From Alphaproteobacteria bacterium (lineage in GTDB: Bacteria; Pseudomonadota; Alphaproteobacteria; RF32; CAG-239): a DNA stretch of 53,938 nucleotides. The stretch is from positions 1 through 53,938 of the forward strand of contig JBGUGE010000062.1 of assembly GCA_045111335.1 (NCBI GenBank). The letters run 5' to 3'. Positions 1 to 53,938 of this stretch are shown in pieces (within the stretch, counting starts at the first letter, position 1; each line of letters begins with the position of its first letter). Position numbers and translations under genes: made by a program. Below the pieces are notes generated by a model. That model was not told where the DNA came from. It did no database searches and saw only the letters and a program-made list of their open reading frames with translations.

Positions 1-177
1 GTTTTGGTGTATGATTAAAAGTAGCTTTATAATAAAATTCACAAAGTTAAGATGATATAGGCTTAAATGTTATTTGTTACAAGCATATAATTCAAACAAC
101 GGAGAGCACCTGATTACATAGAAAAAGAAGCCTTTTTTGTAGAGTTTAAAAAACACATCAGAGAAAAAATATATCCC

Positions 178-379
178 GAAATGACGGATAACGAGATAAA
201 TACGAAGTATGCCGGTTGGCGCAGTGTACGACAATAGTATAAAATTGTCGCCGGTTCACATCGCGACAAGAAAAATCAAACAGCAAAAAAATACACACTG
301 AAATACGGATAGTGTGTAAATACGAAGAACACCGCCTTGCGTAGTGTACAACAATAGTACATAAGCAAGACGGTGTTCA
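178..379. repeat. Two tandem ~80-nt degenerate modules (178-258 and 300-379, period ~122 bp) downstream of tuf, with conserved blocks GAAAT(G)ACGGATA, TAAATACGAAG and AGTGTAC(G/A)ACAATAGTA
   Basis: By-eye alignment of the two stretches. The conserved blocks are identical or nearly so and the rest is diverged. Confidence 0.6.
285..318 (-). terminator. Rho-independent terminator in the tuf 3' region
   Basis: On the minus strand, an 8-bp perfect stem TACACACT/AGTGTGTA with an 11-nt loop is followed by T7. It lies 81 nt after the tuf stop and after a 14-bp (1 mismatch) hairpin at 327-378. Confidence 0.6.
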
Positions 380-398
380 AGTAGTTACTAGCTAGACG

Positions 399-1589
399 TT
401 ATTTCAAAATTTTAGAAACAACGCCGGCGCCAACAGTTCTGCCGCCTTCACGAATAGCAAAGCGTAAACCTTCGCTCATCGCAATCGGGTTCAACAATTG
501 TACCGTAATCGTTACGTTATCTCCAGGCATAACCATTTCCGTACCTTCCGGCAATTTAATCGTGCCGGTAACATCTGTTGTACGGAAATAAAATTGCGGA
601 CGATAGTTAGAGAAGAACGGAGTATGACGGCCGCCTTCTTCTTTCGTCAAAATGTAGCATTCGCTGGTGAAATCTGTATGTGGTGTAATCGTTCCAGGTG
701 CTGCCAATACTTGACCGCGTTCAACTTCTTCACGCTTGGTACCGCGCAGCAATACACCGATGTTATCGCCGGCTTCACCTTCATCGAGCAATTTACGGAA
801 CATCTCAATACCCGTGCAGGTGGTTTTAGCTGTCGGACGAATACCAACAATTTCAATTTCATCACCTACATGCAATACACCGCGCTCAACACGACCGGTA
901 ACAACCGTACCGCGGCCAGATATTGAGAACACATCTTCAATCGGCATCAAAAACGGTTGATCCAACGGACGTGTCGGTTCCGGAATATAGCTATCTACCG
1001 CATTCATCAATTCAATAATTGAATCGTGGCCGATAGTTTTGTCGCCGTCTTCCAATACTGCTAATGCAGAACCTTTAACAATCGGAATCTCATCACCAGG
1101 GAAACCGTATGAGCTCAACAAATCACGAATTTCCATTTCTACCAATTCCAGCAATTCCGGATCATCTACTTGGTCTACTTTGTTCATATATACCACAATC
1201 GCCGGAACTCCTACTTGACGTGCAAGCAAAATGTGTTCACGGGTTTGCGGCATCGGACCGTCTGCTGCAGAAACTACCAAAATTGCACCGTCCATTTGTG
1301 CCGCACCGGTAATCATGTTCTTAACATAGTCAGCGTGGCCCGGGCAGTCTACGTGTGCATAGTGACGATTCTTGGTCTCATATTCTACGTGTGCCGTAGA
1401 AATCGTAATACCGCGTGCGCGTTCTTCCGGAGCTTTATCAATTTGATCATATGCTGTAAAGCTTGCGCCGCCTTCTTCTGCCAATACTTTTGTAATGGCT
1501 GCGGTCAATGTCGTTTTGCCGTGGTCTACGTGACCAATCGTACCAATGTTGCAGTGCGGTTTCGTCCGCTCAAATTTTTCTTTTGCCAT
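399..1589 (-). CDS. tuf: Elongation factor Tu
   Basis: 396-aa ORF with [18 protein letters not shown] and NKVD GTPase motifs. It reads as EF-Tu over its full length. Confidence 0.98.
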
Positions 1590-1638
1590 GTTTATTATCC
1601 TATTTATAATGTTAAAGACTTTACAATGTTAAGAGAAT

Positions 1639-1712
1639 TGGAGCGGGTGAGGGGAATCGAACCCCCGTAGTAAGCTTGGAAGGCTTCTGCTCTACCATTG
1701 AGCTACACCCGC
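1639..1712 (-). tRNA. tRNA-Gly (anticodon TCC)
   Basis: The reverse complement GCGGGTGTAGCTCAATGGTAGAGCAGAAGCCTTCCAAGCTTAC...GGTTCGATTCCCCTCACCCGCTCCA folds as a cloverleaf. The anticodon loop is CTTCCAA and CCA is encoded. Confidence 0.9.
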
Positions 1713-1760
1713 TTAAAAGCTTAGCATCGTAATTAAAAACCCCTTAAGAGAGATTTTTAG

Positions 1761-1846
1761 TGGTGGAGGGGGATGGATTCGAACCATCGTAGACGAAAGT
1801 CGACGGATTTACAGTCCGTTGCATTTGACCGCTCTGCCACCCCTCC
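1761..1846 (-). tRNA. tRNA-Tyr (anticodon GTA), long variable arm
   Basis: The reverse complement is GGAGGGGTGGCAGAGCGGTCAAATGCAACGGACTGTAAATCCGT...GATGGTTCGAATCCATCCCCCTCCACCA. The anticodon loop is CTGTAAA and CCA is encoded. Confidence 0.9.
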
Positions 1847-1901
1847 GTTACATTCTTTCTTCAGGGGTCTGGATGAGCCAACCATAACGGTCGCTCAGTG
1901 C

Positions 1902-1931
1902 TTATAATCATTATTTTTTATCAAATGTCAA
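1902..1931 (-). promoter_or_regulatory. Candidate sigma70 promoter for the tRNA-Tyr/tRNA-Gly/tuf operon
   Basis: Minus strand reads TTGACA-N18-TTATAA with a TG extended -10. It lies ~50 nt upstream of the tRNA-Tyr 5' end. Confidence 0.45.
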
Positions 1932-1998
1932 TCATTTTTTTATACTTTGTTAAAATATCGGTGCTATAAATTAGTAACATATTGAAAAGAGGTAAAAT

Positions 1999-2874
1999 AT
2001 GAATGCGGTCACAGAAAATATAAATCCGGCAACGATAAATATAGATATACAGAACGGCGAGGAAATCGCTCGTTTGATAAATAACGAAGATAAAAAAGTG
2101 GCAGAGGCAATCGCAAAAATTTTGCCCGATATCGGAGCGGCAATTGATATGATTGCCGAAAAACTGCGCAGCGGCGGGCGGATGGCTTATTTCGGCAGCG
2201 GTACCAGCGGACGTATCGGTATTCTTGACGCCTCTGAAATGCCGCCGACATACGGTGTGCGCGAGGATATGATTCAAGGATATATTTCCGGAGGCGAGCG
2301 CGCGGTGCGTTATTCTGTGGAAAGCGCCGAAGATAAGGAGGAGTTGGCCCAAGAGGATTTGGCAAATTTTAAGCCGACAGCCGACGATGTGGTGGTAGCA
2401 ATATCAGCCAGCGGTAATCCGCAATATACGCTTAAAATTTTGCAGCTTGCCCGCGAAAAAGGTGTTGCCACCGTTGCGATTACTTCAAATCCGGAAGCAA
2501 AATTTAAGCCGTACGCTGATATTTTTCTGTGTGCTTTGGTCGGTCCGGAAGCGGTTTCGGGTTCATCGCGGATGAAATCGGGAACGGCGCAAAAAATGAT
2601 TGTCAATATGTTGTCGACCGGTGCAATGATCCGCCTCGGCAAAACCTACAAAAATTATATGATAGATGTGCAAATCAGTAATGATAAATTACGTGAGCGG
2701 GCATTGCGTTATGTCTGCGAAATTACCGGTGCGGATGAGTTTGCGGCTCAAGAGGCGTTACATGCCTCGGGGAATGTTAAAACCGCATGCGTTATGATTG
2801 CAAAAAAGTGCAATAAAGCACAGGCAGAGCAGATGCTGAAGCAAAATGAAGGAATTTTGCGGCGGATTTTATAG
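1999..2874 (+). CDS. murQ: N-acetylmuramic acid 6-phosphate etherase (SIS domain)
   Basis: 291 aa with a GSGTSGRIG SIS motif and the typical MurQ length. An AGAGG RBS precedes the ATG. Confidence 0.85.
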   Translation: MNAVTENINPATINIDIQNGEEIARLINNEDKKVAEAIAKILPDIGAAIDMIAEKLRSGGRMAYFGSGTSGRIGILDASEMPPTYGVREDMIQGYISGGERAVRYSVESAEDKEELAQEDLANFKPTADDVVVAISASGNPQYTLKILQLAREKGVATVAITSNPEAKFKPYADIFLCALVGPEAVSGSSRMKSGTAQKMIVNMLSTGAMIRLGKTYKNYMIDVQISNDKLRERALRYVCEITGADEFAAQEALHASGNVKTACVMIAKKCNKAQAEQMLKQNEGILRRIL

Positions 2875-3423
2875 ATTGCTTTTTGCAATTTTTTGATAAA
2901 TTTCATCAGCCGACAATCGGTTTAACATCGACGGCGTTAAGTTGATTTTTTGCCACGTTTCGGCCGGGATTTCCGGCTTTTTGATAATTTGTAATTTAAA
3001 GTTTTCGGCCAACATTTCGTTTTTGTTTTCTGCGGTTAACAGACATACCTCGCCTGCGCCCAAAAACGGCAATCCCAACTTTTCGACTACCGGCAAATGC
3101 GTTACAAAATGATAATATGATACCGAATCATCGGTATATTGCAGAAGTTTGTTGATAAATTCGGTAATGGCAAATTTTGTGGCGTTTTCTTCCAAAGCTT
3201 CAATACAGAGCAGGTGATTTGTCTTCATACCGAGCGCCTCAAAACGTGCCGTTTCGACTGCCCGTGCCAACGGTGAATGATAAATTGCGGCGCACTCCGG
3301 TAACCATGATTTGAATTGCCGTCCGGTCAAAAATGCCGCAATCATATCTTCGCGCTCGATTGCTGTATCATTGCCGTAACGCTCATGTCGGCCGAAACTT
3401 AAATAAAATTTATTCGGCGTCAT
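2869..3423 (-). CDS. Histidine phosphatase superfamily protein, SixA-like
   Basis: 184 aa with an N-terminal GRHE(R) motif, HSPLARAVETA and FVTHLP blocks that resemble SixA. Confidence 0.55.
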   Translation of the reverse strand: MTPNKFYLSFGRHERYGNDTAIEREDMIAAFLTGRQFKSWLPECAAIYHSPLARAVETARFEALGMKTNHLLCIEALEENATKFAITEFINKLLQYTDDSVSYYHFVTHLPVVEKLGLPFLGAGEVCLLTAENKNEMLAENFKLQIIKKPEIPAETWQKINLTPSMLNRLSADEIYQKIAKSNL

Positions 3424-4390
3424 TCGGAGCAGTCTTTTTGAAAACGGAGAGTAAAATGCCGCCGGTCAGCAAGCCCAAAGTAACCGCCAGCGATTGCCAC
3501 TCATGCACCTCAATACCGAAATATTTGAAGAAAATTTTGGCACCGATAAAGATGAGAATAATCGAAATCGCCGGCTTGAGATAAGCAAATTTGCTGATAA
3601 TCGCCGCCAACAGAAAATACAGTGCGCGCAAGCCTAAAATGGCGAAAATATTGCTGGTGTAAACCACAAAAATATCGGTTGTCACCAAGAAAATCGCCGG
3701 AATGGAATCAAGCGCAAACACAACATCCATCAGCTCAATCGTCACCAAAGCAAAGAACAGCGGAGTAATGTAATGCCGGCCGTTTTCTTTAACAAAAAAG
3801 TGTTCTCCCTTAATTTCGTGCGTAACGTGGAAAAGCTTGGAAACCATTTTAAAAATCCGGCTGTCACGAATATCGACATCTTCATCTTCTTTCATCAGCA
3901 ACATCTTGATACCGGTATAAATCAAAAACGCGGAGAACAGATACAAAATCCAGTTAAACCGCACTACCAATGCATCACCGACGCCGATAAGAATACCGCG
4001 CATTATTAATGCCCCCAAAATACCCCAAAACAACACGCGATGCTGATATTTGCTCGGCACTCCCAGAGCGGCGAATACCATAGACATTACAAATATATTA
4101 TCCATTGACAGACTTTTTTCGAGTAAGTAACCGGTAAAATAGTCCATACCCTTTTCGGCGCCGTCTTCGATCCATACGAATGCGCCAAATACTACGGCCA
4201 CGGCTATATAAGCTACGCAAATCCACAATGTATGCCAAAAGTGCGGTTCTTCGTTTTTGCGATTAAACCAAAATAAATCGGCCGCCAAAAGCAATACCAC
4301 CGTAATGCCGAAACAAGTCCACAGCCAAAACGGCGGCAAGGTGTGGTGCGGTGCAGATAAAAAGCCTAAAAGAGTGTTCCAAAGTTCCAT
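3410..4390 (-). CDS. TerC/Alx family integral membrane protein
   Basis: 326-aa polytopic membrane protein with the duplicated SxDNIF / ALDSIPAIF TerC signatures. Confidence 0.8.
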   Translation of the reverse strand: MELWNTLLGFLSAPHHTLPPFWLWTCFGITVVLLLAADLFWFNRKNEEPHFWHTLWICVAYIAVAVVFGAFVWIEDGAEKGMDYFTGYLLEKSLSMDNIFVMSMVFAALGVPSKYQHRVLFWGILGALIMRGILIGVGDALVVRFNWILYLFSAFLIYTGIKMLLMKEDEDVDIRDSRIFKMVSKLFHVTHEIKGEHFFVKENGRHYITPLFFALVTIELMDVVFALDSIPAIFLVTTDIFVVYTSNIFAILGLRALYFLLAAIISKFAYLKPAISIILIFIGAKIFFKYFGIEVHEWQSLAVTLGLLTGGILLSVFKKTAPNDAE

Positions 4391-5367
4391 TATTTTTCTT
4401 CCAAATTATAAGTTGTCTGAATAATTTTATCAATATCGGTATATTGCGGTACCCAGTTCAAAATCTGCTTTGCCAGCGCATTATCTGCCACCAAAGAGGC
4501 CGGGTCACCGGCGCGTCGCGGAGCAAATTCATAACAGATTTTTTTGCCGCTTACTCTTTCGGCTGCCGCAATGATTTCCAAAACGGAAGTTCCTTTGCCG
4601 GTACTTAAATTGATGATATGCGATTGTGGCTGTTTCATAAGTTTTTTGATGGCCGCAACATGAGCACTTGCCAAATCTTCAACATGAATATAATCCCGTA
4701 CGCAAGTACCGTCCGGTGTATCATAATCATTACCGAAAACCAGTAATTTTTCGCGTTTACCGCTCAATACCTCCATAATAATCGGCAGCAGATTCTGCGG
4801 GTTTTGCTCTTTGCCTTTGACCGAACCGTCGGCGGCGTAGCCCACAGCATTAAAATAACGCAGAGCCACATAATGAAAGTCTTTGAGGCGGCTGTACCAA
4901 TCCATTACCCGTTCTATTTCGGCCTTGGTAAACCCGTAAAAATTCATCGGATTAACCGGATGTTTCTCATCAACCGGCAAATATTGCGGCATACCGTATA
5001 CGGCCGCGGTGGAAGAAAAAATCACGTTTTTAACCCCGCAATCAACCATGGCATTAAAAATATTGACGGCGCCGCAGAGATTGTTTTTAGCATAAAGTTG
5101 CGGGTTTTCCATCGATTCGCCGACAGCTTTTTTTGCCGCCATATGTACAACTGCGTCAAAACCTGCCGACATCACCTGATGCAACTTGGCCTCATCGGCA
5201 ATATCTCCTTCAACAAACTCGGCATCGGCAAACAAATTGCACTTCTGTCCGGTCGACATATTATCATATACCGTAACGGCAAAGTCATTTTCCAAAAGCG
5301 CCTTTACCACGTGGCTGCCGATATATCCGGCACCGCCGATAACCAAAACTTTCCCTGCAGATGACAT
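4390..5367 (-). CDS. galE: UDP-glucose 4-epimerase
   Basis: 325 aa with a GGAGYIGSH Rossmann motif, a YGxxK catalytic motif and SDR-extended architecture. Confidence 0.85.
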   Translation of the reverse strand: MSSAGKVLVIGGAGYIGSHVVKALLENDFAVTVYDNMSTGQKCNLFADAEFVEGDIADEAKLHQVMSAGFDAVVHMAAKKAVGESMENPQLYAKNNLCGAVNIFNAMVDCGVKNVIFSSTAAVYGMPQYLPVDEKHPVNPMNFYGFTKAEIERVMDWYSRLKDFHYVALRYFNAVGYAADGSVKGKEQNPQNLLPIIMEVLSGKREKLLVFGNDYDTPDGTCVRDYIHVEDLASAHVAAIKKLMKQPQSHIINLSTGKGTSVLEIIAAAERVSGKKICYEFAPRRAGDPASLVADNALAKQILNWVPQYTDIDKIIQTTYNLEEK

Positions 5368-5445
5368 TACTTGCTCCCTTGAAAATCAATTATTGTAGTT
5401 ATATTTAATTCTGATTGCTTTGTAAAGAAGATAATAAAAAAATTA

Positions 5446-6012
5446 TTACTCTTCAGGCATATAATCCAAAACCTCGCACACAATATCATAATCAAAGCCG
5501 GCGCGTACTAAAACCCCCATATCTTTTTGCCGAAATTCGCGCCGCGTCTCCGGCGGACGATACGGACCGATTTTTCTGCGTTCGGCCAGACGGAGAGCCA
5601 TGGTGAACGGGTCATACTCCTGCGCTGACAGCACATCTTGTATCTGTGCTTCGGCAATTCCTTTGGCCCGCAGTTTGTTCTGAATATAGCGAGCCGGTTT
5701 GCCGGCGCTCAGATAACCGCGCACCTTAATTTCGGCAAAGCGCGCATCATCCAAATAATGCAGGCGTTCAAATTCCGCTAAAATATTTTCCGCCCAATCA
5801 TAGGCTTCATGCTTGTTCCATTCGGGATTTTCGCGGGCATAAGCATCAATGCGCCGCCGCAATACCGAGCGCAGATTCGCCGTCGATGATTCAAAGCGCT
5901 TCAAATAGTATAAGCCGATATTTTTGAGCCGTTGCGGAGTGATTTTCTTTTGCGGCTTGCGCCGTGACGCGGTCTTTTGCGGCTGCATATTTTCATCATT
6001 GTCATCTAACAC
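5446..6012 (-). CDS. recX: RecA regulator RecX
   Basis: 188 aa with a basic N-terminus followed by RecX-type helical repeats (YLxRFESSxxxLR, LxxKGI). Confidence 0.75.
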   Translation of the reverse strand: MLDDNDENMQPQKTASRRKPQKKITPQRLKNIGLYYLKRFESSTANLRSVLRRRIDAYARENPEWNKHEAYDWAENILAEFERLHYLDDARFAEIKVRGYLSAGKPARYIQNKLRAKGIAEAQIQDVLSAQEYDPFTMALRLAERRKIGPYRPPETRREFRQKDMGVLVRAGFDYDIVCEVLDYMPEE

Positions 6013-6087
6013 TTGAAAATTCCTTTGAAATACATTAAATAAGTTCTAAAGTTGATGAAATCTTAGCATAAAAGAGGTTTTTAAATA

Positions 6088-6984
6088 ATGAACGATATCA
6101 GCATTTCTTTTAATTTGGATAACAATGCCTTTCGCGGGCGGATTGTGCGGTTAGATAAGGTTATGGCCGAAATTTTCAGCCATGCGCAATATCCCGACAA
6201 TGTGGCGGCGGCAATTTCCGAAACAACCGCGCTCGGTGTGTTGATTGCGAGCTTAATGAAGTTTGACGGTCTGTTCACGTTACAGCTTCAGGGCAGCGGA
6301 CCGATTTCGGTGTTGGTGGCCGATGTTACTTCTGCCGGCAAGGTGCGGGCAACAGCTAAATATGACGCTAAGGCTATTGAGGCGGCACAGGAATTGCGCA
6401 AAACTGCCGGCGAAATCGAACCGACACCGCATTGGTTGGAACACGGTAATCTGATTTTTACCATTGATCAGGGTAAAAATACCGAGTTGTATCAGGGTGT
6501 GGTTGATTTAAAGGGTAAAAACCTCGAAGAGTGCGCGTTGCGATATTTCAAAAATTCCGAACAAATCGATACCTATTTGCATCTTTATTTGGAAAAAGAC
6601 GGCGAGGTGTGGAAATCGGCCGGCATCCTGATTCAGAAAATGCCGCAAAAGGGCGGTGCCGAAGCCGCGGTTGATGACGAGGACTTAAAAGAGTTGTGGA
6701 ACGAAGATAAAATCCTGATGGACAGCCTCACTAAAGAAGAAATTTTTAACTTGGATTTGAAGGAAGTTTTATTCCGCCTGTTTCACGAGCATCAGGTGCG
6801 CGTCAGCAAAGAGCAGGAATATACCTTCGGTTGCCGTTGCAGTCGTGAAAAATTGCAACACACACTGAGCTCGATGAAGTCGGAAGATATTGCCGATATG
6901 GTCGAAGACGGCAAAATTACCGCTACCTGCAACTTCTGCGGTCAGGTTTATTCGTTTGATAAGGGTGAATTGCTGAAGCATTGA
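6088..6984 (+). CDS. hslO: Redox-regulated chaperone Hsp33
   Basis: 298 aa with the C-terminal CxC...CxxC zinc centre (CRCSREK ... CNFCG). Confidence 0.9.
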   Translation: MNDISISFNLDNNAFRGRIVRLDKVMAEIFSHAQYPDNVAAAISETTALGVLIASLMKFDGLFTLQLQGSGPISVLVADVTSAGKVRATAKYDAKAIEAAQELRKTAGEIEPTPHWLEHGNLIFTIDQGKNTELYQGVVDLKGKNLEECALRYFKNSEQIDTYLHLYLEKDGEVWKSAGILIQKMPQKGGAEAAVDDEDLKELWNEDKILMDSLTKEEIFNLDLKEVLFRLFHEHQVRVSKEQEYTFGCRCSREKLQHTLSSMKSEDIADMVEDGKITATCNFCGQVYSFDKGELLKH

Positions 6985-6993
6985 TTTGGAACA

Positions 6994-7039
6994 TAAAAAA
7001 AGCGTTCGGTGCATGAAATTTCTTCCATACGCCGAACGC
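6994..7039 (-). terminator. Intrinsic terminator downstream of the small membrane ORF
   Basis: Minus strand has an 8-bp stem GCGTTCGG/CCGAACGC with a large loop, followed by T7. Confidence 0.45.
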
Positions 7040-7055
7040 CGCTCGTGAAATCCGG

Positions 7056-7262
7056 TTATATATTTTTCCAGATTGCAACAAAAATTATGACTATCGCCAG
7101 AATTACCCAATTTCCGCCTAAGCAGAAAAGATATATTATTCCTCCGGCGCATCCAAGATCGAATAACCTTCCCAAGCAACCTTGGAAAAGGTACCCTTTC
7201 TCTAAAACCAGCCACCTGATTAACAGGATAACGGCTGCAATAATAATGATTGTTATTACCAT
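7056..7262 (-). CDS. Small hydrophobic (2-TM) protein, hypothetical
   Basis: The ORF ends 16 nt before a minus-strand terminator. Translation from the internal ATG gives two clear TM segments. The longer 98-aa version needs a TTG start, and the start site is uncertain. Confidence 0.35.
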   Translation of the reverse strand: MVITIIIIAAVILLIRWLVLEKGYLFQGCLGRLFDLGCAGGIIYLFCLGGNWVILAIVIIFVAIWKNI

Positions 7263-7471
7263 ATCTTCATATATTTTGATTGTTCGACATAAAAGGGATT
7301 TATTTGCGGTTAGCAAACTACACTCTCTTATGCAACCATCAAAACATTCCAAAAACCAAAAGCTTTTGAAAACGAATATGACAGTAACAATCGAAAGAAT
7401 AATTTAATAATCGCAAATATAATCCCTATAAATAACAATTATATTATAAACGATTTTTACGATTTTGGCAA

Positions 7472-7499
7472 GAAAAAAAGTCTCCGCCGGAGCGAAGAC
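7472..7499 (-). terminator. Intrinsic terminator after 7526..8167
   Basis: Minus strand reads GTCTTCGC-TCCG-GCGGAGAC (8 bp including a G-U pair) followed by T7. Confidence 0.6.
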
Positions 7500-7525
7500 C
7501 TTTCAGGAGGATTTGATAAAAAAAT

Positions 7526-8167
7526 CTATTTTTTGGTATGTCGGAACCATTTGACGGCATTGGCACATTCTTCTTCGCTTTTGCCTTTCACCCGACAGCG
7601 GTTGACCTCAACGGTCGGGTTTTTATCCATTGAAAAACAGCCGTCGCCCAAAAGCATAATATCGCGATAAGTTCTCACTCCCGGATTAACCTTAACCAAA
7701 TTGATGGCGGTACTGATTTCCGGCCATATCAATTTAAAGCCTAAGCTGTTCAGGCGTTCGGTCATGTCGTTCAACACAAAAATCCGCATTTTGCAACGCA
7801 CGATATTATCCATTCCTTTGCTGACGGAAAAGTTATCCGAAGAAATCAGGATTTTACGGTCTTTGTCGTCATCAAAAATAACTTTACCTTTGATGATTTT
7901 GAAACTGACCACCTTAGGAACACTGTTGTCATAAACCGGTTGTTCCGACTCTTTTTCGGAGCCGCTGATGTTGACAACCGCATCTTTTATGATTTCTTCC
8001 GATTCGGCTTTTGCTGCGGAAATCGGTGCCGGAGCCGGCGCTGTTTCCTGTACCTGTTGCGGTTGCGGCGTTGCGGCAGAAACTCCCGCGTTTCCGGAAA
8101 ACGTCTGAGCCGACGCGTTTACAACAGCGCAACAAAGAGCAACAAACAAATAACCAACCAGACGCAT
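7526..8167 (-). CDS. Exported hypothetical protein (signal peptide, P/Q/A-rich linker, Cys-containing C-terminal domain)
   Basis: 213 aa with signal peptide MRLVGYLFVALCCAVVNASAQ and an AAGGAAA RBS. The C-terminal domain resembles the next gene. Confidence 0.6.
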   Translation of the reverse strand: MRLVGYLFVALCCAVVNASAQTFSGNAGVSAATPQPQQVQETAPAPAPISAAKAESEEIIKDAVVNISGSEKESEQPVYDNSVPKVVSFKIIKGKVIFDDDKDRKILISSDNFSVSKGMDNIVRCKMRIFVLNDMTERLNSLGFKLIWPEISTAINLVKVNPGVRTYRDIMLLGDGCFSMDKNPTVEVNRCRVKGKSEEECANAVKWFRHTKK

Positions 8168-8187
8168 TGATATTTCCTTATTCGAGA

Positions 8188-8985
8188 TTAATCTTTTTTA
8201 TCCTCGTCCGTTTTCTCGGCAGCGCTGTCATCTTCAGCCTCCTGGTCGCTTTCTTCGACTTCTTCCGGCATAACAACGATTTTATCAAGCTCGGCGGAAA
8301 CTTCTTTTAAGTTTTCCAATGCCTTTTGGTAAACGGCTTCAATACCGGAAAGTTCGTGAGCTTTTGCCTCTTCAGCCTGTTGCTCCAAAACGCTGTCCGG
8401 AACATCCTTAAACTCCGAATAATATTCCGGGTTTTTCGAGTTGATATAGTTGAAACGATCGAGGCAACTGCCGCGATTGGTTTGCTGATTGTTCTTAATT
8501 TGAATCTTATCGCCCTCGGCAATACAGTCATTTACTTTATATTCTAACTGGTCGAGCAACAAAAAACATTTGTCGGTTGTGACCACTTGTTCAAAGCTCT
8601 TTTGCTGGTGCGGATAAACATCTTCCAGTTCAATATGCTTTACGATAAACGTTTCTGCATCTCTGATATCATCAACCGGCTTAACTTCGTCATCAACAAT
8701 ACGATATTTTTTCTCGATAGTGTCTTTCCAACGAAAATCCATGTTGATTTTTTCAACCTTTTTTTCCATACGGTTATATACGGTAACCAAAAAAGAGCAA
8801 CGATCGGTCAACCCGTCTTCATTTGTCAGCGGTTTAATATTTTCCACGCGGAACAAAATAGCGTTGGCATCGGAGGTTTTTTCAATTTCTTTATTTTGAA
8901 CAACCTCAGCATAAGAAGCCGCGGTCAAACCTAAGGCCAAACCAAGGGTTAAACTTGATGTGATAAATTTATTCATGAGACTCAT
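8188..8985 (-). CDS. Exported hypothetical protein with an acidic C-terminal tail, paralogue-like to 7526..8167
   Basis: The start was chosen at the ATG preceded by GGAG. The signal peptide is MSLMNKFITSSLTLGLALGLTAASYAE. Confidence 0.6.
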   Translation of the reverse strand: MSLMNKFITSSLTLGLALGLTAASYAEVVQNKEIEKTSDANAILFRVENIKPLTNEDGLTDRCSFLVTVYNRMEKKVEKINMDFRWKDTIEKKYRIVDDEVKPVDDIRDAETFIVKHIELEDVYPHQQKSFEQVVTTDKCFLLLDQLEYKVNDCIAEGDKIQIKNNQQTNRGSCLDRFNYINSKNPEYYSEFKDVPDSVLEQQAEEAKAHELSGIEAVYQKALENLKEVSAELDKIVVMPEEVEESDQEAEDDSAAEKTDEDKKD

Positions 8986-9056
8986 TTTTCTACTCCAAAG
9001 TATTAAATCTGACCATATCATACATAATTATTCTTTAATTTTTATTAATAAAAAAA

Positions 9057-9851
9057 CTAAAGTTCGCGTAATTTCTGTTTCAGTCGCAACAAATCCGACC
9101 AAGCCTTTGCTTTTTGCGAGGTTGTACGCAACAAATAAGCCGGATGGAAGCTTGAAAGCGTCGGAATAACCGTGCCTTTGGACGAAACATAATCGATAAA
9201 CCGACCGCGCAAAGACGAAATGCTGTCGGCATTATTCAGCAACGCATTAGCCGCACTGCGTCCTAAAATGAAAATGATTTTAGGATTTATCAACTCGATT
9301 TGTCGCTTCAAAAACGGTAAACATACGGTAACCTCTTCCGAAGTAGGCGTACGATTCCCCGGCGGTCGCCACGGCAAAATGTTGGTAATGTAGCAATCTT
9401 CACGCTTCAGGCTGATTGCCGCCAGCATTTTATCCAAAAGATGTCCGCTACGTCCGACAAAAGGTTCGCCCAAGCGATCTTCATCCGCCCCCGGTGCTTC
9501 GCCGATAAGCATAACTTCGGCCCGCGGATTGCCGTAGCCGAACACGGTGGAATTGGCCGAGAATTTTAAGGAACAACCGTCAAATTCTTCGATCATAGCG
9601 CGTAAATCGTCGAGAGTTTGTGCTTTTTGGCAGATTTCTTGTGCACTTTTGCAGGCCGCAATATTGATTTGCGATAAATCGGAAACGGCCTGTCGCGGAG
9701 CTGTTATCGTTGCAATTGCAGGGGCTGTCAATCTGACATCGGCCGTTTGTGCCGATTCGGTCGGCTTTAAGGCATTACAAGGCTCATCGGCGCAAATTTC
9801 TTCAACGCCGGCGGTTATGTACCAATTCAATATTTGCCCTATATCGCTCAT
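9057..9851 (-). CDS. Uracil-DNA glycosylase, family 4, with N-terminal extension
   Basis: Carries GEAPGADEDRLGEPFVGRSGHLLDKML and the C-terminal HP(A/S)YLLR motif. The start is set at the internal ATG (MSDIGQ). Confidence 0.8.
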   Translation of the reverse strand: MSDIGQILNWYITAGVEEICADEPCNALKPTESAQTADVRLTAPAIATITAPRQAVSDLSQINIAACKSAQEICQKAQTLDDLRAMIEEFDGCSLKFSANSTVFGYGNPRAEVMLIGEAPGADEDRLGEPFVGRSGHLLDKMLAAISLKREDCYITNILPWRPPGNRTPTSEEVTVCLPFLKRQIELINPKIIFILGRSAANALLNNADSISSLRGRFIDYVSSKGTVIPTLSSFHPAYLLRTTSQKAKAWSDLLRLKQKLREL

Positions 9852-10014
9852 AGCAACTCCGTTTTTCAATATATTCGTAAATAAATTATTTTGCAAATAA
9901 AGATTTTCGTTTGTCGCAAAATAATATTGCACAACAAATATCTTTACACATTGATAATATTTTCTATATATAATATATTGTCAGCGATTTTAGATTTTTC
10001 AGGGTAAGAAAGTT

Positions 10015-11904
10015 ATGAACAGAATTATGATAAAAACGGTTTTCGGAGTGATTGCGGCATGTGTGACGATTCTGGCCTGCAATCGGAATATTCAATGGAC
10101 ATCTTTATTTAAGTTCGGCGATTCGTCGCAAAAAATAATGCCGGAGTTTGATGCCGACGGATATTGGCAGACGCCGGATTTTATCGCCAAGAAAAATTCG
10201 GACCAAACCATTTCTTTTTATGGTACAAAATCTCAGTATGGCGCTTATTTGGCCGGTCGGGTGGCACATTTGCGACAAGATTTTGAAAATGCCGCGGAAT
10301 ACTATAAAATCGCTATGGATAAAGATAAAGAAAACACATCGCTTAATCGTACCGTTTATGTTATTTTGACTTCCCTCGGACAAATAGACGAGGCTGTGCC
10401 TTATGCCCGCAAAGAAATGGAAAATGAAAACCGTGAATTGTTGGCTCCGTTGGTGGTTGCGGTTAAGGAATTTGCCGACGGAAATTACGCCGCGGCGCGT
10501 GAAAATATGTCCACGGTAAAAGATAAGCTTTACGTCAGTTTAATCAATCCTCTGTTTAACGCATGGGCATACGCCGGCGAAAAAGATGAGGCCAACGCCG
10601 TTAAACAGATAGACAGTATTACCAATGACCCGTCATTGGACGTGATGAAACTGTTTCATAAGGGGTTGATTTATGATTATTTGGATAATAAAGAAAAGGC
10701 CTCGGAATGCTATGCGGCGATTGTGCGGAATTATCCTAAAGATGTGACGTATCGTATTTTGGATATAATTACGAATTTTTATGTGCGTTTAGGCAACAAA
10801 GAACAGGCGCGTCAATTGTTGGGACGTTATAATGACGAGGGGATACTGTCGGTGTTGCTTAAAGATATCGAAACGCGGATTGATGATACCTCTGCAACCA
10901 CCTCGCCGATTATTGATGAGCCTCGAAAGGGTTTGGCTGAAGCACTGTTCAACATCGGTACGTTATTCAGAACCGCACATAACGGGGCGGAGGTCGCACA
11001 ATTTTATATGGCGATGTCATCCTATCTTAATCCGGATTATGAAGTTTCCAAAATTGCCTTGGCTAATGTTTTGGAGGAATCCGGTCTGTTGCGCGAGGCC
11101 AACAAATATTATTCGCAAATCGGCAAAGATTCGGGCTCGTATTTTATTGCTCAGCTGAAAATGATTGAAAATTATAATTCATTGGAAGAATATGATGCCG
11201 CCGAAAATCATCTCAAAACATTGTTGCAACGCTATCCGGACAATACACAACTGTTGAGCGATTTGGCCAGTATCAACAGCAATCAAAAAAAGGATGCCGA
11301 AGCGGTGCGTTTGTATCAGCAGGCACTTGACAGTATGTCTCAGGTTAATCCTACCAACAGTTGGCCGATTTATTATGCTATGGCGATTTCGTACGACCGC
11401 ATGAATCAAAAAGATAAATCCGAAGCCAATTTGCAAAAAGCATTGGAATTAAGTAATCGCGACCCGAATGTGCTTAATTATCTCGGCTATTCGTGGTTGA
11501 TTGAAAATAAAAATCCGGACGATGCGGTAGCCATGATTTTGGAGGCATATACACAATACCCGTACGACGGGCATATTTTGGACAGTTTGGGCTGGGTTTA
11601 TTTTAAGTTGGGGCAATATAACAAAGCAATTCAATTTTTAGAGCAAGCCTCGGCATTAAACTCCGGTAATGCCGCCATCAGCGACCATCTGGGTGATGCT
11701 TATTGGTTCGGCGGCCGCAAAAACGAAGCGGTCTTTCAATGGAAACATGCCTTGGTGTTTAAAGAAGATGCCGATGCCGTTTCAAAAGAAGAAATCGAGC
11801 GCAAAATCGAAAACGGTATTGAATATAACGAACCGATTGTACTTCAAGACGAGAATTTGCTTAAAACTTTGGATTCGATTTCGATTAAACCAAATTCTCA
11901 TTAA
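10015..11904 (+). CDS. Tetratricopeptide-repeat protein with N-terminal signal/anchor
   Basis: 629 aa with multiple TPR-like A/Y/L heptad patterns (AxxYYxxAL...). Confidence 0.7.
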   Translation: MNRIMIKTVFGVIAACVTILACNRNIQWTSLFKFGDSSQKIMPEFDADGYWQTPDFIAKKNSDQTISFYGTKSQYGAYLAGRVAHLRQDFENAAEYYKIAMDKDKENTSLNRTVYVILTSLGQIDEAVPYARKEMENENRELLAPLVVAVKEFADGNYAAARENMSTVKDKLYVSLINPLFNAWAYAGEKDEANAVKQIDSITNDPSLDVMKLFHKGLIYDYLDNKEKASECYAAIVRNYPKDVTYRILDIITNFYVRLGNKEQARQLLGRYNDEGILSVLLKDIETRIDDTSATTSPIIDEPRKGLAEALFNIGTLFRTAHNGAEVAQFYMAMSSYLNPDYEVSKIALANVLEESGLLREANKYYSQIGKDSGSYFIAQLKMIENYNSLEEYDAAENHLKTLLQRYPDNTQLLSDLASINSNQKKDAEAVRLYQQALDSMSQVNPTNSWPIYYAMAISYDRMNQKDKSEANLQKALELSNRDPNVLNYLGYSWLIENKNPDDAVAMILEAYTQYPYDGHILDSLGWVYFKLGQYNKAIQFLEQASALNSGNAAISDHLGDAYWFGGRKNEAVFQWKHALVFKEDADAVSKEEIERKIENGIEYNEPIVLQDENLLKTLDSISIKPNSH

Positions 11905-11941
11905 AACCGAAAAAAGCACCGACATAACTCGGTGCTTAAAT

Positions 11942-12358
11942 TTAATTGATTGAAAAACGTCCGAGCGACGGATTGGCCGTACTGAGCTGCATCAGCGGAA
12001 TATCGATGTTGAAAACGGTACCGTCGGCTTTACAGGCAACACAGCTTCCGTAAAGAACTGCGGCGCGTCCGTCAACAATGGCCGTATCTTCAAATTCAAA
12101 ACACTCTCCCGGTTCCAAATCCGGCAACTCGCCGTCAAAACCTTCGCCCAAATCATAATGATTCTGGCCGAAACTGTCGGTAATGCAAAAGTTGCGACGC
12201 AGCAGGCGGATACGCTGATTGGAATTATTTTCGATGCGCAAACAATACGCCCAGAGCTCACGCCGCGTATCATCATAATCCAACTGTTCCGGATATGCCG
12301 ATACCATCACATCGCCGGTTTGGATAACACTGAAGTCAAAATCATCTGAATCGGACAT
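11942..12358 (-). CDS. apaG: ApaG (DUF525) protein
   Basis: 138 aa. The pattern WAYCLRIENNSNQRIRLLRRNFCITD...GEGFDGELPDLEPGE...FNIDIP parallels E. coli ApaG. Confidence 0.75.
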   Translation of the reverse strand: MSDSDDFDFSVIQTGDVMVSAYPEQLDYDDTRRELWAYCLRIENNSNQRIRLLRRNFCITDSFGQNHYDLGEGFDGELPDLEPGECFEFEDTAIVDGRAAVLYGSCVACKADGTVFNIDIPLMQLSTANPSLGRFSIN

Positions 12359-12458
12359 AAAAAATCCCCTTTAAAAACCTGATTAAGGATTCATTAACCT
12401 TTATCAAAGTTCAAGAGGATTCTTCAGTTATGCAGAAAGTTATGCACAGATAATAAGG

Positions 12459-12824
12459 TCAGCCGGCTCGGCCGTATTTGTCTTCATAGCGAACAATATC
12501 GTTTTCATCTAAATTTTCGCCGATTTGTACTTCAATAAATTCTAACGGCTCATCGGCATCGTTGCGAATACGATGTTTGGTTTGCGCCGGAATATATACC
12601 GATTCGCCGGCCTTTTTGGTGAGTTGCTGTTCCCCTAAAGTCACGGTAGCAACACCGCTTACCATAATCCAATGTTCGGCGCGATGATGATGTAACTGCA
12701 ACGAAAGAATACCGCCGGAATTAACCGTAATATGCTTAACGCAAAAACCTTTGCCGCATTCAATCACTTCCCAAGTTCCCCACGGACGCGTGTCGTGTTG
12801 TCCGCGAGCATAATTATTCGTCAT
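12459..12824 (-). CDS. Cupin-domain protein (mannose-6-phosphate isomerase type II C-terminal-like)
   Basis: 121 aa with RPWGxWE, SLQLHHHRAEHW and the YIPxxxxHRxxN cupin motifs. Confidence 0.7.
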   Translation of the reverse strand: MTNNYARGQHDTRPWGTWEVIECGKGFCVKHITVNSGGILSLQLHHHRAEHWIMVSGVATVTLGEQQLTKKAGESVYIPAQTKHRIRNDADEPLEFIEVQIGENLDENDIVRYEDKYGRAG

Positions 12825-12909
12825 TTTTAACTCCTTTTTTAGTTTACATCAGCTAAAATCTGATATAACAATAAAAAAAATGTTGCAACAATAATTTACG
12901 GGTATCCAG

Positions 12910-15129
12910 ATGCAAATTTCAACGGCGGTCAGCGAGGCTTTGGCTCTTCAGCGTTTAATCAGCGCGGAATTGATTAAATCCAAAAGCATACCGGAAAAGC
13001 TCAATAAAATATTGAAAGCATTCGTCGATTCGACTAATTCCGATTCGGCACTGTTGTATGCTACCGTTGATGAAAATTATCTTGAGTTGGTCGGCGAGTG
13101 GAAGGCGCAGAATTATAAATCCAACATTCGCTACAATGAAGACAGCATCGGTCGCAGCGCCGCCACCAAGCGCACCGTGCGCGAAACATTGCCGGCGCAA
13201 AATGTTACGTTGCTGAGTATTCCGGTAACGCGTTTGAATTTAACCGTCGGGGCATTGGTGCTGGTTAAAAACGGCACCGAGGCATTTGACGATGCGGAAA
13301 TTGAAACCGCCGAAACATTGGCATTGACATTATCCGATTTGTTTAATCACAACGAGTTTAAAGAGTTTCGCAATCAAATAATTCGCGCTAAAGGTATTGT
13401 GGTACGGGAAGCACTGCACGGCACCAGTTTGAATAAAGGATACGGCGTGGGCAAGGCCGTATTCCACCATCGTCATCGCGAGTTGGTCAATATCTTTACC
13501 GATAACATAGAGCTTGAAAAATCCAAATTGGAAGAAGGCCGGCAACGTATGGCGGATTATTTTAATACCAAAATCGAGCAGGCCGGAAACTATATCGGCA
13601 ACACCACCGAAATTATGGAAACATATCGAATGTTTGCCATGGATAAAGGATGGTATAAAAAAATTATTACCGATATTGAAAAAGGTTATACGGCCGAGGC
13701 GGCGGTGGAACACGTTTATGAAGATATGTGGAACAAACTCTCGGCCACCAGCGATGCTTATTTAAAAGAGCGACTGTATGATTTGCGTGATGTTTCCGAC
13801 CGATTGCGGGCGTTTATTGCCGGCGACAGCCAATCTTCGGCTCAAATTGCACCTGATGAAGATGTGATTATTATTGCTCAAACCATGGGACCGTCTGATT
13901 TGATGGACTATAACTACGAAAATATCCGCGGATTGATTATTGAAGATTGTACGCCGACCATGCATGTCGTAATTGTGGCTAAAGCCCTGAATATTCCGGT
14001 AATTGCGCAAATTCACGGCATTTTGAAAGAAATCAAAGTCGGCGAAATGATAGCAGTTAACGGTGACGAAGCCAAGGTATATACACACCCGAGCGAAAAG
14101 CAAATTGCCGAATATCAAAAAAAATCGGTGCGTTTGCACAAAGTTTTTGCCGAGTTGGAAAAGCTTAAACAAAAGCCGACGGTAACGCTGGATAATGTCA
14201 AAATAAATTTGGCGATGAACTACGGATTGGACTTGGATTTTGAATATTTGAAGCCGACAAATTGCGATGGTATCGGGCTGTATCGTACCGAAATTACTTT
14301 TATGTCTGCCGATAAAATGCCGGATGTTGAAAGTCAGGAAGCACAATATAAAAAATTGTTTGATGCAATGGGCAGCAAAAAAATCATCTTTCGCAGTTTA
14401 GATGTCGGTTCGGATAAATTTCTGCCGTATTGGGGCGAAATGAAAGAGGAAAATCCGGCACTCGGATGGCGCTCGATTCGTATTACTTTGGATCGCCGCG
14501 CGCTTTTGCGTCAACAGATTCGTGCCATGTTGCGGGCAGCCGCCGGCAAGGAATTAAACGTGATGTTTCCGATGGTGTCATCACTTCAGGAATTTATTGA
14601 GGCCAAAGAGACCCTGATGCTTGAATATGAGCGTGAACGTCAACGCAAAAAACTGACGGCGCGTGAAGTGAAAGTCGGTATTATGATTGAAGTGCCGTCG
14701 GTGCTGTTTCAGCTTGATGAACTGTTGCAGGCGGTGGATTTTGTTTCGGTCGGCACCAATGATTTGTATCAGTTTGTGTTTGCATGCGACCGCGGCAACC
14801 CGCGTTTGACTAATCGCTATGATGTGCTGTCGGCGCCGTTTTTGAAACTGATGAAAAAAATTGTCGACAAGGCCACGCAGTATAAAGTTTATTGCTCGGT
14901 TTGCGGCGAAATGGCCAGCAATCCGTTGGAAGCCATGGCGCTTATCGGGTTGGGATATCGCAATTTATCGGTATCCGGCGCTCGCTATGCGCAAATTAAA
15001 AATATGATTCGCTCAATGAAGGTTGAAGATGTGGAAGACTACGTCAAAAACCTGATGAAATCACCAAAAACAAGTATTCGGCCGCAATTAACGGCGTATG
15101 CCTATGATCATGCTATTGCAATTGATTAA
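12910..15129 (+). CDS. ptsP: Phosphoenolpyruvate-protein phosphotransferase EI-Ntr (GAF + PEP-utilising domains)
   Basis: 739 aa with an N-terminal GAF-like region, the GPSDL / TPTMHVVIVAKALNIPV phosphohistidine region and a C-terminal GTNDLYQF motif. Confidence 0.85.
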   Translation: MQISTAVSEALALQRLISAELIKSKSIPEKLNKILKAFVDSTNSDSALLYATVDENYLELVGEWKAQNYKSNIRYNEDSIGRSAATKRTVRETLPAQNVTLLSIPVTRLNLTVGALVLVKNGTEAFDDAEIETAETLALTLSDLFNHNEFKEFRNQIIRAKGIVVREALHGTSLNKGYGVGKAVFHHRHRELVNIFTDNIELEKSKLEEGRQRMADYFNTKIEQAGNYIGNTTEIMETYRMFAMDKGWYKKIITDIEKGYTAEAAVEHVYEDMWNKLSATSDAYLKERLYDLRDVSDRLRAFIAGDSQSSAQIAPDEDVIIIAQTMGPSDLMDYNYENIRGLIIEDCTPTMHVVIVAKALNIPVIAQIHGILKEIKVGEMIAVNGDEAKVYTHPSEKQIAEYQKKSVRLHKVFAELEKLKQKPTVTLDNVKINLAMNYGLDLDFEYLKPTNCDGIGLYRTEITFMSADKMPDVESQEAQYKKLFDAMGSKKIIFRSLDVGSDKFLPYWGEMKEENPALGWRSIRITLDRRALLRQQIRAMLRAAAGKELNVMFPMVSSLQEFIEAKETLMLEYERERQRKKLTAREVKVGIMIEVPSVLFQLDELLQAVDFVSVGTNDLYQFVFACDRGNPRLTNRYDVLSAPFLKLMKKIVDKATQYKVYCSVCGEMASNPLEAMALIGLGYRNLSVSGARYAQIKNMIRSMKVEDVEDYVKNLMKSPKTSIRPQLTAYAYDHAIAID

Positions 15130-15167
15130 ATTTTATGTTATAAGCCGCAAAAAATAGGAGAAAAAAC

Positions 15168-16106
15168 GTGGTAAAAGAAAAAACAGAACAAGAAGAAATT
15201 CAAACCGTCGGTGCAATGTTGCGCGAAGCACGGTTAAAGTTGGGTAAAACCGAAGCCGATATTGCAGATGAATTGTGCATTCGCAAGTCTTATGTGACGG
15301 CAATCGAAGAAATGGATTTTGCCAATATTCCGCCGCACCCGTTCGGTATCGGGTTCATTCGCAGTTATGCTGAGGCGGTGGGCTTAAACAGTGACCGAAT
15401 CGTGTCGTCATATCATCAGTCTTTTCACGAAAACAAAGAGGAAAGAATAAGTGAAAAAGTTGCCGATACGGGTTCTTCGTTACCGCGTTTCAAGCATATC
15501 TTTTTCGGCTTGTGCGGTTTGGCGGCACTGTTTGCGATATGGTCGGTTTTGCCGATTAGCGAGCCGGTTGAAGACTTTGAGGAAGATGCAGCCGATGTTT
15601 TGCCGGAGCCGGTGATTGTGGCTGAAGATACCACGGTCAATGAAACCGCCGAAATCGCGACGGCTGACGAAACTCCGGTTGCGGAAACCGAAACGGTTGA
15701 AACCACGGAAGTTGAAGAAGTTGCAAGCGATAATGCCGATACGAGTGAAGCATTGCAAAAAATAATTCAGGAAGTTGATGAAGAAGAGCCGGCAGTTGAA
15801 GAGGATACCGCCGAGGAAGAAACAACCGCGGCAGAAGAAGAGCCAAGCGAATATCATAAAATGCGCATGGTGTTGAACGGCCCGTCTTGGGTAGAAATTA
15901 AACAGGGCGAAAAAACGATTCTGCGCGGCTCGGTTTATAAAAAAGGTTTCAGCTATGACATTCCGTCGGAAGAAGGCTTGACGATTACTGTCGGTCGTCC
16001 GCGCAGCGCCGTGTTCTATGTTGACGGTAAACCGGTTAAGGTTGTGTCGGTCATGAACAGCAAGCGCGTAAGTTTGGACAGCTTCATCAAAAAGACAAAC
16101 GATTAG
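15168..16106 (+). CDS. RodZ-like cytoskeleton protein (HTH, TM, acidic linker, DUF4115-like C-terminus)
   Basis: GTG start. It has an N-terminal XRE-type HTH, one TM segment, an E/T/A-rich linker and a C-terminal beta domain (SWVEIK...GxxYxxG). Confidence 0.7.
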   Translation: MVKEKTEQEEIQTVGAMLREARLKLGKTEADIADELCIRKSYVTAIEEMDFANIPPHPFGIGFIRSYAEAVGLNSDRIVSSYHQSFHENKEERISEKVADTGSSLPRFKHIFFGLCGLAALFAIWSVLPISEPVEDFEEDAADVLPEPVIVAEDTTVNETAEIATADETPVAETETVETTEVEEVASDNADTSEALQKIIQEVDEEEPAVEEDTAEEETTAAEEEPSEYHKMRMVLNGPSWVEIKQGEKTILRGSVYKKGFSYDIPSEEGLTITVGRPRSAVFYVDGKPVKVVSVMNSKRVSLDSFIKKTND

Positions 16107-16114
16107 AGGATTTT

Positions 16115-17350
16115 ATGGAAAAAATACAATGTGTGCGCGGCACTTACGATTTATACGGTGCCGCCAAAAGAAAAATGAAAAAAGTTGTGAGCGTCGGCTC
16201 GACGGTGGTAGAAAAATACGGCTTTGAAGAAATCGAAACGCCGATTTTCGAATTTACGGAAGTTTTTGCCCGCAATTTGGGAGACACCACGGATATCGTG
16301 ACCAAAGAAATGTATTGCTTTGAAGATAAGGGGGGCGAGAGTCTGACCTTGCGTCCGGAAGGTACGGCCGGCGTGGTGCGGGCCTTTGTTTCTAACGGAA
16401 TGCAGCAAAATCTTCCGGTAAAGTTTTATTATCACGGTCCGATGTTTCGCTATGAGCGGCCGCAAAAGGGGCGTCAACGCCAGTTTACCCAATTCGGGGT
16501 TGAGCTGTTGGGAGTGGAAACGTCTCAGGCCGATATTGAAGTTATAGCGATGGCTTATGAGTTTTTGGAAAAATTAGGCTTGGACGGGCAGGTTACGGTG
16601 GAAATCAACTCTCTCGGAGATGCTGACAGCCGTGATGCCTATCGCAAAGAATTGGTGGCTTATTTGCAAAAGCACTACGATGAGCTTTCTGAAGACAGTA
16701 AAAACCGCTTAGAAAAAAATCCGCTGCGTGTGCTGGATTCCAAAGAAGAATGCGATAAGGCCGTGGTGGAAAACGCTCCTCTTTACGCCGACAGCTTAAA
16801 TGAAGAATCACGCAAGTTTTTTGCCGATGTGTTGCACGGGCTTGATTTGTTGGGTATTAAATATCGGGTTAACAATCGCTTGGTGCGCGGACTTGACTAT
16901 TACTCGCATACAGTGTTTGAACTCACTACCGACAAGCTCGGGGCGCAAGGTACGGTTTTGGCCGGCGGGCGCTATAACGGTTTGGTCGGACAAATGGGCG
17001 GCGGCGATGTTGCCGGTATCGGTTGGGCGTGCGGAGTAGAGCGCTTGGGTATGCTGTTGGAGCAGGATACGGGGCGGGTTCGTCCGGTGGCGATAATTCC
17101 GGTCGGTGACGATGCTAATGATGCCGCTCTCGAAATTGCTCATAAGTTGCGTTTGGCCGGATTTACGGTGGAGCAAAGTTACGGCGGTAATATGAAAAAG
17201 CGCATGATTAAGGCCAACAAAGTAAATGCCTGCAAGGCAGTAATTATCGGCTCCGACGAGCTGGCGGATAAAACGGCAACGGTTAAAGATTTGGACAGCG
17301 GTGCGCAAAAAACGGTGGCGTTGGCAAATTTGGTTGAGGAATTGCAATAA
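16115..17350 (+). CDS. hisS: Histidine--tRNA ligase
   Basis: 411 aa with class II motifs ([26 protein letters not shown]-like GGRYNGL). Confidence 0.95.
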
Positions 17351-18420
17351 TGAATATAGATGAAAAATTGGCAAACGTTGTCAACCGTTATGAAGAAGTG
17401 CAGGCGTTGCTGGCAACCGATGTTTCAACCGATGAATTGGTTAAGCTCAATAAGGAACTGGCTAATTTGCAGCCGATTGTCGAGGTTATCCATAAATACC
17501 AGCATCATCAGCAGATGATGGCCGATGATAAGGCAATGATGGAAGACACAACGCTGGATAGAGAAATGCGCGAAATGGCCGAGGTCGAATATTATGAGGC
17601 CAAAGAACAGTTGCCGCTTTTAGAAAAAGAAATCAAGGTAATGCTGTTGCCGAAAGACAGCGATGACGAAAAAAACGCCATTTTGGAAGTGCGTGCCGGC
17701 ACCGGCGGTGATGAGGCAGCGTTATTTGCGGCGGTGCTGTTTGAAATGTATCAACGTTATGCGCAAAAACAGGGTTGGCAGTTTGAAATTCTTGATTCCA
17801 ATGAAAACGGTATCGGCGGCTATAAAGAGGCTTCCGCCCGTATTACGGGAAAAGATGTTTTTGCTAAACTCAAGTTTGAGTCGGGCGCACACCGCGTACA
17901 ACGGGTGCCGGTAACCGAATCTCAAGGCAGAGTGCATACTTCGGCGGCTACGGTTGCGGTGTTGCCGGAAATTGAAGAGGTGGATTTATATATCAATCCG
18001 GCGGATTTGAAAATTGACGTATATCGCGCTTCGGGTGCCGGCGGTCAGCACGTTAACCGTACCGAGTCGGCGGTGCGTATTACCCACATTCCGACCGGTG
18101 TGGTGGTACAATGTCAGGACGATCGTTCGCAGTTTAAAAATAAAGAAAAGGCGATGAATCACTTGCGAGCCAAGCTTTATGACGAGCAAAAAGCTAAAAT
18201 TGATGCCAATTATTCGGAAAAGCGCAAATTGCAGGTGGGAAGCGGCGATCGCAGCGAGCGGATTCGTACATATAACTATCCGCAAGGGCGGGTGACCGAT
18301 CATCGCATCAACCTGACGCTGTATAAGCTGGAAGAAGTTGTTTCGGGTGAGGCCTTAAACGAAATTATCGATGCGCTGATTGCCGAAGATCAAGCCGCAC
18401 GTTTGGCCGAAATGGATTAG
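17350..18420 (+). CDS. prfA: Peptide chain release factor 1
   Basis: 356 aa with a P(V)T tripeptide region and the [12 protein letters not shown] motif. Its start overlaps the hisS stop (TAATG). Confidence 0.95.
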
Positions 18421-18432
18421 AAAGGATTAAGT

Positions 18433-19044
18433 ATGGCTACAGCAATTGCTTATTGGGTAGGTTTTATAGGAGGCCGTATGTTGAGCGCAATACTGATATT
18501 GAGCCTGGTATTGGCGTTCGTGCGTAATCAGACGCGTAAAAATATTGTTATTGCCGGTGTAATAGCATATTTTATTGCCGTGTTTTTTAATGTTTGCGGA
18601 AATATAGACGGTCGGCTTTTGACGTGGCCGTTGGCTAAATTTTTATTACTGAATGCTCTCATGGTTAATGGTGTCGTATTTGCAGTAATAACATTGTTAA
18701 CGATATGGCGTCATTGGAACACCCAAAAATGGTTTGCTAAGGGTATGCTGTGGGTGGCCGGAGTTTTATATGGTTTGGTAATATTTTTGGCTTTTCCGAT
18801 GGAAATAAAGGAACAGTACGAAATACGGAAAATTGCGCATGAATTGACATACAGACAGTTTAATGCGCTGGAAGATTACGAAAAAGCAGTTATAACGTAT
18901 AAAATGGCGGGTGTAAAAGACGCCAACATTTATAAGTGTGTCAGAGCAAGCCAAGAATCCGATAGTATTCAGGATATTAAATTCAAAGAAATCGTAGAGA
19001 CATGTCGCGATATAATATATTCGGAACAGTCCGGTATCAAGTAA
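18433..19044 (+). CDS. Hypothetical membrane protein (4 TM plus soluble C-terminus)
   Basis: 203-aa hydrophobic N-terminal two-thirds, 12 nt after prfA and followed by a terminator. Confidence 0.55.
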   Translation: MATAIAYWVGFIGGRMLSAILILSLVLAFVRNQTRKNIVIAGVIAYFIAVFFNVCGNIDGRLLTWPLAKFLLLNALMVNGVVFAVITLLTIWRHWNTQKWFAKGMLWVAGVLYGLVIFLAFPMEIKEQYEIRKIAHELTYRQFNALEDYEKAVITYKMAGVKDANIYKCVRASQESDSIQDIKFKEIVETCRDIIYSEQSGIK

Positions 19045-19059
19045 GTGAAAATAACTGAT

Positions 19060-19098
19060 AAAAAAAACGCGGGATGCTGTGGCATCGCGCGTTTTTTC
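19060..19098. terminator. Bidirectional intrinsic terminator between convergent genes
   Basis: A-run, then CGCGGGATGC-TGTG-GCATCGCGCG (10 bp, 1 mismatch), then T-run. Confidence 0.6.
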
Positions 19099-19101
19099 TA
19101 C

Positions 19102-19383
19102 TCAAATCAAGCGTAATTGAAACAATCCCCAAACCATGGCTGCTATAAACCATAGAATACCAATTATATAATACAGCTTGATTAACCATGTCGGAATTTC
19201 TTTGCCATCGCTCCAGAACGAAAACACGATAACAATAAGTTCGATGATGGCCAACGTTATGGCCGCATAATCACCATGCAGGGCTCGGCCGACCAATGTT
19301 ACGGCGAAAATACCCAATGCCATCGAAATCAGAAAATTCAGACAACCAGACAAAACCTTCGTACTGATAGCTTTTGTACTCAT
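19102..19383 (-). CDS. Small hypothetical membrane protein (3 TM)
   Basis: 93 aa and strongly hydrophobic, ending at the bidirectional terminator. Confidence 0.5.
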   Translation of the reverse strand: MSTKAISTKVLSGCLNFLISMALGIFAVTLVGRALHGDYAAITLAIIELIVIVFSFWSDGKEIPTWLIKLYYIIGILWFIAAMVWGLFQLRLI

Positions 19384-19462
19384 GGCTAATAATTTGTAAA
19401 TACCTGTTTGATACTTGTTACTATATCAAATAAATATTTTTTGTCAATTATTTTTTATAAAA

Positions 19463-21460
19463 TCAGATATCCAAGTTATCAACAAACTTTGCGCGCTCGA
19501 TAATAAAACGGAAACGCGGCTCCGGATCTTTACCCATAAGCTTTTCTACCTGTCGGCGGGTTTCAAAATCTTCGGCACGACCCTCTTCGGTGTCGGTAGA
19601 AGGAATCACCACTCTGAGCAGAATTCGATTGTTTTTATCCATCGTAGTTTCTTTGAGCTGGGTCGGGCTCATCTCGCCCAAACCTTTGAACCGGCTGATA
19701 TCAGGCTTGATATTACCCTTAACGACTTTTTTGAGAATTTTATCTTTTTCTTCATCATCAAGCGCATAATAGTTTTTGCCTCCGGCCACGATTTTATACA
19801 GCGGCGGAGTGGCAATAAACAAATGTCCGTTTTCAATCAGCTTCGGCATATGTTGGTAGAAAAACGTCATCAATAGCGATGTAATATGCGCACCGTCGAC
19901 ATCGGCATCGGTCATGATGATGATTTTTTCATAGCGCAGATTGTCGTCATTGTAATTATCTTTAACTCCGCACCCGAGAGCCTCAATCATATCCTTAATT
20001 TCTTGATTTTGGGTAATTCGCTCAACCGAAGCGCTGGCCACATTCAAAATTTTTCCTCTTAACGGCAAAATTGCTTGGGTGACACGATCACGTCCCTGCT
20101 TGGCGGAACCGCCGGCGGAATCACCCTCAACAATGAAAATTTCGGTGTTTTCGGCTGCGGCCTGTGAACAATCGGCAAGTTTACCCGGCAGGCGCAATTT
20201 TTTGGTCGGTGCCTTGCGAGCCTGTGCCTTTTCCTCTTTCTTTTTGCGGCGGGCTTCGGCGCGTTCCAACACATATTCAATCAGCGCTTTGGCGTTTTCA
20301 ACATCACTGGAAAGCCAATGGTCAAATGAATCTTTTACCGCAGTTTCCACCAAATGAATCGCTTTGGTTGAGGTCAGTTTATCCTTGGTTTGTCCCTGAA
20401 ATTGCGGGTCGGCAATAAATACGGAAAGCATCAGGCAGGCATCGCTTAACAAATCATCGGCGGTCATGGCGGAAATTTTTTTGTAATTTGCCATTTCTCC
20501 GTATTCCTTAAGACCGCGGGTTAGGGCCGAGCGAAATCCGGTTTCGTGAGTGCCGCCGTCCGGAGTAATCACGGTGTTGCAGTAAGAATATGAAAAGCCT
20601 TTTTCATCAAGCGGCCAAGTGATGGCCCATTCAACTCGTCCTTCATTATTGGCAAGCTCCGATTCGCCGGTGAATGCCGTGCGATTAACGGTTGCACGTT
20701 CGCCGATTTGAATATTCAGAAAATCCGACAGGCCGTTCGGGTAGTGCAGTTCGGCCTCAAGCGGAGTAGTATCACCCTCGGTAACCAACTCCGGCGCGCA
20801 TTTCCAGTTAATCAGCACGCCCTTAAATAAAAACGCCTTTGACCGTGCCATACGATATACACGATTGGCAATAAATTGGTTGTTACCCTCAAAAATTTCG
20901 GCATCGGGCTTAAACGTAATCGAGGTGCCGCGACGATTCGGACAGTTACCGACCAATGTGAGCGGCGTTTGCGGTTTGCCGCGAGAATATTCCTGTCGCC
21001 AGAGTTTTTTATCGCGGGCAACTTCTACCACCAGCGTTTCGGAAAGCGCATTAACCACCGACAAGCCTACACCGTGCAATCCGCCGGAAACTTTATAGGC
21101 ACCGCCGCCGAATTTTCCGCCGGAGTGGAGGGTAGTCAAAATCACTTCAAGCGCCGAAACACCGGGATATTTCGGGTGCTCATCTACCGGAATGCCGCGC
21201 CCGTTGTCGGTAATCGTTACGGTACCGTCAGCGTTCATGGTAACGTCAATATGGTTGGCAAAACCGGCAACAGCCTCATCCATGGAGTTATCCAAGATTT
21301 CGGCTACCAGATGGTGCATAGCCTGAATATCTGTGCCGCCGATGTACATTCCCGGGCGATGGCGCACCGGTTCCAGACCTTCTAAAACTTCAATATCGGT
21401 AGCGGTATATTCGGCCTTGCTTTGCGTGGACGATGTGTTTGTTTCAAATAAATCGGACAT
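19463..21460 (-). CDS. parE: DNA topoisomerase IV subunit B
   Basis: GHKL ATPase and TOPRIM motifs (EILDNSMDE, GRGIP, EGDSAGG, DADVDGAH). At ~665 aa from the ATG at 21460 it fits ParE rather than the ~800-aa GyrB. Confidence 0.8.
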   Translation of the reverse strand: MSDLFETNTSSTQSKAEYTATDIEVLEGLEPVRHRPGMYIGGTDIQAMHHLVAEILDNSMDEAVAGFANHIDVTMNADGTVTITDNGRGIPVDEHPKYPGVSALEVILTTLHSGGKFGGGAYKVSGGLHGVGLSVVNALSETLVVEVARDKKLWRQEYSRGKPQTPLTLVGNCPNRRGTSITFKPDAEIFEGNNQFIANRVYRMARSKAFLFKGVLINWKCAPELVTEGDTTPLEAELHYPNGLSDFLNIQIGERATVNRTAFTGESELANNEGRVEWAITWPLDEKGFSYSYCNTVITPDGGTHETGFRSALTRGLKEYGEMANYKKISAMTADDLLSDACLMLSVFIADPQFQGQTKDKLTSTKAIHLVETAVKDSFDHWLSSDVENAKALIEYVLERAEARRKKKEEKAQARKAPTKKLRLPGKLADCSQAAAENTEIFIVEGDSAGGSAKQGRDRVTQAILPLRGKILNVASASVERITQNQEIKDMIEALGCGVKDNYNDDNLRYEKIIIMTDADVDGAHITSLLMTFFYQHMPKLIENGHLFIATPPLYKIVAGGKNYYALDDEEKDKILKKVVKGNIKPDISRFKGLGEMSPTQLKETTMDKNNRILLRVVIPSTDTEEGRAEDFETRRQVEKLMGKDPEPRFRFIIERAKFVDNLDI

Positions 21461-21615
21461 ATTACCCTCAAAAACTCTCAAATTAACGAGAAAATAGCCG
21501 ATAAATGCGGTAAATTCAAGCAAAAACCCAATTTCATAAACAAAAAAAACAGTTAGGTGACGGCAAAAAATATCTTGACTAACAAGACAAGTTAGCATAT
21601 TGTATGTTGCGATTC

Positions 21616-21692
21616 GGGCGCTTAGCTCAGTTGGTTAGAGCCGGCCGCTCATAACGGTCTGGTCGTAGGTTCGAGTCCTACAGCGCCCACCA
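21616..21692 (+). tRNA. tRNA with CAT anticodon (elongator Met, or Ile2 if lysidine-modified)
   Basis: GGGCGCTTAGCTCAGTTGGTTAGAGCCGGCCGCTCATAACGGTC...GTAGGTTCGAGTCCTACAGCGCCCACCA folds as a cloverleaf. It lacks the initiator features (no C1-A72 mismatch, no GGG/CCC anticodon stem). Confidence 0.85.
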
Positions 21693-21697
21693 AACAA

Positions 21698-21722
21698 ACC
21701 TCCCCTTGCGGGAGGTTTTTTG
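21698..21722 (+). terminator. Intrinsic terminator after the tRNA
   Basis: ACCTCCC-CTTGC-GGGAGGT followed by TTTTTTG. Confidence 0.65.
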
Positions 21723-21738
21723 TTTGGTGGTATGCTGT

Positions 21739-21768
21739 GGCTCGAACCGGAGACTACAGCGCCCGCCA
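21739..21768 (+). repeat. Degenerate copy of the tRNA(CAT) 3' end (T-arm half + acceptor + CCA)
   Basis: GGcTCGAaCC[ggaga]CTACAGCGCCCgCCA compared with the tRNA's GGTTCGAGTCCTACAGCGCCCACCA. The identical 11-mer is CTACAGCGCCC. Confidence 0.55.
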
Positions 21769-21854
21769 TAAACTCAGGCCTATTATTCTCCGCCGTTGGC
21801 ATTTCAAAACTCCGCCTCTTGTGAACAGAATAAATCTTAAAATCCGCATCGCTC

Positions 21855-21883
21855 TTGCATTCTGCAAAAATTTTTTATAGCAT
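21855..21883 (+). promoter_or_regulatory. Candidate sigma70 promoter of the gpx operon
   Basis: TTGCAT-N17-TAGCAT, ~30 nt upstream of the ATG. A 10-bp palindrome TTGTTAACAA follows at 21890-21899. Confidence 0.45.
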
Positions 21884-21911
21884 ACAACATTGTTAACAAG
21901 GAGAATATCAG

Positions 21912-22454
21912 ATGAGTATTTATGATTACGCAATAGCAAAGCCTAACGGCGAAGAATTAAAATTGGCAGATTTTAAGGGCAAAGTGGTGCTGATTGTCAA
22001 TACCGCCACCGGATGCGGATTTACACCGCAATACGAGGCCTTAGAGCAGATATACGAAAAGTATCACGATAAGGGCTTGGAAATCGTTGATATTCCGTGC
22101 AATCAGTTCGGGCATCAAACTCCGGGAACCGACGATGAGGTTCACGAATTTTGCCAATTGCACTATCACACACAATTTGCGCAAATGAAAAAATCCGATG
22201 TTAATGGCGCAAATGAATTGCCGCTTTATACTTATTTGAAGGCGCAAAAAGGTTTTGCCGGATTTGGCGAGCATAAATTGAGCAAGCTCTTGGCGGAAAT
22301 GCTCTCTAAGGAAGATAAAGACTGGGATAAAAAGCCGGATATCAAGTGGAACTTTACCAAGTTTTTGGTTAATAAAAACGGCGAAGTCGCAGAACGCTTT
22401 GAGCCAACCGCCGATATGAACGACGTTGAAGTCAAAATCGCAAAATTGCTTTAG
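21912..22454 (+). CDS. Glutathione peroxidase family protein (Cys type)
   Basis: 180 aa with [12 protein letters not shown] and WNFTKFLV motifs. Confidence 0.85.
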
Positions 22455-22468
22455 AAAGGGATAATGAT

Positions 22469-23407
22469 ATGAAAATACAAGCAGTAAAATTCAGAACCGA
22501 CGGATTTATGACGCAACCTTTTGCTTTTGGTGGTGAAGACGGTGCGGATAAGTTTGATGCAAAGGTGAAATATCGCTCCGGTTTGCAGAACTATGTGATA
22601 GATACGGGAACCGAGGTCATTTTGGTAGATACGGGCTTACCGGCGGGAACACCGGAAGAATCTCCGGATGAAACGACCATGATCTATACCGGCAAGGATA
22701 TCAAATCTTATATGGAAGCGCTGAAAGATTTAGGCTATAAACCGGAGCAAATCAGCAAGATTTTGATTACCCATAAGCACGCTGACCATACCGGAGAATT
22801 AAAGAGTTTTCCTAATGCCAAAATCTATGTGAACGCCGAAGAATGTGACGCCGATGAAATCAAAAACATTCCGAATGTTATTCCGGTTCATTTTACCGAC
22901 GGCGCATACCATAACTTTCCGGAAAGCCAGAAGATAGCAGACGGGGTGTATTACATAAAGGCCAAAGGGCACACCAAGGGTAACAGTTTGATTATTGCCG
23001 AAGATGACGGATTGTTTTATATGTTTGAAGGCGATATCACCTATACCGATGAAGCCCTTTATGCCAATAAAATATCGGTGGTTTATGAGGATAAAGCCGC
23101 GGCGCGGGAAACTTTAAACCGAGTTCGTGAGTTTGTCAGTCATAATCCGACCGTTTATTTGGGAACGCATACGCCTTTCGGTTATGAAAATTTGGCAGAA
23201 AAACGCATTGTGGATTTGAATAATCCGCCGAAAACATTACCGGTTGGCGAGATTGTATTCAAAACCAAGACCGGTAAATACATCTGCTCGGTTTGCGGTT
23301 ATGTTTATGACCCTGCCGAAAATGGTGGTGTGGCTTTTGAGGACCTGCCGGAAGATTGGAAATGCCCGCGTTGCAGACAGCCGAAAACTAAATTTAATGC
23401 GGCATAA
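22469..23407 (+). CDS. Metallo-beta-lactamase-fold hydrolase fused to a C-terminal rubredoxin domain
   Basis: HKHADH (HxHxDH) motif, plus C-terminal [10 protein letters not shown]...WKCPRC (two CxxC pairs with rubredoxin spacing). Confidence 0.75.
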
Positions 23408-23432
23408 TTAAGCAAACACAAGGAATTAGAAA

Positions 23433-24542
23433 ATGAATCGTGATAAAATAATCATCAGAACAAGCATTATCGGCATTTTAACCAATGTTATATTGGCGGC
23501 ATTTAAGGCGGTTGTCGGTATGGTATCCAATTCTATTGCCGTTATATTGGATGCGGTAAACAATTTATCCGACGCGCTGTCGTCAATTATCACGATTGTG
23601 GGTACAAAACTGGCGGGAAAACTGCCGGATAAAAAGCACCCTTTGGGCTATGGTCGCATTGAATACTTAAGTGCGATGATGGTGTCGGGGATTGTGCTGT
23701 ATGCCGGTATTACTTCGCTTGTGGAATCGATTAAGAAAATAATTTATCCTCAAACACCGGATTACAGCCTCACTTCGCTCGTCATTATAGCGGTTGCGGT
23801 GGTGGTTAAAGTTGTTTTGGGAAAATACGTTAAAGCACAAGGCAAAAAGGTCAATTCCGGTTCGTTGGTGGCTTCCGGTTCCGATGCCCTCTCGGACGCG
23901 ATATTATCCGCTTCGGTTTTGGTATCGGCCATTATCTTTCTGCTGACGGGCTATTCTTTAGAGGCCTATGTCGGTGTGGTCATTTCCGGATTTATCATTA
24001 AAGCCGGTATTGAGATGATGGTGGAAACACTTAATGAAATTTTGGGAACAAGAGCAGATAAAGAAATCACAAGCAAAATCAAACATCTGATAGCGGATGA
24101 GCCGGAGGTGCGCGGGGCCTATGATTTAATTATGTATAACTACGGACCGGACAAGTATTATGCCTCGGTACATATGGAAGTTCCGGACACGCTAACCGCC
24201 AAAGAAATCAGCGCCCTAACCCGCCGGATAGAAACAAAAATATATGAGCAAACCGGTGTTATTTTAGTCGGTGTCAGTATATATGCCTATAATACCCAAG
24301 ATGACGAAGCGATGAAAATCGAAAAAGAGGTCAAAAAAGGCGTATTGCAACACAAATGGGCAGTTCAGGTGCATGGATTTTATTTGGATATTGCGGCTGA
24401 AAAAATGCGCTTTGATGTGGTATTAAGCTTTGATATCAAACCGGAAGACGGCATCAAAATTCTTTATGAAGAATTGCATAATGCGTACCCGCAGTATGAG
24501 GTGGAAATCGTGCCGGATGTGGATGTTTCAACAACGGAATAA
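23433..24542 (+). CDS. Cation diffusion facilitator family transporter
   Basis: 369 aa with six TM segments, the SNSIAVILDAVNNLSDA signature and a C-terminal cytoplasmic domain. Confidence 0.85.
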   Translation: MNRDKIIIRTSIIGILTNVILAAFKAVVGMVSNSIAVILDAVNNLSDALSSIITIVGTKLAGKLPDKKHPLGYGRIEYLSAMMVSGIVLYAGITSLVESIKKIIYPQTPDYSLTSLVIIAVAVVVKVVLGKYVKAQGKKVNSGSLVASGSDALSDAILSASVLVSAIIFLLTGYSLEAYVGVVISGFIIKAGIEMMVETLNEILGTRADKEITSKIKHLIADEPEVRGAYDLIMYNYGPDKYYASVHMEVPDTLTAKEISALTRRIETKIYEQTGVILVGVSIYAYNTQDDEAMKIEKEVKKGVLQHKWAVQVHGFYLDIAAEKMRFDVVLSFDIKPEDGIKILYEELHNAYPQYEVEIVPDVDVSTTE

Positions 24543-24559
24543 TCAAAACCTTGACAAAG

Positions 24560-24586
24560 CCGCTGCGGAAACGTGGCGGTTTTTTA
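24560..24586 (+). terminator. Intrinsic terminator after the CDF gene
   Basis: CCGCTGCG-GAAA-CGTGGCGG (8 bp including 2 G-U pairs, GNRA loop) followed by T6. Confidence 0.6.
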
Positions 24587-24611
24587 TTATTCAACTGTTC
24601 AAAATAAGTAT

Positions 24612-24640
24612 TTGCCAGATTAAAATAAACACTATATATT
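24612..24640 (+). promoter_or_regulatory. Candidate sigma70 promoter of the flavodoxin gene
   Basis: TTGCCA-N17-TATATT, ~30 nt upstream of the AGGAG RBS and the ATG at 24672. Confidence 0.5.
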
Positions 24641-24671
24641 GATGTTGAAACAGCATAATACAGGAGTAAAC

Positions 24672-25232
24672 ATGAAAAAGATTCTATCGTTACTTTTAGT
24701 GAGTTTGATATTTTTAACAGGTTTTAATGCAAAAGCGGAGGAAAACAATATGACGGATACAAAAGTATTGGTAGCCTATTTCAGCGCCACCGGAACAACT
24801 GCCGGTGTGGCAGAAAAATTAGCAACCGCAACCGGTGGTGATTTGTTTGAAATTAAGCCGGAACAACCGTATACGGATGCGGATTTGAATTGGCGTAACG
24901 AGCAGAGTCGCAGTTCGGTGGAGATGGCCGATAAATCAAGCCGTCCGGCAATTGCCAACAGGCTGGAAGATATGAGTAAATACGATGTAATTTTCGTCGG
25001 TTTTCCGATTTGGTGGGGACGTGAGCCGTCAATTGTTGATACATTTATGGAAAGCTATGACTTTGCCGGCAAAACGGTTATTCCGTTTGCAACTTCCGGC
25101 ACCAGTGATATCGGCGATTCCGGCAATATTATGCACTCACTCGCCCCAAAGGCTAAGGTTTTAAGCGGCAAAAGATTTTCTCATAGCGTATCGGAAGCTG
25201 AGTTAAAGAAATGGGCCGATGAATGGCTGTAA
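24672..25232 (+). CDS. Flavodoxin-like protein with N-terminal signal peptide
   Basis: The start is set at the ATG preceded by CAGGAG. MKKILSLLLVSLIFLTGFNAKAEE is followed by VAYFSATGTT (FMN phosphate loop) and FPIWWG. Confidence 0.75.
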   Translation: MKKILSLLLVSLIFLTGFNAKAEENNMTDTKVLVAYFSATGTTAGVAEKLATATGGDLFEIKPEQPYTDADLNWRNEQSRSSVEMADKSSRPAIANRLEDMSKYDVIFVGFPIWWGREPSIVDTFMESYDFAGKTVIPFATSGTSDIGDSGNIMHSLAPKAKVLSGKRFSHSVSEAELKKWADEWL

Positions 25233-25360
25233 GCTTTAAATCAACTATCTTGCATTACGCAAAAACGGCGATTAATCTTCGGGCGTCAAATCAGCACTTA
25301 AATAAATATCGGGAAAAACAATTTATCGTAAGGCAGCATAATCAATATTAAGGTGAGGAA

Positions 25361-26002
25361 ATGCAATATTTTTATCAAAATAATCATTCGCAAGATTTAA
25401 TAGTGTTTTTTTCCGGTTGGGGTTGCGACGAAAATCAATTTACCAATTTACATGACAATAAAGATGTATTGATTTTATACGATTATCAGGATTTAAATGT
25501 GGATTTTGACTTTTCCGAATATAAGAATATTTATGTTATTGCTTATTCGGCCGGCGTGTTTGTAGCATCAATACTGGCAGATGGTATGCCGAATGTTCGG
25601 CAAAAAGTGGCGGTGTGCGGCAATCCGTATCTGTTTGATGAAAAACTCGGTATATCCGACGATAATATCCGCGTTTTCAGAAGCATAACTTTGGACAACT
25701 ATCTTGATTTTCGCCGCAAATATATGGTGTTCGATAACGAAGAATACGAGAGGTATAATGGCTTAGAATCATTGCGTACCATCGAAAGTTGCGCCGACGA
25801 GCTGAAAGCTCTGCAAAAAATGTATGCCGAGTGTAAACAGCGGATTAATCCGGTATTTGATAAGGCGATTGCGGCTCAAAATGATTTGATATTCGATGTA
25901 CGGACGCAAGCGGAGTTTTATCAAGATAAGTTATCGGTTATTCCAAACGCCAAACACCATATCTTTTTTCGTTTCAACAGTTTTGAAGATATGCTGAAAT
26001 AG
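25361..26002 (+). CDS. DUF452 / BioG-like pimeloyl-ACP methyl ester esterase
   Basis: 213 aa. LIVFFSGWG, LILYDYQDLNVDFDFS and VIAYSAGV closely parallel my recollection of Haemophilus BioG. Confidence 0.65.
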   Translation: MQYFYQNNHSQDLIVFFSGWGCDENQFTNLHDNKDVLILYDYQDLNVDFDFSEYKNIYVIAYSAGVFVASILADGMPNVRQKVAVCGNPYLFDEKLGISDDNIRVFRSITLDNYLDFRRKYMVFDNEEYERYNGLESLRTIESCADELKALQKMYAECKQRINPVFDKAIAAQNDLIFDVRTQAEFYQDKLSVIPNAKHHIFFRFNSFEDMLK

Positions 26003-26021
26003 AATAAATCGCAGTATTTCT

Positions 26022-26618
26022 TTATATCATTTTGATGAATGACAATTCGTCGGTGGCGGGATTATATTCTATTTGCGCTATACAGCAATTCGGCAGACCG
26101 ACACCATACGATTCCAAGCCGGCCAACAACGAGGACATTACGCCGCCATGGGTGGAAATACCTATAACTTTGCACGGGCAGGTTCGCGCTATTTGCAAAA
26201 GTGCCGCATTAACGCGATTAAAAACCTGATGCTTACTCTCGCTCTCAGCTCCCGGATATTTACTGTCCCAAGTTGTCGGTGTCGGATACAGCACATCATG
26301 CATCAATTGCGGCCACTTTGAGCCGATTTCATCCATAGTATGCCCCTCGGCCTCACCGAAACAACATTCGTGAAATGCATCTTCAAATTCGAGCGGTACC
26401 TGCAATTGTCGGTTGGCAATTTCGGCGGTATATTTGGCGCGCAAAAACGGCGAAGAATAAATCTTTTCAATGCCGCAAAGCGCAAGCCTCTTTCCGAGTT
26501 CTGCCGCCTGTTTGCGTCCGCGATCGTTCAAATCCGGATTTGAGCCGGTGCCTTGCCAGACTTTTTTGGCGTTGAGTTCGGTTTCGCCGTGGCGAAATAC
26601 ATAAAAAATCTTTTTCAT
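26022..26618 (-). CDS. Histidine phosphatase family protein (phosphoglycerate mutase-like)
   Basis: The start is set at MKKIFYVFRHGETELN, which carries the RHG motif. There is also a C-terminal ISTHGG motif. Confidence 0.75.
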   Translation of the reverse strand: MKKIFYVFRHGETELNAKKVWQGTGSNPDLNDRGRKQAAELGKRLALCGIEKIYSSPFLRAKYTAEIANRQLQVPLEFEDAFHECCFGEAEGHTMDEIGSKWPQLMHDVLYPTPTTWDSKYPGAESESKHQVFNRVNAALLQIARTCPCKVIGISTHGGVMSSLLAGLESYGVGLPNCCIAQIEYNPATDELSFIKMI

Positions 26619-26791
26619 CAGTCCTGTTCCTTCATCTGTCTTCAGCCGATTTATATCATCCGCAGCCTTAAATTGCAATGATTTTCAAAGAATAACAACA
26701 GCATGGCAATTATTTAAGAAAAACAAACAATTAAATATATGGTACTATAATACCTCAGTAATAAAATATTGAAAAAATATGAATTTTTTAG

Positions 26792-26819
26792 TTGACAGCG
26801 CGAAAAGTTTATGTATATT
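26792..26819 (+). promoter_or_regulatory. Candidate sigma70 promoter of rplM-rpsI
   Basis: TTGACA-N16-TATATT, ~38 nt upstream of the rplM ATG. Confidence 0.55.
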
Positions 26820-26857
26820 AACACCGAATTAACATTAACTTTTGAAAGAGATTAAAA

Positions 26858-27328
26858 ATGATTTCTACACGTACAACAAAACCGTCGGATATCGAGAGAA
26901 AATGGTATGTTGTCGATGCCGAAGGTGTTATTTTGGGTCGTCTTTCCGCTGAAATCGCTAAGATTCTGCGCGGTAAGAATAAGCCTTATTTTACGCCGAA
27001 CTTGGATTGCGGTGACTATGTCGTTGTGATTAACGCCGACAAAGTCAAGCTGACCGGCAAAAAATTGGCTAACAAACACTATTACAAGCACACCGGTTAT
27101 ATCGGCAGCGTTAAAGATACGACAGCCGGCAAAATTTTGAGCGGACGTTTTCCGGAACGCGTTATTCAAAAGGCCGTTGAGCGTATGATTTCGCGCAACC
27201 CGCTCGGTCGTCAAATGATGACCAAACTGAAGGTTTATGCCGGTTCCGAACATCCGCATACCGCTCAAAACCCGATTGTTTGGGATTTTGCTTCTCAAAA
27301 CTCTAAGAATAAAAGGAGTGCTTTATAA
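26858..27328 (+). CDS. rplM: 50S ribosomal protein L13
   Basis: 156 aa with a [16 protein letters not shown]-terminus. Confidence 0.97.
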
Positions 27329-27807
27329 TGGCTAAGAAAACTATTGAATTGCAAGAATTGAAGGCTGCTACTTCGACCGCTTCCGAGCCGAAGACAACTC
27401 GCAAGGCCGTAAAAGATAAAAAAGGTCGTTCTTATGCCACCGGTAAAAGAAAAGACGCTGTTGCTCGCGTTTGGATTATGCCGGGTAAAGGTAATATTAC
27501 CATTAATGATAAGTCGATTGACGAATATTTCGCTCGTCCGGTTTTGAAAATGGTTATCAATCAACCGTTTGCCATTACCAACCGCGAAAATGAATTTGAT
27601 GTTATTTGCACGGTTAAGGGCGGTGGTTTGTCCGGTCAGGCCGGTGCAATTAAACACGGCATTTCTAAGGCTTTGAACGAATACGAGCCGGAATTGCGCC
27701 CGACTTTGAAGAGCGCCGGCTTCTTAACTCGCGATGATCGTGTAGTTGAGCGTAAGAAATACGGTAAAGCCAAGGCTCGTCGTTCTTATCAGTTCTCCAA
27801 GCGTTGA
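27328..27807 (+). CDS. rpsI: 30S ribosomal protein S9
   Basis: 159 aa with [19 protein letters not shown] and a C-terminal [17 protein letters not shown]. It overlaps the rplM stop (TAATG). Confidence 0.97.
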
Positions 27808-27830
27808 TATTGTTTGGAAATACGGTTCAA

Positions 27831-27857
27831 AAGGTCGTCTTCGGGCGGCCTTTTTTT
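27831..27857 (+). terminator. Intrinsic terminator after rpsI
   Basis: AGGTCGTC-TTCG-GGCGGCCT (with G-U pairs) followed by T7. Confidence 0.6.
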
Positions 27858-27962
27858 GTGTCGCCGCTTAAGTTAATTTTTTTTATATTGATATATTGAC
27901 AAAAAACATAAAATTTGCTAAAATAACGATAATCAGGTGACAAATACAGAGGAGTATACAAT

Positions 27963-28589
27963 ATGGTGAAACCAAACAAAGATTTGTTGGCAGAAGCAAT
28001 GGAAAGAAATGCCGATCGCAAAAGAAAGTTCAACAGCAGGATTCTTAAGGGAGTGTTGGGGGTAAGTGCCGGTATTGCGATAGCTATGGGGCTTTCCGGA
28101 GTCAGTGAGAGCGAGGCAAAAGACAACACGGGTGCTCCTAAAAATCCGACGGAAAAGCCGATTCCTCCGTTTGTACCTGAAGAAACAAAAACCATTGCTC
28201 CGTTTGAAAATACCAGTGATGAGTGGGAACAAACCTTGAAAGAAAATGCCGATCTCAGTGATCGTGTGTTGGAGTTGCAGGAACAACTCGAATATAAAGA
28301 ATCCAAAGAATTTGATTTTAAAAAGCCGGAAAGATTGAAGGAAAGCGATTTTCCGAGATATACCATTACCGGAGATGCCAGTGATATTACGGTTGAAAGC
28401 AGAGGTATTGACGCCGGCGACATTCCGGTTGAAAATAAAGGGATCACAACGTGGCAAAATCAAGATGAAGCATCGGTTATCAAAGATTATTCGCAAAAAG
28501 ATACAAGCAAGCAGGCGCAGCACGATTTGGCTATGCAGATGATGAAGCATATCAAATCTAACTCCGGAAATTCCGGAGGTTTAGGCTGA
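27963..28589 (+). CDS. Hypothetical membrane-anchored, highly charged protein
   Basis: 208 aa with a basic N-terminus, one TM segment (GVLGVSAGIAIAMGLSGV) and an E/K/D-rich remainder. A strong terminator follows it. Confidence 0.55.
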   Translation: MVKPNKDLLAEAMERNADRKRKFNSRILKGVLGVSAGIAIAMGLSGVSESEAKDNTGAPKNPTEKPIPPFVPEETKTIAPFENTSDEWEQTLKENADLSDRVLELQEQLEYKESKEFDFKKPERLKESDFPRYTITGDASDITVESRGIDAGDIPVENKGITTWQNQDEASVIKDYSQKDTSKQAQHDLAMQMMKHIKSNSGNSGGLG

Positions 28590-28621
28590 TAAAGTCCTGT
28601 TGCCGAATTGACAATTTGAAA

Positions 28622-28653
28622 AATCTCCCGCCGCCGAAACGGGAGATTTTTTT
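28622..28653 (+). terminator. Intrinsic terminator
   Basis: ATCTCCCG-CCGCCGAAA-CGGGAGAT followed by T7. Confidence 0.7.
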
Positions 28654-28764
28654 GCAGCGTGAGCAATTAAATTTATCGCCATGGTATAAAATTGTTGCGC
28701 ATTCGATTTTTGAGGTTATACTATCGTCAGTATTGAATTATGTATATAATGCGGAGGTAATATT

Positions 28765-30327
28765 ATGCAGAAATCGGTTTTATCTGTGGCGGCAACAATC
28801 GCGATTTTATGGGGACGAAGCGTATGGGCTGAAGACGTTTCGGCATCTCTGAGTCAAGTACTGTCGCGGGCGTACGGGGCTGAAGTTGAAGCGCAAACAT
28901 CCGCAGACCAATGTCGGGTTCGATATCCGCAGGTAGCAATCGAAGACGAGGTTGTTAAATATAAAGATGGCGATAATTCCGAAACCACAGTCGAAACCGA
29001 AACAGTTGTCACAACCGTGGCGGAAACCGAGGCAGAGTGCCTTAAAATCGATGACTTTAAAAATTATCCGCAATACAAAATCCGCATAACTTCTCCGAAT
29101 AAACTTAAGGCGCAAATCTATAATAATTTCAAGTTGGCATTTATTAAAGACATTGCAATTAAAGAGTTTGTTGAAGAAATTGACGTGGTTCCGGCACTCA
29201 ATTTTATCCGTTCGAATAATTTGCAACTGAATGATGTTTCATATACCGAAACCGACGCTACTACCGGTCTTAAAAGCGAAATCGGAAACCTCAAAAATTA
29301 TCAACTTAACCGCCGACTTTATGCCGAAAACGGAAAAATTATTCAAGATACGGATATGTCGCTTGAGGCACTTAATTTGGTTTTGCCGTTTTTCTCTTTG
29401 CAAATAAAATCGGAAAAGCAAATCGCTCGAGTGGAATATACGGAGCCGACGGACGGTGAGTTTGATTATATGAACATGATTAACAACTTGCCGCATTTGT
29501 TGTCGGCAAAATCTTCTGCTACCAGTCACGGTATTAAAATCGGCGCGGATATGTTCGGGCTCGGCATCAGTTTTGATACGGAAATCAAGAATAATGTTCA
29601 GCGCACCGACAAAGACACGGTCTATGCTTTGGGCAGTATGATGTTGAAAAATATCTCTTTTAACGGTGATTTATTGGAAAAATCAAGCCAACCGAAGGCA
29701 GTTACTCTTAAATTTGCAATTCAGGATATTCCGTCCGCAAGTTTTAATAAATTGAGCAAAATTCCGGTAAACGTCAATATTGATATCGAAGATTATAATT
29801 TTAACAACGCTGAGCCGGAAAATAAAACGCCTGAGGAGGATACGGATTACGGCTTGATGAGTGCACAGATTATGGATGAGATTGCAGAGGCGGCAAAACT
29901 TTCCGGCAAAACGGAAATTGCGTTTGAAAATGCCGATATTACGGTCGATTATCTGTTTGAGCGGCGCAATAACTTTTTGCACGGCACTGCCAAAATTAAA
30001 GTTACAAACCTGTTTGATATTTTCCCGAAACAGAAACGTTGCCTCTCTAATCCGGCGGCTTCCGTTTGCAACGATAATTTCTTATTTACAAGCCTGCGGG
30101 ATTTGATTGACACAACGCAAAATAATTCGGAAACCGTTTATCGGTTTGAAGGGCAGGGTGTTTTCAAAGACAATAAAAAAATTGCCGATCCGGTGGAGCT
30201 GAATTTTGAAAAAATGTATCGCGAAAGCCAAAAAGAAGAGGATAAAATAGCCGATACGGAAAACGAGCAGACTCTGCCGGCAGACAAAGATTCGGCGGAT
30301 TCGCTCAACGAATTCGGACTTGAGTAA
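28765..30327 (+). CDS. Exported hypothetical protein (520 aa)
   Basis: Signal peptide MQKSVLSVAATIAILWGRSVWAE. I recognise no motif in it. Confidence 0.6.
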   Translation: MQKSVLSVAATIAILWGRSVWAEDVSASLSQVLSRAYGAEVEAQTSADQCRVRYPQVAIEDEVVKYKDGDNSETTVETETVVTTVAETEAECLKIDDFKNYPQYKIRITSPNKLKAQIYNNFKLAFIKDIAIKEFVEEIDVVPALNFIRSNNLQLNDVSYTETDATTGLKSEIGNLKNYQLNRRLYAENGKIIQDTDMSLEALNLVLPFFSLQIKSEKQIARVEYTEPTDGEFDYMNMINNLPHLLSAKSSATSHGIKIGADMFGLGISFDTEIKNNVQRTDKDTVYALGSMMLKNISFNGDLLEKSSQPKAVTLKFAIQDIPSASFNKLSKIPVNVNIDIEDYNFNNAEPENKTPEEDTDYGLMSAQIMDEIAEAAKLSGKTEIAFENADITVDYLFERRNNFLHGTAKIKVTNLFDIFPKQKRCLSNPAASVCNDNFLFTSLRDLIDTTQNNSETVYRFEGQGVFKDNKKIADPVELNFEKMYRESQKEEDKIADTENEQTLPADKDSADSLNEFGLE

Positions 30328-30393
30328 AAATATCCGGATAAAAGCTTGCTCGGCAAAAGATACAAATTTTTCACCGAAAACTCAAAAAAACAC

Positions 30394-30421
30394 TTGAAAA
30401 TTCGGAAAAATGTGGTAGAAA
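30394..30421 (+). promoter_or_regulatory. Candidate promoter of rpsB-tsf
   Basis: TTGAAA-N16-(TGg)TAGAAA. It would give a ~130-nt 5' UTR. Confidence 0.35.
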
Positions 30422-30557
30422 TAGCCCGAAGTCGCAATGGTGCGGCTTTATAACAACACACACGCAGACAGGCGGACGGTGCAAAAGCCGATTCGCTCCG
30501 GTGCCGATAAAGGCTGAGGGTCTGCGGAGGTTTAACCGGAAAAAGGATATATAAAAA

Positions 30558-31367
30558 ATGACAATTCCTACATTTACATTACGTCAGATGGTTGAAGCTG
30601 GCGTACACTTCGGACACCACGCTCGTCGTTGGAATCCGCAAATGGCTCCGTATATTTACGGCAAAAAAGATAATGTTCACATTATCGACCTGCAAAAATC
30701 TTATCCGATGCTTTATAATGCGCTGAACGCTACTCGTGATGTTGCGGCTCAGGGCGGTAAGGTTTTGTTTGTGGCTACCAAAAGACAGGCACAAGAAATC
30801 GTTAAGGAAAGCGCTGAGAGATGCGGTCAATATTATGTTAACTATCGCTGGCTCGGCGGTATGTTGACCAACTGGAAAACCGTTTATAAATCAATTACGC
30901 GCTTGAACAAGCTTAACGAAATGGAAGAGAAAAACGCCTATGAAGGCTACACCAAAAAAGAAATTTTGAACCTCAAAAAAGAACGCGAAAAATTGGCGAT
31001 TGTTTTGAACGGTATCAAAGATATGGGCGGTCAGCCGGATTTATTGTTTGTAATTGATACGCCGAAAGAAGCTTTGGCAGTTAAAGAAGCTAAAAAACTG
31101 GGTATTCCGGTTGTCGGTATTGTTGATACAAACGCTAATCCGAATGAAGTTGACTATCCGGTGCCGGGTAATGATGATGCTTTGAGAGCTATTCAGTTCT
31201 ATTGCGATTTGATTTCCGGCGCTATTTTGGATGGTGTTTCTGCCGAAATAGCGGCAAAAGGCTTGGAAATTTCTGACGCCGAAGTAGTATCGGAAAAAGC
31301 TGCGCCGAAGAAGCGCGCGCCGCGTAAAACTAAGGCTGCCGCAGAAGCGGAAGCTTCTGCCGAATAA
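30558..31367 (+). CDS. rpsB: 30S ribosomal protein S2
   Basis: 269 aa with MVEAGVHFGHHARRWNP and GGMLTNW. Confidence 0.97.
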   Translation: MTIPTFTLRQMVEAGVHFGHHARRWNPQMAPYIYGKKDNVHIIDLQKSYPMLYNALNATRDVAAQGGKVLFVATKRQAQEIVKESAERCGQYYVNYRWLGGMLTNWKTVYKSITRLNKLNEMEEKNAYEGYTKKEILNLKKEREKLAIVLNGIKDMGGQPDLLFVIDTPKEALAVKEAKKLGIPVVGIVDTNANPNEVDYPVPGNDDALRAIQFYCDLISGAILDGVSAEIAAKGLEISDAEVVSEKAAPKKRAPRKTKAAAEAEASAE

Positions 31368-31397
31368 GCTTTAAGAGCCGATACGGTATGAGTTGAA

Positions 31398-31432
31398 GGC
31401 GCGGTAGTTTATCTGATTGCCGCGCCGTGTTT
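31398..31432 (+). terminator. Weak hairpin/attenuator between rpsB and tsf
   Basis: GGCGCGG/CCGCGCC 7-bp stem with a 15-nt loop, followed by GTGTTTG. The T-tract is poor. Confidence 0.3.
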
Positions 31433-31469
31433 GAAAAGTTAATATTTTGAATAATAAGGGATTAAAATA

Positions 31470-32393
31470 ATGGCAGATATTACAGCCGCTATGGTAAAAG
31501 AATTAAGAGAAACAACCGGCGCCGGTATGCTTGATTGCAAAAAGGCTCTGGTTGAAGCAAACGGAGATATGGAAACAGCCGTCGATTGGTTGCGCAAAAA
31601 AGGTTTGGCTTCGGCCGCCAAAAAGTCCAGCCGTATTGCCGCCGAAGGTTTGGTTGCGGTTTATGTTGAAGGCAATAAGGGTGCCGCCGTTGAGGTTAAC
31701 TCCGAAACCGATTTCGTGGCCAAAAACGACATCTTCCAAGCTTATGTTGAAGACGCAGCCAAAGTTGCTCTCGCTAACAACGGTGATGTTGAAAAAATGA
31801 AAAATGCCCAAGATGCCAGCGGTAAAACCTTTGGTGACCGCCTGACCGATATGGTGGCTCGCATTGGCGAAAACATGAATTTGCGTCGTGCTAAAGTTGT
31901 CAGCGTAAACAACGGTTTGGTTTGTTCCTATGTTCACAATGCGGCCCGCGCCGGCTTAGGTAAAATCGGCGTTTTGGTTGCTTTGGAATCGACTGCCGAT
32001 AAAGCAAAATTGGCTGATTTGGGCAAGCATATTGCAATGCACGTTGCCGCCGCTCAACCGATTGCTTTGAATATTGCAAATGTGGATCCGGCAGCCGTTG
32101 AGCATGAAAAATCAATTTTTGCAGAACAAGCTGCAGCCTCCGGCAAACCGGCAGCCATCATCGAAAAAATGGTTGAAGGTCGTATCCGTAAATTCTATGA
32201 AGAAGTGGTTTTGGAAGAGCAAAACTACATTATGGATCCGGATAAGAAAGTTAAAGATGTTATTGCCGATGCGGCCAAAGAATGCGGTGCCGACATTAAG
32301 TTGACGGACTATGTGTTCTATAAATTGGGTGACGGTTTGCAAAAGAAAGAAGAAGATTTTGCAGCCGAAGTTCAAGCACAGTTGGCAAAATAA
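31470..32393 (+). CDS. tsf: Elongation factor Ts
   Basis: 307 aa with [24 protein letters not shown] (UBA-like N-terminus). Confidence 0.97.
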
Positions 32394-32400
32394 GTTAATC

Positions 32401-32443
32401 AAGGCGGTGTTCTCATTTGGCGGGAACATCGCCTTACTTTTTA
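32401..32443 (+). terminator. Intrinsic terminator after tsf
   Basis: AAGGCGGTGTTC/GAACATCGCCTT 12-bp stem (1 G-U pair) followed by ACTTTTTAT. Confidence 0.55.
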
Positions 32444-32457
32444 TAGAGAGTAAAACC

Positions 32458-33030
32458 GTGTCAAAAGAAAAAATCGAAACTCCGAAAGAAAATCCGGCGC
32501 CGGTTGCGGCCAAGAAAAGTATTTTTGCGTATTGGAACGGTGCCATGCAGCAAATGCTTGTGCTGAAAGGGCGTGATTCGCGCTATTCTTTTTGGTCGTT
32601 TATGTCCGTAAGCCTGGTTATTTTTTTATTGACGGTTTTTTGCGGAAAAATTCTGGGCGAAACTAAGTTGGTGATGAACATTTTTGCGCTTTACTTTTTG
32701 TTTCCGGCCACCTCGATTACGGTGCGCCGTTTGCATGATTTATCGCTTTCCGGTTGGTGGTGTCTGCCGATGATTGCAGTTGCCCTGGCATTTTTCGGCT
32801 TGTGGGATTTCGGTTATAAGGCATGGCTTGAGTATCTGGTATTTATCACCCTCGGTTACGGTTCTTTTCTGTGCTGGATTTTGTGCGGTCGCGGTATACC
32901 GGCGGACAATAAGTACGGCGGAGTTATAGAAGAGGCCGCTGAAAGCAATTTAGACAGCCGCGCACTCATGTGCTTTATGGCCGCATTTATTATCGGTTTG
33001 TGGCTGATTTTCTTAACTCATATTTGGTAA
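32458..33030 (+). CDS. DUF805-family inner membrane protein
   Basis: GTG start just after the tsf terminator. The N-terminal motif YWNGAMQQMLVLKGRDSRYSFWSF is followed by hydrophobic segments and RRLHD. Confidence 0.6.
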   Translation: MSKEKIETPKENPAPVAAKKSIFAYWNGAMQQMLVLKGRDSRYSFWSFMSVSLVIFLLTVFCGKILGETKLVMNIFALYFLFPATSITVRRLHDLSLSGWWCLPMIAVALAFFGLWDFGYKAWLEYLVFITLGYGSFLCWILCGRGIPADNKYGGVIEEAAESNLDSRALMCFMAAFIIGLWLIFLTHIW

Positions 33031-33032
33031 AA

Positions 33033-33866
33033 TTACAGCAATTCGGCTAAACTCAAATATTGTTGCGGCGTCAGGTTTTCGGCGCGCGCGGTTAAATCTA
33101 TGCCGGCTTTTGCGCACAATTGCTCTAAATCCGGTACGGATTTGAGACTTTGGCGAATCATCTTGCGACGTTGCCCGAAGGCCAATTCCGTCAGTTTTTC
33201 CACTTTTTGCAAAATATCGCTTGTCGGAAGTTGCGGCAACGGACGGAACAATAACACGGTTGACCATATTTTCGGGGCCGGCACAAAACAATTCGGATTT
33301 AGGTTGAACAGGGTTTTGATTTGGCAAGTCAACTGAGCCATCACCGAAATTCTGCCATAAGCTTTACAATCAGGGGCGGCGGTAATGCGTTCCGCCACTT
33401 CTTTTTGAAACATCAGCGTCAGGCTGTCGAAGGCGCACATATTTTTCAGCCAGCTCAAGAGTAACGGCACCGAAATATTATATGGCAGATTGCTGACAAT
33501 ATTTTTAGTTTTGCCCTGCGCCGCCGCAAAGTCATATTGCAACGCGTCGCCTTCAATTATTTGCAGTTGTGCTCCTACTGCGTTTTGAATATCCTGCATA
33601 ATCTTTATGCAACGGCTGTCCATCTCAATAACCGTCAGACGTTGCGGATTTGCCTTCAGCACGGCGCGGGTTAATCCGCCCGGACCGGGGCCGATTTCAT
33701 AAACATATTCACCGGAAAAATCGTTTTTTCCCTGTGCCGCCAGTGAGCTGCGGACAATTTTGTCCGTGATATTCATATCCAACAAAAAATTCTGACCGAG
33801 CGATTTCTTTGCAAGCAACTCGTATTGTTCGACGGTATCGCGCAGACTTGGCAGTTCGTTTATCAT
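33033..33866 (-). CDS. rsmA: 16S rRNA (adenine1518/1519-N6)-dimethyltransferase
   Basis: 277 aa with KSLGQNFL, EIGPGPGGLT and SNLPYNIS. Confidence 0.92.
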   Translation of the reverse strand: MINELPSLRDTVEQYELLAKKSLGQNFLLDMNITDKIVRSSLAAQGKNDFSGEYVYEIGPGPGGLTRAVLKANPQRLTVIEMDSRCIKIMQDIQNAVGAQLQIIEGDALQYDFAAAQGKTKNIVSNLPYNISVPLLLSWLKNMCAFDSLTLMFQKEVAERITAAPDCKAYGRISVMAQLTCQIKTLFNLNPNCFVPAPKIWSTVLLFRPLPQLPTSDILQKVEKLTELAFGQRRKMIRQSLKSVPDLEQLCAKAGIDLTARAENLTPQQYLSLAELL

Positions 33867-35068
33867 ATTTTCTTTTCAATCAAAGCCTTGTTGCGTAAAT
33901 CGCGCATATATTTGATAGAATATTCTTCCAGTTTTTTGTTTTGCAAATAAGCGCGGATTTCTTTTTTGCTCGGGAACGACTTGGCGTCACGTTGCGGATC
34001 GAAAATCTTATCAAGTTTCAAAATATAATATTCGTTGCCGTATGCAATCGGGTTGGAAACGTCGCCTTCTTTCATTTTATTGAGAGCATTTTCAAAAACC
34101 GCCGGTAATTTACCTTTGGTTACCCAGCCCAAACGCCCGCCGTTAGCAGCACTCGGACTTTGCGAAAACTGGGTGGCATAAAGCTCAAACCGCGGATCGT
34201 GGCGCAATGTTTCTACCAGCGAATTGATTTCTTTGGCATCTTTTTTGCTGATAACGATTTCTGAAACCATTTTCTTAGGTTGGGCCATATCTTTCTTTAC
34301 ATCATCAATTGCCCGATTGATTTCGGATTCGCTGACGGAGATGTGACTGCTGGCCTTATTACTTATCAACTTTCGCCACGCAATATCCGATTCGATTTGG
34401 GTAGCCCAAACCTTCATACTGACATTGGCATCATTTAAGATTTTGCGCAACTCTCCCGCCGGCAGGTTATTGGACTGCTCAAACGTTGTGATGGCTTTGT
34501 TAATTTCATGTTGGGTTACGCGGATTTTATTTTTCTTGGCCTCCTGTAACTTTAATTTTTCATCAATAGCACCCTGCAAAACACGGTCGGTAATCATCTT
34601 TTTGGTTTGCGCATTATACGGAATACCGGTAGTCAGAATAAAGGCATTAATACGGCTCTGCATATCGCTGCTGGAGATAACTTCACCATTTACCAATGCA
34701 AAAATTTTCAGTTTGTTGCCGTAAAGTGTAATCGGGCGCAGTGCCTGTGCACGGCGGCGTTCGGCTTCCTCGGCGGCACGTACCTGAGCTTCATACTCGG
34801 CCTGCCGGCGAGCCATTTCTTTTTGTTGGCGGGCATATTCTTCGGTGCGTTGGCGCACGATTTCCCGCTGTTTTTCAATTTCGGCTTTTTGTTCGTCACT
34901 CAGCATATTATATTGTTCGGCGTTGCGGCGGAACATCAGCGAATTACTGCTCGGCTGCGATGCCCGCGATTGCGCATCGATTTCCTTTAAGTCGACATCT
35001 TCCGCTTGAGTTGTGGAAATATACGTTAAAATAGCTGCAAAAAAGATTATTATTTTTTTCATATTCAC
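33863..35068 (-). CDS. surA: SurA-like periplasmic chaperone / peptidyl-prolyl isomerase with an N-terminal charged coiled-coil insert
   Basis: Signal peptide, SurA N-domain-like region and one parvulin-like domain (GGRLGWV...). It sits between lptD and rsmA. Confidence 0.7.
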   Translation of the reverse strand: MNMKKIIIFFAAILTYISTTQAEDVDLKEIDAQSRASQPSSNSLMFRRNAEQYNMLSDEQKAEIEKQREIVRQRTEEYARQQKEMARRQAEYEAQVRAAEEAERRRAQALRPITLYGNKLKIFALVNGEVISSSDMQSRINAFILTTGIPYNAQTKKMITDRVLQGAIDEKLKLQEAKKNKIRVTQHEINKAITTFEQSNNLPAGELRKILNDANVSMKVWATQIESDIAWRKLISNKASSHISVSESEINRAIDDVKKDMAQPKKMVSEIVISKKDAKEINSLVETLRHDPRFELYATQFSQSPSAANGGRLGWVTKGKLPAVFENALNKMKEGDVSNPIAYGNEYYILKLDKIFDPQRDAKSFPSKKEIRAYLQNKKLEEYSIKYMRDLRNKALIEKKI

Positions 35069-35075
35069 TCCTTTT

Positions 35076-37379
35076 TTATGAACCGAAACTACCGATGGTC
35101 TTCAAATAAAACGTCATACCGAATTCATAATCGTTCTTTAAATTCGGGTTGCTGGTGTTATATTTTTTGAAAGATATATCCCAAGTAAAACACTCATCAT
35201 CATAAATAGCTCTGCCTCCGTGCTCCAAGCGTCCGCGACGTTTTTTGGTTAAATCCTCCAAATTGTAAACGGACACTTTCCAATGCTCGGAAATCTCGGA
35301 AGTCAGAGAGGTATAAAGCTCTTTGCGCTCCGAATATCTGTCAAAGTAATGTGTGTTACCTTGCAAAAAGATATAAGATACATTCAACTTTAACAGTGCC
35401 GGACCGACACTCGTCCCCAATTCACTGTATTTAGCATTCAAATTGTTTTTATCAAGACGGAAACGATAATTCAGGTTCAGATATTTGTTCGGATCGGCAT
35501 TGATTCGACCGACCAAATCGCTGAAATGTGTTGCATCCTGATTATCCAAACCCTGAATAAAGCTTGAGCGCCGACTGCGTTCGAAACTTTGTGCCACAAA
35601 AGCCGAGGTACGGCCGAAGATGTTGCCGTACGAATTCCAACGCATACCATAACTGATGCGACTGCCCGTATCATTTCGGTCATAGCCGGCATAACGGTCC
35701 AAATCCAAAACGTTGGTATCGTCCAAATAAACATCTTCACTGTCTTCGTTAGGGATTTTTTCTACTTTGTTACCGCCGTCAGGTGCTACAACACCGACAA
35801 TCACCGGCTCAACAATTTGTCGTGAGGTCGGGGTTGCTCTGACAAACGGCAGGTGCCATTCTACACCGGCCTGCGGAAAAACGCGCGCCGTGGTACCGGT
35901 ATAATTTTGGTTGGTGCTGTAGGCATAGCGATTAACGTAATAGGCGTCAGACTTAAGTGAGGTAACAAAGCGATACTTTTCGCCAAATGAGGTAGTGAAC
36001 GGAAGTTCCCACGAATTAATCGAGGTCAGACGCTGAGTTTGCGAGCCGTTCTGGTGATACACCGAAGCGGTGCTGAAATTGTTCTTGAAATACGAGCCCC
36101 ACGCCTGCGGATCAGAATAAAATTCGGCCTCTGCCAACGGCGCAACAAACGGTTTTTTGTTATTGAGTTCTTCAAATTGTCGAACATTACGGCGGTGCAG
36201 ATTATAACTCAAAATTTTGTAATAATAAGCCTCAACCGATGCATAATCACGCCCCGAAAAACGCTCAAACTTAATATCCGAAGTCAGCCATGCATCGTCC
36301 TGATGCGGTAAATCCAAATCTTTGAGATAAACATAATCGGAAACATAATTCAAATCATAGGTCATTTTCCAATAATCATTGATATCGGTACGCCCTTGCG
36401 CAAACAAATGCCCGCGGTGGTTAGGGCGATTTTTGTATGCGTTATCGTTTTTATCCGGATTGTCGTCCAAATAAGAACCGCTTATTTCCGTAAAAGAGTC
36501 GTAAAAATAGTGCGAAAAACTGCCGCTCCAGACAATATCTTTTTCCGAAGAATAAATAGGTGTAAACAAAACGTTGGTCTGATCATTGACTGCCCAGAAA
36601 TAACGCAATTGAAAATAAGCATCCAAATAACTGGAGCTGCCGATAGTAGGTGCCAACAAGCCGGAACGGCGCTTAACCGTCGGATCAGGATGGGTTAAAA
36701 ACGGCGTGTAAAAAAACGGCACCGATTTAAAATACATCAACGCGTGGTTATAATATACGTTTTGGGAATCTTCTTTGTGCTGCACTTTCAGAGCGCTGAC
36801 ATGCCACAGCGGACTTTTGCCTTCGCAGATATCGCAAGCGGTGTAAGTGGCTTTGCGCATAACTTTGGTGCGATTGTTTTTCTTTACAAAATATTCGGCC
36901 GTAACATGCGATTTGTCTTTCATTAAAACTTTAACATTTTGCATGGCGCCGATGCTCATATTATCAGATAGTGCAACCTCATCGCTATCGATGACCGAAC
37001 CGTCGGTTGTATACATTTTGACGTTACCGATGGCGGTCAGAGTATCGGCATTTTGGTCATAAACCACCTTATCGGTGGTCATACGCATACCGTTGTAGAC
37101 AATCTCAACATTACCCTGTGCCGTAACGATTTGGGCGGCATCGTCGTTAATCATTTCATCGGCCGAAAAGTCGATGGCGTCGTCACTTTCATCGGTATTT
37201 TCGGACACTACCGTCCCTAATTCCGTAATATTATTTGTAACAAAAAAGGTGGCTTCCGGCTCCTTTTTTTCTTGGCGGATGACTTCTCCGGCTTCGGTAA
37301 CGGCCTGTACCGAGGTGCTTATCAGCATCAGCATGAAGACATACGAAAATATTTCACAATAACGTTTATTCGTTTGCAT
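35076..37379 (-). CDS. lptD: LPS-assembly outer-membrane protein LptD
   Basis: 767 aa with a signal peptide, an OstA-like N-domain (ADxxxYDxxxxxxxAxGNV), a large Y/F/W-rich beta-barrel and a C-terminal aromatic end. Confidence 0.85.
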   Translation of the reverse strand: MQTNKRYCEIFSYVFMLMLISTSVQAVTEAGEVIRQEKKEPEATFFVTNNITELGTVVSENTDESDDAIDFSADEMINDDAAQIVTAQGNVEIVYNGMRMTTDKVVYDQNADTLTAIGNVKMYTTDGSVIDSDEVALSDNMSIGAMQNVKVLMKDKSHVTAEYFVKKNNRTKVMRKATYTACDICEGKSPLWHVSALKVQHKEDSQNVYYNHALMYFKSVPFFYTPFLTHPDPTVKRRSGLLAPTIGSSSYLDAYFQLRYFWAVNDQTNVLFTPIYSSEKDIVWSGSFSHYFYDSFTEISGSYLDDNPDKNDNAYKNRPNHRGHLFAQGRTDINDYWKMTYDLNYVSDYVYLKDLDLPHQDDAWLTSDIKFERFSGRDYASVEAYYYKILSYNLHRRNVRQFEELNNKKPFVAPLAEAEFYSDPQAWGSYFKNNFSTASVYHQNGSQTQRLTSINSWELPFTTSFGEKYRFVTSLKSDAYYVNRYAYSTNQNYTGTTARVFPQAGVEWHLPFVRATPTSRQIVEPVIVGVVAPDGGNKVEKIPNEDSEDVYLDDTNVLDLDRYAGYDRNDTGSRISYGMRWNSYGNIFGRTSAFVAQSFERSRRSSFIQGLDNQDATHFSDLVGRINADPNKYLNLNYRFRLDKNNLNAKYSELGTSVGPALLKLNVSYIFLQGNTHYFDRYSERKELYTSLTSEISEHWKVSVYNLEDLTKKRRGRLEHGGRAIYDDECFTWDISFKKYNTSNPNLKNDYEFGMTFYLKTIGSFGS

Positions 37380-38499
37380 ATTTCAAGTCCTTAGCAACAC
37401 CGCGCCGATAAAAGTAAAACGGGTTATAAAATAACAGCAAATACAGGCATACCAAAAGCGGAATAAAGCAGTTTGCATATAATGCCGGCACAAAATAAAG
37501 CGAGTGTCCGGCAAGGTTGGTCAGCGCCAAATCGTTACCGACCACCAAAATCATACAAACTGTTTCAATGGCAATTACCTTGGTCTGACCGCGACGGTTG
37601 AAATTACTGATTAACATACCGGTACAGGCAATCAAGGCCAAAATCATATTGAAAAACGGATACAAAACACGCCGATGCCCTTCCACCACAAATTTTCGTC
37701 TGTCTTGCGGGGATAAACTCTGGTCTTTATTGGCATTTATCAGTTCGGTAAAGCTTTTTTCGCGAGCGGTTTGTGCCTTGCGACGAGCCGAACCGCCGGT
37801 ATTGAAATCAGCCGAATAGCGCGTAAATGACAGCATATTAAACTTGAAAGTTTTTTTATTGAATTCCTGCCGCACTCCGTTAATGAACAAAATACGCGGT
37901 CCTTTCGGGGTTTGAATCATGCGTCCTTTTTCGGCGGTCAGCGTAACTTTCAGCTCCGGCTTGCTTTCATCGCTGACAAAAATACCGGTAACCGAGCCGT
38001 CGCCCTCGTGCTTATCGATAAACACCGTAATTCCGTTGTTAAGTGTGGTAAATTCGCCCTCACGAAATACAGCCTGTGTCAGATTGTTTTTAACCCGCCA
38101 CTCCAGCTCGCGGAATTTTTGCTCTGCCTGCGGAATGCCGAAATTCATAACATAAATTCCGAACAGCGATAGCAAAAATCCCACCAACAGCGGAGCCTGT
38201 GCGTTTTTCCACGGACTGATACCGGCAGACTGCATAACCACTAACTCGCGGTCGGTAATCAGCGAATTATAAACAAACAAAACGGCTACAAACAGCGCAA
38301 TTGGCGATAATACGTTGAAAATACGCGGCATCAACAGCGAAGTCATTTGCACAAACAGATATACCGGCAAGCCTTGTCTGGTTACCATTTCCACAAACCT
38401 GAGCGATTGTGTCAGCCACAACATGGCTAACAACGACATGGAAATCAGCAAAAAGCCGATGATTATTTGTTTGGCAATATACCTGTTCAATATTCTCAT
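37366..38499 (-). CDS. LptF/LptG-family LPS export permease
   Basis: 377 aa with an MRILNRYIAKQ N-terminus, six TM segments and a periplasmic beta-jellyroll insert. It overlaps the lptD start by 14 nt. Confidence 0.8.
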   Translation of the reverse strand: MRILNRYIAKQIIIGFLLISMSLLAMLWLTQSLRFVEMVTRQGLPVYLFVQMTSLLMPRIFNVLSPIALFVAVLFVYNSLITDRELVVMQSAGISPWKNAQAPLLVGFLLSLFGIYVMNFGIPQAEQKFRELEWRVKNNLTQAVFREGEFTTLNNGITVFIDKHEGDGSVTGIFVSDESKPELKVTLTAEKGRMIQTPKGPRILFINGVRQEFNKKTFKFNMLSFTRYSADFNTGGSARRKAQTAREKSFTELINANKDQSLSPQDRRKFVVEGHRRVLYPFFNMILALIACTGMLISNFNRRGQTKVIAIETVCMILVVGNDLALTNLAGHSLYFVPALYANCFIPLLVCLYLLLFYNPFYFYRRGVAKDLKYANE

Positions 38500-38613
38500 A
38501 CGCGCGATTATAACGGTATATTTCGCAGATTAAAATAAATATTTGCAAGATATACCCGCATATTTTAGCGCAAATGTGAATGTTTTTACGTTTTTTATCA
38601 GATTAATTCGGCC

Positions 38614-38649
38614 AAAAAAATATCACTCTATGCGCTCAAGCATAGGGTG
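38614..38649 (-). terminator. Intrinsic terminator ending the grpE-lptF/G intergenic transcript
   Basis: Minus strand reads CACCCTATGC-TTGAGC-GCATAGAGTG (10 bp, 1 G-U pair) followed by ATATTTTTTT. Confidence 0.65.
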
Positions 38650-38922
38650 ACATTTGTAAAGGAGTTCAAAAACCCTCGTCTGGCTGCGGATAATGGCTTT
38701 GTCGAATAGGGATTAAACAATGCGCGGTTGTTTCATCACCACAACCTGTCCTACATTGAATAAGAGCCTAATCTACCTGAAGAGCGTATGCCGTATTAGA
38801 GCATATTACCAACCTTTGTTTTAACACTCCGAAAGTGTTTATTCTCTTACTCGAATACCTAATGTCTCTGAGGAGCAGATTATCAGCCAACCAAGACTAC
38901 AGACCAAAATAATTGTTATCTG
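38614..38922 (-). ncRNA. Candidate ~310-nt structured non-coding RNA (or attenuating leader) of unknown family
   Basis: It is bounded by a near-consensus promoter and an intrinsic terminator. There is no ORF above 8 codons preceded by an RBS. It also has a long-range helix and several local hairpins. Confidence 0.4.
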
Positions 38923-38928
38923 AAAGGT

Positions 38929-38956
38929 AATATAACATAGTTTAAATTTTTGTCAA
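38929..38956 (-). promoter_or_regulatory. Strong candidate sigma70 promoter (extended -10)
   Basis: Minus strand reads TTGACA-N16-TATATT with TG at -15/-14. It starts 8 nt after the grpE stop. Confidence 0.6.
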
Positions 38957-38963
38957 GAAAAAA

Positions 38964-39536
38964 TTATTTTTTTCCGCCTTTAGTGACAATTACCATGGCT
39001 TCGCGCAAAATTCGGTCGTTAATCAAATATCCGGATTGCAGCTCGGCAATTACGGTTCCGGCAGGTTTTGACGGGTATTCCACTTCTTGTACCACCTGTT
39101 CGAAATTAGGGTCAAAAACCTTATCTAAACTTTCGATTTTTCTGATACCGAATTTGGCAAAAACTTTAGTAAGCTCGTTTTGCGTCATTTCCACACCTTC
39201 AAGCAATGCCCGGCATTGCTCTTTTTGCTGTTCTCCGACCGAGGTTACGGCGCGATGCAGATTGTCTGCCACCGTCAGCAATTCTTTGGCAAATGAAGAT
39301 AATGCGAATTTGGCATTTTTTTCAATTTCCTGCTGACAGCGTTTTTTGGTGTTTTCGGTTTCGGCACAAGCGCGCAAATAAGCGTCTTTCAGTTTGGCGT
39401 TTTCTTCCTCTAACGCGGTCAAAACATCATTTTCTTCCGTCACTTCTTCATCACTGTTGCCGCCTGAGTGAGTGTTGTTTTCATGCTCGGCGGTATTTTT
39501 AAATTCATGCGGTCTGAATTTTTTATCTTTCGTCAT
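38964..39536 (-). CDS. grpE: Nucleotide exchange factor GrpE
   Basis: 190 aa with an acidic N-terminus, a coiled coil (LKDAYLRACAETENTKKR) and a C-terminal beta domain. Confidence 0.9.
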   Translation of the reverse strand: MTKDKKFRPHEFKNTAEHENNTHSGGNSDEEVTEENDVLTALEEENAKLKDAYLRACAETENTKKRCQQEIEKNAKFALSSFAKELLTVADNLHRAVTSVGEQQKEQCRALLEGVEMTQNELTKVFAKFGIRKIESLDKVFDPNFEQVVQEVEYPSKPAGTVIAELQSGYLINDRILREAMVIVTKGGKK

Positions 39537-39578
39537 GATTTTCCTCTGTTAAAATACGATATATCATTTATTATAAAA

Positions 39579-39606
39579 CTTAGTGGTTAATATTTCATAA
39601 GTCAAG
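39579..39606 (-). promoter_or_regulatory. Candidate heat-shock (sigma32-like) or sigma70 promoter of grpE
   Basis: Minus strand reads CTTGAC-N14-CCACTAAGT, or alternatively TTGACT-N17-TAAGTT. Confidence 0.3.
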
Positions 39607-39689
39607 AGCTGTTTTTTTGTTGAAGGTTATAAAGAAATGGTATATATTAAGTAGGCTTGGATATCATTTTGTATGCGGAAAGGTTTAAT

Positions 39690-41723
39690 ATGTGCGCAGT
39701 CGTAATCGGTTCGGGACGTAAGGTTTATGAGTTTTTACCGACCAACTTCAATAAGAAAAAATATATCATCAATTACGGTGTGCCGAAAAATGCTATTCTT
39801 GCCGAGATTCAAAATACGGCAAAAAAACAATGTCTCAATAATACCGATTGGCCGAAGATAGATACGATTAACGCTTGGATGATAAGCGCCGAAACCGCAA
39901 CTTTTATGAAGTGCGGCGGGTTGGGAATGGTGGCTTCCGAGCTGCCGGAAAATTTCAATAACGTGTTCGGTAAAGATAAACACAATATCAGCATCATTAC
40001 CCCGCTTTATTTGGGAGATACGGGCAAGAAAAAAGCCGTATTGGCGGATGGTGTTTATTACGGCGCAGAGGGAAAAAATGTTGAGATTAAGCCGATTAAA
40101 ACCATAAAAATGTCGTTTGCCGGAAAGTATAAATTGCGCTCGTTTAATGTGGAAATTTATTCGGGCGTGTTTAAGGGGGTAACTTATTATTTTGTGCGCA
40201 ACGACCACTTCTTCGGCATCAATCCGGCAGCCGATAATCCTTCGGGACAGACCGGTTGCTATGTGTTGAATGAAAATAAAATAGATGAAGTCGAACGTTT
40301 TGCGTTTTTCTCTAAGGTGGTTTATCTGTTGCTTGAAGAATTGGCCGAAAAACCGGATAAGCACCTGTCGATGCCGAATATTTTGATTGCCAACGATTGG
40401 CACAGCGGGGCGCTTTCGGGATTGAATAAATATTTGACTTTGGCTAAGGTTTATACCGGCAAAATATCCCGCAAAGTTGCCGATAAAATCAGGAATATAC
40501 CGATTATTCACATTGCTCACCACATGGGCTATCAGGGTTGGGATTACGATAATACGTCGCGGATTTTGAATTCACTTTATGAGGATTTGGCAACGTTGAT
40601 TTTGAAAAATGCCAAAGCGGTCAAAAACAGCAATCTGCGCACGCAAAACACTTTGCTGGTCAGCGATACGTATAATCAGGCTTCGAGCAATATGCACTTG
40701 GCCGACCGTATTGTTACGGTTTCAAAAAATTATATGGAAGAAGTTTCCAGCAATAAAAATTTCGGATTCGATTTTCGCGATATTTTGAAAATTCGCAAAA
40801 ATTATCGCACTTTCTTCGGTATTGTTAACGGCTACGAAAAATGCCTTATTTCGCCGAACAAACAAAAAATTAAAGAAATAAATGACTTTTTTAAGATTAC
40901 CGATTTCAAGTTTTATGATGAAAAAAGTCTGAATGTAAAACTGCACAACAAGCGCGAATGTCTGAAGCTGCTCTCGCGTTTGGCTACCGATTCGAAATAT
41001 AAGGAACAGACTATTCCGCTGGTGGATTTGTACCAGTTTAACGATATAGTTTCCTTAATCGCAGAAGTTGATAAAATCCCGATTATCTGCATGACCAGCC
41101 GTATGGTGGAACAAAAGGGATATGATATGGCAATTCACGCAATTTTGCACATTATTGATCGCTATAAAAATACACCGGATAATTTCCCGATTTTCATTTT
41201 GGGCGGAGCCGGCAATAAAGATTTGTACCGTGATTTGATGATGCTTAAAGATAATGCCAAACAAATGTTTCGCGATTTTGCCAAACGCATTTTCGTGTTT
41301 CGCGGTTATAAAGATGAATTTGCGTATTCGGTGCAATTGGCGGCTGATTTTTATATGATGCCGTCGTATTTTGAGCCGTGCGGTTTGACTCAGATGGAAG
41401 CTATGGCCAAAGGCACTTTACCGATTGCCACTTCTACCGGCGGTTTGGTGGATACGATTACTGACGGGATTGACGGTTTTCGTACGGAAGCTTTTTTCGC
41501 CAACGGTGAAAAGATTTTCGGCAGCAACGCGGCGGCGCAACGCCTTCAAAATAATCTGAATGCTTATGAGTCGGCGTTGGATAAGGCTATTCGCTGTTTT
41601 TATGCGGCGCCGGAGATAATGCACAGAATGCAGCAAAATGCCATGGAAGACGATTTCAGCTGGTCATCGCCGGCCGGCTCGGTGTATAAATATTACAATC
41701 TGTTCAAAACCGGTTCGATTTAA
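39690..41723 (+). CDS. Glycogen/starch synthase-like glycosyltransferase (GT5 family) with a ~60-aa N-terminal extension
   Basis: KCGGLGMVASELP corresponds to the KTGGLGDV motif. The C-terminal PSYFEPCGLTQMEAMAKGTLPIATSTGGLVDT is a GT-B sugar-donor motif. A GGAAAGG RBS precedes the ATG at 39690. Confidence 0.75.
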   Translation: MCAVVIGSGRKVYEFLPTNFNKKKYIINYGVPKNAILAEIQNTAKKQCLNNTDWPKIDTINAWMISAETATFMKCGGLGMVASELPENFNNVFGKDKHNISIITPLYLGDTGKKKAVLADGVYYGAEGKNVEIKPIKTIKMSFAGKYKLRSFNVEIYSGVFKGVTYYFVRNDHFFGINPAADNPSGQTGCYVLNENKIDEVERFAFFSKVVYLLLEELAEKPDKHLSMPNILIANDWHSGALSGLNKYLTLAKVYTGKISRKVADKIRNIPIIHIAHHMGYQGWDYDNTSRILNSLYEDLATLILKNAKAVKNSNLRTQNTLLVSDTYNQASSNMHLADRIVTVSKNYMEEVSSNKNFGFDFRDILKIRKNYRTFFGIVNGYEKCLISPNKQKIKEINDFFKITDFKFYDEKSLNVKLHNKRECLKLLSRLATDSKYKEQTIPLVDLYQFNDIVSLIAEVDKIPIICMTSRMVEQKGYDMAIHAILHIIDRYKNTPDNFPIFILGGAGNKDLYRDLMMLKDNAKQMFRDFAKRIFVFRGYKDEFAYSVQLAADFYMMPSYFEPCGLTQMEAMAKGTLPIATSTGGLVDTITDGIDGFRTEAFFANGEKIFGSNAAAQRLQNNLNAYESALDKAIRCFYAAPEIMHRMQQNAMEDDFSWSSPAGSVYKYYNLFKTGSI

Positions 41724-42244
41724 AACTGAATAAGCGAGTAGACTTCGGCGATGTCTTGCAATTTAGCACGCCCGTCCAGTTCGGTAAGCTCAACTACAAA
41801 CGCAAATGCGGCAATTTCGGCGCCCAATCTTTGCGCTAATTTGGCCGCGGCTTCGGCGGTGCCGCCAACCGCAATCAAATCATCTACAATCAAAACGCGG
41901 TCGCCTTTTTTCAGGGCATCTTTGTGAATTTCGAGCCTGTCGGTACCGTATTCCAATTCGTACTCTTCGGCAATAGTGTCAGCCGGAAGTTTCCCCGGCT
42001 TTCTGACCGGTACAAAACCGCAACCGAGCTTATATGCCAGAGTTGCCCCGAAAATAAATCCGCGGGCATCGATTCCGACAACATAATCAATCTTTCGGTC
42101 GGCAAAATGCGCTGTCATCAAATCAGTGATTTCCTTAAAAATCGCCGGATTTTTCATTGAGGTGGTAATGTCCTTAAATTGAATCCCCGGCTTCGGATAG
42201 TCCGGAATGTTACGCACGGAATTTGCTATATCGCTTAAACTCAT
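41720..42244 (-). CDS. apt: Adenine phosphoribosyltransferase
   Basis: VLIVDDLIAVGGTAEA PRPP motif and FKDIT. The start is set at the ATG with an AGAGG RBS. Confidence 0.9.
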   Translation of the reverse strand: MSLSDIANSVRNIPDYPKPGIQFKDITTSMKNPAIFKEITDLMTAHFADRKIDYVVGIDARGFIFGATLAYKLGCGFVPVRKPGKLPADTIAEEYELEYGTDRLEIHKDALKKGDRVLIVDDLIAVGGTAEAAAKLAQRLGAEIAAFAFVVELTELDGRAKLQDIAEVYSLIQF

Positions 42245-42392
42245 TTTCAGCCTCTTTGTGTCATACAATCAACACAATTGTTTATAAAACATTTGCAAAA
42301 AAATTCAAGCGGATATTTTTTATTGATAATTGTTACGAAAAAACTTGCTTTTCATCACCGGATGTGTTATTTTTGACAAAAAGGAGAGAGAC

Positions 42393-44084
42393 ATGGATTT
42401 CGGGTATAAAACAATTATTGCCGTAGCTCTTGCCGCCAATGCCATGATTCGGGCAAAGGCGCAACCGGATGTGCTCGAAAACAACAAACTCAAAACCGAG
42501 TTGAAAGATTCGACCAAGCTGTCGGCGATTAATGATATTGACCCGGCCATGGCTGAAGATGTTGTGTCTAACTATATTTTGAATGAAAAAGACATTAAAT
42601 CGGCAGAAGCCAAATCCGAGACCGGCATCTCGCATCTTACCGCCGAGCAAAAAGACAGCCTGTTTCAGGAGCAAATATATCAATCCATTTTGGAAATCGA
42701 ACACGATGTAGTTCGTCTTATTGCTCATTTTGAAAATATCAAGATGAATGCATATTATGATAAGGTGGCTCGCAAATGGACCATCGGATTCGGCAACATT
42801 AAACATCCGAACGGTAAGCCGGTACGGCGCGGCGACAAAATCAAAGACGAAGACGAATTAATGTTTTATTTCAGGGATTATTTTAAACAACACGTCGCCC
42901 CGAATATCGCCAAATATCTGCCGACATGGCCGTTGCTGAATAAACAAGGCAAGATGGTTATGGTTGATATGTTTTGGAATGCCGGTAGCGGGCAGGGAGT
43001 TTTGTTCAGTAAAAAAGAATATGATGCCGACTTTGCCCGTTTGGATGAAAAGCACCGGCAGGAATTGGCCGAACGTGCAACAAACCTGAATCAAAGCGTT
43101 ACCTATCAGGGAACGGATTTCAACTTTAGCGATTTGCCGGAATGGCGTAACCTCGGAGTTACCAACAAAAAAATTATGACTTCGTTATATGCGAATAATA
43201 ATTTTATAAAAGGATACGATATAAATACGCGGTTTACCGATAAATGGTCTTGCTGTGATGAAGAGCAACGGCAGGATATTGCCGGTATGTTGCTACGGCA
43301 GAAGGCTCAAAAAGATGCGGCTATGGTGCCGTATGCGGTGCAACAAATGCCACAGACATGGAATTTTAAACAGGTCAATGACAGCACTGTTCATCATACA
43401 GGTTATGTTGTCGAAAATGATTACACACTTTCCGATGTTCCGGAGTGGTATAAATTATCGACAGATAAACAGCAGCAAATATGTAAAATGCTGGCCGCTG
43501 AAAATGACCACCTGACCTATCAGGGTAGGCAATACGAGGTTAAAAATATTCCGATTTGGTATTTTTTGAACAAAACCGAAAAAGATTTGCTTAAACAATA
43601 TTTTCCGGAAAATATGCTGGTCAGAAAAAACGGTGATGAATCTAAAAAGCCGGTATTATCAAATTTGGGATATGAGCTTAACACGTATGCGGTTACTCAA
43701 ACACCGGAAGCAAGAGAGCGGGTGGCCGTTCGTTTGGCTTCATACATTCATTCGCGCGGGAAAGAAGTATCGGCATTGCAAAATCGCGCTAATATTCGTG
43801 CCATGATTTTTTTAGGTAAAATAGAGTTGAACGGCAGCGGTGAAAATTCGATCAATTTGGAAGATGTTCATATCGGCGCCAGCTATTCAGTAAAAACCGA
43901 GGACTTGGATAATGCTAAAGTTATCTGCGATACGGTAAAAGGATGCGTTGCCGGCCGGAATTTTAAGGATACGCTGGATGCACAGCTACACCCTCAACCG
44001 AAATCTCGTTTGTATGCACGCGGCAGATCATCGCGAGCCGCATCTCCACGTCCTATAAATCGCACCGGTGCGCGCGGCCGCTGA
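42393..44084 (+). CDS. Exported GH24 (phage-type) lysozyme-like protein with a C-terminal repeat region and an Arg-rich tail
   Basis: AAGGAGAG RBS and a signal peptide. HFENIKMNAYYDKVARKWTIGFGN matches the E...D...T-I-G-x-G lysozyme core. About five [FW]xxL...Q/K...L modules follow. Confidence 0.6.
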   Translation: MDFGYKTIIAVALAANAMIRAKAQPDVLENNKLKTELKDSTKLSAINDIDPAMAEDVVSNYILNEKDIKSAEAKSETGISHLTAEQKDSLFQEQIYQSILEIEHDVVRLIAHFENIKMNAYYDKVARKWTIGFGNIKHPNGKPVRRGDKIKDEDELMFYFRDYFKQHVAPNIAKYLPTWPLLNKQGKMVMVDMFWNAGSGQGVLFSKKEYDADFARLDEKHRQELAERATNLNQSVTYQGTDFNFSDLPEWRNLGVTNKKIMTSLYANNNFIKGYDINTRFTDKWSCCDEEQRQDIAGMLLRQKAQKDAAMVPYAVQQMPQTWNFKQVNDSTVHHTGYVVENDYTLSDVPEWYKLSTDKQQQICKMLAAENDHLTYQGRQYEVKNIPIWYFLNKTEKDLLKQYFPENMLVRKNGDESKKPVLSNLGYELNTYAVTQTPEARERVAVRLASYIHSRGKEVSALQNRANIRAMIFLGKIELNGSGENSINLEDVHIGASYSVKTEDLDNAKVICDTVKGCVAGRNFKDTLDAQLHPQPKSRLYARGRSSRAASPRPINRTGARGR

Positions 44085-44153
44085 TCCGCATTGAAAATCA
44101 AAAAATGTATATTATATATCTTTCGTTGCAATAATTTAACGAAAGGAGTTGTT

Positions 44154-44363
44154 ATGAAAAGAGCGTATGTCAATCCGGACTTGTGTATCGGCTGCGGGCT
44201 CTGCGTGAGCACGGCTCCGGAGGTATTTCGCCTTAACGCCGGCGGTATTTCGGAGGCTTATGCCGAAACACCGGAAGGTGCGCAAGATAAGGTTGAAAAG
44301 GCGGTAAATTCGTGTCCGGTCAATGCTATTTCAATTATTGATGAAAACGTAGATATCGACTGA
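44154..44363 (+). CDS. Small single-cluster ferredoxin
   Basis: 69 aa with CIGCGLC ... CP cluster ligands and an AAAGGAG RBS. Confidence 0.8.
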   Translation: MKRAYVNPDLCIGCGLCVSTAPEVFRLNAGGISEAYAETPEGAQDKVEKAVNSCPVNAISIIDENVDID

Positions 44364-44370
44364 CGGAATT

Positions 44371-44874
44371 TCAGGTTATTTTGCGATTTTTATAAATTTG
44401 CACAATCGTCCACAAACTTAAAACCACATCGGTAATGCCGGACGGGTAGGCCTGCACATAAAAATCGTGAATGCACCACAAAGCTAAGTTTGAAACCAAG
44501 GCATAGCGCATTTGTTGTTCGTTGCGGGTAGTGTACATCAAAACCGTATAACTTGCCGAGGCTAAAATCGGGAAAAGCCCGATAAATCCGCGGTTATTGG
44601 CCCATAATCCGACCACGATACATAATATAAAAAGCACCCATGTCAGTGGTTTGTTGAGTTTATTTTTGTAGGCTAAAATATTGCGTATCAGGGCGATGGA
44701 ATTGGTGGTCAGTGCCGAATATGTATAGAGAGCGATGTTGGATAGAATACAAAAAATAACATCAACGATTTGCCACCAAATTAAGCCGTTTTTGCTTTTT
44801 TTGATTACCGAAACGGCAATACAAACGGCAGAAAGGAAAGAGAATATATTACCCAAAATCAGATAGGGTTGCAT
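44371..44874 (-). CDS. YgjV-like inner membrane protein
   Basis: 167 aa with 5-6 TM segments. The block pattern (IALIRNILAYK, LWCIHDFY) resembles E. coli YgjV. Confidence 0.5.
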   Translation of the reverse strand: MQPYLILGNIFSFLSAVCIAVSVIKKSKNGLIWWQIVDVIFCILSNIALYTYSALTTNSIALIRNILAYKNKLNKPLTWVLFILCIVVGLWANNRGFIGLFPILASASYTVLMYTTRNEQQMRYALVSNLALWCIHDFYVQAYPSGITDVVLSLWTIVQIYKNRKIT

Positions 44875-44889
44875 TGTTACTCCGTAATA

Positions 44890-45315
44890 TTATGAAGCAA
44901 ATCGCGCGGCAAATGTAAATTTATCGATGCCGTTGATTTGCACGATTCGCTCGTTTTGTAGAATCAGCGGCAGTTCAACCGAGACAAAGGTACTTCGCTT
45001 ATCGGCATTTTCCACAAACGCCGTAATATTTCCGGATGCCGCTTTAATAAAACGTTGTGAAGCCAACGCCCAAATTTTCAGCAGTTCCGGATCCGGATTC
45101 TCATTTCCGGTTTCCAGTCCCAAAGCCATCAGCTTTTTGCCGCAAGGCGTGTCATCTAAAGTATAAAAACCGCGATGAGTTTGCAAAAAATGCAAAGCGG
45201 CACGTTTATTGGCATCGGTCGGTTGATAGCTGATGCTGTATAAAACCACACTGTTCGGCGGAGTCGTTACATCTTCTTCTTCGGCAATTTGCCATGCCGA
45301 TGCCAGTTTATTCAT
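44890..45315 (-). CDS. Hypothetical protein
   Basis: 141-aa soluble-looking ORF in an operon-like position. I recognise no motif in it. Confidence 0.5.
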   Translation of the reverse strand: MNKLASAWQIAEEEDVTTPPNSVVLYSISYQPTDANKRAALHFLQTHRGFYTLDDTPCGKKLMALGLETGNENPDPELLKIWALASQRFIKAASGNITAFVENADKRSTFVSVELPLILQNERIVQINGIDKFTFAARFAS

Positions 45316-45327
45316 TGATTTTCCTTT

Positions 45328-45855
45328 TTATTCTTCGGCCGTTTTGGCAACCGGTTTCGGCTTGCGGGTATAACTGCGACGATGAGGTTTAGCCTCGGTT
45401 TCGGTCGTTTCGGTGCTGTTGCTGGCATCAATTACGGTAAAAGCACGCGTGCGACGAGTTTTAGGAGCCGGAGTTTCGGCCTCTGTCGGAGCCGGTTCAA
45501 CGCCTTGGGTTTCAACCAGACCGTTATCGGCCGTTGTTTCGGATTCGTTTGTTTCCGGAGCACTGTTTTCGGCAGTCGCATTTTCATTACCGGCGCCGTT
45601 TTGATTGTCCCGTGCCTGATATTTGCGCTCGTTAATTTCGGTTACGATTTTACGGTAGTGCTCGGCATATTGGCGAAACACCTCCATTCCGACGTAATCA
45701 CCGTTGTTTTGCGCTTCTTTGGCTAATTCGTTATAACGCTTAATCAAATCGAGTGCCGTACCGCTGCATTTTCCGGCCGGACTTACGCTGTCAAATTTAT
45801 AATTCAAAGAATATACGGCATTGCCGCGAAATTTATTGTTATTGATTTTTTTCAT
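45328..45855 (-). CDS. DUF4167-domain protein
   Basis: The N-terminal RYNELAKEAQNNGDYVGMEVFRQYAEHYRK matches the alphaproteobacterial DUF4167 pattern. The C-terminus is low-complexity T/E/A-rich. Confidence 0.6.
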   Translation of the reverse strand: MKKINNNKFRGNAVYSLNYKFDSVSPAGKCSGTALDLIKRYNELAKEAQNNGDYVGMEVFRQYAEHYRKIVTEINERKYQARDNQNGAGNENATAENSAPETNESETTADNGLVETQGVEPAPTEAETPAPKTRRTRAFTVIDASNSTETTETEAKPHRRSYTRKPKPVAKTAEE

Positions 45856-45994
45856 CTAAATCCATTCAATATGTTTGCTAATTTTAATTTTCAACAGGGC
45901 GACCAAAAATGCCCCATGCATCTTATATACGAATTTTTTTTACGTTTGGCAACAGCTTTTTATAAAATTATGTGCTAAATGTGAAAGATATAAA

Positions 45995-46837
45995 CTAAGG
46001 CTTTTGCAAAACGACACAGCGTTCAATACCGTTCAAATCAGGGACGGTGCTGAGGTGTATCATTCCGTTTTGCGTAAAAATACGGACAATATCGGCGGCT
46101 TGATTAACCCCGGATTCTAACAAAATAAGTCCGTTTTCCTTTAAAAGATACGGGGCTGTTTCGGCAATACGGCGATAACTTGCCAGGCCGTCGTTACCTC
46201 CGTCCAACGCCTGCCGCGGGTCATAATTTTTTACCTCCGGCTCCAATGTTGCAATATCGGATGTCGGAATATACGGCGGATTACTCACAATCATATCAAA
46301 TTGCCGGCCGATTTTGTCGGTAAAGTCGGCAACAAACCAATCAGCCTGAACAAAATTTAAGCGTGATGTCAAATTCAAAGAGGCGGCATTGCGACGGGCA
46401 ATTTCCAAACTTGCGGCAGAAATATCAACAGCCGTTCCGTGCGCCGCAGTCTTTTCAAGCAAAATGGATTCGATAATACATCCGCTACCGGTGCCCAAAT
46501 CTAAAATATCGGTGTTTACTTCGGGAAGCAGTCGCAATGCTTCTTCAACCAAAATTTCGGTATCCGGTCGTGGCGACAATACGTCTTCACTAACAATAAA
46601 TTCGGCCTTGTAAAACTCGCGGCGACCGAGGATTTTATCAAGCGGTTTATGCCGCAATCGCTGCTCAATCAACGAGTAAAGCGCCTGCGTTTGCGTCGGC
46701 GTCAAAACAATATCCGATAACACCGTATCCGGTGCACAGTCCAAAACGGCAGCCATAAGCAAACGCGCTTCCAAACGCGGACTTTCAATACCGGCATCTG
46801 CCAATTTTTTAATTATTCGATTGAATAAATCGCTCAT
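45995..46837 (-). CDS. prmC: Release-factor glutamine N5-methyltransferase
   Basis: 280 aa with a DLGTGSG SAM motif and the NPPY catalytic motif. Confidence 0.9.
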   Translation of the reverse strand: MSDLFNRIIKKLADAGIESPRLEARLLMAAVLDCAPDTVLSDIVLTPTQTQALYSLIEQRLRHKPLDKILGRREFYKAEFIVSEDVLSPRPDTEILVEEALRLLPEVNTDILDLGTGSGCIIESILLEKTAAHGTAVDISAASLEIARRNAASLNLTSRLNFVQADWFVADFTDKIGRQFDMIVSNPPYIPTSDIATLEPEVKNYDPRQALDGGNDGLASYRRIAETAPYLLKENGLILLESGVNQAADIVRIFTQNGMIHLSTVPDLNGIERCVVLQKP

Positions 46838-47736
46838 TCTGCGGCGGCCATTGATTGTTTGACTTCGGCAGAAAGTTTTTCAAAGGCACGTTTTTCGATT
46901 TGGCGTACGCGCTCGCGACTGATTTGGAATTTTTCGCCGATTTCATCAAGTGTTTCCGGCTCTTCCGTCAGCATACGGTTTTTGACAATGTATTGCTCAC
47001 GGTCATTCAATTTTGAAAGTGCCTGAAACAGAATACGTCGTTTCAAATCAGCTTCTTCACGGCGAGCATAATTTCCCTCGAGATTCTGTGATTTATCGGC
47101 AAGCAAATCAATAGCCTCAACCGTTTCGTCATCTTTACCGACCGGAACATTGAGTGAGCTGTCACCGCCGATACGACGATTCATTTCAACCACATCTTTT
47201 TCATCAACCACCAACTCATTGGCAATTTGCTTTACCTCGGTCGGCGCCAATTCTTTGTTGTCATAAATACCGAGCCGCGCCTTAATGCGTCCTAAATTAT
47301 AAAACAATTTTTTCTGCGCTGCGACTGTACCGATTTTCACCAGTGACCACGAACGCAATACAAAGTCGTTAAGTGCCGCCTTAATCCACAGCATGGCGTA
47401 GGTTGAAAGTCGCACGTTTTTATTAATATCAAATTTTTTAACTGCTTGCATCAGTCCGATATTCGCTTCCGAAATCAAATCAGAAGTCGGCAAGCCGTAG
47501 CGGCGGTAGGTCAGGGCGATTTTAACCGCCAAACGAAGGTGTGACGTAATCAGTTTTTGTGCTGCCTGCAAATCACCTTTTTCCTTAAATTGGCGCACCA
47601 AATCAATTTCTTCCTCGGTACTCAAAACCGGAAACTGCCTGATTTGCTGCAAATAGCGATGTAACCCGTCATCGTCGACAACAACCGGCAGATTCGATTT
47701 ATTTTCGTATACAACGATGTCTTTACTGTTACTCAT
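46834..47736 (-). CDS. rpoH: RNA polymerase sigma-32 factor
   Basis: It has regions 2-4, and the RpoH-box-like AAQKKLFYNLGRIKARL is very similar to alphaproteobacterial RpoH. The start could instead be 11 codons upstream. Confidence 0.9.
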   Translation of the reverse strand: MSNSKDIVVYENKSNLPVVVDDDGLHRYLQQIRQFPVLSTEEEIDLVRQFKEKGDLQAAQKLITSHLRLAVKIALTYRRYGLPTSDLISEANIGLMQAVKKFDINKNVRLSTYAMLWIKAALNDFVLRSWSLVKIGTVAAQKKLFYNLGRIKARLGIYDNKELAPTEVKQIANELVVDEKDVVEMNRRIGGDSSLNVPVGKDDETVEAIDLLADKSQNLEGNYARREEADLKRRILFQALSKLNDREQYIVKNRMLTEEPETLDEIGEKFQISRERVRQIEKRAFEKLSAEVKQSMAAAE

Positions 47737-47740
47737 TCGG

Positions 47741-48319
47741 CTACCGCTTATAAATAAAGGTTGCATCATCCATTTTTTCCGGCAACGCCAACAGGTTGGT
47801 GATTACAACCTTATAGGAATCAATATAGGGATAAATGATGATGTAGGTATTTTTGAATTTTTTTGATTTATTGTCGGAGCTGGCACAAATACGATAAATT
47901 TCGCGTTTTTCATTGATTTTAAGATTAGCCGCGGCGGCAGAGGCCTCAAAGTTTCCTTTAAGGTCTTTTTCCGTGACTTCCCTAAAATCATGCAGATTTT
48001 TCACCAGCAAAATTCGGGCACGTCTTTCTTGCACCGAAGTGCTGATTTTCTGTTGTTCAAATTCATAAATAAAATTTTTAATCTGCATCATCAGATTTTC
48101 GTCAGAACACAACAATTCCGGACGCGGTGTTTCATTTTCGATATAGCTTAAATCCGAACTGTTTTCCTGATGTCTTTCGGCATCGGATAAAACGCGCTCC
48201 ACCGGCCTGATTTCCGCACTGTCGTTCAAATCATCGAGGTGCATATCCGCCGCAACTTCCTGTGCCGAAGCCGGAAAATTCAATAAGCAAGAAAACAAAA
48301 ACAGCCAAAATTTATTCAT
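47741..48319 (-). CDS. Exported hypothetical protein
   Basis: 192 aa with signal peptide MNKFWLFLFSCLLNFPASAQE, lying between asnS and rpoH. Confidence 0.55.
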   Translation of the reverse strand: MNKFWLFLFSCLLNFPASAQEVAADMHLDDLNDSAEIRPVERVLSDAERHQENSSDLSYIENETPRPELLCSDENLMMQIKNFIYEFEQQKISTSVQERRARILLVKNLHDFREVTEKDLKGNFEASAAAANLKINEKREIYRICASSDNKSKKFKNTYIIIYPYIDSYKVVITNLLALPEKMDDATFIYKR

Positions 48320-48328
48320 TGAACTTCC

Positions 48329-49717
48329 TTAAAAAGCTACAGACTTCGGAGTGCGCGGGAACGGAATGGTATCGCGAATGTTAGTAATACCGGTTACCAG
48401 CATCATCATGCGCTCAAAGCCCAAACCGAAACCGGCGTGCGGCACCGTACCGTATTTACGCGAATCAAGATACCATTCATAGTTTTTGATATCCATACCC
48501 AAATCTTTGATTTTTTGCACCAGCACATCGTAGCGATCTTCACGCTGCGAACCGCCGATAAGCTCGCCGATTCTCGGAACCAAAACATCCATTGCCGCCA
48601 CGGTTTTGCCGTCTTCGTTAAGGCGCATATAAAACGCTTTAATTTCCTTCGGATAGTCGCGAACAATCACCGGACGCTTAAAATATTCTTCGGCCAAATA
48701 GCGTTCGTGCTCGGTTTGCAAATCAATTCCGTATTCCGGCGTATATTCAAAATCTTTGCCGGATTTTTTCATAATTTCAATTGCTTCGGTATAGGTAATA
48801 CGGGCAAAACCGTTTTCCACAATGTTGCTTAAAGTCTGCTTTAAGGTCGGATCGATAAATTTTTCAAACAAATCCAAATCATCGGCACAATGCTCCATAA
48901 TATCTTTCACCAGATAGCGTACCATATCTTCGGCCAAATCCATATCGTCGTTAAGGTCGGCAAAAGCCATTTCCGGCTCAATCATCCAAAATTCGGCAGC
49001 GTGGCGCGGAGTGTTTGAATTTTCAGCACGGAAAGTCGGGCCAAAGGTGTAAATATCCCCTAAAGCGCAAGCATACATTTCGCCGTTGAGTTGGCCGGAA
49101 ACCGTTAAACTTGACTTTTTACCGAAAAAGTCCTTGCCGTAATCAATTTCACCGTTCGGCAACTTCGGCGGATTCTTCAAATCCAAAGTCGTTACCTGAA
49201 ACATTTCGCCGGCACCTTCGCAGTCCGAAGCCGTAATCAGCGGCGTATGCACATACACAAAGCCGCGATTTTGGAAAAATTGATGAATGGCATAGGAAAG
49301 CCGTGAGCGTACTCGAAATGCCGCACCGTATTTATTTGTACGCGGCCGCAAATGAGCAACGCTACGCAAAAATTCATCGCTCATACCTTTTTTTTGCAGC
49401 GGATAATCTTCCGGAGCAATACCGTAAATTTCAATTTTTTCCGCCTTGATTTCATATTTTTGTTTGCCGCCGGCGGATTCGATCAAGGCACCGGTAATCG
49501 CCACCGATGAACCTGTTGTCAACTTTTTGATTTCATCGTAATTATTGAGGGTATTATTGGCGATAACCTGAATATTTTTTAAGCACGAACCGTCATTGAC
49601 TTCAATAAACGAGAAGTCCTTTGAATCGCGCTTGGTTTTTACCCAGCCTTTGATTAATACTTCCGAGATTGTCTGTTCGGATGCCAATAATTGTTTAATT
49701 TTAGTTCTTTTCAACAT
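48329..49717 (-). CDS. asnS: Asparagine--tRNA ligase
   Basis: 462 aa with an OB anticodon-binding N-domain and class IIb motifs ([28 protein letters not shown]). Confidence 0.95.
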
Positions 49718-49787
49718 TTTACCCTCTATTAAAGTTAAGAATCCAAATCTTATGCACTATATACCATTGATATTTAATTGTCCAGTC

Positions 49788-49816
49788 TTGACAATCAATT
49801 TGTTATGGATAATTAT
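49788..49816 (+). promoter_or_regulatory. Candidate promoter of the lipoprotein gene
   Basis: TTGACA-N17-AATTAT, ~30 nt upstream of the AGGAG RBS. Confidence 0.4.
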
Positions 49817-49845
49817 GTATATAGTTAAATTTTAGGAGATACGCA

Positions 49846-50301
49846 ATGAAAAAAACAATATTATTTGCCGTTCCGGTTATTTTGGCCGTTGCGGCTTGCG
49901 CCCCGCGCATCGGCAGCAACGATTACGATTACGATTCTGTTCGTCAGGCAACCAACGGTTTTCCGTGCACGGTTATGTCGGTTCGTCAGGTAAATGTCAA
50001 CAGCAATGATAACTCGGCCGGCGGCGTGCTCGGCGGTGTTGCCGGCGGTGTTGCCGGTTCAACCATCGGTCACGGCAGCAGTGCTCATGCTTTAGGCGCC
50101 ATCGGCGGCGCTTTGGCCGGTATGGCGGTTGGTTCTTTGGCTCAGGATTCGATGATGAGCCAAGCCGGTTATGAATATGTGGTTCGCACCGACAGCGGCC
50201 AGATTTACAGCGTAACTCAAGGTACGGATACATTGCTCTCGGCCGGTCAGAGATGCATGCTCTTAAACGGCGCAACTTCGAGAATTATTCCATATTATTG
50301 A
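49846..50301 (+). CDS. Glycine-zipper outer-membrane lipoprotein (17-kDa antigen / SlyB-like)
   Basis: Lipobox LAVAAC and a GGVLGGVAGGVAGSTIGHG...GAIGGALAGMAVG glycine zipper. Confidence 0.75.
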   Translation: MKKTILFAVPVILAVAACAPRIGSNDYDYDSVRQATNGFPCTVMSVRQVNVNSNDNSAGGVLGGVAGGVAGSTIGHGSSAHALGAIGGALAGMAVGSLAQDSMMSQAGYEYVVRTDSGQIYSVTQGTDTLLSAGQRCMLLNGATSRIIPYY

Positions 50302-50327
50302 TAAGCCGGAGAAATTCGTTTTTAAAG

Positions 50328-50357
50328 CCGTCGGGTATAAATACTCGGCGGTTTTTT
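50328..50357 (+). terminator. Intrinsic terminator after the lipoprotein gene
   Basis: CCGTCGGGT-ATAAAT-ACTCGGCGG (9 bp with 2 G-U pairs) followed by T6. Confidence 0.6.
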
Positions 50358-50380
50358 GTTGGCAATAGAATACTGAGCGA

Positions 50381-50470
50381 CTTATTCGAGGGTTCTCATC
50401 CCTCTCGTTATTTACAATAAAACCCTCCGCAAGGGAGGGCTTTATTGTAAATGGCGGATAGAGAGGGATT
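50381..50470. repeat. 90-bp direct repeat, copy 1 (pseudo T-arm, palindromic terminator, last 19 nt of tRNA-Ser)
   Basis: Identical to 50568-50657 except for one base (T/G in TATTTACAAT vs TATTGACAAT). Confidence 0.9.
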
Positions 50471-50567
50471 ACTCCGCGCACACTATCGTGTTTGCTCCGT
50501 TCTCCTCGTTCGTTCGCTGATGCTCACCGGCGTTCTGGCGCCCGCCTCTCACTCGTCGTCGAACCCT

Positions 50568-50657
50568 CTTATTCGAGGGTTCTCATCCCTCTCGTTATTG
50601 ACAATAAAACCCTCCGCAAGGGAGGGCTTTATTGTAAATGGCGGATAGAGAGGGATT
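50568..50657. repeat. 90-bp direct repeat, copy 2 (overlaps the genuine tRNA-Ser 3' end and its terminator)
   Basis: See copy 1. The repeat period is 187 bp. Confidence 0.9.
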
Positions 50658-50729
50658 CGAACCCTCGATACCCTTTAGAGGTATACACGATTTCCAATCG
50701 TGCGCCTTAGGCCACTCGGCCATCTATCC
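50639..50729 (-). tRNA. tRNA-Ser (anticodon GGA), long variable arm
   Basis: The reverse complement is GGATAGATGGCCGAGTGGCCTAAGGCGCACGATTGGAAATCGTGTATACCTCTAAAGGGTATCGAGGGTTCGAATCCCTCTCTATCCGCCA. The anticodon loop is TTGGAAA. Confidence 0.9.
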
Positions 50730-50796
50730 ATTCAAATCTAACCTTGTATATACCGATATTTTTATTTTCGCAAGCGTTTTTTATAAAATTGTTCAA

Positions 50797-50833
50797 TAAA
50801 AAAGCCTCAAACCGATTTGTTCGAGACTTTTTT
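50797..50833 (-). terminator. Intrinsic (potentially bidirectional) terminator after rplI
   Basis: Minus strand reads GTCTCGAAC-AAATC-GGTTTGAGGC followed by T6. It is flanked by an A-run and a T-run. Confidence 0.55.
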
Positions 50834-50862
50834 ATTGCCTGAAGGCGTTTAATCAGTAAAAA

Positions 50863-51348
50863 TTATTCCTGATTATATGCTTTTGCCTGCTTTTTAGCTT
50901 CTTCCGAACTTCTGGCAACATTAACCAGAATCGTTTGCGAAACTTCCGGATGCAGGTTCAATTTTACTTGGTAAATGCCCAAATCTTTAATCGGTTTTTC
51001 CAAATAAATGTAGCGACGTTCAACATTGTAGCCGGCGTCTTTGATAGCCGAAGCAATGTCGCGAATCGTTACCGAACCGTAGAGTTGACCGGTTTCCGCT
51101 GCCTGACGAATCAAAACAGCATTAAAGCCGTTGAGCGAAGCCGCCAATTCGGAGGCCTTACCCAAAAGTTCCTGATTGTGCAGTTCCAAAGCAGCTTTTT
51201 GCGCTTCAAAATAAGCAACATTGGCGTCAGTGGCACGCAGAGCTTTCTTTTGCGGCAACAGATAGTTACGAGCATAACCGGTTTTAACGGTTACTTTGTC
51301 GCCCATTTTGCCCAATTTTTCAATGTGTTCGAGTAAAATAACTTCCAT
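50863..51348 (-). CDS. rplI: 50S ribosomal protein L9
   Basis: 161 aa with MEVILLEHIEKLGKMGDKVTVKTGYARNYLLPQKKA. Confidence 0.95.
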   Translation of the reverse strand: MEVILLEHIEKLGKMGDKVTVKTGYARNYLLPQKKALRATDANVAYFEAQKAALELHNQELLGKASELAASLNGFNAVLIRQAAETGQLYGSVTIRDIASAIKDAGYNVERRYIYLEKPIKDLGIYQVKLNLHPEVSQTILVNVARSSEEAKKQAKAYNQE

Positions 51349-51357
51349 AGCACCCTC

Positions 51358-51582
51358 CTACATAGCAACATACGGCAACAAAGCGATGTAGCGCGCGCGT
51401 TTGATGGCACGAGCCAATTCTCTTTGCTTTTTCGCCGAAACAGAGGTGATGCGCGACGGAATGATTTTACCTTTTTCCGAAATATAGCGCGACAGCAGTT
51501 TAACATCTTTATAGTCGATTTTCAGCGCATTTTCGCCGGAAAACGGACAAGATTTTCTTTTAAAAAATGTTTGTTTAGCCAT
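51358..51582 (-). CDS. rpsR: 30S ribosomal protein S18
   Basis: 74 aa with [33 protein letters not shown]. Confidence 0.95.
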
Positions 51583-51597
51583 GGTTAAATCTCCTTC

Positions 51598-51936
51598 TTA
51601 TGCTTCCGCAACTGCAGAATCTTCTTCAATTTCTGCGGTTTCGTTATTGAATTCGTCAACCTTAACCGTCATATAACGAATAACATCTTCGTTTAAGCGG
51701 ATAAGTCTTTCGTATTCGGTAATTGCACTTGACGGGGCAACAATGTTCAACAAAACATAATGACCTTTGCGGTTTTTCTTAATGCGATAAGCGAGATTTT
51801 TCAAACCCCAATTATCAACTTTTACGACCTCGCCGCCTTCTTTTTTAATCACTTCGCTCAAATCGGAAACGAGAGTGTTTACTTGTGCGGCACCAAGATC
51901 CTGACGTGCAATCAGCACGCTTTCATAGTTAGCCAT
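51598..51936 (-). CDS. rpsF: 30S ribosomal protein S6
   Basis: 112 aa with YESVLIARQD...WGLKNLAYRIKKNRKGHYVL. Confidence 0.95.
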   Translation of the reverse strand: MANYESVLIARQDLGAAQVNTLVSDLSEVIKKEGGEVVKVDNWGLKNLAYRIKKNRKGHYVLLNIVAPSSAITEYERLIRLNEDVIRYMTVKVDEFNNETAEIEEDSAVAEA

Positions 51937-52131
51937 ATTTTAATATCTCCTTATGGATTACTCAACAAATGGCCGACAAACAGGCGTGTTACGGCAGGTT
52001 GCCGACCGGTTAATGTATAGCCGAATGACGCTGCATCCGGCAAGGGACAGGCGTCAATATACACTAATTTAATATAAATGCAAGCGTTTTTTTATGGGAA
52101 AAATCGCAGAATACTTTTTTGTAAAGAAGAC

Positions 52132-52159
52132 TTGACAAAAAAACCAAAGAGGGTAGACT
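52132..52159 (+). promoter_or_regulatory. Candidate sigma70 promoter
   Basis: TTGACA-N16-TAGACT. Confidence 0.45.
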
Positions 52160-52165
52160 GGAATC

Positions 52166-52261
52166 AGAATTAGAACTCAACTATGCTCGCAGCAATCTGA
52201 ATGTTAAAAAGTAAAAGACACATAGTTGCAATAAGCCCGCCGAAATTCGGCGGGTTTTTTA
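52166..52261 (+). ncRNA. Candidate ~95-nt small RNA or terminated leader
   Basis: It runs from promoter to terminator with no ORF. An internal 8-bp long-range stem CAACTATG/CATAGTTG is present. Confidence 0.35.
52234..52261 (+). terminator. Intrinsic terminator
   Basis: AGCCCGCCG-AAAT-TCGGCGGGT followed by T6. Confidence 0.65.
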
Positions 52262-52344
52262 TTGTCAACAGGGCGGAATATAAACATTATTTTAACACTT
52301 TAGGTATATTGTAGTGGCAAAGAAATTTATATTTAAGGTGTCAA

Positions 52345-52806
52345 ATGAAACAATTAAAGATATTTATTACGGGGCTTTGCGCCTTGTTTTTGGCCGGATG
52401 TGTGGCCATTAAAGAACCGCAGAAAACAGCACAATACGGCGATCCGTTCTGCCGCAACGAAACCATGGTGGCAGTTTATGATGCCCAAGGAACATATACC
52501 GTTCCGGGGTGTGTGGATTATTTTATGCCGTGGGAGGATTATGACCAACCGGCAGGCGATTTTCCGGCGGTGGAAAACAATAAATATCCGCAAAATCAGG
52601 TAATTTTGCAAAATCAGAATACTCGCGTTTTGGCTTATTGTCGCGGCACCGATGAGCAGATTGCTTATTGCATCAGTCGCTTAGAAGGCTCGTGCTATGT
52701 GCCGCTGAACGATATTCCGAAGGTTCCGGCTAAGGCTGATGAATTGCGCCGCGGTTCATATCCGTCGCGCAGATGGCGTGAGGGCGATGTCGTCCCGAGG
52801 TGGTAG
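52345..52806 (+). CDS. Hypothetical lipoprotein
   Basis: 153 aa with lipobox FLAGC and several Cys. I recognise no motif in it. Confidence 0.6.
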   Translation: MKQLKIFITGLCALFLAGCVAIKEPQKTAQYGDPFCRNETMVAVYDAQGTYTVPGCVDYFMPWEDYDQPAGDFPAVENNKYPQNQVILQNQNTRVLAYCRGTDEQIAYCISRLEGSCYVPLNDIPKVPAKADELRRGSYPSRRWREGDVVPRW

Positions 52807-52809
52807 AAA

Positions 52810-53938
52810 ATGTTGGCACGCGTAAACACCATAGCTTTTAACGGTTTGAGCACACTCGATGTGGATTTGCAGTTGCAAATTTCGTCGGGTATGCCGGCTT
52901 TTAATATTGTCGGTTTACCGGACAAGACCATTGCCGAAAGCAAGGAGCGGGTGCGTGCTGCCTTAAATACCATGGGCGTTGAATTGCCGGCCAAACGGAT
53001 TACCGTTAATTTGGCACCGGCCGATTTGTTAAAAGAAGGTTCGCACTTTGATTTGCCGATTGCATTGGCACTGCTGGCGGGCATGGGAATTATACCGGCC
53101 GAAGATGTTGCCGACTATGTGGTAATCGGTGAGTTGGGGCTTGACGGAGCGATTATGCCGGTTAACGGTGCGTTGCCGGTGGCAATACATGCCAATCGGA
53201 TGAATAAAGGCCTGATTTGCCCTGAAGCACAGGGCGGTGAGGCGGTTTGGTCGGGGCTTAAAGATATTATTGCGGCACCGACATTGTTGGCCTTGATTAA
53301 TCACTTGAAAGGGATTCAACAATTACCGCAACCGGAAGTAAAACGCAAAAAAACCAAAATTTCCGATTTGGATATGGCCGATGTTAAAGGGCAGGAAACC
53401 GCCAAGCGCGCGCTTGAAATTGCCGCGGCGGGTGCACATAATCTTTTGATGTCGGGTACACCGGGAGCCGGAAAATCGATGTTGGCTTCGCGGCTCGTTA
53501 CGATTTTGCCGCCGCTTACTACCGAAGAGGCATTGGAAACCTGCATGATTCACTCAATTGCCGGCGAGCTTAAAAACAGTGAAATCAGCTTTGAAAGACC
53601 TTATCGCGATCCGCACCACAGCGCTTCGACACCGGCGCTGATAGGGGGCGGACGTAAAGGTGTTCCGGGCGAAATTTCGCTGGCGCATAACGGCGTTTTG
53701 TTTTTAGACGAGTTGCCGGAGTTTAATCGCTCGACTTTGGAAGCGTTGCGCCAACCGTTAGAAACCGGATATGTGACAATTTCTCGCGTGCATTGTCATA
53801 CACAATATCCGGCTAATTTCCAACTGGTGGCGGCAATGAATCCGTGTCGGTGCGGCTATTTGGGAATGAGCGGGCAGGAGTGCTCGCGTGCGCCTAAGTG
53901 TGCCGAAGAATATCAGTCTCGAATTTCCGGTCCGCTTA
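52810..53938 (+). CDS. YifB/ComM-family Mg-chelatase-like AAA+ ATPase (3'-truncated by the window end)
   Basis: My own translation from the ATG at 52810 reads [13 protein letters not shown]...DLPIALALL (Lon-like N-domain), GTPGAGKSM (Walker A), [10 protein letters not shown] (Walker B) and NPCRCGY. There is no stop before the window end. Confidence 0.9.

Follow-up and report, generated by a model that had tools for sequence, protein, structure and literature searches.

The window analysed here, a 53,938-nt stretch of DNA from an uncultured alphaproteobacterium, carries on its minus strand grpE (38964-39536), lptF (37366-38499) and lptD (35076-37379, overlapping lptF), three gene names that are backed by NCBIfam models. 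A gap of 464 nt (38500-38963) separates grpE from lptF. The initial annotation had called this gap the largest ORF-free stretch of the window. When the window is crudely covered with ORFs of 90 aa or more, the gap ranks third overall, but the statement holds once the stretches that contain tRNAs and those cut by the window end are set aside. Within the gap, a promoter-to-terminator unit lacking an ORF had been described, and all of its features could be located on the minus strand, with about 310 nt between promoter and terminator that contain no credible ORF. The predicted primary transcript is ~309 nt long (38614-38922, minus strand), with its 5' end placed about 7 nt past the -10 box and its 3' end inside the T-tract. 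Judged by comparison with relatives, the unit between grpE and lptF is a lineage-specific insertion or retention and not a conserved spacer.

Searches with LptF and GrpE retrieved loci of uncultured Alphaproteobacteria from rumen and gut metagenomes. In the nearest species (LptF 88%, GrpE 78-82% identical) grpE and lptF lie only ~110 nt apart, and alignment identifies ~345 nt of the window (~38957-38614) as extra. Short gaps of 99-131 nt without the element were found in about 17 related genomes or contigs, and of about 20 lineages, all with grpE-lptF synteny, 2 carry the element. The second carrier species, whose GrpE (P0009) is 75% identical to that of the window, was assembled independently three times (L025 from Logan, L024 from ENA and L034 from JGI) and has a homologous element at the same junction. 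The sequence of the window species derives from sample SRR25030110, and the contigs of the second species derive from SRR14597538, ERZ27257205 and JGI Ga0310697. Among contigs obtained for ten GrpE proteins of other lineages, the element occurs only with P0009; the ~1160-nt contigs of P0006 and P0010, guessed to be carriers, lack it.

In a neighbour-joining tree of GrpE and LptF, the window species is sister to the short-gap clade and the L024 species lies just outside. This distribution would fit two gains as well as a single gain together with one loss. T-runs mark both ends of the unit, one boundary following TAATTTTTT and the other following GATATTTTTTT, which would allow clean deletion. 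The even, background-level divergence of sequence outside the conserved blocks would fit vertical descent.

The promoter of the element consists of the -35 hexamer TTGACA (38956-38951, minus strand), which is found at the same position in L025 (644-649), and the extended -10 sequence TGtTATATT (38929-38937, minus strand; TG at 38937-38936, TATATT at 38934-38929). It begins 7 nt past the grpE stop codon, has a 16-nt spacer and agrees with the consensus at 11 of 12 positions in addition to the TG. A near-consensus TTGACA-N16-TATATT with TG is thus present as claimed, but it is not uniquely the best match, being one of seven in the window that agree at 11 of 12 positions. The L025 promoter, TTGACA-16-TGcTATATT, shares the architecture and the 16-nt spacing, and the sequence of its spacer differs. 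Retention of the promoter in two species despite a differing spacer sequence argues for independent transcription.

An intrinsic terminator had been proposed ~270 nt past the promoter, and we located it at 38614-38650 on the minus strand. Its stem (38650-38623) is formed by TCACCCTATGC and GCATAGAGTGA, with 11 pairs, one C.A mismatch and a 6-nt loop, and is followed by a T7 tract (38620-38614; U7 in the RNA). L025 retains both the stem base, TCACCC/GGGTGA, and the T7 tract. The window sequence contains no terminator between the grpE stop codon and the element, and the unit is therefore also the 3' UTR of grpE and supplies the grpE terminator. Beyond the unit, alignment with short-gap relatives shows that the ancestral short spacer between grpE and lptF survives in degenerate form (GGCCG..AATAAAAaACG..TTTGCGCT; 38557-38613, minus strand). 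The hairpin that terminates grpE in these relatives can no longer be folded from this remnant in the window, and the remnant sets the right-hand limit of the unit that was inserted or retained.

Between promoter and terminator, the window and L025, with a predicted RNA of ~408 nt, share ten exact blocks of 4-12 nt in conserved order: TCTGTAGT, TTGGT, GCTCCT, GAGA, TCGAGTAAGAG, GCTCTTCAGGTA, TTAGGC, CCTA, AAAGC and ACGAGGGTTT, of 8, 5, 6, 4, 11, 12, 6, 4, 5 and 10 nt, respectively. The spacers between blocks are 13/10, 10/13, 58/58, 55/59 and 16/18 nt long in the two species and are unrelated in sequence; the constant 58-nt spacer lies between blocks B2 and B3. On the minus strand of the window, block B1 (TCTGTAGTcTTGGT, 38890-38903) is identical to L025 at 13 of 14 positions. 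It is followed by the conserved block GCTCCT-nn-GAGA (38865-38876), which is C/U-rich and resembles an anti-Shine-Dalgarno sequence, and by B2 (TTCGAGTAAGAG, 38844-38855), which is identical at 12 of 12 positions in L025, L024 and L034. Block B3, comprising GCTCTTCAGGTA, 2-3 nt and TTAGGC (38766-38785), and block B4 (ACGAGGGTTT, 38670-38679) are likewise conserved in the second species, and the block CCTAtTcGAcAAAGC (38696-38710) has the counterpart CCTAaTtGAgAAAGC in L025.

The divergence of the two genomes provides a background for judging these blocks. At four-fold degenerate sites of grpE and lptF, 91 of 184 positions are identical (~49%), and by our calculation the chance that a given 12-mer stays identical against this background is ~2e-4. 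Identical blocks of 10-12 nt at ~49% synonymous-site identity indicate that the blocks are under purifying selection. Outside the blocks, the spacer lengths, the closing helix described below, the promoter and the terminator, the two copies have diverged to background. The second species is itself polymorphic. L024 and L034 have the same sequence, which differs from that of L025 by a 51-nt deletion and six substitutions. Both the -10 box and the 5' leader are lost with the deletion (L024 3080-3095 and L034, against L025 644-700). Of the six substitutions, two weaken predicted helices and two change C-G to U-G. In the L024/L034 strains, the RNA may be made only as part of the grpE 3' UTR, or may be decaying in part of the population.

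The closing helix of the RNA, designated P1, pairs the B1 region with the stretch just before ACGAGGGTTT in both species. It had been proposed for 38897-38879 and 38694-38678 and is confirmed: the 5' strand (GUCU .. UGGCUG-AUAAU, 38879-38897) and the 3' strand (AUUAU-ccg-CAGCCA-GAC, 38678-38694), both on the minus strand, are paired in the minimum free energy (MFE) folds of both species, and the helix is kept in the diverged homolog with compensatory changes. In the window the P1 duplex has an energy of -17.3 kcal/mol, and 53 of 1000 shuffles do as well; in L025 the energy is -21.6 kcal/mol, and 1 of 1000 does. RNAalifold recovers P1, with columns 9/231 changed on both sides (U-A in L025 and L024, C-G in the window). 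A direct reading of the inner segment, UGGCUG/CAGCCA in the window against CGCCGA/UCGGUG in L025, implies two further double changes (G-C to C-G and U-A to C-G) together with a single change from G-C to G-U. This covariation rests on a handful of pairs from two diverged lineages.

The description of the element as a structured RNA holds in that P1 is kept in the homolog, but the window copy alone does not demonstrate it. A 316-nt stretch of the window folds no better than shuffled sequences (z = -1.49 sense, with 7 of 100 shuffles folding as well, and z = -1.38 antisense), so that from the window alone the promoter and the terminator are solid and the structured RNA is not. The L025 RNA has z = -4.80, with 0 of 100 shuffles as good, and its antisense strand comes close (z = -4.31). 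The hairpin AACACT..AGTGTT and the helix GGTTGT/ACAACC are present in the window as described. The suggested switch between GGTTGT/ACAACC and AAACAA/TTGTTT fails on comparison, L025 having at this position a single plain 9-bp hairpin without a competing partner. Hairpins can be formed in each variable spacer in both species. A shared interior model with helices P2, P3 and P4 was rejected, lying 9-12 kcal/mol above each MFE, and RNAalifold gave interiors that disagreed between two inputs, one aligned crudely on anchors and the other by MAFFT. Block B3 is misplaced in automatic alignments, the interior pair counts from MAFFT are unreliable, and we claim only P1.

Searches for known RNA families place the element outside all of them. 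Rfam 15 (4227 models), run on the whole window at gathering thresholds, returned hits only outside the gap, namely four tRNAs and one rpsB leader. At E up to 10, the region 38450-39050 gave only noise, the best match inside the unit being a snoRNA model at 15.5 bits (E = 5.7), and at E up to 1 the homologous loci had no match. ARAGORN, used to look for tmRNA in the whole window, found only the four tRNAs. The earlier failure to match the conserved cores of tmRNA, RNase P RNA, SRP RNA or 6S RNA agrees with the Rfam and ARAGORN results for the gap, and the novelty that had been suggested for it withstands the Rfam search; our literature search likewise found no description of an RNA at the grpE-lptF locus. 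Some strings in the window copy recall known motifs, namely the group I intron Q/R core (AUCCGCAGC and UCAGAGAC) and the tmRNA 5' end (GGCUGAU..AUUCGA). In both cases their order does not fit and L025 does not share them, and they were dismissed. The pattern scans for the conserved blocks, given below, included the whole assemblies of the sister species. Given that the element is absent from sister species and that the scans gave only chance matches, it cannot be an essential or relocated housekeeping RNA.

The unit contains no ATG-started or conserved ORF on its transcribed strand, and comparison of the window with L025 gave no conserved ORF on either strand. By blastn, the unit had no match in phage and plasmid collections, and within the window it has no second copy, no terminal inverted repeats and no direct repeats. 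A MITE or other small mobile element was considered and rejected: inverted and direct repeats are missing, the unit is single-copy in the sequence searched, and its only flanking feature is the pair of T-runs, which are ambiguous. Complements of the conserved blocks occur in the 54-kb window only in the element itself.

The search for further members was extended to one genome for each of 185,579 species, using exact block patterns. B2+B3 gave no match, B3+B4 gave four chance matches in GC-rich coding DNA, B1+B2 gave three chance matches, and a relaxed B1+B2+B3 pattern gave three chance matches. A B1+B2 match in L048 (Rickettsiales) showed extra similarity, but it falls within a 314-aa ORF on the opposite strand, was not scored by the profile HMM and was discarded. 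That HMM, built from the two copies, identified no other copy in ~700 kb plus a further 113 kb of sequence. Pattern scans of viral contigs gave no match, and in JGI metagenomes L034 was the only true match, the other 10 being chance.

Three observations elsewhere in the window concern other features. The rpsB leader found by Rfam (RF01815; 30459-30552, plus strand) scores 47 bits against a gathering score of 40 and fits an alphaproteobacterial origin of the window. A glycogen synthase-like protein resembling GlgA (39657-41723, plus strand) has 688 aa, compared with about 480 aa in the NCBIfam models, which it matches in two stretches below every curated cutoff; this suggests that the protein carries a large insertion or extension, and a 677-aa form is found in relatives. 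Finally, a 90-nt direct repeat (50381-50470 and 50568-50657) has copies that are 99% identical, lie 187 nt apart and are separated by a GC-rich insert of ~97 nt. Each copy comprises the last ~19 nt of tRNA-Ser(GGA), the gene for which lies at 50639-50729 on the minus strand, then a palindromic terminator-like hairpin and ~30 nt more. The repeat looks like a duplicated tRNA 3' end and is possibly an att-like scar of integration or excision.

The grpE-lptF junction holds other cargo in other genomes. In a sister lineage, ~370 nt of unrelated, ORF-poor filler occupies the same junction (L004 2575-2945, L005 2605-2945 and L027 2560-2900). It follows an intact grpE terminator, is alike at the ends in L004 and L005 and different between them in the middle, and had no match in Rfam. 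L009 has a 640-nt gap at this junction (2360-3000) with an apparent reverse-strand ORF of ~140 aa that, by eye, contains a hydrophobic stretch. On these comparisons, the junction varies and is a hotspot of small accessory cargo.

We consider it reasonably probable that the element is an accessory gene that stands alone and encodes a structured noncoding RNA of ~310 nt. By the comparative evidence it is selectively maintained, and by its position it also supplies the grpE terminator. A sigma-70 promoter with an extended -10, placed just past the grpE stop codon, would give rise to the discrete RNA, and the strong intrinsic terminator would end both this RNA and the grpE transcripts. The RNA would be expected to act in trans: it could pair with targets through conserved blocks left single-stranded, or it could serve as a scaffold that binds a protein. 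Candidate pairing blocks include two that are C/U-rich, in which GCUCCU and CUCUUC resemble anti-Shine-Dalgarno motifs. The RNA is presumably dispensable, as indicated by sister species without it and by one strain that has lost the -10 box, and lptF would not be regulated by it. There is also a small but appreciable chance that the two copies represent the first of a new class of RNAs with a complex fold. The ~230-nt core, closed by P1, would then be a multi-helix structure with the invariant junctions UUCGAGUAAGAG, GCUCUUCAGGUA and ACGAGGGUUU, the conserved nucleotides would form a ligand-, protein- or ribozyme-type active site and not antisense seeds, and the whole would be a small accessory cassette of gut and rumen Alphaproteobacteria.

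An alternative that we regard as unlikely is that the element acts primarily in cis as the grpE 3' UTR, stabilizing or destabilizing grpE mRNA and providing its terminator, with the internal promoter secondary or with the RNA processed out of the mRNA. Small RNAs that derive from 3' UTRs, by processing or from their own promoters, are a known class (PMC13501541). No terminator separates the grpE stop codon from the element, the ancestral terminator downstream of grpE is degenerate in the window, and L024 and L034 keep the element without a -10 box, so that there it could be made only as a 3' UTR. Against this alternative, the near-consensus extended -10 promoter is kept in two species with differing spacers, and most relatives end grpE with a plain terminator hairpin. 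Quite unlikely, in our view, is a relic without function, left in the grpE-lptF hotspot by foreign or mobile DNA or by a gene that has decayed. The filler in L004, L005 and L027 and the small reverse ORF of L009 show the junction to be such a hotspot, and the patchy distribution, the T-run boundaries and the promoter deletion in one strain would suit a relic; the identity of 10-12-nt blocks with order and spacing kept, against ~49% synonymous identity, and the conservation of promoter and terminator would not. Terminal inverted repeats, a second copy in the window or other sequence searched, and phage or plasmid matches, moreover, are all missing. That the unit encodes a small protein or a toxin peptide appears extremely improbable. 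ORFs of 22-40 aa do occur on the transcribed strand, but all of these short ORFs start with TTG, none has a Shine-Dalgarno sequence and none is conserved, the frame through B1 and B2 stopping after B2 in the window and continuing in L025. Stop codons within the conserved blocks and spacer lengths that differ by 1 and 4 nt exclude a coding explanation.

The initial annotation had also offered an attenuator of the LPS operon, and we judge it very unlikely that the element is a cis-acting leader, attenuator or riboswitch of lptF-lptD-surA with a transcript starting at 38922 and conditional read-through into lptF. The orientation of the element, which is that of lptF, the position of its terminator ~115 nt before the lptF start and the resemblance of a multi-helix core with conserved junction-like blocks to an aptamer speak for such a role. 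It is contradicted by a block outside the RNA, the ~57 nt upstream of the lptF ATG (GGTATATCTTGCAA...TATAAT...ATG; 38500-38556, minus strand), which is kept in all relatives with or without the element and is near-invariant across about 20 species. In the window this block lies downstream of the element terminator. Its perfect TATAAT (38512-38507) ends 7 nt before the ATG and is preceded, 30 nt further upstream, by TTGCAA (38548-38543), an arrangement that would imply a leaderless or near-leaderless lptF mRNA. The attenuator reading fails since the block is conserved below the terminator in every relative, including, in unchanged form, the about 17 that lack the element. A cis-acting leader would be expected to have no separate promoter between it and the regulated gene, a conserved association with that gene and a conserved antiterminator pairing with a sensor domain. 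Here the lptF block, with its putative promoter activity, intervenes, the association is limited to 2 of about 20 lineages, and the comparison of the window with L025 gave no such pairing. The distance from B4 to the RNA end is 143 nt in L025, with independent, unrelated hairpins, compared with 56 nt in the window; these ~100 extra nt of separate hairpins between core and terminator rule out a conserved coupling of terminator and antiterminator. The alternative helices that had been proposed are not conserved.

Type I small RNAs derived from 3' UTRs, such as DapZ of Salmonella, have their own promoter and share the terminator of the mRNA. The element resembles them in that it follows a coding sequence immediately and in the same orientation, is preceded by a promoter of its own and uses one intrinsic terminator for both transcripts; in one strain variant the RNA can be made only as a 3' UTR, a further point in common with 3' UTR-derived RNAs. 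Unlike in type I, the promoter of the element lies past the stop codon and not within the coding sequence. Its RNA, at 310-410 nt, has blocks along the full length and a closing helix, compared with a 50-100-nt seed plus terminator. Its host is an uncultured alphaproteobacterium.

The element also has conserved blocks, variable helices of conserved length and no coding potential in common with orphan structured noncoding RNA motifs of the Weinberg/Breaker type, which intergenic comparative genomics has brought to light (for example PMC5737381, PMC2864571 and PMC8632094). It is found in two species, whereas the published motifs occur in tens to thousands. In size, in its long closing helix and in its predicted independent transcription it is similar to tmRNA (including the permuted alphaproteobacterial form) and to RNase P, 6S and SRP RNAs, from which it differs in being absent from sister species and in having no Rfam or ARAGORN match. 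Overall, the element is probably a rare orphan noncoding RNA gene, a new family within a familiar kind, with no link to LPS-operon control.

If expressed, the element adds an unclassified and fairly large noncoding RNA to the poorly studied, uncultured Alphaproteobacteria of rumen and gut. With only two carrier species, both uncultured and from the rumen, its practical reach is small and the novelty modest and narrowly distributed; a larger family with a complex conserved fold, if found by a wider covariance-model search, would raise the interest. The presence/absence and promoter-deletion polymorphisms provide a handle on what the RNA does. The element offers a natural example of an RNA gene that sits in the 3' UTR of a chaperone gene and has taken over its terminator.
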